Assembly: GCA_002269645.1 (NCBI GenBank)
Contig: NIVC01001532.1
Span: forward strand, 1-64,000
Length of the DNA stretch: 64,000 nt
Direction of reading: 5' to 3'
Source: Macrostomum lignano
Lineage: Eukaryota
Part shown: piece by piece, positions 1 to 64,000 of the stretch
Numbering within the stretch: position 1 is the stretch's first letter
Layout: the number at the start of each line of letters is the position of its first letter
Position numbers and translations under genes: made by a program
Notes under the pieces: model-generated
What the model was told of the DNA's origin: nothing
Database searches by the model: none
Seen by the model: the letters and a program-made list of their open reading frames with translations, nothing else

Positions 1-1990
1 GAGTGGGATTTTGGAAGAAACAGTGGATTTGGGAAAAGAGACTGGGGTTTCGGGAGAGGGAGTAGGATTTTGGACGGAGGTCTGGGAATTTGGAGAAGAA
101 AGAGTGAAAGACAGTGGGATTCAGGGAAAAGAGACAGTGGGATTTAAGGCAGAGGTACTGGGATTCGGAGAAGAGGGAGAGAATATAGGGAAGATTGAGT
201 TGGATTTGGGGAAGAGTGGGTGGGATTTGGAGGTAGAGGGAGTAGGATTCGGGGAAGATTGAGTTGGATTTGGGGAAGAGGGGGTGGGATTAGAGGTAGA
301 GGGAGTGGGATTCGGGGAAGAGGAACTGGGATTTGGAGGAAGAGGGACTGGGATTCGGGGAAGAGGAACTGGGATTTGGAGGAAGAGGGACTGGGATTCG
401 GGGAATAGGGACTGTGATTTGGAGGAAGAGGGAGTGGGATTCGGGGAAGAGGGAGTGGGATTCGGGGAAGAGGGAGTGGGATTCGGGGAATAGGGACTGG
501 GATTTGGAGGAAGAGGGAGTGGGATTCGGGGAAGAGGGATGGGATTCGGGAAGAGGGAGTGGGATTCGGGGAAGATTGAGTTGGATTTGGGGAAGAGGGA
601 GTGGGATTTGGGAAAGAGGAAATCGGATTTGTGGAAGACAGGGAAGAGGGACTGGGATTCGGGGAAGAGGACTGGGATTTGGAGGAAGAGGGACTGGGAT
701 TGGGGAATAGGGACTGGGATTTGGAGGAAGAGGGACTGGGATTCGGGGAATAGGGACTGGGATTTGGAGGAAGAGGGAGTGGGATTTGGAGGAAGAGGGA
801 GTGGGATTTGGAGGAAGAGGGACTGGGATTCGGGGAAGAGGGAGTGGGATTTGGAGGAAGAGGGACTGGGATTCGGGAAGAGGGAGTGGGATTTGGAGGA
901 AGAGGGACTGGGATTCGGGGAAGAGGGAGTGGGATTCGGGGAAGAGGGAGTGGGATTCGGGGAAGAGGGAGTGGGATTCGGGAAGAGGGAGTGGGATTCG
1001 GGGAAGATTGAGTTGGATTTGGGGAAGAGGGAGTGGGATTTGGGAAAGAGGAAATCGGATTTTGGAAGACAGGGAAGAGGGACTGGGATTCGGGGAAGAG
1101 GGACTGGGATTTGGAGGAAGAGGGACTGGGATTCGGGGAATAGGGACTGGGATTTGGAGGAAGAGGGACTGGGATTCGGGAATAGGGACTGGGATTTGGA
1201 GGAAGAGGGAGTGGGATTTGGAGGAAGAGGGAGTGGGATTTGGAGGAAGAGGGACTGGGATTCGGGAAGAGGGAGTGGGATTTGGAGGAAGAGGGACTGG
1301 GATTCGGGAAGAGGGAGTGGGATTTGGAGGAAGAGGGACTGGGATTCGGGGAAGAGGGAGTGGGATTCGGGGAAGAGGGAGTGGGATTCGGGAAGAGGGA
1401 GTGGGATTCGGGAAGAGGGAGTGGGATTCGGGGAAGATTGAGTTGGATTTGGGGAAGAGGGAGTGGGATTTGGGAAAGAGGAAATCGGATTTGTGGAAGA
1501 CAGGGAAGAGGGACTGGGATTCGGGGAAGAGGGACTGGGATTTGGAGGAAGAGGGACTGGGATTCGGGAATAGGGACTGGGATTTGGAGGAAGAGGGACT
1601 GGGATTCGGGGAATAGGGACTGGGATTTGAGGAAGAGGGAGTGGGATTTGGAGGAAGAGGGACTGGGATTCGGGGAAGAGGGAGTGGGATTTGGAGGAAG
1701 AGGGACTGGGATTCGGGGAAGAGGGAGTGGGATTTGGAGGAAGAGGGACTGGGATTCAGGGAAGAGGGAGTGGGATTTGGAGGAAGAGGGACTGGGATTG
1801 GAGAAGAGGGAGTGGGATTTGGAGGAAGAGGGACTGGGATTGGAGAAGAGGGACTGGGAGTTAAGGAAGAGCGACTGGGATTCGCGGGAAGATGGAGTTG
1901 GATTAAGGGAAGAGGGAGTGGGAAGAGAGGATGAGGGACTGGGATTTGGCAAAGTGATTGTGGGATTTGGGAAAGAGGAAATCGGATTTG
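1..1990. repeat. G-rich ~21-nt minisatellite (GGGATT[C/T]GG..GAAGAGGGA[G/C]T) in an RNF123 intron
   Basis: Direct inspection; source of the spurious ORFs at 11-2016. Confidence 0.95.
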
Positions 1991-2126
1991 TGGAAGACAA
2001 ATTAAGATTTCGATAAAATGGGATTTCGAGAAGAGGGACTGGTGTTTAGTCGCAATAAACTGTCAGTTTGTTAAACTTTTGTCTTGGAAACATGAGTTCA
2101 AATAATAGAAAAAAACATGCACAGAC

Positions 2127-2253
2127 AAACATGATGAGAATTGTCTCGTTCGTTTGAACGCTGTCCAATACAGTGCAAAATTTGATTTTTATTTATTAAA
2201 TTTTGCTAACGTCTTGGAATGGCTATTGATATCAAAGCGTATACTCTGATTTG
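2127..2253 (+). ncRNA. Candidate intronic box C/D snoRNA, copy 1 (18S rRNA guide)
   Basis: C box ATGATGA 2131-2137; guide GTCTCGTTCGT 2143-2153 antisense to the universal 18S segment ACGAACGAGAC; D' TTGA 2154-2157; D box CTGA 2246-2249; terminal CAAA/TTTG stem; about 115 nt upstream of the 3' splice site. Confidence 0.72.
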
Positions 2254-2365
2254 GAATTGATTTGTTGTTAAGATATCTCTAATCCATTAATCCAAAAATA
2301 GAGCACTTCATAAACTGTTTAACTGATCACAGTTTTTGTTTATCATTTTTTTCACATCTAAACAG

Positions 2366-5300
2366 CCCTGGCTACCTCACGACGTCATCACTTGCTGCAT
2401 CGACTGCGACGAAGGCGTCGTGTCGTTCTATCGCAACGGACGCAGCCTGGGCGTTGCTTTCGATAATGTTCGTCTGGGTCCCGGCGTCGCGTACTTTCCA
2501 GCTTTGAGCGTAGCTCGAGGCCAGGCAGCGTTTCTGAATTTTGGCGACGTGCCTTTTGCGTAAGTTTCTTGTTGCAAAATGTCTTAGATCTGGTTCTACT
2601 GTTAGTAGGTTTTATCGAGGTTCAGTTTTAGGGTGTTAAACTAACAGAAATCTACGTATCATCTTGCTACTATTATCGGCTACTATGAATATTATAGGTT
2701 GAGTATCGGGTATTTAATTACCAGCGATCTAATCATCTTACTACTAACAGTAGATTAAGTATCGGGTATTTAATTACCAGCAATCTAATCTTCTCACTAC
2801 TAACAGTAGATTGAGTTATCGGGTATTTAATCACCAGAAATCTAATCTTCTTACTACTAACAGTAGTTTGAGTATCGGGTATTTAATTACCAGCAATCTA
2901 ATCATCTTACTACTAACAGTAGATTGAGTTATCGGGTATTTAATCACCAGCAATCTAATCTTCTTACTACTAACAGTAGTTTGAGTATCGGGTATTTAAT
3001 CACCAGCAATCTAATCTTCTTACTACTAACAGTAGTTTGAGTATCGGGTATTTAATTACCAGCAATCTAATCTTCTTACTACTAACAGTAGTTTGAGTAT
3101 CGGGTATTTAATCACCAGCAATCTAATCTTCTTACTACTAACAGTAGTTTGAGTATCGGGTATTTAATCACCAGCAATTTATCATCCTGCTACTAACAGT
3201 AGGTTAGCATAGAGTTTTAACTCTATAAAAACTTTACTATTTTTGTCTACTGCAGCTACCCGATTCCGGAGGATTATCAACCGTTGCAAGCGCCGCCGCT
3301 ACGTTTAGAAACTCGCCTAGTGCCTGTGCTGTCGCATTTAGAGCGGCTGATACCGTTAGCCGCAGACACACGCAACGATGCCTCGGCTGCTACTAAGGTT
3401 ACTGGAGCCAGTTTACAAGAACCTGTTCAACCAGCTGCGCCAATGCACAGCGGCAATACTGGTTCCGCATCAAATGTCGCGTCAGCTGTGTGTTTCGTCT
3501 GTTGCTACCACCGCCTCGTCATCAGCTACTACTAGAAGTAGAGATTCAACTTGCTGGTTGATTGCTTCGCATTTGGTGCCACTTATCGAACAGGGATTGG
3601 TAAGAATTAGTACCAATATTTTCTCTTTTTGTAAAGCTTCTAGATAAAGCTATGAGATCTAGATAAAGCCTCTAGTCTTTTAACCAATCCGCCACTGAGA
3701 GAGTCTCGCCCTACTAATCCGCCCCTGAGAGAATCTCGCCCTACTAATCCGCTCATGAGAGAATCTCGCCTATTAATCCGCTCATGAGAGAATCTCGCCC
3801 TATTAATCCGCTCATGAGAGAATCTCGCCCTACTAATCCGCCCCTGAGAGAATCTCGCCCTATTAATCCGCCCCTGAGAGAATCTCGCCCTACTAATCCA
3901 CTCATGAGAGAATCTCGCCCTACTAATCCGTTCATGAGAGAATCTCGCCCTACTAATCCGCCACTGAGAGAGTCTCGCCCTATTAATCCGCTCATGAGAG
4001 AATCTCGCCCGACTAATCCGCTCATGAGAGAATCTCGCCCTACTAATCCGCCACTGAGAGAGTTTCGCCCTACTAATCCGCTCATGAGAGAATCTCGCCC
4101 TACTAATCCGCCCCTGAGAGAGTCTCGGCCCACTAATCCGCCCTGAGAGAGTCTCGCCCTACTAATCCGCCCCTGAGAGAATCTCGCCCTACTAATCCGC
4201 TCATGAGAGAGTCTCGCCCTACTAATCCGCCCCTGAGAGAGTCTCGCCCTACTAATCCGCCACTGAGAGAATCTCGCCCTATTAATCCGCTCATGAGAGA
4301 ATCTCGCCCTACTAATCTGCTCCTGGGAGAACCACTAATCCGACCCTAATGAACCCCTATGAATCCGATTCATAAAGCCTACATGATGAGAATTGTCTCG
4401 TTCGTTTGAAGCTTTTTCAAATATTCGTAGAGATATTAATTGTCTCTTTGTTTATTCGGATTAGCTGTTGATATCAAGCAATTATCTCTGAATATGTTTA
4501 TGCACATGTTTATTCATTCACTAATATCTGTTTAAGATTTAATTAGAAAAGTACACCGTGTCCTTTTATAATTGCAGACCTGCGACTACACAGTTGCCAA
4601 ATACATTCTACCGTTGATGGCCAAATTTAGCGATATCGATTGCTTGCCGCAGGCTAGGCAATGCCATTTGGAGGTTATTGTGCAGTACATTTGTACTTTT
4701 CTACAGGTAAGCTTTCGTTTTTAACGTAAGCAAAAAAGGCACTGGCTACTATATATTTTTCCTTCTTCCATTAACTATGAGATTCGTCCCTAAGTTAAAT
4801 ACCTTGAGATTCGTCCTCTAGCCACTATCTACTATGAGATTCGTCTCTTAGCTACTATGATATTCGTCTCTTAGCTACTATGATATTCGTCTCTTAGCTA
4901 CTATGATATTCGTCTCTTAACTAATGAGACTAATGAGATTCGTCCTCTAGCCACTATCTACTATGAGATTCGTCTCTTAGCTACTATGATATTCGTCTCT
5001 TAGCTACTATGAGATTCGTCCTTTAGCGACTATGAGATTCGTCCTCTAGCCGCTATGAGATTCGTCCTCTAGCCACTATGAGATTCGTCCTCTAGCCACT
5101 ATGAGATTCGTCCTCTAGCCACTATGAGATTCGTCCTCTAGCCACTATGAGATTCGTCCTCTAGCCACTATGAGATTCGTTATCTAGCCACTATGAGATT
5201 CGTCCTCTAGCCACTATGAGATTCGTCCTCTACTTTCATTAAATAGGGTATATCTGATACCTGACTCCTTTTATTCACAACGGGCAATATTAACTAGTAT

Positions 5301-8300
5301 TATATACCCATATGCTGTTTATTTCCAGCGGGACTCCTGCCAACGCGCCTTAGCCTCCATCGTGTCGGCCCTATTCGCCACCTGTCACAGCCATCCCAGC
5401 CCAGATTACGCTCATCAGCGCACCTGCCTGACCATCCTATTGGCTATGCTCAGACACGATTGCGCTAGGCGTTATTTAGTCTCCTCTGTACTGTTTGATA
5501 CCGTGGAATTGCCAGTGTTCTGCTTTGTTAATCAATTGCCGGAGTTACTGTTCACTAAGGAGCCGCACATTTTTGTAAGTGTATTGGTTAACTTCCTCTC
5601 CTATCCATCCCACTTCAGTCTATTCGCCTCTATAAACTGATGCGCTCTACCACACTTTCCTACTCTACTCTGTCATATTTTGTCTACTCTATCACACCCT
5701 ACCATAGTCTACCCAACTGTACAACACATTACCCCACTCTATCACACGCGACCTCACTCTACCATGCTCTACCCTAGGTCCATGCTTGGGAGCAACCTAG
5801 GGATTCACCCGGCCGTTTCTATTGGAAACACAGACACGTAGGTCGCTACTGGACTGAATAGTAGTCACGTGACTGCTCTCAGCCAATAGCGACTTACATG
5901 TGTTGCCAATAGAAACGGCCGGGTGATTCCCAATGTTGCGCATGTATACCTAGGTCTCTACCACTTACCATGCTCTACCCGAGTCTAACATCTTACCACA
6001 CCTACCCCACTCTACTACACCCTAACCCACTGTATCACACTATATGCCACTCTACCACACCCTACCTTACTCTACCACAGTTTACCATACTCTGTTAATT
6101 ACCCCACTCTCTATCACAGCAAAACACCCCATATACCCCTATTGCCGCGCAGGAGGACTCGAAACGCGAGAAGTACAGCAACAGTCCGCACGCCACCCCA
6201 GCATAGCCTGGCGCCTCGGCCCCTCAGCCCAATCTCGCCTAGCAGACTATCAGGCCAGCATTAGCAAAGTCGACGATCTTATTCAAGAGATGCTGCGCAC
6301 TTTAATGAATCACACAGACGGTACATTGTCTATATTTGCTGATAGACTGCACGAGTTTGTACGCGACAACATGTCACCGGATACTGTCAGTATGCAGCCT
6401 GCTGTACTGCGCGACTGCTGTCCGCAACACGCTATGCCGGCCTTTTTTCACGCTTTGGTGCGAACTATTCAGTCTAAATGGAATGGCACACCAGAGATGG
6501 CTGTTAGTAGTATTATTAAATATTGCTTTTGTATATCCATTTTGATGGTTTTAGATATTGATTTCTAACTGACATCTACTATAGGTCCAAATCTTATTTT
6601 CCACAAAACAAGATTCGAACCCCAGACCTTCATAGAGATTCAAACCCCGACCTTCATCGAGATTCGAACCCCAGACCTTCATAGAGATTCGAACCCCAGA
6701 CCTTCATACAGATTCGAACCCCAGACCTTCATAGAGATTCGAACCCCAACCTTCATAGAGATTCAAACCCCAGACCTTCATAAAGATTCAAACTCCAACC
6801 TTCATAGAGATTCAAACCCCAACCTTCATAGAGATTCAAACCCCAACCTTAATAGAGATTCAAACCCCAACCTTCATAGAGATTCAAACCCCTGACCTTC
6901 AAAGAGATTCGAACCCCTGACCTTCATAAAGATTTGAACCCTGACATTCATAGAGATTTGAACCCCTGACCTTCATAGAGATTCAAACCCCTGACCTTCT
7001 TAGAGATCCGAACCCCTGACCTTCTTAGAGATCCGAACCCCTGACCTTCATAGAGATTCGAACTCCTGACATTCATAGAGATACGAACCCCAGACCTTCA
7101 TAGAGATTCGAACCCCAGACCTGTATAGAGATTACATTCGAACCCCTGAAGACCATAGTGATTCGATCCCATGAACTTAGTAGACCCTGCGAGACCCTCA
7201 TCTTAAATTACTAAACATTCGAACTTCGAACCACTGTTCTTTACCGAGATTCGAACCTTCTCTCTAATCGCAGCCATTCGAGCAGCAGCCCTACATACCA
7301 GCCGAATATTTCTGCCTAGAAGAGTTGGACTCGTACGATGCCCAACGGCTAGGCGGTTTGCAAGCCTACCTGGCCAAAACTTACAAAGACGAAGTGTCTG
7401 CCGTGCTGCGCTCTTCGGCCACCCTGGCTGAGCAGTATCGGCAGCGGGGCGGCTTCGGCGCCGGCCTGAGCTCGCTGGGGGACTCGGCTGCTAGCAGCGG
7501 GAAACGGCGCTTTGTTGGAGGTCTGGGCGCCCTGCTGACCTTCACTGGCCGGGGCGGAAGCGGCGGCGGCCATAAAGAGGGTAGCTCGCCCACGGCTGAG
7601 CAGCAACAGGTGACTTGCGTCTAATCGTTTTTTATCCTCTAGGAGACTTGCCGCACCTTTCCGGATCAACAGTTGCTGGGCCAGCTCCCCAGATAGTCTA
7701 ATGCTGGCCCACCAGCCTCCCAGATTCTTAGTTTCTGGGCCAGCCTCTCAGACCCCCAGTTGCTGGGCCAGCCTCCCAGAGTGTCAGTTGCTGGGCCAGC
7801 CTTCCAAATCCTCAGTTGCTGGGCCAGCCTTCCAAATCCTCAGTTGCTGGACCAGCCTCCCAGAGTGTCAGTTGCTGGGCCAGCCTCTCAGATCCTCAGT
7901 TGCTGGACCAGCCTCCCAGATCCTCAGTTGCTGGACCAGCCTCCCAGAGTGTCAGTTGCTGGGCCAGCCTCTCAGATCCTCAGTTGCTGGACCAGCCTCC
8001 CAGAGTGTCAGTTGCTGGACCAGCCTCTCAGATCCTCAGTTGCTGGACCAGCCTCCCAGAGTGTCAGTTGCTGGGCCAGCCTCTCAGATCCTCAGTTGCT
8101 GGACCAGCCTCCCAGAGTGTCAGTTGCTGGACCAGCCTCCCAGAGTGTCAGTTACTGGGCCAGCCTCCCAGAGTGTCAGTTGCTGGACCAGCCTCCCAGA
8201 GTGTCAGTTGCTGGGCCAGCCTTCCAAATCCTCAGTTGCTGGGCCAGCCTTCCAAATCCTCAGTTGCTGGACCAGCCTCCCAGAGTGTCAGTTGCTGGGC

Positions 8301-9575
8301 CAGCCTCTCAGATCCTCAGTTGCTGGACCAGCCTCCCAGAGTGTCAGTTGCTGGACCAGCCTCCCAGAGTGTCAGTTGCTGGACCAGCCTCCCAGAGTGT
8401 CAGTTGCTGGGCCAGCCTCTCAGATCCTCAGTTGCTGGACCAGCCTCCCAGAGTGTCAGTTGCTGGACCAGCCTCCCAGAGTGTCAGTTGCTGGACCAGC
8501 CTCCCAGAGTGTCAGTTGCTGGGCCAGCCTCTCAGATCCTCAGTTGCTGGACCAGCCTCCCAGAGTGTCAGTTGCTGGGCCAGCCTCCCAGAGTGTCAGT
8601 TGCTGGACCAGCCTCCCAGATCCTCAGTTGCTAGGCCAGCCTCCCAAAGTGTCAGTTGCTGGGCCAGCCTCCCAGATCCTCAGTTGCTGGGCCAGCCTCC
8701 CAGATCCTCAGTTGCTGGGCCAGCCTCCCAGATCCCCAGTTCCTGATCCAGCCTCCCAGATCCCTATCCCAATCAAACTGAAACCGCTGTAGGCCTCGGC
8801 AACTCCGCCTTCGCCATCGACGCCGGCCCATCCGCAGCAGCCGCTTGGACCAGCAATGCTGGCCGAGTTTGGTTGCCGCCACCTGCTGCCACCCTCCTCC
8901 AGTCCTGCCGGCACTTCAGCTGGCTCGTCGCCAACTGCCACATTCCTAGACGAGCGACAGCAGCTGCTGTTGCAGATGCACTCGCTCAGCAGTCAGCACC
9001 ACCGTCGGCATAGTCGCAGACAGCAGCAGCAACAGCAGCAGCAGCAGCAGCAATTGCAGCAGAGTCTAATTCTGCCCCTAATCCGTCTATTGGACTGCAC
9101 TATAGCTTTATTCTATCTGAGCGTCTACCGCCAGCTAGTGCTGGCTAGCAAGCGGCTGCTAGACTATGCGTCTTATTGCGACGCGCTGGACCAGACTAGA
9201 GCTAATCTGGCCCGCTGTCCGCCGGATCGGCTGGCCGACATCGGGCAGCGGATTGAAGCCGCCGAACGGGTGCTGCGCGATCATCTGATTGGTCGAGAGG
9301 CGGCGCTGGCGCATCTGCTAGCCGGACCATTGTCGCCCGAAATGCGCGCCTCTGTTCGTTGGCTGTGCTCGGTGTTATCCGCGACCTTTGCTAAAGCGGC
9401 TGGAGCTGGCGGAGAGGCGGACAATAATAATTTGTTCCGATTCTTGCCCGAGTATTTTGTTTCCACTGCGGCTAATGCGTTCTACACTCTGAAGGATGTG
9501 TGCGGCCTGCTGGTGCCGTTCCAGACCGCTGAGGGTGAGTCTGTCTGTCTGTCTGTCTATCTATCTGTCTGTCAC

Positions 9576-9632
<57 letters not shown>

Positions 9633-12600
9633 GTCTGTCACTGTCTGTCTGTCTGTCTCTCTGTCTGTCTGTCTGTCTGTCTGTGTCTGTCTGTCTGTCT
9701 GTCCTTCTCTCTGTCTGTCTGTCTGTCTGTCTGTCTGTGTCTGTCTGTCTGTGGATCCATCCATCTCTGAAACGAGAAGTAGAACTTGTTTACGATGACT
9801 ATAAGTGTAATTTATGTAATCCTACAGCTAAATTATCATCTTATCTAACTAAGGAATAAAAGTTATCTATCTCAACCGCCTACAGATAGCGCAGAAATCC
9901 TGCTCAGCTTCGCCCGCTTCATCACAGCCTATTTCGACGATCCTCGTATAGTGAGCTCGGAGACTCGCGAACTGTTCCTGTCTAATCTGGTTGTGCTCAC
10001 CTGCGAGCCTGACTTCATCGAGGCGCTACAAAGATTCAGCCAGGATGAAGCGGCTTCCCTAGTAAAGTCTTTGTTGCTACCGGCTTCGTCAGATTCCGGC
10101 TATAGCAGGCGCTGGTTTCTCACTAATCGAGTCCTGGTTCGATTCTGGAAAGGCGACGGGTTCGCGTTTCGGTACGCCGAAGAGCCAGACGACTTGGCTG
10201 ACGCTTCCGGCGAGGCTGGCAGCGCCGGCGGCAGCGGCGGTGGTGGCGACCTGATGAAGCAGCTGGCTGCCAATCGGTTGTTTAATACGACTCCGACTCC
10301 GAAGAGCTTTGATTTAGGTGAGTTTTTGGTTTCTAGTGGGAGCCCAGGGATCCTTCATTTATTTTCTAGATGCTCAAACTGGTCCCAATTCTTCCCATTC
10401 CCAGATCTTCAGCTTGCTCCCATTTATTCCCATTCCGTGATCTTCAAACTGGTCCTAAATTCTTCTCATTGTCTGACCCTCTAACTAGTCTTCTAAACTC
10501 CCGAGACTCATCCTATTCCTAGATTCCTACTGATCCTATTCCCAGATTCCCAGTAGACTGATCCTATTCCCAGATCCCCAAACTGATCCTATTCCCAGAT
10601 TCCCAGTAGACTGATCCTATTCCCAGATCCCCAAACTGATCCTATTCCCAGATCCCCAATTTTATCCTATTCCCAGATTCCCAAACTGATCCTATTCCCA
10701 GATCCCCAATTTTATCCTATTCCCAGATCCCCAAACTGATCCTATTCCCAGATCCCCAAACTGATCCTATTCCCAGATCCTCAAACTGATCCTATTCCCA
10801 GATCCTCAAACTGATCCTATTCCCAGATCCCCAAACTGATCCTATTCCCAGATCCCCAAACTGATCCTATTCCCAGATCCCCAAACTGATCCTATTCCCA
10901 GATCCTCAAACTGATCCTATTCCTAGATTCCCTAGGACTCATCCTATTCCCAGATCCCTAGACTGATCTTATTCCCACATCCCAAATCTGATCCTATTCC
11001 CAGATTCTCGAACTGATCCTATTCCCAGATCCCTAATATGATCCTATTCCCAGTTACCCAAACTGATCCTATTCCCAGACCCCAATTTGATCCTATTCCC
11101 AGATCCCTAATATGATCCTATTCCCAGATCCCCTAACTGATCCTATTCCCAGATTCCCGAACTGATCCTATGTTTAAATCCCTTCACCATTCTAAGATCT
11201 TTAGGTTTGCTAATTTTTCTTTCCACCTCCAAGTTATTAGGTTGAGTCGTTTCTCCCATTGCAGACCCGTATCCTTCGGCATTTTATCAGCGCCAAATCC
11301 GCGCCCTCCTGGTCTCCGACCCGGCATTGCAACGTCAAATTGTCGATTTCCTGCTTAACAAGCTCAATCTGAGCTTCTCAGACTACCTGTCTGTGTCGCA
11401 GGACAGCCGGAATGCCGCCTCAGCCGCCGGAGCCGCCATCAGCAGTCGGCGAGCCAAAGTGCTGTCTGGCTTCCTCGACATGACAGTCGTGCTGGTCCGG
11501 GCGCTCGAGATGGTGGCGCATTTAACGCCTGAGTTCTTTGTGCAACCAACTTCTAGCTTGTTTTTGAGCCGGCTGAGCCAGGTAGCTTACTGGAAGCTTT
11601 CGCTATGTTGCTATGGAAGGTGCAATCTGTGCTGCTATGGGAGATGGGATCTGTGTTTCTGTGGGAACAGAAGATGGGATTCGTGTTGTTATGGGAGATG
11701 GGATCTGTGTTGCCATGGGAGATGGGATCTGTGCTGCTATGGGAGATGGGATCTGTGTTGCCATGGGAGATGGGATCTGTGTTGCCATGGGAGATGGGAT
11801 CTGTGTTGCCATGGAAACGGAATATGGGATATGTGTTGCTATGGGAACGGGAGATGGGCTGTGTTGCTATGGGAACGGGAGATGGGCTGTGTTGCTATGG
11901 GAACGGGAGATGGGCTGTGTTGCTATGGGAACGGGAGATGGGATCTGTGTTGCTACGGGAATGGGGGATGGAATCGCTGTTGCTATGGGAGATGGGAACT
12001 GTGTTGCTATGGTAATGGAAGATGGGATCTGTGTTGCTGTAGGAACGGGAGATGGGATTTGTGTTGCTATGGGAACGGGGGATGGAATCTGTTTTTATGG
12101 TAGATGAAATCTTGTTGCTACGGGAACAGGAGATGGGATCTGTTGCTATGGGAGATTAGAAATTTAGTCTATTACTAAGTTTTCAAGTCCCAAGGTAAAA
12201 TTAGGTGATTGGGGTCTGTTGCTATGGTGTGAGAATGGGATCTGTTGCTAGGCTTTTAGAAAGAAATCGGCTGCTAGATAATGCGGCAAATAAATAAGAG
12301 TTTACTTGATTTGGCAAGTCTCATTCATTCGCACACAACTAAGCAATGGAAATCCCCCCTACACAACCGCAGGTTGCTGGCCAGATCATGCTCCGATTGC
12401 CAAGCATCTGTGGCGCCACTGGCCTGTTCCCCCTGCTAGCGGGCGTCTGCGGCCTTCTCCGCGAGCTCACGGCCGGTTCAGGGTCAGCCTCATCAGCGGC
12501 AACCCGCCGACAGACTGTATTGAGCAGTTTAAAAAGCGAAGCGTGTTTAAATTCGCGCACACTGACTAAAGTGTACGAAGTTTTAGCCGCCTATGCTACT

Positions 12601-12888
12601 AAGGGTGACGAAGAAGGTCTGGTCACCTCAGCGGAGCTGGAATTTGTCAAACAACTCGGCGAAGATCTGGACAGCCTAGTTGAAGACTCAGAGTTGACCG
12701 GCTGCTCAGAGGACGATCTGTGTCCAATCTGCTACGCGCACAAGCTCAGCGTAGTGTTCAAACCGTGCGGCCACCGCTCCTGCGGCTCCTGCATCGCGTT
12801 GCAGCTTAGCAACAAACGAGAATGCTTCTTCTGTAAGGCGGCCGTGAAAAAAGTTGAAGATTTCTCTGGCAATCAGATTAAAATGTAG
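2366..12888 (+). CDS. RNF123: E3 ubiquitin ligase RNF123/KPC1 orthologue, 5'-incomplete. Exons: 2366-2559, 3256-3397, 3435-3599 (split by a putative 37-nt intron or a frameshift), 4578-4706, 5329-5574, ~6153/6179-6502, 7274-7609, 8793-9534, 9886-10317, 11265-11581, 12373-12888
   Basis: C-terminal half of the SPRY domain ([27 protein letters not shown]...YFPALS...NFG), conserved RNF123 blocks ([37 protein letters not shown]) and a terminal C3HC4 RING (CPICYAH...[10 protein letters not shown]...CFFC). GT-AG junction phases were checked by hand and are consistent except at two flagged points. Confidence 0.93.
2690..3205. repeat. ~57-nt minisatellite, ~9 copies, each containing TACTAAC
   Basis: Unit GAGTATCGGGTATTTAAT[T/C]ACCAGCAATCTAATCTTCTTACTACTAACAGTAGTTT. 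Confidence 0.95.
3690..4330. repeat. 30-nt minisatellite, ~21 copies
   Basis: Unit GAGAGAATCTCGCCCTACTAATCCGCTCAT. Confidence 0.95.
4380..4495 (+). ncRNA. Candidate intronic box C/D snoRNA, copy 2 (paralogue of copy 1)
   Basis: 30 nt identical to copy 1 (ACATGATGAGAATTGTCTCGTTCGTTTGAA, 4381-4410); conserved C'-like GCT[A/G]TTGATATCAA; D box CTGA 4488-4491; 86 nt upstream of the 3' splice site; intervening sequence diverged. Confidence 0.7.
4780..5235. repeat. 22-23-nt minisatellite
   Basis: Unit CTATGAGATTCGTCCTCTAGCCA. Confidence 0.93.
5781..5948. mobile_element. MITE-like foldback element with possible 8-bp TSD (CCTAGGTC)
   Basis: Arms 5800-5848 and 5887-5931 are near-perfect reverse complements; CCTAGGTC at 5773-5780 and 5949-5956. 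Confidence 0.6.
6610..7145. repeat. 24-25-nt minisatellite carrying B-box motifs on the minus strand
   Basis: Unit GAGATTCGAACCCCAGACCTTCATA. Confidence 0.93.
7700..8760. repeat. 28-nt minisatellite, ~38 copies
   Basis: Unit CAGTTGCTGG[A/G]CCAGCCTCCCAGA(GTGT/TCCT). Confidence 0.95.
9539..9755. repeat. (TCTG)n microsatellite directly after a splice donor
   Basis: Direct inspection. Confidence 0.95.
10510..11170. repeat. 25-nt minisatellite
   Basis: Unit ACTGATCCTATTCCCAGATCCCCAA. Confidence 0.93.
11600..12250. repeat. 24/28-nt minisatellite containing X-box-like motifs
   Basis: Units GGGAGATGGGATCTGTGTTGC[C/T]AT and GTTGCTATGGGAACGGGAGATGGGCTGT. Confidence 0.92.
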
Positions 12889-13107
12889 ATTGATTGAGTT
12901 GGCTTTTGTAAGTGTCTGATATCGATTTTTTGACTCTTGTTGACTGCCTCTTTTGATTGTATTTTATAATAGCTTGTACAAGGGCTGATTGTTGGGATAG
13001 TGGCTCTGAGGCGACTGTTGAGTCACGTCAGTTGTAAAATCTTTCATCCAGAAGTCGTGTTGACGCTTAACTTCCAACTAACTCAAGTAATCATGACGTA
13101 TAATAAT

Positions 13108-13345
13108 GTAGCCTAGTGCTTAGAGCTTCGGACTCACAACTTGAAGGTCGGGGGTTCGATTCCCGATATCACCACCGGAAAAATTTTTGTCTTTGAGAAA
13201 GACACTTAAAACTTAAAATGGGTGCCAGCGTTAGCTGGGGTAGTTGAGGGTGTGTGGCGCCCCCCCCCCCCCAGTCCATGGACTGAACAGCCGTACGCAG
13301 CCTTCAGATGCGCCGCGCAATAGCTGCGGCTGAGCTGTCGGTTGC
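13108..13345 (+). mobile_element. tRNA-derived CORE-type SINE, copy 1
   Basis: A-box-like TAGCCTAGTGC and B-box GGTTCGATTCC head, then a CORE-like block (GTCTTTGAGAAAGACACTTAA...AAAATGGGTGCCAGC); homologous to 56122-56366. Confidence 0.8.
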
Positions 13346-14047
13346 ACATCTGGCCCAATTGGAGCAGGTGTAATCGGTTACTAACTGAAGTAGACTAAAA
13401 AGAGTTCTTACTGAACTGTTAATGCGAAATGCGATTCTGAATTCATTAAGTGACGCAGATGCAACTCAGTGACTCTACAATGACTCCAGCAGGCCTCGGA
13501 TACGACTCTACGGCCCCTACGGCTTAGTAGGCCACAATTTGCTACATTTAGATACAGCTGTAACCAGGGTAGGCCTCTCTATAACTATCCCATCACTTAG
13601 CAGCCGCTGTACGAGCTTATTATAGTTGCTATTGATGATATTATCATTATGAATAGTTTCTTAGCCAACCAACTGATGTTTTTTGACTATCTTGACCACT
13701 TCTCATGGATAATCGTGTGTGTGTGTGTGTATGTGTCTTTACTTTGATTGTGGCCTACTAAACATTTGTTATAATCAGTGTTGTTTAAATGTATTTTCCA
13801 TTTTTTATTGCACACTTTTCATATGCAATCCCAGAAGATGTACAGAGCACCCTCTTTCGTGTAATCATAATATCCAGATCTACCTGTCAGCTGTACGAGC
13901 TATCGACTTGTTTGAATTCTCTAATTGAGCTAAGTATTTTTGTGATTTTCAATTTTTTGTATCTGTAATTTTTATGACCCAGTTTTATTCCTCTTCTGTC
14001 TGTTACCAGCTAAGCTGAGTCTGTGTGTTATATGTGGTTTAAAAATG

Positions 14048-14996
14048 TCTGACTGACTGACTGACTGACTGACTGACTGACTGACTGACTGACTGACTGA
14101 CTGACTGACTGACTGACTGACTGACTGACTGACTGACTGACTGACTGGCTTGAGTGAGTGGGTGACTGACTGAATGACTGACTGACTGACTGACTGACTG
14201 ACTGACTGACTGACTGACTGACTGACTGACTGACTGACTGAATGACTGACTGACTGACTGACTGACTGACTGACTGACTGAATGACTGACTGGCTTGAGT
14301 GAGTGGGTGACTGACTGAATGACTGACTGACTGACTGACTGACTGACTGACTGACTGACTTGAGTGAGTGGGTGACTGACTGAATGACTGACTGACTGAC
14401 TGACTGACTGACTGACTGACTGACTGACTGACTGACTGACTGACTGACTGACTGACTGACTGACTGACTGAATGACTGACTGGCTGACTGACTGACTTGA
14501 GTGAGTGGGTGACTGACTGAATGACTGACTGACTGACTGACTGACTGACTGACTGACTGACTGACTGACTGACTGACTGACTGACTGACTGACTGACTGA
14601 CTGACTGACTGACTGACTGACTGACTGACTGACTGACTGACTGACTGACTGACTGACTGACTGACTGACTGACTGACTGACTGACTGACTGACTGACTGA
14701 CTGACTGACTGACTGACTTGAGTGAGTGGGTGACTGACTGAATGACTGACTGACTGACTGACTGACTGACTGACTGACTGACTGACTGACTGACTGACTG
14801 ACTGACTGACTGACTGACTGACTGACTGACTGACTGACTGACTGACTGACTGACTGACTGACTGACTGACTGACTGACTGACTGACTGACTGACTGACTG
14901 ACTGACTGACTGACTGACTGACTGACTGACTGACTGACTGACTGACTGACTGACTGACTGACTGACTGACTGACTGACTGACTGACTGACTGACTG
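14048..14996. repeat. (GACT)n microsatellite with recurring interruptions
   Basis: Direct inspection. Confidence 0.97.
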
Positions 14997-17900
14997 TCTT
15001 GCTGTCCATCCGTTACTATTGGCGCCTTTCCGTACTACTTACTATTTACGATTATTAAGAATAATAATGATAGCTTTGTAAATTTTCTCTTATTATATTA
15101 TCCTGTGTAGTGTGTATATTAGTTGAACTAATTGTGTTTTCATCTTAAACTAAAAAAAACAAATCAGGATTAAAAGGCTTATATAGATTTTCTTGGTCTT
15201 TGATGTTGATTATCTGTCCTCGCGTACACCACCAGTCATGATACATTTTTCATGCGCTATAAAGAATCTTGATTAGCTGTAGCTTTTTACTGTTGCTATT
15301 CCGTATATACTTGTACTAAATGCTTTTTACTCTAGAGCACTCAAGCTGAATTAGCTGTACGTACAATAAGCTAATATTGCCACCATATTTCCTTTCTTTC
15401 TCTGCGATAAATATATCGTGTGCATAAGAGCATAAAATCTATTTAATAATCAGCACCCGCTATGCACGGTGTAGTTGGTGTTCAGTTTTACTACTAGTTT
15501 TACTAATATCAAACATTTCGGGTTGTTTTTGTTGATCTATTCCTTTAATTAGTAGCTATAGCAAAAATACAGGTCTGATTTGAATAACTGCACAGTAGCT
15601 ATCTAGAACGTTGATCGATATCTAATTGTAGGAGCAATGCCTTGAATGATTCCCACAGGCCGAGGTTTTTTGCTGGTGCCTAATCTTCTGCAGATCCCTG
15701 TTCCTTGGTGTCCATGCGCCTAGTTCAGGACGCAACTTATAGAGCTGCTGGAGGTTCGATGAATATTGCTCTTTCCAAGCCACCCTATTCGAGCGCTGCC
15801 GCCGTGCCCTAGACGACAAGAGGAACGAAGAGCAGAATAACTAATAATAGTGAAGCTGAAAAAAGAGCAAGTGAAGAGATTTCACGCATCGAACAGAAGA
15901 TGGAAGCAACAATACGAGCACTTTTGGCGGAGACTGAAGCTTCATAATTAATTCCTGTCCGGGAGCTGCGCAAATAGTCTCGGAAAAAAATGAACAGAGC
16001 AAGCTGAACTAAGCTGAGCTTAGATGAGCTTACTTTTTGTGCTCTTACAACTACACTAACTTTTAACTATTTTAAAAGCGTTAAACAAGAGTGTTTTTTA
16101 ACATGTGCTGATCGTCACGAAGTCCAATTGTTAGTTTTTTATATGAAAATGAGAAATTATAACTGGAAACTGTTAATCTAACCTGAAAATAGTCTAGACG
16201 CAACACGAAAAAAATTCTTGAAAACCTGGATATAGAAACTAAATACATGGCGCGGACACCCTGAGGCTGCGGCCTGTGTAATCGATCGTCCAGTATATTC
16301 ATGTACGAGCTCGTAGAACACATACGAACAGTCGGGGAGTTATTGAATTTTATTGTATTCTTGAGTTTCAATTTGAAGATTTTTGGTATGATGATTTTGC
16401 TGTGTTTTTGAGTTCAATGCTTATTTGAACTAAAATATTCCTAAACTAATGGTGTCTTTTGTTTATGAGTTTTGTCACCTTTTGTTATAGTGAATATTGT
16501 TTCGTAAGTTTAAAAACAGCACAGGTCCACCGAGAATTATCGCGTCGTCATCATCGCACGAAGCATATGATATACATCGTAGCTTTTTTAAAAACAGCAA
16601 AATTAGACAGTATTGCAAGTATATAATACAAAAGGCCTATAGAATATATAATATACGAAGTCTTAATATACTGGTCAGGATACAAAACAAAACATGTGAC
16701 AAGTAATGCAAATGCAGATCGTTAAACTATGAATATTTTTTATTCATAGTTTGTAACTATGGATATAATATTTTGTATAATTTTTATCATAAATTTTGTC
16801 CTTTATTCAATACTAAACCTAGTAGGGCCTACTTGAATCTATTTAGTAACTCTATAATTGATAATAAAAAAATTGAAGTGGCTGCAATAATAACAATGTC
16901 AATATTAATCATTTTTATTGAGCCTAGATATATTAGCTATTCATTAATTATATTACTACCAGGCCAGGTTGTGGGGTAGGCTCTAGAGGAAGTACTGTTA
17001 TTGCTATTGTATCTATGTCTACTATATTATTGGTTAAATTGCAATTTGTCTTAGTAATAAGTTGGCCTGCCGCCTATGGCCTTAGCCTTAGGGCTAGGCC
17101 TAATCTATTATAATTTATAAGGCTAAAATCAAAGAATATAAGACCTATACTATAATATAGTAAAGTTATATTATTTGAAACTTTTTAATTTAATTTTAAA
17201 TTTAGCTTTATACCATTGTGCTTATTTTTTCTAGCCTAGTATTTAATTGTAAATATTAATAGGCTATATATCTAGACCCAAAATTGAATTGATAAGTCAA
17301 ATAATTCAAATTTTAGATTTCTAGCCTAGGCCCTAGCCATTCTACGCCATAGTCAAAAGTTAGGATCATGTTATATCTATGTACCAAAAGTTACCTAATA
17401 ATATTTTTGATTTTGCAATAACACTAGGTATACTAGACAGAATGCACTAATGCACTGGGTTATACCTGTGGTAGGTCTAAAATCTCCTAGCCTTTGGCTT
17501 TAGCTTATTCCAGCATAGATACAACCATTTAGCTAAAAAATTACTAAAAATTTTTTAATTTTTTTTTTAATTTATTTTATTATCTTATTTTTAAATAAAA
17601 CAGTTATCCTTTATGTCCTTTATCCTTTAAAGGCAAACAGTCACCCCTCTACCCCTATACTCCTCTCTCTCGAGAGCGTACAACCCCTTCCCTTTCTGGC
17701 GAATTGCAACCCCCCTTTTCATCCCAAGCCGAATAGGCGTACAGCCTCTCCCTACTCCCAGACCCCTTAGTTTGATCCGGCGATCAGCCAACTCCCCAAC
17801 CAGGCTCCCTGTTTGCCCTGGCTTTAACTCCCACATCAGGCATACTGCCTCTTTATCCCACTAGGCCTATTGCCTAAGTTATCTATCTACTTCCCACATC

Positions 17901-19364
17901 AGGCATATTGCCTCCTTACTAAGGCTAAAATTCTAGCCTTCCTTCATTCCCGGATTAAGCATATTGCCTTCTTAATTCCCCATCTGGATACCCCCTGATG
18001 CCAAGCATTCCCCGCTAAATATTAGAGTTCCCCAGTGCACTAATTTCCTCAGGCAACTCAAGTCCACCGCGAAGCCCTTAATCACCCCCTCCCCCACCAA
18101 AATAGTCAGACTAAATAAAAAAAATTAGTGTCTTGCCGCTCGGACACACCACGCCACTAAGAGCAACCTACGGCTTACTCCTGTTAGTAGTATAAATTGC
18201 GCAGTTCCCCTCGAGTTCTAAGAAAACCCCAAAAATTCCCAATAACCCCTGACCCCTTCTACGACAAATTGATAGCTAAGTGGTGGGATTTCAGTGAAAA
18301 GAAAACAACCCTACAAAATATGTAAATAACAAATTATAATATATTTGCAAAATAATTATTAAAGTATATATTTATGTTTATGACTTTACGCTAGATATAT
18401 AATTTTTTATTTTTCAAATTTTTAAAATTTAAAAAATTTCAATATATAGAAGTGATTTCTTCTGTTTGTACAAACTATACTAGTGTCTTCTAGATCCAGA
18501 ATAAGTTCCATATAATGCATGCTAAATATCAAAATTCATATATGCCATGGCCTAGAGGACTAAAAAATTGGTGCACTAGCTATCACAAATATATGCCTGA
18601 AATTTCTGGCACAATGTGATCTTTAATGTGGTAGCCATTTCATTTTTATGTTGTTTTTGGTTTAGCCCTAAGCTAAATGCAAGCATTGGAAATCTAATTT
18701 ATAAAGACAGCTGATTTAGATAAAAAATGCTTTAGAATCTTGTTAATATTATATATGTTCTTTATTAATTAATTAGGATATCTTAAAAAATAGGTTTGGA
18801 TATACTATCGTTTTCTACAAATATTCATATAAATAATCCTAATTCTTCATATATATTCTATGACATTGACATGTTATCTTTTAATCTATATAACTAAAGC
18901 TGCCCTGTTTTTATATCCTAAACTTTCGACTAGGGGGGCCTAAGGTTTACTGTAGACATAGCTTAAAGCTAAAAGTCTAATATAGGTAGGTCTAGATTTC
19001 TAGATTTAGGCTCCAACTATTTCTAGTTACAAATACTTAAAGATAACTAGGCTTGATTAAAACTTTTCTTTTCTGAAATCAAATTGTAATGTCAACACAC
19101 TATAATGGCTTTTAGTATTGCTGGCTTGAGAGAAGCATTTAAACAGCAATATTCAAGTAAGATTTTTGTATCTTTAATTGATTACTAGTTTTAAATTAAT
19201 TCCATTTTGAGCCAACAAAAATTTAAAAAAATTATTTAAAAAGACATTTTCTTTTTGTGCATTAGTCTCCACCTTGATAATTGGAATTCAGTTTTTCAGA
19301 ATTAGAATTCAGTTTTTTTCAGAATCAAAACTGATTGTCACAGTATTTAGATCAAAGATTTCAT

Positions 19365-19466
19365 ACTCTTACTCAAGGACACAAATTGATTCACTGGAAT
19401 TGGAAATCGAATCGAACCCCCGACCTTCAAGTTTTAAGTTCAACACTCCAACCAGTAGGCTACAAT
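19365..19466 (-). mobile_element. Same SINE family, 3'-truncated copy 2
   Basis: Minus strand reads GTAGCCTACTGG...TTGAAGGTCGGGGGTTCGATTC...TTTGTGTCCTTGAG. Confidence 0.72.
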
Positions 19467-19509
19467 CCCCGTTGGGGTGGGAGTGTAGGGTGTACAAGAG
19501 TTAACCTAA

Positions 19510-25739
<6,230 letters not shown>

Positions 25740-26614
25740 CTGCAATTTTTTTCTTCAAAATCTATTATGCTAAGTTGTATACTTTCAGCTTCCTTCAATC
25801 CCAATTTACCCTAATGTTTGACTTTTTGTCAGTCCTAGATTGTAAATAATATTTTTTTTGTTTTCTTTCACAAAATTTTATTAAATACTATTGCGATATT
25901 ACACTTACCGATATAATGCAAAATTAGTTCAAGCTTTCAATCAATTTCTATTTTATAATATACCAGCTAAGATTCGATTCTCGATTTTTACAGCCTTCTT
26001 CATCTACTTGTCATAAAAATATTTTAATGTTTAATATAGCTACCTATTTGATTGTAAATAATGGTGGTTAATGTAAATAGAACTTATTACTTTTGCTTTC
26101 TGCAATTTAATTAATATTTATCCTGGCTTTCGTTTAATTTTAAGATCGCGCCAATTTTGTTTTGAATAGTTATTTTAAGAATTTTTAAAACGCATTTTCA
26201 TTCTATTTTAATTATAGACTATAGAATTTTAACACTTTGATTTTTATACGAATTATTATGTGTATAATTTAAGCCTACAAATGTACCTTCCCTCGTGTTG
26301 AGAATTTCTAAATGCAATTGTTGGTTTATAAAGGTGTAAAATTATCTGTGTCAAATAAACCAAATTAAAAAAGCTAAGTTGGTTGCGCCTATTTTGTAAG
26401 TTGCTTTTTGCTTTAAAATAACTTTTTTAGTTTCAATACCTTTCTGTCTATTTTAAGTAGCTGACATAGGATTTTGTTATTAATCGAGAAAAACTAGAAA
26501 AGCTTTCAATAAAGATTTTTTTATTGCGTGAGTTGTCTCTCAACTATTAAGTCGACTTATTGTGTACTTTTTACAGCGACTTCGCCAAGTATAACTAAAA
26601 TTAATAATTGAAAA

Positions 26615-29600
26615 ATGCCATCGAATCGAACATTCGGTCGGCAGCAGCGAATTCAGGTAACAGAAGAGGTCAGAATTGCGGTTGCAATCGCTTTGAATCG
26701 ATTGTTACAACAGGCTAGCGGAGAGTACACGTTTCCATCGTCGTTTACCACTAATGAACGGGCCTACGTGCACAGCGAGGCGTTGGCCTTGGGATTGAAA
26801 TCCCGTTCTCGCGGTCGAGGCAATTCTCGTCGGGTAACGGTTACTAAGCGACCAGTTGAATTAGTGGAGATGCAACGTGTGACGTTTGCGCTGTCTTGGA
26901 ATTCTTGTCGAGCTGTAGCTCAGATGTCTCAGCATTGTCCGCTGACTGATAAGGAGAGAGCAGATTTAATGCCGCGAACTGACAAGTCGCAGGGACAGCT
27001 GAGGAATCTACAGTTCACTACTGGTCGACTAATGGGCATTGTGCCTCAGGTGGGTGGACTGGGATGGTCTGTGTTTAGTTCAGACTGTCTTGCCAAACAG
27101 GCGCCAAAGTAATTCACGGACAGGTAGACGCTGAAAACAATCAGATAGATTGGTTGAAGGCACTGATGATGCAGGAGACACTAAATACAAAAAGGTTGAC
27201 CTGTTTGTATTTACACAGGCACAGGTACAAGCACTAGAGAGACAGGCAGATCGACCTACAGACACAGGTACAAGCACTAGAGACAGGCAGATCGACCTAC
27301 AGACAGGTACAAGCACTAGAGACAGGCAGATCGACCTACAGACAGGTACAAGCACTAGAGAGACAGGCAGATCGACCTACAGACACAGGTACAAGCACTA
27401 GAGACAGGCAGATCGACCTACTGACACAGGTACAAGCACTAGAGACAGGCAGATCGACCTACAGACACAGGTACAAGCACTATAAAGACTGCAGGCAGGT
27501 TGACCGGCAGACAGGTGCAACAAGCACTAAAGAGGTCGACCTACAGACGCAGGTACAAGCACCAAAGACAGGCAGGTTGACCGGCAGACACTAAAGATTA
27601 AAAACAAAGGACAAACAGATGCAGACACCATAGACAAAAACAATATGCACATGGACTCACTGACTCAGCAACATGTCAAACTTTCCACACCGATAGATAT
27701 CGTACGAGTATATCGGGCACAAAAACGAATAATGGTGGCATACTCGTATACTGTAGTGTAAACTAATAGGCGCTGACATAATTTAATGATGATAACAAGT
27801 TTTTTTTAAATCCGTTGCCCATATTTAGGTGCCGCAGCCTCGCCGTCCAACTGAACTATCTAAGTCTGCTCAACAGCTGCCAGTGTGGGAGCGACGCGAC
27901 GAAATTGTTAAACTAATTAACGAACGCCAGGTAGTGCTAATTAGCGGCGATCCTGGCACCGGAAAGACTACTCAGGTAATTGGGCTACTAGCTTTAAATT
28001 GCTCTGATTCATCGTCCTTACTGTATCAGGTGTTTTAATATGGATAATTAGATTGATTACATACCCCATCGCCTATCAGGTGTTTTTAAGTATGACTTAT
28101 TAGACTACTTATATACCCCATCGCTTATCAGGTGTTTTTAATTATGGCTAATTAGACTCCTTGCCCCATCGCTTATCAGGTGTTTTTAATTATGGCTAAT
28201 TAGACTCCTTACATGCCCCATCGCTTATCAGGTGTTTTTAATTATGGCTCCTTCCCTAACCGGCTGGGTCCTGGGCATTTTAATTATGATTGCCTACTTT
28301 CCAACTGTTAATTAAATTAATTAACACCCTATCTACATTTCTCCCCCCCGTTTCCCAGGTGCCACAGATGATACTGGACGACTGCGCCGCCAAGGGTCGC
28401 AAATGCCGCATCGTGTGCGCCCAACCCAGACGTTTAGCCGCCGTATCTAACGCCGAACGAGTTGCCGCTGAACTAGGCGAAAAAGTTGGCGAAACAGTTG
28501 GCTTTCATATTCGCTTAGAGTCTAAAGTGTCGCCTAAGACCACTCTGCTAGCATTTTGCACCAACGGTGTTTTGCTGCGCACCTTGTCAGCTGATCCGCA
28601 CCGAAGCTTCGTTCATCAAACTACTCACGTGATTATTGATGAAATACACGAACGAGATAGACTGGCCGATTTTCTATTAGTCTGTCTACGCGATCTACTA
28701 GCGCAGCATCCTCATCTGCGCCTAATCCTGATGTCGGCTAACATGCAGACAGATTTATTTCAGTCATATTTTACCAACTGTCCGCTAGTGGCAGTACCCA
28801 ATCGTACGCACCCGGTGCAGGATTTCTATTTGAATGAGGTTAGTCTGCGCTAGTGAGCTTGTATTCATATACTTACGAGTACTTATGCTACTTTCAATTC
28901 AGTAGTATCCATTGTTAATTTTTCTAATTGGTGTTTTTTATTGTTAGTAGGCCCGTAGTGAACGAAGCAAGGATAAGTAGAAGTAGAGGTTTTTTATAGC
29001 ACTGGCTCTTAAACTTTTTCACTTGTTTGATCCGCAACTTTTATTGCCCTGTTTATATACGCTACGGCGTGATAAGATGTTGGCCAAGAGCGAGAGAGAT
29101 AAGGCGGTGCTGAGACCGTACAGCGAAATAGGAACAGCCAATCAGAGACAAGAGATAAGATAGAAGGGTGCCCAATTTTATTGCCTGTTAATTCTTTTAC
29201 CAAATAGCTAATGGGTGGGTGGGTGGGTGGCTTATGCTGGGGTTAGAGAAAAAGCGAATCAGCCAATCAGAGGCGAGTAATAAAATGAATGACTCGGGAG
29301 GCACAGCTGGTGGTCGAATTTATTTTGGCGCACTGGCGCTGGAGAGCTCCACGTTGCAATTTAACAAGTCTCGTCTGTCGTCACTACATGAGGGTGCTTG
29401 GCTAAAGAGGGGGGTGGATGATCGAGACTTAGTCGCTTAAGTCAATAAGTCTAGAGAAGAAATAACAGCAGAAGCCACGTATTAAACATTCGCCGACACT
29501 TATTCAGACACTTCTACAGACACTTTAGTTTCTGTCGTACGAATCGTAGGAACAAGCATTAAATTTGCTTATTCCTAACAAACTATCACAAAAATGCTTT

Positions 29601-32600
29601 ATTTTAAGCTTTTTTTGCTTTATTTTATTAAAAATGAATTAGGAAGTGTCCTGGACAAATTTAACATTCTTCTTCACGTGAAGAGAATCTATGCAGAATA
29701 ACAAATTTCATGATTCATATTTAATAAAATAAAGCAAAAAAAGCTTAAAATAAAGCAGTTTTACTGGTAGTTTGTTAGGACTTTAGCAATTTCTTTTCTT
29801 TACTCGTTACTAATTTCTTTACTTGCTACTGAATAGAATGAATATAAGTAGAATGGGTGGGGATGATATCACGTTTATATATACCGAATTGCCATCGCTC
29901 GCAGATTCTCGATCTAACCGGCTATCGCGGTGGATCAGCCGCTATAGCGGCTTCCAAAGCCGCCGCAGCGGCCACAGCTGCAGTTGCTGAAGTGGCTCTG
30001 CAGCGTTGGTGCGGTAGTGACCAACTAGACGAAGTTGAAAAGGACAGGAATAACGACGAAGTTGATTTCGTTCCCAATTCGTCGTTAGATTCGGTTGCTA
30101 ATAGCAACGCCGATTCCGACCAGGACTCCTCGGCTGCAGTTGTTTCTGCGGCTGCCGCAGAATTCGACTCGCTGCTCAGTCAGGCCTGGACAATGAACAG
30201 TCGCGAAGCTTTGGATAGCGCAATTTCGCTAATTCGCTCCGGTCTGGTGCCAGTTGACCGGGCGCATTCCGACACTGGCGCCACCGCTCTGATGGTCGGC
30301 GCCGGGCGCGGTTTTATCGGCTGTCTGGACGCGCTGCTGACCTGCCTGAGAGCTGATCCGTTGGTTCGTGCACCCAACGGTTGGTGCGCCATCGATTGGG
30401 CCGATAAGTTCAACCAGGAGAAGGCTGGAGCTCTGATTCGAGCGCACACGGCTGCCACGGTCACTGATGCGGACGATTGCAAAGTTGATTGCGAGCTGGT
30501 TGTTAAACTCTTGCAGGTTTGTTTTTTTAATGTTTTCTTTGATATTCATTTGAATCTCTTCTTCCGAGGTCCTTTTTGGTTGAATGCTTCCTTCCGAGGT
30601 CCTTTTTGGTTGAATGCTTCCTTCCGAGGTCCTTTTTCGGAAGGCTTCCTTCCGTGGTCCTTTTTCTGAAAACTTTCTTCCGTGGTCCTTTTTTTCTGAA
30701 TACTTTCTTCCAAGGTCCTTTTTGGTTTGAATGGCTCTTCCTTCCGAGGTCATTTTTCTACATAGTTCGGAAACTCGAGGATTCTATCCAGAATCCTTTG
30801 CTGTCGTCCTCCCAAATTATTTAGATTCGAAAATCTGCATTGCTTGTCTCCATTTGCTCTACTTACAGTAGCAACCAACAAACGCATTTTTCGTTCAAAT
30901 TTAATCAGGCCATCCACCAGACCTATCCAATGCAACCAGACAAGCGAAGCGGCGCAGTGCTAATCTTTGTGCCCGGATTCGAGGACATCATGTCACTCTA
31001 TCAGATGATTCGTCAGTCTGCACTGCCGTTCGCTCGAGTTGCTATGCTATTCGTGCTGCACTCCCAGCTGCGATTAGACGATCAAAAAGCGGTGCGATTT
31101 TGCTAAGTTTGTTGTGCTTTCAATTCGCCGCAACGGTACTTAGTACCACTATTGAGCAATCCATCACTGTCTGACCTTTGAGCAATCCATCACTGCCTGA
31201 CCTTTAAGCAATCCCCTCATCGCAGGTGTTCCGCCCGACGCCCCCAGATCGCCGCAAAATCATCCTAGCCACAAACATCGCAGAGACCTCCCTAACAATA
31301 GACGATGTCAGCTTTGTAATCGACACCGGCTTAGCTAAAGAGAAATGGCTCGACGCTGGCACCGGCATTGTGACCTTCCAATGCGCCTGGATTGCCCAGA
31401 GCAGCGCCAATCAACGCCGCGGTCGTTGCGGTCGCTGCGGCCCGGGCATCTGCTTTCGTCTGTACACCAGACAGCGGTTCGCTTCGCTTCAGCCCTACCC
31501 TCTGCCCGAGATTAGTCGCTACCCGTTAGAGGAGCTCTGCTTGCAGAGTCGACTGTTGGTACCTTCACCAGATAGTGTGCTAACTACTAGTGCTGCTTCT
31601 GCTACTGCTAACAGTAGCGTAACCGGCGTTACTATTGCCGATTTTCTCGGAAAAACATTGGAGCCGCCGCCGATTGAAAATATTCGCGCGTCCGTGGCCC
31701 TGCTGAAAGAGATGGACGCGCTGGATGCGTTTGAGGTCTCTTGTTCTACATGTACTCTTGTTCTATTCTCTGTCCTACTCTTGTTCTATTCTCTGCCCTA
31801 CTCTTGTTCTATTCTCTGCCCTACTCTTGTTCTATTCTCTGTCCTACTCTTGTTCTATTCTCTGTCCTACTCTTGTTCTATTCTCTGCCCTACTCTTGTT
31901 CTATTCTCTGCCCTACTCTTGTTCTATTCTCTGCCCTACTCTTTTTCTATCTATAACTCTACTCTAGTTCTATCTTTACCCTACTCTTGTTCTATCTTTA
32001 CCCTACTCTTGTTCTATCTTTACCCTACTCTTGTTCTATCTCTGCCCTACTCTTGTTCTATCTTTACCCTACTCTTGTTCTATCTTTACCCTACTCTTGT
32101 TCTATCTCTACCCTACTCTTGTTCTATCTCTACCCTACTCTTGTTCTATCTCTACCCTACTCTTGTTCTATCTTTACCCTACTGTTCTATTTAGTGTACA
32201 AAAGTAGTGTATACAGCTCCTGAATTAAAAGCAGTCACTCTCACTGCCTCTAATCTCTCCCATCAGGACCTAACCGAACTCGGTTTGCACCTGTGCGACT
32301 TGCCAATCGAGCCTCGTCTAGCTAAAATGGTTCTAGTTAGCGTCATACTCAAATGCATCGATCCCGTGCTCACCATAGCCGCTATATTATCCTACCGCGA
32401 GCCATTCGTGATCCCATCTGAGCCGGGCAAACGCTCGGCCTCTGTGGCAGCCAGACGCAAATTTAGCGTCGATACCTACAGCGATCACATGTCGTTATTA
32501 AGAGCGTTTCAACAATGGCAGCGTGCTAGAAGCGAAGGCTGGGAGTCCAGCTTCTGCGAGCGGAATTACATTTCTGGCGCGGCGTTTGAAATGATTCTGG

Positions 32601-35600
32601 GCATCCGGAGTCAACTGTTGGGCCAGTTGAGGGCTAGCGCTTTTGTTAAAACTAAAGGCTCCGGGGATGTGCGAGATTTGAATACTAATTCTGAGAACTG
32701 GGCTGTAGTTAAAGCTGCTCTGGTGGCTGGCAGTTATCCCAATTTGGCTAAGGTAAGGGCTGAGTTTGGATCATGTTTAGGTCATTGCAGGTTTGGGTCA
32801 TCTTTGGGTCATTGTAGGTTTGGGTCATGTTTGGGTCATTGTAGGTTTAGGTCATGTTTGGGTCATTGTAGGTTTAGGTCATGTTTGGGTCATTGTAGGT
32901 TTGGGTCATCTTTAGGTCATTGCAGGTTTGGGTCATGTTTGGGTCATTGTAGGTTTAGGTCATGTTTGGGTCATTGTAGGTTTGGATCATGTTTAGGTCA
33001 TTGCAGGTTTGGGTCATGTTTAGGTCATTGCAGGTTTGGGTCATGTTTAGGTCATTGTAGGTTTGGTCATGTTTGGGTCATTGTAGGTTTGGATCATGTT
33101 TAGGTCATTGCAGGTTTGGGTCATCTTTGGGTCATTGTAGGTTTGGGTCATGTTTGGGTCATTGTAGGTTTGGATCATGTTTAGGTCATTGCAGGTTTGG
33201 GTCATGTTAAGGTCATTGTAGGTTTGGGTCATGTTTGGGTCATTGTAGATTTGAATCATTTTTGGGTCATTGTAGGCTTGGGTCATGTTTGGGTCATTGT
33301 AGGTTTGGATCATTGCAGGTTTGGATCATGTTTGGTTCATGTTTGGGTCATTGTAGGTTCGGATCATTTATGTACAATTCATATGTAATCAATCAGACTC
33401 ACTCTACCCTCTCATCTATTTGCACCCAGGTGGATCGCGAGCACCGCCGGCTCTACTCTCGCACAGTCCGGTGCGTCCGCTTCCATCCGCAGAGCGTGCT
33501 CAGCCCCAGCGGACCCCAGGAGACCCACGCCAGCGCTGTGGACCAGCTGCCCAGCGACTGGCTGATCTATAATGAAGCCGTGCGCACCGGCGGCGGCCGC
33601 ATCGCTCACATCCGGTGCGCCACTCTGGTCAGCCCGGCTGCCGTCCTGCTGTTCGCCGGCTCCTGCCGCCTGCCAGCAGACTATGTTGCCAAGCTGGAGA
33701 TGGCGCTGTCCACCGATCACCGGGCCGCCGCCGACTCAACTGCCTCCACGGCTGCGGGAGACTCCAACAGCGACAATGCCGATTTGAACGACGCCGCCGC
33801 TGACTCCGAAATCGACATCGGCGCCGACGCCGAACAAGGCCAAGGCGACGGAGATTTCGACGATGCCGATTTCGACGACGAAGATTTCGACGAATCAGAC
33901 GACGAGCCTCGGGATCAGCAAAATCCTCAGGCTAAGCAGCGGCAGCGCAGGTCGCTGGCCATGTCCGTTGATAAGTGGATTCGAGTCCGGTCCGACCGAG
34001 AGTCGCTGCGCTGCCTGCTGCAGCTGCGTTTGAAGCTCAGCGCCCTGCTGCTCAGGCGGATCCGGCATCCGGCTAAGCTGCTCAGCTTTCAAGACGAAGC
34101 CGTGCTCAAAGCTCTAGTCAATGTGCTCACCTACGAGGAGCAGGCGCTCGGCCTCCGCCAGCCGGCCGGGGTCGGCGCCAAACCGCGCCAGATTGGCGCC
34201 GCCGATTCTTTGTTCCGGCCGCCGCCGGAGCTGGCGCCATCAGAAGAGGAAGACGGAGGATCCAATATGGCTGCCGCCGCTGCTGCAGTCTGCGTTGATA
34301 AACCAGCCAGTCCGCTGCCGCCGCCGCCACCTCAGCAGCAGCTGCAGCCTCGCCTACAGCAAATGTCGCTGCATCAGCACCAGAAACAGCAGCAGCAGCA
34401 GCAGCAGCAGGGCCAGTACCAGCATCAGCAGCAGGTTTGTGTAAACTGCTTATAAATCTGCATACAATAAATCAAATATATATCCTAAGCCCTGTAGATT
34501 AGTTGACTTAGCTGAGCTATTCTTGACCCACTAGCCTATTATGACCCTAACCCACTGCTATGGGTAGCTTTCCTTGACCCACACCCTGACCCAGTTGCTT
34601 TCCTTGACCCACACCCTGACCCAGTTGCTTTCCTTGACCCACACCCTGACCCAGCTTTCCTTGACCCACACCCTGAACCAGCTTTCCTTGACCCACACCC
34701 TGAACCAGGTTTCCTTGACTCACCCTGAACCAGCTTTCCTTGACCCACACCCTGACCCAGTTGCTTTCCTTGACCCACACCCTGACCCAGCTTTTCTTGA
34801 CTCACCCTGAACCAGCTTTCCTTGACCCACACCCTGACCCAGTTGCTTTCCTTGACCCACACCCTGACCCAGCTTTCCTTGACTCACACCCTGACCCAGC
34901 TTTCCTTGACCCACACCCTGACCCAGTAGCTTTCGATGACCCACACCCTCACCCAGTTGCTTTCCTTGACCCACACCCTCACCCAGTTGCTTTCCTTGAC
35001 CCACACCCTCACCCAGTAGCTTTCGATGACCCACACCCTCACCCAGTTGCTTTCCTTGACCCACACCCTCACCCAGTTGCTTTCCTTGACCCACACCCTC
35101 ACCCAGTTGCTTTCCTTGACCCACACCCTCACCCAGTTGCTTTCCTTGACCCACACCCTCACCCAGTTGCTTTCCTTGACCCACACCCTGACTTTTAAGC
35201 CTCTAATTGAACTGTTGAATTCACGGCCCCTTTCACTTTCACTGCAGGCGCCAAGGAAGCGCTATTTCCTACTGCCAGTAGGCAGTGCCAGCCTGTGGTC
35301 GCAGGCTCAAACTCACTGCACTCTTCCTGTACAGCCCGCTCTCGAGCGTCGCTTATCTGGCGCTCTTCGCGATGCCACATCAAACTCCGTCGCCAACGCG
35401 TCGTCCTCAATGATGACTGGCGGCGGCGGCGGCGGCGGCAATGGTGTCTACCTCCTGCTGCTGCACACCAGACCTCGGCCAGCTGTCCCAGACGAGGACG
35501 GAGCCGCAGCTGCCAGCAGTTCGGCCTCCTCGTCTCTCCTAGGCGTGGCTCGACTAAGAAGCGTCCAAGTTGGCCAAGACGGCGGCTGTCGGGTCAGCTT

Positions 35601-36315
35601 CGACTGGATTCAGCGTCATCAGCAGTATCAGCATCACGAGTCCCAGCAGCAGCAGCCGTCGGCTCCTGTCGCTGACTGCGACCTCTCTAGCGAAGCTCGA
35701 GGAGCCGAGACTGGTACAGGTATTGAACTGCCAATACCCGAGGCTGAACGGCTTCTAACTCTCTTCTGTACTAGTAATAGTAGTACTGCTGCTAATGCTA
35801 GTAATATTACTACTAGTAGTACTACTGCTAGCTCGACCATTGGCTCCGCTTCTACCGGCTCAAGGCAGCAGCAACAGCCTCAACAACAACAACAATTATC
35901 TTCCTCGCGATTTGTTTCTCACCTGTCTCCATCGTTGCTTAGCAACCTTTATCAACAGCAGCAGCAGCAGCAGCAGCAACAACAACTGAAGCAGCAGCCT
36001 GTGTGGCTGCAGACTGCTTCTGGCCAGCCGTTGCTGCTTACGGCTCCTGCTGCAGCCGCTCTTCTTCAACAGCAACAGCAACAGCAGCAGCAGCAGCATC
36101 AGCAGCAGCAATACCACGATGCCAAACTGTTTCTGGCAGCTGCCGCAGCCAATCTTCAGATGCGGGCTATGCAGCAGCCGCAGCAGCAGCAGCAGCAGCC
36201 ACTTCTTTCATCTCAGCAGCAACAGCAGCAGCAGAACGCGTTGACTTCTGCTATCGCGGCGGCTTTGCAGCAGCAGCAGCAGCAACAACAGCAACAGCAG
36301 AATCGGTTCTCCTAG
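26615..36315 (+). CDS. YTHDC2: YTHDC2-like DExH RNA helicase (R3H, RecA1, ankyrin insert, RecA2, HA2, OB, degenerate YTH, Q-rich tail), ~1641 aa. Exons: 26615-27049, 27829-27975, 28359-28838, 29905-30516, 30909-31091, 31226-31735, 32267-32752, 33430-34434, 35248-36315
   Basis: R3H (ERAYVHSEALALGLKSRSRG), Walker A GDPGTGKTTQ, DEIH, MSAN, ankyrin TGATALMVGAGRG, LATNIAETSLTIDDV, QRRGRCGR and a YTH-like C-terminus (RYFLL...VYLLL...FDWIQ). The spliced length of 4926 nt is in frame. Confidence 0.93.
27215..27590. repeat. ~40-42-nt minisatellite, YTHDC2 intron 1
   Basis: Unit CAGGTACAAGCACTAGAGACAGGCAGATCGACCTACAGACA. Confidence 0.92.
28060..28245. repeat. ~45-50-nt tandem repeat, YTHDC2 intron 2
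   Basis: CCCCATCGCTTATCAGGTGTTTTTAATTATGG recurs about 4 times. Confidence 0.85.
29574..29779. mobile_element. AT-rich foldback / MITE-like element in YTHDC2 intron 3
   Basis: Arms of about 67 nt (CCTAACAAACTA...TTTATTTTAAGCTTTTTTTGCTTTATTTTATTAAA) are reverse complements around a ~70-nt spacer. Confidence 0.6.
30560..30760. repeat. ~30-nt degenerate minisatellite, YTHDC2 intron 4
   Basis: CTTCCGAGGTCCTTTTTGGTTGAATGCTTC-like units. Confidence 0.85.
31736..32190. repeat. 23-nt pyrimidine-rich minisatellite, YTHDC2 intron 6
   Basis: Unit CTACTCTTGTTCTATTCTCTGCC. Confidence 0.93.
32760..33365. repeat. 27-nt minisatellite (GGGTCA core on +), YTHDC2 intron 7
   Basis: Unit TTTGGGTCATTGTAGGTTTGGGTCATG. 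Confidence 0.94.
34520..35192. repeat. 27-30-nt minisatellite (TGACCC core on +), YTHDC2 intron 8
   Basis: Unit TTTCCTTGACCCACACCCTGACCCAGTTGC. Confidence 0.94.
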
Positions 36316-36569
36316 ATTTTGTTAAAACAAAATGCTACAAATAATTAAAAAATCTACTCGATTGACAAACTTGAACTATTTGAAATCCCCAGATTATAAA
36401 AACAAAATTCCCTTGTTTTTTCTTGTTATTTTCGTTTAATTTTTCTTGTGTTAAAACCATTGTCAGCAATAATAAGTTTTTTGAGGTTTAAAACGTTTTT
36501 GTTTATTTTAACTCATACCGTTTGAGCATCTTAAGTGATTTTCTGGGCTGGCATACTGATATGTCTCCT

Positions 36570-37547
36570 TGACCTAACATCTGATCCAGTGGAGTGACTC
36601 CTTGACCCAGCCTCTGACCCAGCGTAGTGACTCCTTGACCCAACCTCCGACCCAGCGTAGTGACTCCTTGACCCAACCTGTGACCCAGCGGAGCGACTCC
36701 TTGACCCAACCTCTGACCCAGCGGAGTGACTCCTTGACCCAGTCTCTGACCCAGCGGAGTGGCTCCTTGACCCAGTCTCTGACCCAGCGTAGTGACTCCT
36801 TGACCCAACCTGTGACCCAGCGGAGCGACTCCTTGACCCAACCTGTGACCCAGCGGAGCGACTCCTTGACCCAATCTCTGACCCAATGGAGTGACTCCTT
36901 GACCCAACCTCTGACCCAATTGAATGACTCCTTTACCCAGCCTCTGACCCAGCGTAGTGACTCCTTGACCCAGTCTCTGACCCAGCGGAGTGACTCCTTG
37001 ACCCAGCCTCTGACCCAGCGTAGTGACTCCTTGACCCAGTCTCTGACCCAGCGTAGTGACTCCTTGACCCAACCTGTGACCCAGCGGAGCGACTCCTTGA
37101 CCCAACCTGTGACCCAGCGGAGCGACTCCTTGACCCAATCTCTGACCCAATGGAGTGACTCCTTGACCCAACCTCTGACCCAGCGTAGTGACTCCTTGAC
37201 CCAGTCTCTGACCCAGCGGAGTGACTCCTTGACCCAATTTCTGACCCAATAGAGTCACTCCTTGACCCAGCCTCTGACCCAGCGTAGTGACTCCTTGACC
37301 CAGTCTCTGACCCAGCGTAGTGACTCCTTGACCCAACCTGTGACCCAGCGGAGCGACTCCTTGACCCAACCTGTGACCCAGCGGAGCGACTCCTTGACCC
37401 AATCTCTGACCCAATGGAGTGACTCCTTGACCCAACCTCTGACCCAGCGTAGTGACTCCTTGACCCAGTCTCTGACCCAGCGGAGTGACTCCTTGACCCA
37501 ATTTCTGACCCAATAGAGTCACTCCTTGACCCAACCTCTGACCCAGT
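36570..37547. repeat. 33-nt minisatellite downstream of the YTHDC2 stop
   Basis: Unit ACTCCTTGACCCAGCCTCTGACCCAGCGTAGTG. Confidence 0.94.
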
Positions 37548-38081
37548 AAAGTTAGGTTCGTTATCAAATTGTTTTAAAAATAAAAAAATCCTAAAGTACA
37601 AAACGTATTCATTGTTTTTGTTTAGCAGTCCCCGTTGCACTTTGGCAGCTTCAAGAGCTAAAGAGATCTGCAGAAAAAAAGTTTCGTTTTGCATTTATTT
37701 ATTTTCCGGTGTTCCTACCATGTTATTTTTCTGTAACCTGTTTTTTATGAAGTTTTTTAGCCAGTTTTTTTGTTTGTCTGCCTTACTGAATTAAGTTAGG
37801 GCTCATCTATATCTATCCTTTGTTCATCATTGTTGATGCTCGCTAAGTAGATCCATACATATTTCAGTCAGTGGGCCGTTCTGTGTCATTTGTCTATTTT
37901 AGGTTGTTATAATTGTTTTAAAAACATCTAAAAAAGCTTTAAAAAATACACAGTTCATTTTTTCCATAAATTGTTTTCCACTTGTTGAAAATGTTAAAAT
38001 TTGTCGCAATAATATCCTTCTGTTATACTGTTTTTTAAGCTTTTTGGACACGGAGATACGAAACAGGACGGAAAAGGTAAA

Positions 38082-40856
38082 CTCGGACACAGATAGATGA
38101 GGTAGACTCGGACACAGATAGATGAGGTAGACTAGGACACAGGTAGATGAGGTAGACTAGGACACAGATAGATGAGGTAGACTCGGACACAGATAGATGA
38201 GGTAGACTCGGACACAGATAGATGAGGTAGACTAGGACACAGATAGATGAGGTAGACTAGGACACAGATAGATGAGGTAGACTAGGACACAGGTAGATGA
38301 GGTAGACTAGGACACAGGTAGATGAGGTAGACTAGGACACAGATAGATGAGGTAGACTAGGACACAGATAGATGAGGTAGACTAGGACACAGATAGATGA
38401 GGTAGACTAGGACACAGATAGATGAGGTAGACTAGGACACAGATAGATGAGGTAGACTAGGACACAGGTAGATGAGGTAGACTAGGACATAGATAGATGA
38501 GGTAGACTAGGACACAGATAGATGAGGTAGACTCGGACACAGATAGATGAGGTAGACTCGGACACAGATAGATGAGGTAGACTAGGACACAGATAGATGA
38601 GGTAGACTAGGACACAGATAGATGAGGTAGACTAGGACACAGATAGATGAGGTAGACTCGGACACAGATAGATGAGGTAGACTAGGACACGGATAGATGA
38701 GGTAGACTAGGACACAGATAGATGAGGTAGACTCGGACACAGATAGATGAGGTAGACTCGGACACAGATAGATGAGGTAGACTAGGACACAGGTAGATGA
38801 GGTAGACTAGGACACAGATAGATGAGGTAGACTAGGACACAGGTAGATGAGGTAGACTCGGACACAGGTAGATGAGGTAGACTCGGACACAGATAGATGA
38901 GGTAGACTAGGACACAGATAGATGAGGTAGACTCGGACACAGATAGATGAGGTAGACTAGGACACAGATAGATGAGGTAGACTAGGACACAGATAGATGA
39001 GGTAGACTCGGACACAGATAGATGAGGTAGACTCGGACACAGATAGATGAGGTAGACTAGGACACAGGTAGATGAGGTAGACTAGGACACAGATAGATGA
39101 GGTAGACTCGGACACAGGTAGATGAGGTAGACTCGGACACAGATAGATGAGGTAGACTAGGACACGGATAGATGAGGTAGACTAGGACACAGATAGATGA
39201 GGTAGACTCGGACACAGATAGATGAGGTAGACTAGGACACAGATAGATGAGGTAGACTAGGACACAGGTAGATGAGGTAGACTCGGACACAGGTAGATGA
39301 GGTAGACTCGGACACAGATAGATGAGGTAGACTAGGACACGGATAGATGAGGTAGACTAGGACACAGATAGATGAGGTAGACTAGGACACAGATAGATGA
39401 GGTAGACTAGGACACAGATAGATGAGGTAGACTAGGACACAGATAGATGAGTTAGACTCGGACACAGATAGATGAGGTAGCCTAGGACACAGATAGATGA
39501 GGTAGACTAGGACACAGATAGATGAGGTAGACTCGGACACAGATAGATGAGGTAGCCTAGGACACAGATAGATGAGGTAGACTAGGACACAGATAGATGA
39601 GGTAGACTCGGACACAGATAGATGAGGTAGACTAGGACACGGATAGATGAGGTAGACTAGGACACAGATAGATGAGGTAGACTAGGACACAGATAGATGA
39701 GGTAGACTAGGACACAGATAGATGAGGTAGACTAGGACACAGGTAGATGAGGTAGACTAGGACACAGATAGATGAGGTAGACTAGGACACAGGTAGATGA
39801 GGTAGACTAGGACACAGATAGATGAGGTAGCCTAGGACACAGGTAGATGAGGTAGACTAGGACACAGATAGATGAGGTAGACTCGGACACAGATAGATGA
39901 GGTAGACTAGGACACAGATAGATGAGGTAGACTAGGACACAGGTAGATGAGGTAGACTAGGACACAGATAGATGAGGTAGACTCGGACACAGATAGATGA
40001 GGTAGACTAGGACACAGATAGATGAGGTAGACTAGGACACAGGTAGATGAGGTAGACTAGGACACAGATAGATGAGGTAGACTAGGACACAGATAGATGA
40101 GGTAGACTAGGACACAGATAGATGAGGTAGACTCGGACACAGATAGATGAGGTAGACTAGGACACGGATAGATGAGGTAGACTAGGACACAGATAGATGA
40201 GGTAGACTCGGACACAGATAGATGAGGTAGACTAGGACACAGATAGATGAGGTAGACTAGGACACAGATAGATGAGGTAGACTAGGACACAGATAGATGA
40301 GGTAGACTAGGACACAGATAGATGAGGTAGACTAGGACACAGGTAGATGAGGTAGACTAGGACACACGGATAGATGAGGTAGACTAGGACACAGGTAGAT
40401 GAGGTAGACTAGGACACAGATAGATGAGGTAGACTAGGACACACGGATAGATGAGGTAGACTAGGACACATATGAGGTAGACTAGGACACATATAAGTTA
40501 GACTAGGACACATATGAGGTAGACTAGGAAACAGATAGATGAGGTAGACTAGGACACATATGAGGTAGACTAGGACACATATGAGGTAGACTAAGACACA
40601 TATGAGGTAGACTAGGACACATATGAGGTAGACTAGGACACATATGAGGTAGACTAAGACACATATGAGGTAGACTAAGACACATATGAGTTAGACTAGG
40701 ACACATATGAGATAGACTAGGAAACAGATAGATGAGGTAGACTAGGACACATATGAGGTAGACTAAGACACATATGAGGTAGACTAGGACACATATGAGG
40801 TAGACTAGGACACATATGAGGTAGACTAAGACACATATGAGGTAGACTAGGACACA
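38082..40856. repeat. 25-nt satellite, ~110 copies, shortening to a 21-nt variant at the right end
   Basis: Unit GACACAG[A/G]TAGATGAGGTAGACT[A/C]G. Confidence 0.97.
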
Positions 40857-41416
40857 GAAACTAAAGCATTGTCAGCTGCAATAGCGGTGATTTACATTAC
40901 GGCTACGAGTATACAAGCACCTAATTTGCATGCATATTATTAGGCACTTTGAGGCGCATTACCTCTATGGAAATTAATTGCACGTGTCCTCACCTCACAG
41001 CACCAACTTTCGCATTTTGTGCCATTCGCTGTTCCGTTTTTCAGTCTGAACTACATGTTGCCACTTGTAGTGTACAGTCGTGCGCGTTGCAGCTATTTAT
41101 AGTAGTATGCATGCACACTGAATATATGTAAATCTCTCTCTACACGGGGCGTCACTCTGCATAGCATGTAGCCATATAATAGGAAAATGCCAGCGAAATG
41201 ATTAGCTGTACTGTAACATGCGGCTGGTGTTTTATGCAGATTTCTAAATGAGCATTGGTTAAATATTGCCGCAGGTGATAAGGTGGGGGAGAGAGTCAAG
41301 TCTATACAGATAAGGGCGAGTTTTTTGCTAAGCCAAGCGCTAGTTTTTGGTCGAAAACAGCACGATCCAACCTGAGCAGTGGAGCCATTCTGCAGTACAC
41401 GTAAGACGCTGCTGAC

Positions 41417-44400
41417 ATGACAGACCCGTTTCTGCTCGATCAAGCAGCACTGGAGGCCCGACTCACGGCTCTCCAGGAGACATTCGAGCGTTGGAGAGAG
41501 ATTAGAGATTGTCGAGATGTCGCCGAATTTGTTGCCAAAGCGGATGAGTTCAATTGGTTGCTGGGTGAGTCACTGATTGTTTAGAATGTTAGCTTCACCA
41601 CTGCTTAGTGTAGATTCACCACTGCTTAGTGTAGATTCACCACTGTTTAGTGTAGATTCACCACTGTTTAGTGTAGATTCACCACTGTTTAGTGTAGATT
41701 CACCACTGTTTAGTGTAGATTCACCACTGTTTAGTGTAGATTCACCACTGTTTAGTGTAGATTCACCACTGTTTAGTGTAGATTCACCACTGTTTAGTGT
41801 AGATTCACCACTGCTTAGTGTAGATTCACCACTGCTTAGTGTAGATTCACCACTGTTTAGTGTAGATTCACCACTGTTTAGTGTAGATTCACCACTGTTT
41901 AGTGTAGATTCACCACTGTTTAGTGTAGATTCACCACTGTTTAGTGTAGATTCACCACTGTTTAGTGTAGACTCACCACTGTTTAGTGTAGATTCACCAC
42001 TGTTTAGTGTAGACTCACCACTGTTTAGTGTAGATTAATCATTGTTTAGTGTAGATTCACAATTTTTTAGAGTAGATTTACCTGTGTTTAGTGTAGATTT
42101 ACCACTGCTTGTATACTATACCATCATTCACCAGCAGTTCACCATCATTCACCAGCAATTCACCATCATTCACCAGCAATTAACAATCATTCACCAGCCA
42201 TTCAACGTCATTCACCAGCCATTCACCATCATTCACCAGCAATTCACCATCATTCACCAGCCATTCACCATCATTCACCAGCAATTCACCATCATTCACC
42301 AGCAATTCACCATCATTCACCAGCAGTTCACCATCATTCACCAGCAATTCACCATCATTCATCAGCCATTCACCGTCATTCACCAGCCATTCACCATCAT
42401 TCACTAGCCATTCACCATCATTTACCAGCCATTCACCATCATTCACCAGCAGTTCACCATCATTCACCAGCAATTCACCATCATTCACCAGCAATTAACA
42501 ATCATTCACCAGCCATTCACCATCATTCACCAGCCATTCACCATCATTCACCAGCCATTCACCATCATTCACTAGCCATTCACCATCATTCACCAGCCAT
42601 TCACCATCATTCACCAGCCATTCACTGTCATTCACCAGCCATTCACCATCATTCACCAGCTATTCACCATCATTCACCAGCAATTCACCATCATTTACCA
42701 GCCATTCACCATCATTCACTAGCCATTCACCATCATTCACCAGCTATTCACCATCATTCACCAGCAATCCACCATCATTCACCAGCCATTCACCAGCCAT
42801 TCACCATCATTTACCAGCCATTCACCATCATTCACTAGCCATTCACCATCATTCACCAGCCATTCACCATCATTCACCAGCCATTCACCATCATTCACTA
42901 GCCATTCACCATCATTCACCAGCCATTCACCATCATTCACCAGCAATTCACCATCATTCATCAGCCATTCACCGTCATTCACCAGCAGTTCACCATCATT
43001 CACCAGCAATTCACCATCATTCACCAGCAATTAACAATCATTCACCAGCCATTCAACGTCATTCACCAGCCATTCACCATCATTCACCAGCAATTCACCA
43101 TCATTCACCAGCCATTCACCATCATTCACCAGCAATTCACCATCATTCACCAGCAATTCACCATCATTCACCAGCAGTTCACCATCATTCACCAGCAATT
43201 CACCATCATTCATCAGCCATTCACCGTCATTCACCAGCCATTCACCATCATTCACTAGCCATTCACCATCATTTACCAGCCATTCACCATCATTCACCAG
43301 CAGTTCACCATCATTCACCAGCAATTCACCATCATTCACCAGCAATTAACAATCATTCACCAGCCATTCACCATCATTCACCAGCCATTCACCATCATTC
43401 ACCAGCCATTCACCATCATTCACTAGCCATTCACCATCATTCACCAGCCATTCACCATCATTCACCAGCCATTCACTGTCATTCACCAGCCATTCACCAT
43501 CATTCACCAGCTATTCACCATCATTCACCAGCAATTCACCATCATTTACCAGCCATTCACCATCATTCACTAGCCATTCACCATCATTCACCAGCTATTC
43601 ACCATCATTCACCAGCAATCCACCATCATTCACCAGCCATTCACCAGCCATTCACCATCATTTACCAGCCATTCACCATCATTCACTAGCCATTCACCAT
43701 CATTCACCAGCCATTCACCATCATTCACCAGCCATTCACCATCATTCACTAGCCATTCACCATCATTCACCAGCCATTCACCATCATTCACCAGCAATTC
43801 ACCATCATTCATCAGCCATTCACCGTCATTCACCAGCCATTCACCATCATTCACCAGCAATTCACCATCATTCACCAGCCATTCACCATCATTCACCAGC
43901 AATTCACCATCATTCACCAGCAATTAACAATCATTCACCAGCCATTCACCATCATTCACCAGCCATTTACCATCATTCACCAGCAATTCTCCATCATTCA
44001 CCATCATTCACCATCATTCACCAGCCATTCACCATCATTCACCAGCCATTCACCATCATTCACCAGCCATTCACCGTCATTCACCAGCTATTCACCATCA
44101 TTCACCAGCAATTCTCCATCATTCACCAGCAATTAACAATCATTCACCAGCCATTCACCATCATTCACCAGCCATTCCCCATCATTCACCAGCCATTCAC
44201 CATCATTCACCATCATTCACCATCATTCACCAGCCATTCACCATCATTCACCAGCCATTCACTATCATTCACCAGCCATTCACCGTCATTCACCAGCTAT
44301 TCACCATCATTCACCATCAATTAACAATCATTCACCAGCAATTAACAATCATTCACCAGCCATTCACCATCATTCACTAGCCATTCACCATTATTCACCA

Positions 44401-45174
44401 GCCATTCACCATCATTCACCAGCCATTCACCATCATTCACCATCATTCACCATCATTCACCAGCCATTCACCATCATTCACCAGCCATTCACTGTCATTC
44501 ACTAGCCATTCACCAGTGATTCACGTCTCCAATCAATCGCCAATTCACCTGTTAACCGTTTCCCCCCCCCAAACGCCGCAGTGGAAATTTCCCAGGGCAT
44601 TAAGAACGCCGGCTGGGATCTGGACGATCTGGAGGAGACGCTCAAAATGATGTCGGAGAGCCGGCAGCTGTCAATCAGCGAAGCCGATCACCGGAACCGG
44701 CGCCAGTTCATCGAGAACGCGCGCCAATTGCTGAGCCAAATCAGCGCCGAGACTTTCCCAGCGCCGCAGGGATCGTTGCCGATCAATTCGACCACTAATC
44801 AGTTGCCGGCCGACGCTGAACTGCTCACTAGCGGCGGTGTGGCCACTGTGGGTCGGCTGCACAGCCATCCGCATCATTACGTCGAGGAGCCGGCTAGCTT
44901 GGACCTGCTGGATCCCGGAGACGCATCGTACAGTAGCGGCGGCGGCGGCGTTAGTCGATGGAAACGACGCCTTGGACAGCTTGGCGCCGTCAAAGGCTGC
45001 TGCTGTTTCGCAACGCGACTTCGAGCGCGGATCTTCTTGGCGGCGCTGCTGGCGGCGCTGCTGCTGCTGCTGATTGTCGGCATCGCCACGGCTGTCGGCA
45101 GGAGCCGCGGCGGAGATGAAGGCAACAATGGCACAACGCTGGAAGCTTCCAGTCCGACAACGGCCGGTACTTAA
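41417..45174 (+). CDS. Syntaxin-6 N-terminal (Habc) domain + single TM protein without SNARE motif, paralogue A, ~246 aa. Exons: 41417-41564, 44582-45174
   Basis: N-terminal MTDPFLL, FERW and WDLDDLEETL match the Syntaxin-6_N pattern (DPF...W...WDLEDLDETI); phase-1 GT-AG intron; TM segment IFLAALLAALLLLLIVGIATAV. Confidence 0.82.
41590..42115. repeat. 21-nt minisatellite, paralogue A intron
   Basis: Unit TTCACCACTGTTTAGTGTAGA. Confidence 0.95.
42118..44520. repeat. 21-nt minisatellite with an ~851-bp internal duplication
   Basis: Unit TTCACCATCATTCACCAGC[C/A]A; identical artefact ORFs are offset by 851 nt. Confidence 0.96.
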
Positions 45175-45319
45175 AATTGCATATTGAGTTCGGCTGAGCA
45201 AGCGGCTGGCTACTAATTGCCTTCCTATATATGTACTTTAAGCATGTACTTTAGTGAAGTATTATTAGTTTTTGAAGAGTCTGGACTGTTCGTTTTGGCT
45301 CGGCCTCAGGCAAGCCATT

Positions 45320-45645
45320 GATTTTAGCGCCTCAACCCCCACTGGAAGGTAATTGGCGTCTCTATTAACCCCTTATCCACAGGCAGGAATTTTGGGCCTC
45401 AACCTCTCACTGCAGGTAATTGGGGCTCAACCCCCCCCCCCTACTGGCGGGTAATTAGAGCCTCAACCCCCCCCCCCCTACTGGCAGGCAATTGGGGCCT
45501 GCCTCAACACCTCACTGCAGGCAATTGGGGCCTCAACCCTCCCCCCCCCACTAGCAGGTAATTTGGGGCTCAACCCCTCACTGCAGGTAATTGGGGCCCC
45601 AACCCCCCCCCCCCTACTGGCAGGTAATTGGGGCCTCAACCCACA
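45320..45645. repeat. ~36-nt degenerate repeat with C-runs
   Basis: GGGCCTCAACCCCCCCCC..ACTG[G/C]CAGGTAATT recurs. Confidence 0.85.
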
Positions 45646-46099
45646 TTCTCGCGAATTTTGAGCAAAGTATTTATTCTTGTCAAATTTCAATAAGCGAGAC
45701 TTTCATATTTATTGTTAGCTTCCAACCAGCTAAACGAGCATTAGAAATGAAATTATACCTTTCACTTGCTCCTTGCTCTACGCTGCTGAAAAATCATACT
45801 TATGATGCCGATTTGTTCTGAAATCAGGCTGAGGCTGTCTTCTTTTGCATTCCAAACCAACACTTTTTATTTGTAAACTGAACAGAAAATGTCAATCGCG
45901 CCTATTAATGGTTGAGTGCGCTGCGTTGAAAACATTTTTCCCATTTTTAGTGGAAGATTTGCGGCTTCCTACTCTTAGTAGAACAAATATATTTCGCTAT
46001 AACAAGTTGTGGTGCATATTATTATGTAAATCTGCGAAATTCCAGTAAATTCATCTCATTTTCTTTAAACAGTTACTTAGTATATTATCACTGTTGGCC

Positions 46100-46390
46100 A
46101 CTCAGTCATTGAGAATCTGCCTCTCCGCTCACTCAGTCATTGAGAATCTGCCTCTCCGCTCACTCAGTCATTGAGAATCTGCCTCTCCGCTCACTCAATC
46201 ATTGAGAATCTGCCTCTCCGCTCACTCAATCATTGAGAATCTGCCTCTCCGCTCACTCAGTCATTGAGAATCTGCCTCTCCGCTCACTCAGTCATTGAGA
46301 ATCTGCCTCTCCGCTCACTCAGTCATTGAGAATCTGCCTCTCCGCTCACTCAGTCATTGAGAATCTGCCTCTCCGCTCACTCAGTCATCT
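46100..46390. repeat. 31-nt minisatellite, ~9 copies
   Basis: Unit CTCAGTCATTGAGAATCTGCCTCTCCGCTCA. Confidence 0.94.
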
Positions 46391-46834
46391 GCATCTTAAC
46401 TGTTCCAATCGATAGCTAGAAGTACATTTATGTGTCAAAAAGTACAGAAGTCATACAGTACCAGGCCGAAAAGCTTGCATACACAGGAAGTGCATTGGTT
46501 TACTTAAAATAACGCAAATCCAAGTCAATGCTTCACAGTTTAAAGCTTCCTGTGCTTTCAACAACTGTTCTTTTCGATCTAATTGAACAGGAAATTTTAT
46601 TGACGAGCAACACAAATATAAAAATTAATACCCCAATTTCACTATTCGAAACTGGCAAAATGTATTTCATTTATTGTGAGAATGATATTGAGACTTTATG
46701 TACGAGTACTTAATTATGCAAGCAAATATGGAGATCACACATAATTAGCCTTGTTGAACTTCTGACAGATGGGCCAAAATGTGAGTGCCATAGCTGCTAT
46801 CCAGTGCGATTTTAACACTCGTAACAGAAAGACC

Positions 46835-47610
46835 CCTGACACCGCATTCACCAACTTCTGACCGCATCATTCACCAACTCATGACACCGCATTCACACAC
46901 TCCTGACACCGCATTCACCAACTTCTGACCGCATCATTCACCAACTCATGACACCGCATTCACACACTCCTGACACCGCATTCACCAACTTCTGACAGCA
47001 TCATTCACCAACTCATGACACCGCATTCACCAACTTCTAACAGCAGCATTCACCAACTCATGACACCGCATTCACCAACTCCTGACACCGCATTCACCCA
47101 ACTTCTGACAGCATCATTCACCAACTCATGACACCGCATTCACCAACTCCTGAGACCGCATTCACCAACTTCTGACAGCATCATTCACCAACTCATGACA
47201 CCGCATTCACCAACTCCTGACACCGCATTCACCAACTTCTGACAGCATCATTCACCAACTCATGACACCGCATTCACCAACTTCTAGCAGCACCATTCAC
47301 CAACTCATGACACCGCATTCACCAACTTCTGACAGCACCATTCACCAACTCATGACACCCTATTCACAAACCCCTCACAGCATCATTCACCAACTCATGA
47401 CACCCCAGATTTCACCAACCTCTGACACCAGCATTCAGCAACCTCTGACAACACCATTCATCAACCTCGGACATCACCATTCACCACCCTTTGACACCGC
47501 ATTCACCAACTTCTGACACCCCATTTACCAACCTGTGATACCACTATTCACCAACTTCTGACACCCCATTTACCAACCTGTGAAACCACTATTCACCAAC
47601 TCCAGACACC
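46835..47610. repeat. Compound ~22-nt minisatellite between the two syntaxin-like 3' ends
   Basis: ATTCACCAACT(TC/CA/CC)TGACA units. Confidence 0.9.
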
Positions 47611-47716
47611 CTAAAGCATAATGATATTGACAATGTACATTATAAAGTTAATCAACTATGACGTCATCAGTATATTAGCAACTGATTAATTAATTAATTA
47701 ATTAGCATCGTCGCAA

Positions 47717-49184
47717 TCAGCACCACCAATGAGTCCAGTCTGGGGCGCAGGTCGGCCTCTCTGTGGGGGCCTCAGTGGAGGCGGCGGTGTGTTTCGCTGC
47801 CAGGACCACCACCGTGATGAAGACAATCAGGCACACAATGGCCAGCATGCCCAGCAGGTAGCGGTACCGGTACACCCAGCCTGCCCAGTCCCGGTTGTGA
47901 AATCGCATGCGTTCCAAGTCGCGCAGGCTGTCAATCTCGACAGTCGGGAATGTCAGCGAGCCGCTCGAGTTTGAAGAGTTCGAACTCTTGCGCCACGACA
48001 TCAAAGGAACCGCAGCTGCTGTTCCGGCTGCTCCATTGCCGTCAGTTCTCGATCGGGTCTTGCCAGACTCCAGGTCGATCTCTTCATCTCCATCCTCGAT
48101 TCCTTCATCGTCTGGCTCCGTAGCTTCGTTATTCGACGGCGTAGTGGTTGCCATGGCAACCTCCCTAGCAACCTCGTCAATGAAGCTGCGAACTCTGACT
48201 AAGAAAGCCGATCGATTGTCCCTGCTGGACGCTGATGCCAGGGCTGGCGAATTGGCTTTGAGCATGAGGCTCAGCGTCTCCTGCAGGTCATCGATTTCCC
48301 AGCCGATCGATCGGACTGAGGTGGACAGCTCATCTGAGTCGATGAGGTGGGGGAGGTTAGCAGCTAATTTTTTTTCCCTTGGCAACCGAATTGGCCCAAC
48401 ATGAATTAACATGGCGCAATCGGAACTAAATTTGGTTTCCTAGCGACTAACTTTGGGCTAGCAACGAAGTTTTCCCCTTAGCAACCAAATTTCCTCTGCC
48501 CTAGCAACCAAGTCTTCTCTTCCCTAGCAACCGAGATTTCCCCTAAAAACCCTTTTTTCTCAGCACTAGTATCCGAGTCTTCTCTGCCCTAGCAACGAGA
48601 TTTCCCCTAACAACTAACTTTCCTCTGACCTAGCAACCAAGTTTTTTCTTCCCTAGCAACCGAGCTTTCCCCTAACAACTAACTTTCCTCTTCCCTAGCA
48701 ACAAAGTTTTCTCTTCCCTAGCAACCGAGATCTCCCCTAAAAACAAACTTTTCTCTGTCCTCGTATCCAAGTCTTTTCTTCCCTAGCAACCGAGATTTCC
48801 CCTAACAACTAACTTTCCCCTGCATTAGTATCCAAGTCTTCTCTTCCCTAGCAACTGATTGCTGCCTGCCCTAGCAACTAAATTTCCCCTTCTCTAGCAA
48901 CAATATATTCCCCCTTCTCTAGCAACAATATATTCCCCCCTAGCAAGCAATTTGGTCGCCTAGACAACCCTTGCTTAGGGCCTAGCAACAAAAATGAAGC
49001 CATTCGTAGGTGTATTAAACTCACTAGTCAGGTAGCGGTACTCCTCATTCACCTCCTCCCTCTCCTCAGTCCCAGCCGGCGGTAGGTCTCCATCTCTCAG
49101 CTGGCGCCATCGCTCAAAGTTCGGTGTCAGCAGCTCAATCTGGCCTTCGATTCTGTTTTGATCTAGCAGAAACGGGTCGTCCAT
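47717..49184 (-). CDS. Syntaxin-6 N-terminal domain + single TM protein without SNARE motif, paralogue B, ~258 aa. Coding exons: 49184-49025, 48333-47717
   Basis: MDDPFLLDQ...FERWRQLRD...WEIDDLQETL; phase-1 intron at the same position as in paralogue A; TM segment YLLGMLAIVCLIVFITVVVLAA. Confidence 0.82.
48430..48990. repeat. Degenerate CCCTAGCAAC array, paralogue B intron
   Basis: About 15 TAGCAAC occurrences. Confidence 0.85.
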
Positions 49185-49509
49185 TATTGCACTGGCAATG
49201 CTTGTCTCAGTGTGTGTTTTCAGTTTGACAATTCTCAGGCATAAAGTCAGCTGACTTGGTGTAGAGTCAAAGGTTTTGAGCTTATCAGCTAAGAGCAGGG
49301 GGGGGGGGGCAAACGACCCCAATTTGCAAGTTGATATCAGCAGCAGCTTTGAGTGTACACAGCCGTATATTTCTTCAGAAATTTTTGTGAAGAATTTTTA
49401 CGAACTTAAAACTTGCGCCTCAGTGGTAGCCGCAAGAAGTTAATTGCTCGCCCTTAGCCCCAACTTTGGCAGTCAGACTGGCTCTAATTCGCTCTGAAAA
49501 TAGACATTA

Positions 49510-51015
49510 CCAATGTACACTCAGTCAGAGACTCAGAGTCCTCACCCCACCAATGTACACTCAGTCAGAGACTCAGAGTCCTCACCCCACCAATGTACAC
49601 TCAGTCAGAGACTCAGAGTCCTCACCCCACCAATGTACACTCAGTCAGAGACTCAGAGTCCTCACCCCACCAATGTACACTCAGTCAGAGACTCAGAGTC
49701 CTCACCCCACCAATGTACACTCAGTCAGAGACTCAGAGTCCTCACCCCACCAATGTACACTCAGTCAGAGACTCAGAGTCCTCACCCCACCAATGTACAC
49801 TCAGTCAGAGTCTATATAGCTTCTCACCCCACCAATGTACACTCAGTCAGAGTCTATAGCTTCTCACCCCACCAATGTACACTCAGTCAGAGTCTATAGC
49901 ATCTCACCCCACCAATGTACACTCAGTCAGAGTCTAAAGCTTCTCACCCCACCAATGTACACTCAGTCAGAGTCTATATAGCATCTCACCCCACCAATGT
50001 ACACTCAGTCAGAGTCTCTTCTCACCCCACCAATGTACACTCAGTCAGAGTCTAAAGCCTCTCACCCCACCAATGTACACTCAGTCAGAGTCTAAAGCTT
50101 CTCACCCCACCAATGTACACTCAGTCAGACTCTAAAGCTTCTCACCCCACCAATGTACACTCAGTCAGAGTCTCTTCTCACCCCACCAATGTACACTCAG
50201 TCAGAGTCTAAAGCCTCTCACCCCACCAATGTACACTCAGTCAGAGTCTAAAGCTTCTCACCCCACCAATGTACACTCAGTCAGACTCTAAAGCTTCTCA
50301 CCCCACCAATGTACACTCAGTCAGAGTCTAAAGCTTCTCACCCCACCAATGTACACTCAGTCAGAGTCTATAGCTTCTCACCCCACCAATGTACACTCAG
50401 TCAGAGTCTAAAGCTTCTCACCCCACCAATGTACACTCAGTCAGAGTCTATATAGCATCTCACCCCACCAATGTACACTCAGTCAGAGTCTATAGCTTCT
50501 CACCCCAATGATGTACACTCAGTCAGAGTCTATATAGCTTCTCACCCCACCAATGTACACTCAGTCAGAGTCTAAAGCTTCTCACCACACCAATGAACAC
50601 TCAGTCAGAGTCTATATAGCTTCCCAACCACCAATGTACACTCAGTCAGAGTCTATAGCTTCTCACCCCACCAATGAACACTCAGTCAGAATCTCTTCTC
50701 ACCCCACCAATGTACACTCAGTCAGAGTCTATAGCTTCTCACCCCACCAATGTACACTCAGTCAGAGTCTATAGCTTCTCACCCCACCAATGTACACTCA
50801 GTCAGAGTCTATAGCTTCTCACCCCACCAATGTACACTCAGTCAGAGTCTATAGCTTCTCACCCCACCAATGTACACTCAGTCAGAGTCTATAGCTTCTC
50901 ACCCCACCAATGTACACTCAGTCAGAGTCTATAGCTTCTCACCCCACCAATGTACACTCAGTCAGAGTCTATAGCTTCTCACCCCACCAATGTACACTCA
51001 GTCAGAGTCTATAGC
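49510..51015. repeat. 37-40-nt minisatellite (core CCAATGTACACTC)
   Basis: Unit CAATGTACACTCAGTCAGAG...CTCACCCCAC. Confidence 0.96.
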
Positions 51016-51504
51016 TCATACTCACTCACCTCGTAAAAAATTAAACAATGAAGATTTTAATTTTTTTATTGAAATAGATAGAAAATAATTCAAAACGCAA
51101 TGTAAACGCACCGTTTATTAGACACAATTTTTCTGTTATTAATATTATTGTATCTACGATTGAAATGAACTATAAAATGGCACAAATGAAAAAAACACTA
51201 TAATTATAAAGTTGAGAGTCAAGACACGAGCGAAAAACCTGTAAGTTCACACGGATAATAAAACTGAATAGAACAATTATTAATCGGAAAATTACAGAAC
51301 TAATTGAGAAAAAAATTAAAGCAGATGTTATCAATTTTTCCATAGCAGAACACACACGAAGACCAAAAAAGTGTAAAAAATTATACAAGAAAATTTTTCT
51401 GTTTGATTGTGATTTAGGAAATTGATTTCTCTAAAGAAAAGATGGAGTCTTCTTAGCAATGCTACCCAGATAAGAGAAAACGTATCAAGGACAATTATAT
51501 TAGC

Positions 51505-52742
51505 GGGTGTACATTGGAGATAAGGGCTGATTCTTAGCGAGTGTACATTGGAGATAAGGGCTGATTCTTAGCGAGTGTACATTGGAGATAAGGGCTGATT
51601 CTTAGCGAGTGTACATTGGAGATAAGGGCTGATTCTTAGCGAGTGTACATTGGAGATAAGGGCTGATTCTTAGCGAGTGTACATTGGAGATAAGGGCTGA
51701 TTCTTAGCGAGTGTACATTGGAGATAAGGGCTGATTCTTAGCGAGTGTACATTGGAGATAAGGACTGATTCTTAGCGAGTGTGCATTGGAGATAAGGACT
51801 GATTCTTAGCGAGTGTACATTGGAGATAAGGGACTGATTCTTAGCGAGTGTACATTGGAGATAAGGGCTGATTCTTAGCGAGTGTACATTGGAGATAAGG
51901 GCTGATTCTTAGCGAGTGTACATTGGAGATAAGGGCTGATTCTTAGCGAGTGTACATTGGAGATAAGGGCTGATTCTTAGCGAGTGTGCATTGGAGATAA
52001 GGACTGATTCTTAGCGAGTGTACATTGGAGATAAGGGCTGATTCTTAGCGAGTGTGCATTGGAGATAAGGACTGATTCTTAGCGAGTGTACATTGGAGAT
52101 AAGGGACTGATTCTTAGCGAGTGTACATTGGAGATAAGGGCTGATTCTTAGCGAGTGTACATTGGAGATAAGGGCTGATTCTTAGCGAGTGTACATTGGA
52201 GATAAGGGCTGATTCTTAGCGAGTGTACATTGGAGATAAGGACTGATTCTTAGCGAGTGTGCATTGGAGATAAGGGCTGATTCTTAGCGAGTGTACATTG
52301 GAGATAAGGGACTGATTCTTAGCGAGTGTACATTGGAGATAAGGGCTGATTCTTAGCGAGTGTACATTGGAGATAAGGGCTGATTCTTAGCGAGTGTACA
52401 TTGGAGATAAGGGCTGATTCTTAGCGAGTGTGCATTGGAGATAAGGACTGATTCTTAGCGAGTGTACATTGGAGATAAGGGCTGATTCTTAGCGAGTGTG
52501 CATTGGAGATAAGGACTGATTCTTAGCGAGTGTACATTGGAGATAAGGGACTGATTCTTAGCGAGTGTGCATTGGAGATAAGGGCTGATTCTTAGCGAGT
52601 GTACATTGGAGATAAGGGCTGATTCTTAGCGAGTGTGCATTGGAGATAAGGACTGATTCTTATCGAGTGTACATAGGAGATAAGGGACTGATTCTTAGCG
52701 AGTGTACATTGGAGATAAGGGCTGATTCTTAGCGAGTGTACA
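51505..52742. repeat. 34-nt minisatellite (core GAGTGTACATTGG)
   Basis: Unit GAGTGTACATTGGAGATAAGGGCTGATTCTTAGC. Confidence 0.96.
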
Positions 52743-53274
52743 CAGAAAAATTTAGATGACAATAATCTAGGATATTACATACATAAAGCATTCCAGTATT
52801 ACTGTAAGACAATTCGAAAGATAACAAAATGCGTACCATACTACTATAATTGCTACTGAAAACAATCCAAGGCTAACTCTCAGCTACTTTTATTACCGTA
52901 TTGAAAGAAAGCATAAAAGCAAAAAGCAGCAATCTCCGAGACTAGTTCAAGCGCACCTGTAATTTAGTTGACAAGTTAGTTAGCAAAGAACAATATATAA
53001 TTCTACTATGCTTTCTAAAGTAATCCACACACACAAAGGAGAGCAGGAATGCAGAGTAAATAATATTAAGAAAAAACTCACCTTGAATTGATATATAGAG
53101 GCGGATTTGTTACTTTTAACATCTGCTTATGAATTATTACGATAAAACTTAAAATTCCGATTTTCACAATTTTCGATACATATCGGTAGAAGATAGCAAA
53201 GCATTTAGGAAAAACGCAAAGAATGGAATTGGAGTCTTGGACAAATAAATGAATTAATTTTTATATTGAGCTTA

Positions 53275-53700
53275 ATTGCTTAGCAACCGTGGCTAGGTTA
53301 CAGCCGTACTAAAGAAACTAATGTTATCATCACCATGGCAACCGTTGCTAAGCTATCTTCATAGCAACAGTCACTGGACTATTTAGTTAAACTAAATATT
53401 AGGACCTTAGCAACCGTTGCTAAGCTACTTTCATAGCAGCCGTTTCCAAGCTACCTTCATAGCAACCGTTGCTAAGCTATCTTCATAGCAACCGTTGCTA
53501 AGCTATCTTCATAGCAACAGTCACTGGACTATTTAGTTAAACTAAATATTAGGACCTTAGCAACCGTTGCTAAGCTACTTTCATAGCAGCCGTTTCCAAG
53601 CTACCTTCATAGCAACCGTTGCTAAGCTATCTTCATAGCAACAGTCGCTGGAGTATTTAGTTAAACTAAATATTAGGACCTTAGCAACCGTTGCTAAGAG
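53275..53700. repeat. Palindromic TAGCAACCGTTGCTAAG compound repeat at the IPMK 3' end
   Basis: Direct inspection; higher-order duplication of ~170 nt. Confidence 0.9.
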
Positions 53701-56700
53701 ACAGTTTCTTCTCAAAGCCCCGACACAGACTAATTAGCGTTCTCAAACCGAGCAGGTAACCCTCGTCGGGACTTCCTCTACAGCTATTGGCTGGCTCATT
53801 CGAGTCCTGGGCGGCAGGCACGGCAACTGCGTGCGTGAAGTCCACCATCTTCACCAGAACGTGTCGCCGATCCGCCTGCGCCAGAGCTTGCGGGCAGCAC
53901 TCGACGCCGAGTAGAATCGAGCTGGCGTAGAAGTGAAACAGGTCCTGCGCGTCGAACCAGGTTAATATGGCCTCCAGTTGAGCAATGATGAGGCGCAATA
54001 AACGGTGTCTGTGCTCGCGAGGCACACTGTCAATCAGTGGCGGAATCACCCGTTCATGCATGTTGTCGGGCGTGATCTCTTTACCGTAGCGTTTGTTGAA
54101 GCGTTCGTAGTATCCGTCTGAAATCATATTATTTAGTAGGCGATATGTATTGAAAACAATATTTTTGGTAGGCGATATGTATCGAAAACGATATTTCTGG
54201 TAGGCGATATGTATCGAAAAATATATTTCTAGTAGGCGATATGCATCGAAAACTATATTTCCAGTAGGCGATAAGTGGACGATATGTATCGAAAACAATA
54301 TTTCCAGTAGGCGATATGTATCGAAAACTATATTTCTAGTGAGGCGATATGTATAAGAAACAATGTTTCTAGTGGGCGATATGTATCGAAAACAATATTT
54401 CTGGTAGGCGATATGTATAAGAAACAATGTTTCTAGTGGGCAATATGCATCGAAAACTATATTTCTAGTGAGGCGATATGTATAAGAAACAATATTTCTA
54501 GTGGGAGATATGTATCGAAAACAATATTTCTGGTAGGCGATATGTATCGAAAACTATATTTCTAGTGGGCGATATGTATTGAAAAAGATATTCCTGATAA
54601 GCGATATGTAAGGAAGTTTTTCAGTTTCCTTTTCAGCAAAAATAGCAAATTACAAAAGTTCTCTCACCGGCAGCTTTCTCGGCTCGATTTCCGCCGTCGA
54701 CCTCGTCAAACCCGTTAGGCCCGTCTAGCTGGCCGGAACGCCAGACGCGGAGGCCGGTAACAAAAAATCCAATCTCGTGCCTGTAGGCATATTTGGCTAT
54801 TTCAGATTCGCGCTTCTCAGCCGAAGCGGTGGGCTCGTAGCTCCGAGCTCCCATCTTCACGTCCATAACCGAGGGCCTGGCGAATCCGCTAAGCAAGTCT
54901 TCCAATCGCATGTAGCGAGCCCCGGTCTCCGGGTGTCGATAGACGCCGTGAAACGCCGGCAGGAAGGGTCGCAATCCGTTTAATAAGTTTCTTCGACGCT
55001 CTGAACCAGGATCGCTGCCCACCGGGGCATTGGCGAACACGGCTTCGTAGAACTCCGCCTCTCGATTGCCTTTCGGTGGTGCTTGGATCGGCTTGTAGAC
55101 GCATTGTTCGTCCTGGCAGTAGAGAACTGGCGAACCGAAAAATGATTGCTTTGTTATGCGTTTTTCGATACATATCGGCTGACATATGCAAACTATAGGA
55201 TTGCAATTCTTCAAGCTTTTTAAATACTGGATAAGTCGAATTAGTTCTTTTTTGTTACTCATTTAACATAACTTTTTGTCTTAACTGTCAATATTTTTGT
55301 AAACTGTTATAACTTCTTTCGATACATGTCGGCAATGTAACTATTTTTAGCTCTAGATCAAACAAGAAATAATTTCGTGGTATTCGCTTTTGAGTGGCAA
55401 ACATTGACTAAGCCATTTAACGGACAGAAAGACCTGTTTATTATTGCGAGGATAATAATGAACGATTACTGATTAACAATTTGTGGGAGTTGCTAATAGT
55501 GCACATGATATTAAAAAGTAGTTTTAAATTAGCTTACATATAAGCAAAGTGTGATTTCAATAGTAATAGCTTAAACACGTGGACAAGTACTAAAACTTGA
55601 GTAATTTAATTAAAAAAAAGAAAATTAGGAAGTCAGGCACACAAATTTCGAAACCGTTTTTTTGATAAAAACTAATTCCAACGAAGTAACCCATACATAC
55701 TATTACTAACAGTAGTTTTGCTTTAGACACTAAATAGTCTAAAAATATCTGTCGGAACAGATAGTGCTCAGGCCACCACAGTTAATATCTTGCTGTATTG
55801 AGTAAGCACACGCACACACACGCACTTCACTACAAACCATAAAGTTTACACTGTACTAGGAGATATTTTGCCTCATTAGACCAACAAAAGCAAGGCTAAG
55901 TGAGAGGCACAGAGAGAGGGACGAGAGATTAGAAGAATGCTGATTAATTCTAAAAATCAGTTTAAATGTTATTGTTGATTCAACCTTACGAGCATTTTTG
56001 TAACTATTAATAGTGCGCATTAAATACTGCAAATTAAAAGTAGAAATTGAGATATTCGAATGCCACACATAAGCCAAGCCTAGCTTTGTTACACAGCAAA
56101 AAATAATTATAACTACTGACAGCAACCGACAGCTCAGCCGCAGCTATTGCTGAAGGCTGCATATGGCTGTTCAGTCCAAGGACTGGGGGGTCGCCACACA
56201 GCCTCAATTACCCCAGCTAATGCTGGCACCCATTTTACAGCTGGGTGAACTGAAGCAATGCAGAGTTAAGTGTCTTGCTCAAGGACACAAATTATTCCAG
56301 TGGGATCGAGAATCGAACCCCCGACCTTTCAGTCGCGAGTCCAACACTCTGACCACTAGGCTACACAGCAATGCTTATTGTATTGCAAGCCCACAATGCA
56401 TTCACAACCTATTTAATGCCTAAAAATATTGTTTTATAATGGGTTATATGTTGTGATGCTTTTCAACTAATATATATTATTGACAGTCGATTAGCAATCT
56501 ATTTCAAAACAGGCATATGTTATGCACCGCCATCGTACATCAAGGAAGCGGAGAGTCAGCAATATTGCAATACACCTGTAGCTCAAAACCACATTGAAAA
56601 TGAATCTTAGAAAATGAATAAAAATGTATATATTTATTTACAAATATTAATGCATTCATCAATTCATTTATTAGTTATTTTGCATTGAAAAACAAAGCAA

Positions 56701-59700
56701 AGCTTACTCCGAGGTTTCTGCTGATTCAGAATTGGGCCTAGAAAAAGTGATAAAACAATTTTTAAGAAAACAGTCTTCAAGTGTCAGAAGTAAGTGTCAA
56801 TATTTCTATAGATTATCATATGTGATTAAACATTTGACATAACTAGCTAACTATTAGCTACCTTGACCTGCATACTAACCATGGCCAACCTTGCTTAACT
56901 TAGCTTGCCTAGCAAGCACAAGTGCTTTTAAAAAGTAAAATTTCAAACATACACAAGAAGACATTTGTGATTTATATTGAAGAGTAAGAATAAAATAAAA
57001 ATTTGTATAAAATTAACTCACCACTTTTAGATGGAGTTGAGCAGCCATGTCCAGCAACCTGATGCTCATATCTAACAACATTGGCTGGCAATGGCAATTC
57101 AACTCTTTTCTGCATTAGGGATAAACTTGATTTTAGGATTATTCTTTGAACCAGGCTAATGGCTTTACAATTGTGTTATTAGTGAAATTCTTTATATACA
57201 CACTGAAAGCATTAAAATATTAATGAGTATAGATTTTTTATAAATGTGGGTAGTTTGCATTTTATAGATAGACATTGCCAGATAATTTTAATCAGGCTTA
57301 GCTATAAAAGAGGTCAAGCTAATTATAAGCAAGGATAAGATAGAATATTGTCTAATGTTGACCCTAATTGACTTTTATATACAAGTGTACAACAAATGGA
57401 TAAATGGAACATAAAACATTATCTAATTTTATGATATGTACAGGGCCCCTCCCAATTTCTTTATAAATATTGATCGTTAAGTGCAATTTGAAGTTGTACT
57501 AAAACTAAGAGACATGTTTTTGTTTTAATACACATATTTTTTATAATGTTTTACACGAATGAATTTTTGTTAAAACATATAATCATTTTTAGTATAAATA
57601 GAAGCAATTTTCAGCAGAGGAAGAGACAACCTTGCACATTGCGGTTTGATAACAAGACAGTTAATAGTGAATAGTAAGAGTTCCAAGTAAACATTATTAA
57701 AGATTGTTTTTCCAAGTTATTCATTTGCAGAAGAGAGGTGAAGTGGCAGAGAACACATACAGTATATACTACTGAGAAGTGAAAGTAGTAAGAGACTACA
57801 AAGTAGATCCTAAATTGATAGATCTGAAAGAATAACCAGAGGCTGTCACCCTCTGATCTTGATAACGCCCAGGACTTGGAAAGTGCAATATACTAGTATA
57901 TGTACATGCAATACATATACCACTAAGCCAATATACCACTCAGGCCAGAATAACAGTAAACACTACCAGAATAATAGTAAATGCTACTGGAATAACAGAA
58001 GAACGATACTTGTAAGGGCTAAATAGTATTCTAAGAACAATATACTCAGACAAATTCTCAAATATATACTCAGACAACTACTCAGATATACTCAGACTAA
58101 TTCTAAGAAACATTTCTCAGACTTATTCTAAGATTAATAAACTTATAATTTATTAATAGAATAGTATTGGTGGCAGCTACCAACATTATAACAATTTATA
58201 AAGACAGAAGTCAAGCCCTGTAACAACTTAGTGACAGCTGGGGAATCATTTTTAGGAACAGAAGTTACCCCTAGCACAGATATAATTTTGAAAGATTATT
58301 TATTTAATGCATTATATATCTCAAACAAGTTAAATAAAAAAATAAGATTGCACTTATTTTAACTTCTGCCAATATTCATATTCTATTGATTAAAAACTTT
58401 AATCTAGTTTAATTGCATATTAATATTGGCATATGCATATAGAGAGGTTAAAGACATACTAATATCTTTACAAATTAAGCATACTTATTGCTAAATTACT
58501 TTGCCTTAAATCACTATCAACTAAATTAGGCCTATACAAAAATATTTTTTATTTTAAACTAAAACAAGATTATAAAGTGAAAAAGCCTAATCAACAAATC
58601 TTACAAATAGTCCAAAATAGGCCTAGGGATGTTTTAAATGTAGGTCAATTAATTAGTTCTAATTTTTCAGTCTTTAATTTACCAAATTTTCTAAATGGCC
58701 CTAGGCCCAGACTTATAAATACCTTATTTGACTCTACTAACCTTGGCATAGACTATTCTAGGCCATAAACTAAGCCTGTCTTATTTCTGCAATTATAAAA
58801 GCCCTTTTTGTATTGCAACATTTCACAGTTTATATGTATATTATAACAAAATAAATATCTTGTTTTTACCTTTCCAACAACTTCCAATTACAAAAAATTA
58901 ATTTCTAATTTCTTTAAAATAGGCCCTAATACTAACACAATTAGTATTTTTTGTTGGCACTCTCTACCTTTTAACTGCTACCTTTTTCTTTAAGATATTA
59001 TCTTTTGTTACAAAAAGTGGAACATGCCTATTCCTATTTTCAAATTGCTTTATATACTACTTTTTGTATAATAAATATTTTTCTCAGATTCAAGCATGTT
59101 ATATATATATATATATATATATCAGTGAACTATGAAGGGCTAATTCATGCCAAAAAAATAATGCAAAAATTCATTTTCAAGTTCAAAGTATATCACTTTT
59201 TCTAATTTTTCATTTTTGGGCCACTTGTTCACAATCTCATTGAAGTGCCTATATATAGGGGCCTAGTTGTTTTGATAAATAGAACTTTAGCCAATTGGTT
59301 TTTATTAACACTAAACCAATGTTAAAATATACATAGTGGGAATAGGGTGACTACATACTGGACAAGCAGAATGCTGAATGAGGTATTACTGATAAGGAAT
59401 CTCTAAAGACAGTGTCCACCAACGAAAACAAGGCAAACTAAGCAAATGGTGTTATTTAGCATGATGGCTCACTCATAAGTCATCCTCTCTGTCTGTCTCT
59501 GTGCACAACTGTTGCTATTTAAATATAGGGCCTATTGTAATATTGCCAACCAATGTTATGTATTGTTGTATTATATTGCAATATAATAGTGTCATATTAA
59601 TTGCAATGAACAAGACGTTTTATAATAATGGTCATTGATTGTAATAAAAACTCTCTAACACAAATAACAGGTTAAACTGCTCCGGATTGCGAATGCTTCG

Positions 59701-59996
59701 TTAAAGCGTAAACAAAAGAACATGACGTCCTATTTTTTCTTTGAAAGTAATTAACTCGAATACTTACTTTTTTACTTGCAAGCATTCAAACAAATTAAAT
59801 CCAGAATGCTTAAAAAACCTTAGTCACATACTTACTTTCTAAGCTGAGACGAACTCTAGTTTAAATTTAGTAAAAAAGAGCATATACAGTAAGACTTAAA
59901 TTTAATCTTCTTGTATTCTCTATGTGTAACTATTGCAGAATGGACCCTGTGAAAAATGAGCTGGCGAAGCGAAACACTTACTTTGGTAGCAGACAT
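53681..59996 (-). CDS. IPMK: Inositol polyphosphate multikinase, 332 aa. Exons: 59996-59982, 57109-57022, 55126-54668, 54117-53681
   Basis: HQVAGH, KPIQAPPKGNREAEFY, PxxxDxKxG (PSVMDVKMG), FYASSILL and MVDFTH motifs. The two short 5' exons absent from the ORF track were found through GTAAGT/GTGAGT donors; the total of 999 nt is in frame. The MSATK first exon is less certain than the rest. Confidence 0.88.
54125..54610. repeat. ~32-nt minisatellite, IPMK last intron
   Basis: Unit AGGCGATATGTATCGAAAACAATATTTCTAGT. Confidence 0.93.
56122..56366 (-). mobile_element. Same SINE family, copy 3 (IPMK intron)
   Basis: Minus strand reads GTAGCCTAGTGGTCAGAG...GGGGGTTCGATTCTC...GTGTCCTTGAGCAAGACACTTAAC...CCCAGCTGTAAAATGGGTGCCAGC...GCTGAGCTGTCGGTTGC. 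Confidence 0.82.
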
Positions 59997-61864
<1,868 letters not shown>

Positions 61865-63202
61865 ATGCTTGCGTCTAAATCAGGCATTATAATTACCTTC
61901 TTCCTCGTTATTCTAGCGGCTCAAAGTATGATGGTCACGCCAACAACAACTACGGGTGGTACTACAGTCGAAGAGGAGCTGTTCCAGACAATCGACGAGA
62001 CAGAACCGATCACGGTGACATTCTCGCAGACTGACGTAGTTATCGAAGTTGGAGAACAGGCCCATCTATTCTTCCAATTATCTGGCCAATTCAGCAACTC
62101 AACCAAGGACGACTATCTGTACTTCACCTATCAGGTGGAGGCCGGCGAAGCGATCACCAGCAAGCAGCGAGTGCCAGTGATTGGCGATCTGGCTCGCGTC
62201 TGGCTTCCATCGACCAACGAAACCTATCACGCCATGCCATTCGTGATAGTCGGCCTGACGCCAGGTCACCTGATCATCGGTCTGAACTGCACCAATCCCG
62301 AGTTCGAGAATCGTCCCGACCGATTCGTTCGAATCCAAGTTATTCGCAGTCGATGGATCAACGTTATAAACTTCACTGTCGGTCTGTTGTACGTCTTCTG
62401 CTGGTCGGCGTCCTACTACCCGCAGACTTGGCTGAACTACACCAGAAAGTCTGTGGTCGGTTTAAATTTCGACTTTGTCGGCTTCAACATCATGGGCTTT
62501 ATTGTCTACAGCATCTTCAATGTCGGCCTGTACTGGGTGCCGCCATTGCAGGTGATGTATCACCAGCAGCATCCCCGAGGCGTCATCCCAGTGCAGCTGG
62601 CTGACTGCATCTTCGCCTTGCACTGCTTCGGCATCACCATATTCCAGGGCATTCAATGCTTTATTTATGAACGCGGCGGACAGAAACTCTCCATAATTGG
62701 CAGTCTGTTACTAGGCGGTATGGCGTCATTCCTATTAATCTGTCTGATACTAACCGCCGCCTGTGGAGCTACCTGCGGTCTCACCTGGCTACAGTTTATC
62801 TATTTTGCGTCCTACCTAAAACTCTTGATTACACTGGTTAAATACGTGCCGCAGGCTTATATGAACTACAGTCGAAAGTCCACCTGGGGTTGGTCCATTG
62901 GCCAGGTTTACCTGGATTTTTCTGGCGGCTTTCTCAGCATTGCCCAGATGCTTTTGCTGGCATATAACTATAATGACTGGGACTCGCTGCTAGGCGACCC
63001 AACCAAACTCGGTCTCGGCATTGTCTCCATTTTCTATAACATTCTGTTCTTCATGCAGCACTACTGCTTTTATGGGCCAAGCACTGGAGGCATTATAGTC
63101 ATCGATGGCGGCAGCGTGACCCACTCGGATGCCCGTGTCAACAGCAACAGCAACGCCTACCAAATGGAAAAATCCACCGACGAGAAGACAAGACTGCTGT
63201 GA
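61865..63202 (+). CDS. CTNS: Cystinosin (lysosomal cystine/H+ symporter, PQ-loop family), single exon, 445 aa
   Basis: Signal-like N-terminus, luminal domain with N-glycosylation sequons, two PQ loops (SYYPQTWLNYTRKSVVGLNFDF; KYVPQAYMNYSRKSTWGWSIG), GDPTKLGLG; AATAAA at ~63286. Confidence 0.93.
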   Translation: MLASKSGIIITFFLVILAAQSMMVTPTTTTGGTTVEEELFQTIDETEPITVTFSQTDVVIEVGEQAHLFFQLSGQFSNSTKDDYLYFTYQVEAGEAITSKQRVPVIGDLARVWLPSTNETYHAMPFVIVGLTPGHLIIGLNCTNPEFENRPDRFVRIQVIRSRWINVINFTVGLLYVFCWSASYYPQTWLNYTRKSVVGLNFDFVGFNIMGFIVYSIFNVGLYWVPPLQVMYHQQHPRGVIPVQLADCIFALHCFGITIFQGIQCFIYERGGQKLSIIGSLLLGGMASFLLICLILTAACGATCGLTWLQFIYFASYLKLLITLVKYVPQAYMNYSRKSTWGWSIGQVYLDFSGGFLSIAQMLLLAYNYNDWDSLLGDPTKLGLGIVSIFYNILFFMQHYCFYGPSTGGIIVIDGGSVTHSDARVNSNSNAYQMEKSTDEKTRLL

Positions 63203-63394
63203 GGGAAAAATAGCAGACCGACTAGTTTCTAACTTTGTTTCCCCGTCATCTTTTGGAGCATTTTTATACTGTTATTGAGAGAGCAATAAACCCGTAGTAA
63301 AAGGCCGTATAGTAGTAGAAATAGTATAGAAGAAAAGAAATGACTAGTTTTCACAAACCTTAACCGCTAGCATCCTCGACTCCATTCAATCCTT

Positions 63395-63660
63395 CATTGG
63401 CTACAGAGAGTTCACCATTCCATCGCGTACTCTCTACCCCTTCTCGCTCGTTCATTGGCTACAGAGAGTTCACCATTCCATCGCGTACTCTCTATCCCTT
63501 CTTGCTCGTTCATTGGCTACAGAGAGTTCACCATTCCATCGCGTACTCTCTACCCCTTCTCGCTCATTCATTGGCTACAGAGAGTTCACCATTCCATCGC
63601 GTACTCTCTATCCCTTCTTGCTCGTTCATTGGCTACAGAGAGTTCATCATTCCATCCATC
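63395..63660. repeat. 58-nt tandem repeat, ~4.5 copies, downstream of CTNS
   Basis: Unit CATTGGCTACAGAGAGTTCACCATTCCATCGCGTACTCTCTA[C/T]CCCTTCT...GCTCGTT. Confidence 0.93.
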
Positions 63661-64000
63661 TTACACTCTCCACTTCAGCTCTCTCTCTGATTGGCTAAAA
63701 AGACTCGATCAGTTTTTTTTCTCAAATATTTCTGTCCTTACTTGCTCGCTGATTAGCTATTGAAATTTGACCGTTTCTAAACTCGAAAATAATATTTTTA
63801 CTGCTTAGAAGAAAACAAAAAAATATTTCGCAGTCTATCAAATTTCATTATTAAAAAAGCATCAATAAAGATGATATTCTACTTTTTTGTTAGTTCGGTT
63901 CGTTTAGAAACCAAAATATATAGTATTTTTTGTTATATTTTTGTCCCAAATTGGCTGGAAATTGTGTTTTACCGTTTTTGTTTACTTGCAAAGAAGATAC

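Follow-up and report, generated by a model that had tools for sequence, protein, structure and literature searches.

The window analysed here, a 64,000-nt stretch of the Macrostomum lignano genome, opens with 12.9 kb of a protein-coding gene (positions 1–12888) that domain and protein searches identified as the RNF123 orthologue of this flatworm. The encoded protein carries SPRY, TPR_RNF123 and RING domains, and its top named match is an RNF123-like protein of Tubulanus (E 4e-108), although the SPRY exon used alone as a protein query returned no matches. The host identity proposed in the initial annotation was thus upheld. Within this gene lie two candidate box C/D small nucleolar RNA (snoRNA) genes, copy 1 in intron 4 and copy 2 in intron 6, both in the sense orientation of the host and each occupying a short unique stretch that follows a minisatellite in its intron (Table 1). 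Apart from the two C boxes, no RTGATGA heptamer occurs on the forward strand of these 12.9 kb. Their location in two different RNF123 introns, near the 3′ splice sites, had also been proposed and was recovered. As for the distance to the splice site, given earlier as 86–115 nt, the lower value was reproduced for copy 2, whereas copy 1 measures 116 nt rather than 115 (from the end of box D to the first base of the exon).

Table 1. Positions of the candidate snoRNAs, their parts and the neighbouring RNF123 exons in the window
Feature	Positions	Strand	Basis and remarks
Candidate snoRNA copy 1	2126–2253	+	Sequence anatomy; RNF123 intron 4; about 128 nt including both halves of the terminal stem
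Copy 1 terminal stem, 5′ half CAAA	2126–2129	+	Pairs with UUUG at 2250–2253; C2130 unpaired
Copy 1 box C, AUGAUGA	2131–2137	+	Sequence
Copy 1 antisense element GUCUCGUUCGU, 11 nt	2143–2153	+	Sequence; 5-nt spacer after box C
Copy 1 box D′, UUGA	2154–2157	+	Sequence
Copy 1 internal hairpin, 23 bp	2160–2223	+	Folding; unpaired on the D′ side 2 nt, on the C′ side 3 nt
Copy 1 box C′, UGAUAUC	2227–2233	+	Sequence, paralogue comparison
Copy 1 spacer before box D, AAAGCGUAUACU, 12 nt	2234–2245	+	Possible second guide
Copy 1 box D, CUGA	2246–2249	+	Sequence
RNF123 exon 5 (SPRY domain)	2366–2559	+	3′ splice site 116 nt after copy 1 box D
RNF123 exon 6	3256–3599	+	Between the two snoRNA-bearing introns
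Candidate snoRNA copy 2, including external stem	4371–4502	+	Sequence, folding; RNF123 intron 6
Copy 2 box C, AUGAUGA	4383–4389	+	Sequence
Copy 2 antisense element GUCUCGUUCGU	4395–4405	+	Sequence; 5-nt spacer after box C
Copy 2 box D′, UUGA	4406–4409	+	Sequence
Copy 2 internal hairpin	4411–4465	+	Folding; 1 nt after D′, 3 nt before C′
Copy 2 box C′, UGAUAUC	4469–4475	+	Sequence
Copy 2 spacer before box D, AAGCAAUUAUCU, 12 nt	4476–4487	+	Possible second guide
Copy 2 box D, CUGA	4488–4491	+	Sequence
RNF123 exon 7	4578–4706	+	3′ splice site 86 nt after copy 2 box D

Canonical boxes C and D, together with an 11-nt guide that ends at box D′, place both elements in the predicted class of box C/D snoRNAs. 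In copy 1, the boxes are closed by a terminal stem whose four pairs are also marked in the alignment to the plant snoZ43 model (see below). Copy 2 is without a terminal stem next to its boxes and has only a 6-bp external stem, read from the sequence (4371–4376 with 4497–4502); its mature RNA would probably span about 4378–4496, or roughly 118 nt. Between D′ and C′, each copy folds into a stable hairpin, with energies of −21.0 kcal/mol (z −5.69) for copy 1 and −17.5 kcal/mol (z −5.25) for copy 2, and in both cases none of 200 shuffled sequences folded as well. A strict C/D scanner run on the 64-kb window returned copy 1 as its sole match. Because shuffled sequence yields about one match per window as well, boxes and terminal stem alone are not significant; significance derives from the pattern of conservation between the paralogues, the complementarity to rRNA and the position of the elements.

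The two copies share a 30-nt block, ACATGATGAGAATTGTCTCGTTCGTTTGAA, which is identical at all 30 positions (2129–2158 and 4381–4410, forward strand) and comprises box C, the spacer, the guide and box D′. Similarity between the introns begins 2 nt before box C and stops at box D, and the 40-nt flanks match at chance level (10/40 upstream, 15/40 downstream). Between these limits, conservation is confined to particular parts: the block around C′, GCUNUUGAUAUCAA, is identical at 13 of 14 positions, and CUCUGA at box D is shared in full. The 52–62 internal nucleotides, by contrast, are at or near chance identity, and the spacers on the D side agree at 5 and differ at 7 of 12 positions. The degenerate boxes D′ (UUGA) and C′ (UGAUAUC) are nevertheless the same in both paralogues; the distance from C′ to D is 12 nt in each, and that from C to D′ is likewise of equal length. 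The hairpins are unrelated in sequence, yet are placed alike. In a comparison of the two introns restricted to their unique sequence, the best local alignment scored 61, against 20.7 ± 2.8 with a maximum of 35 in 500 shuffles. A count over both strands of the 64 kb gave exactly two occurrences of the 12-mer GTCTCGTTCGTT, where 0.10 are expected from shuffles. These results bear out the earlier description of an identical 30-nt block of C box, guide and D′-like TTGA in two introns, followed by a C′-like block and a CTGA box D, with conservation limited to box and guide positions. A neutral duplicate would not be expected to show such a mosaic of conserved and diverged parts.

The guide GUCUCGUUCGU, extended by U2154 (the first U of D′), can form 12 Watson–Crick pairs with the 18S rRNA segment AACGAACGAGAC. 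Within this duplex, U2149, the fifth nucleotide upstream of D′, faces the second A of ACGAAC. The target segment lies inside a pan-metazoan primer, GAGTCTCGTTCGTTATCGGA, that covers rat, fish, insects, crustaceans, nemerteans, kinorhynchs and nematodes, and the 18S rRNA of M. lignano would carry exactly the same sequence at the target. The registers of C1391, U1442 and G1447 are consistent with the human 18S sequence. The predicted target nucleotide would thus correspond to Am1383 of human 18S rRNA, a conserved position already known to be methylated. Published human sites give SNORD30 as the guide for Am1383 and SNORD28 as that for Cm1391, in agreement with the assignment in the initial annotation; complementarity and register likewise sustain its claim that the guide is antisense to a conserved 18S segment and that the D′+5 rule points to the second A of ACGAAC. 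An origin of the elements as antisense rDNA fragments was ruled out, as the match to 18S rRNA is exactly 12 nt long and is bounded by mismatches on both sides.

At gathering thresholds, no Rfam model matched the window or the related M. lignano loci L001–L004, and the SNORD30 model gave no match even at E ≤ 10, on either 2.5 kb or 143 nt of sequence. The highest sub-threshold scores were 20 bits for Afu_190, which reflects the boxes only, and 14.8 bits for snoZ43, against a cut-off of 43. Weak E-value matches to Afu_190, SNORD42, SNORD18 and miRNA families were set aside because they reflect only the boxes or the AU-rich hairpin. The earlier label of a SNORD30-like target therefore holds for the target nucleotide but not for the family, and the elements appear to be functional analogues of the Am1383 guide rather than members of the SNORD30 family. 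Human SNORD30 (U30, RF00088) guides the same predicted nucleotide, 18S A1383, and is intron-encoded like the M. lignano copies; its host, however, is the non-coding SNHG1 instead of RNF123. Its classical target is 28S A3804, and A1383 was an orphan site until CLIP chimeras linked it to SNORD30 in 2016. Compared with SNORD30, the M. lignano copies have a plain guide of 11–12 bp, are longer (about 118–128 nt) and contain a large internal hairpin.

A likeness in guide and architecture is also offered by plant snoZ43 (RF00330), a box C/D snoRNA roughly 100 nt long. Its 5′ antisense element holds an identical GUCUCGUUCGU (consensus GGUCUCGUUCGU), and it shares with the M. lignano copies an internal stem as well as a block AUAUCA ahead of the 3′ guide. 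In snoZ43, however, the guide starts 12 nt after box C, compared with 5 nt in M. lignano, and is followed by CGUA instead of NUGA; its 3′ guide, CCACCCAUAUU, is unlike those of the M. lignano copies. Moreover, snoZ43 resides in plant polycistronic clusters, whereas the M. lignano copies occupy introns of a protein-coding gene, and true plant members score 56–115 bits, far above the M. lignano copy. A literature search for the targets of Z43 found nothing relevant.

Within M. lignano, both copies are present at orthologous places in two further haplotype or homeologue loci (L002 and L003); copy 1 is identical in L002 and near-identical in L003. The substitutions in these loci, which include one in the D-side spacer of copy 1 and a G-to-A change in that of copy 2 (both in L003), all fall outside box C, the guide, D′, C′ and D, although at a divergence of only 2–4% this comparison has no power to detect selection. 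The proposal that RNF123 is a snoRNA host in this lineage accordingly holds for M. lignano, in three haplotype or homeologue versions of the locus, and for that species only; a literature search for RNF123 as a snoRNA host found nothing relevant. Beyond this species, unrelated AT-rich, eukaryote-like metagenome contigs contain C/D snoRNAs (examples are L019, L064, L103, L040, L088, L007 and L028) in which box C, a spacer of 5–11 nt and the same GUCUCGUUCGU are followed directly by NUGA (CUGA, AUGA or UUGA). L028 shares the UUGA of the M. lignano copies and L019, an RNA of 54 nt with a 7-bp terminal stem, shares their 5-nt spacer. These snoRNAs differ from the M. lignano copies in being shorter (54–75 nt), in the absence of a long internal hairpin and in their unrelated 3′ guides, and none matched an Rfam family. 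Most matches of the metagenome scan were disregarded as chance occurrences within GC-rich coding sequence of bacteria. Two scans of viral contigs and one of all retrieved loci turned up no eukaryotic rDNA.

Taken as they stand in the sequence, the two elements are likely paralogous, intron-encoded box C/D snoRNA genes that would guide methylation of the 18S Am1383 equivalent. Each would be made within the RNF123 pre-mRNA and set free after splicing, when the intron is debranched and trimmed by exonucleases, with Snu13, Nop56, Nop58 and fibrillarin protecting the RNA at the C/D and C′/D′ motifs. The long internal hairpin would join D′ and C′ into an internal K-loop. Pairing of GUCUCGUUCGU(U) upstream of D′ with AACGAACGAGAC would then allow fibrillarin to 2′-O-methylate the second A of ACGAAC. 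The region before box D, which diverges between the copies, is probably without a conserved target. The pair probably goes back to a local duplication that took place long ago inside the host gene and was followed by divergence everywhere except at functional positions. We infer that the snoRNAs are expressed, assembled into RNPs and active in methylation in M. lignano.

Alternatively, both elements might descend from a real box C/D snoRNA gene of which only copy 1 yields a stable, functional snoRNA, copy 2 being in decay and escaping stable processing. Terminal stems aid the assembly of intronic C/D snoRNPs, and copy 2, whose boxes C and D are not flanked by such a stem, fails the strict scanner. 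We nevertheless regard this division as unlikely, since copy 2 retains perfect boxes C and D, guide, D′ and C′ with the 12-nt spacing, and has an independently evolved strong hairpin in addition to its external stem. Its distance to the 3′ splice site is the more typical of the two, and full identity over 30 nt amid divergence elsewhere is not what a decaying copy would be expected to show. Conversely, both paralogues could be functional and, despite the 18S guide that they have in common, non-redundant, the D-side sequences AAAGCGUAUACU and AAGCAAUUAUCU having gained different lineage-specific rRNA, snRNA or mRNA targets and/or the unusually long hairpins giving rise to snoRNA-derived small RNAs. 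This extension is speculative and rather improbable; if true, it would make the pair an example of sub- or neofunctionalisation after snoRNA duplication within a single protein-coding host.

It is quite improbable that the shared blocks are mere leftovers of a segmental duplication between introns, of a gene-conversion tract or of snoRNA pseudogenes, in which the complementarity to 18S rRNA was inherited and is no longer used. What is conserved in the mosaic is precisely what a C/D snoRNA needs in order to function, the hairpin has been retained as a structure despite unrelated sequence, the guide register falls on a known methylated nucleotide and nearness to the 3′ splice site has been kept in both introns. 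Against these observations stand the lack of an Rfam match at threshold and the chance occurrence of boxes with a stem about once per 64 kb. A dispersed repeat or mobile element, with ATGATGA and an rRNA-like 12-mer brought together by happenstance, would suit a genome and introns that are very repeat-rich; such a source is nonetheless scarcely credible, as a search of about 165 kb from M. lignano (the window and L001–L004) found the motif at the two orthologous intron positions and nowhere else, homology stops exactly at boxes C and D, no terminal repeats or target-site duplications were seen in the flanks, and the rRNA match is exactly guide-sized, extending no further into 18S on either side. 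The idea that the internal hairpin is what functions, as the precursor of a miRNA-like or other small RNA, with the boxes incidental, can be dismissed almost entirely: the hairpins (about 55–64 nt) are very stable and give weak, structure-only matches to several miRNA models, but these score 11–15 bits against cut-offs of 54–97, the stems are AU-rich with bulges, and it is the boxes and guide, not the hairpin sequences, that are conserved between the copies.

The preferred reading, that of two paralogous snoRNA genes within RNF123, describes an ordinary kind of gene that had escaped annotation, though in a phylum whose snoRNAs are difficult to detect, and these genes leave the understanding of snoRNAs as a class unchanged. 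To our knowledge, flatworm snoRNAs are almost unannotated, and a literature search found no paper on snoRNA annotation in Macrostomum. A homology-based survey of Schistosoma recovered no unambiguous homologue of known snoRNAs except U3 (PMC2770079). With the present candidates, RNF123 would join the list of protein-coding snoRNA hosts, and a candidate guide of the plain canonical type would exist for the Am1383-equivalent site in a flatworm as well as in plants and several uncharacterised eukaryotes. M. lignano, a model for regeneration and stem-cell biology, thereby gains a confident, target-assigned C/D snoRNA candidate that predicts a specific methylation in its 18S rRNA.

The two paralogous elements in introns 4 and 6 of RNF123 are best read as intron-encoded box C/D snoRNAs that would guide 2′-O-methylation of the 18S rRNA residue equivalent to human A1383, an assignment that we regard as probable. 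Both introns carry the block ACATGATGAGAATTGTCTCGTTCGTTTGAA on the + strand, at 2129-2158 and 4381-4410 (region read, 1800-4900). Searching both strands of the 64-kb window turned up exactly two occurrences of the 12-mer GTCTCGTTCGTT, where 0.10 would be expected, and the introns' unique parts align locally with a score of 61, compared with 20.7 ± 2.8 (maximum 35) for 500 shuffles. Similarity runs from 2 nt upstream of ATGATGA to CTGA, and the 40-nt flanks match at 10/40 and 15/40 positions, which is chance level given the AT-rich sequence. The shared block described in the initial annotation is thus real, rightly located and far above chance; indeed, that call, made on an ordinary gene class, was correct and careful.

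The host had likewise been named as RNF123. The concatenated exons (2366-12885) match, at 96-97% identity, Macrostomum lignano proteins that carry SPRY, TPR_RNF123 and RING domains, and also a nemertean Tubulanus "E3 ubiquitin-protein ligase RNF123-like" protein (E 4e-108), which upholds this identification and points to an RNF123 orthologue on the + strand. Exons and introns were laid out by mapping P0130, a 1378-aa RNF123 protein model, onto the window (see table); the intervening intron 5 is without such an element. Introns 4 and 6 each consist mostly of one minisatellite, and both copies sit in a short unique stretch between this repeat and the 3′ splice site, box D ending 116 nt (copy 1) or 86 nt (copy 2) before the next exon. 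Long minisatellites dominate introns throughout the region (113-1997, 2695-3202, 3686-4331, 4831-5232 and numerous others); their units measure 21, 56, 30 and 23 nt and are present in up to 88 copies, and they give rise to long spurious ORFs on both strands. Exon 6 carries a frame shift at 3488-3542 relative to P0130 and to two further versions of the locus, L002 and L003, where it forms one uninterrupted 345-nt frame; residues 324-341 of P0130 were not recovered from it, which fits a 1-nt indel; either the assembly is in error here or this copy is disabled.

Both copies share one order of parts. Box C (AUGAUGA) comes first, then the spacer GAAUU, the antisense element GUCUCGUUCGU and D′ (UUGA); 52-62 nt of internal sequence lead on to C′ (UGAUAUC), which a 12-nt spacer separates from box D (CUGA). 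No RTGATGA heptamer other than the two C boxes occurs on the sense strand between positions 1 and 12888. A 4-bp terminal stem closes copy 1 (2126-2129 with 2250-2253); no stem adjoins the boxes of copy 2, which has an external stem of 6 bp (4371-4376 with 4497-4502). A scan under strict rules (exact boxes, terminal stem of 4 bp or more) returned copy 1 as its sole match in the window and about one match per shuffled window; thus, boxes and stem alone prove nothing. That just one of the copies is functional is unlikely.

Conservation between the copies is mosaic: 30 nt are identical, from 2 nt before box C through 1 nt past D′, and the block GCUNUUGAUAUCAA around C′ is identical at 13/14 positions, with just 5/12 in the spacer preceding box D and near-chance identity in the internal region. 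This pattern argues against non-functional relics, a quite improbable reading, and makes a dispersed repeat very improbable. The internal regions are unrelated in sequence, yet both fold into hairpins whose stability far exceeds that of shuffled sequence (-21.0 kcal/mol, z -5.7, for copy 1 and -17.5 kcal/mol, z -5.3, for copy 2; 0/200 shuffles as good); given the same mosaic pattern, a hairpin-derived small RNA as the product is hardly credible. The hairpins of both copies close 1-2 nt past D′ and 3 nt ahead of C′, as joining a distant D′ and C′ requires. In the C/D K-turn, position 6 of box C pairs with position 1 of box D, canonically as G-C; by analogy, C′ UGAUAU and D′ UUGA would retain this pair as A-U. 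In the free RNA (2133-2150 and 4385-4402), folding predicts seven pairs, including G-U, between box C (GAUGAGA) and the guide's 5′ part (UCUCGUU), across the 4-nt loop AUUG. Such pairing might further constrain the 5-nt spacer, which is fully conserved, or might have no relevance after Snu13 binding.

Together with the first U of D′, GUCUCGUUCGU is a perfect complement of AACGAACGAGAC, and because this complementarity stops on either side of the guide, the element is no fragment of rDNA. Because AACGAACGAGAC falls within the 18S primer GAGTCTCGTTCGTTATCGGA, employed in 29 papers that span rat, fish, insects, crustaceans, nemerteans, kinorhynchs and nematodes, the target appears conserved across Metazoa, judging by this primer's use in other animals. 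Counting from D′ (2154-2157 in copy 1), the fifth nucleotide upstream is U2149 or, in copy 2, U4401, opposite the second A of ACGAAC, the residue already selected by the D′+5 rule in the initial annotation. With A1383 of human 18S set on this A, positions 1391, 1442 and 1447 are C, U and G, all three known methylated residues, and the register is thus consistent. Published tables assign Am1383 to SNORD30 and Cm1391 to SNORD28.

The earlier label "SNORD30-like" holds for the target (the A1383 register) and fails for the family, SNORD30 being unmatched in Rfam even at E <= 10. At gathering thresholds Rfam gave no match; the snoZ43 model aligned the guide identically but reached 14.8 bits where 43 are required. 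By sequence, the predicted flatworm RNAs belong to neither family. Among human rRNA 2′-O-methylation sites, A1383 remained the last orphan until CLIP chimeras linked it to SNORD30, a snoRNA classically assigned to 28S A3804. The flatworm RNAs would be functional analogues by predicted target, hosted by RNF123, whereas SNORD30 is hosted by SNHG1. Missed homology matches are expected in flatworms, since U3 was the only snoRNA recognisable by homology in Schistosoma (PMC2770079).

Metagenome contigs were scanned with the pattern TGATGA-N(2-12)-GTCTCGTTCGT. Most matches were chance hits in bacterial coding sequence; the scan also found plant snoZ43 genes (56-115 bits in Rfam) and compact, eukaryote-like C/D snoRNAs bearing the same guide with a D′-like box directly after it, among which none but the plant ones matched an Rfam family. 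Their shared arrangement makes the guide and D′ register a recurrent, independently observed one, and these snoRNAs may form a widespread, uncurated guide family for the Am1383-equivalent site.

Positions of the snoRNA candidates in the window and on eukaryote-like metagenome contigs
Element	Position	Strand	Box right after guide	Source
Copy 1	Intron 4, preceding exon 2366-2559	+		P0130 mapping; 5′ part of intron outside window
Copy 2	Intron 6, between exons 3256-3599 and 4578-4706	+		P0130 mapping
Compact C/D snoRNA, L019	6582-6635		CUGA	Metagenome scan
Compact C/D snoRNA, L064	1357-1383 (scan match)	-	CUGA	Metagenome scan
L103			CUGA	Metagenome scan
L040			CUGA	Metagenome scan
L088			AUGA	Metagenome scan
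L007			AUGA	Metagenome scan
L028			UUGA	Metagenome scan

Through members of the RNF123 protein cluster, two more M. lignano loci were reached, L002 (NIVC01001531.1) and L003 (NIVC01003217.1), where both copies occupy the same intron positions. Those of L002 are identical to the window's; those of L003 show a small number of substitutions and a loop deletion of 2 nt, none in box C, guide, D′, C′ or D. Because the three loci diverge by just 2-4%, this comparison establishes presence rather than selection on the boxes. The remaining RNF123 introns of L002-L004 held no further canonical C/D candidate. Compared with L001-L003 of assembly GCA_002269645.1, the window has a mosaic make-up. Tiles 1-4000 share 98.7-99.9% identity with L002 and only 84-96% with L003, tiles 5001-13000 mostly 99-100% with L003, and tiles 62001-64000 100% with L001, on the same contig as L003. 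Given these identities, the window may derive from a different assembly, be a recombinant haplotype or be a chimeric join of homeologues. The gap from RNF123 to the downstream cystinosin gene spans 7 kb in L002 (24360-31596) and about 49 kb in the window (region about 17300-59000), where it holds several genes, a CRAL-TRIO/MSP gene and a DEAH-helicase-like one among them; the ~41 kb without counterpart in L002 is a large presence/absence difference between homeologous loci. The intronless cystinosin (PQ-loop) gene at 61865-63202, a single-exon ORF of 445 aa, has an exact match on NIVC01003217.1; among named proteins it matches another one of M. lignano best (53% identity), and its best non-self match is an unnamed Logan protein (58%).

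As guide snoRNAs, the two copies would be freed from RNF123 pre-mRNA in a splicing-dependent manner, with the internal hairpin organising the C′/D′ motif. Directed by the D′ guide, fibrillarin would methylate the 18S A that corresponds to human A1383, the D-side element being presumably unconstrained or lineage-specific. The value of the finding is modest: it adds annotation in a poorly charted phylum and predicts one rRNA modification that is directly testable.
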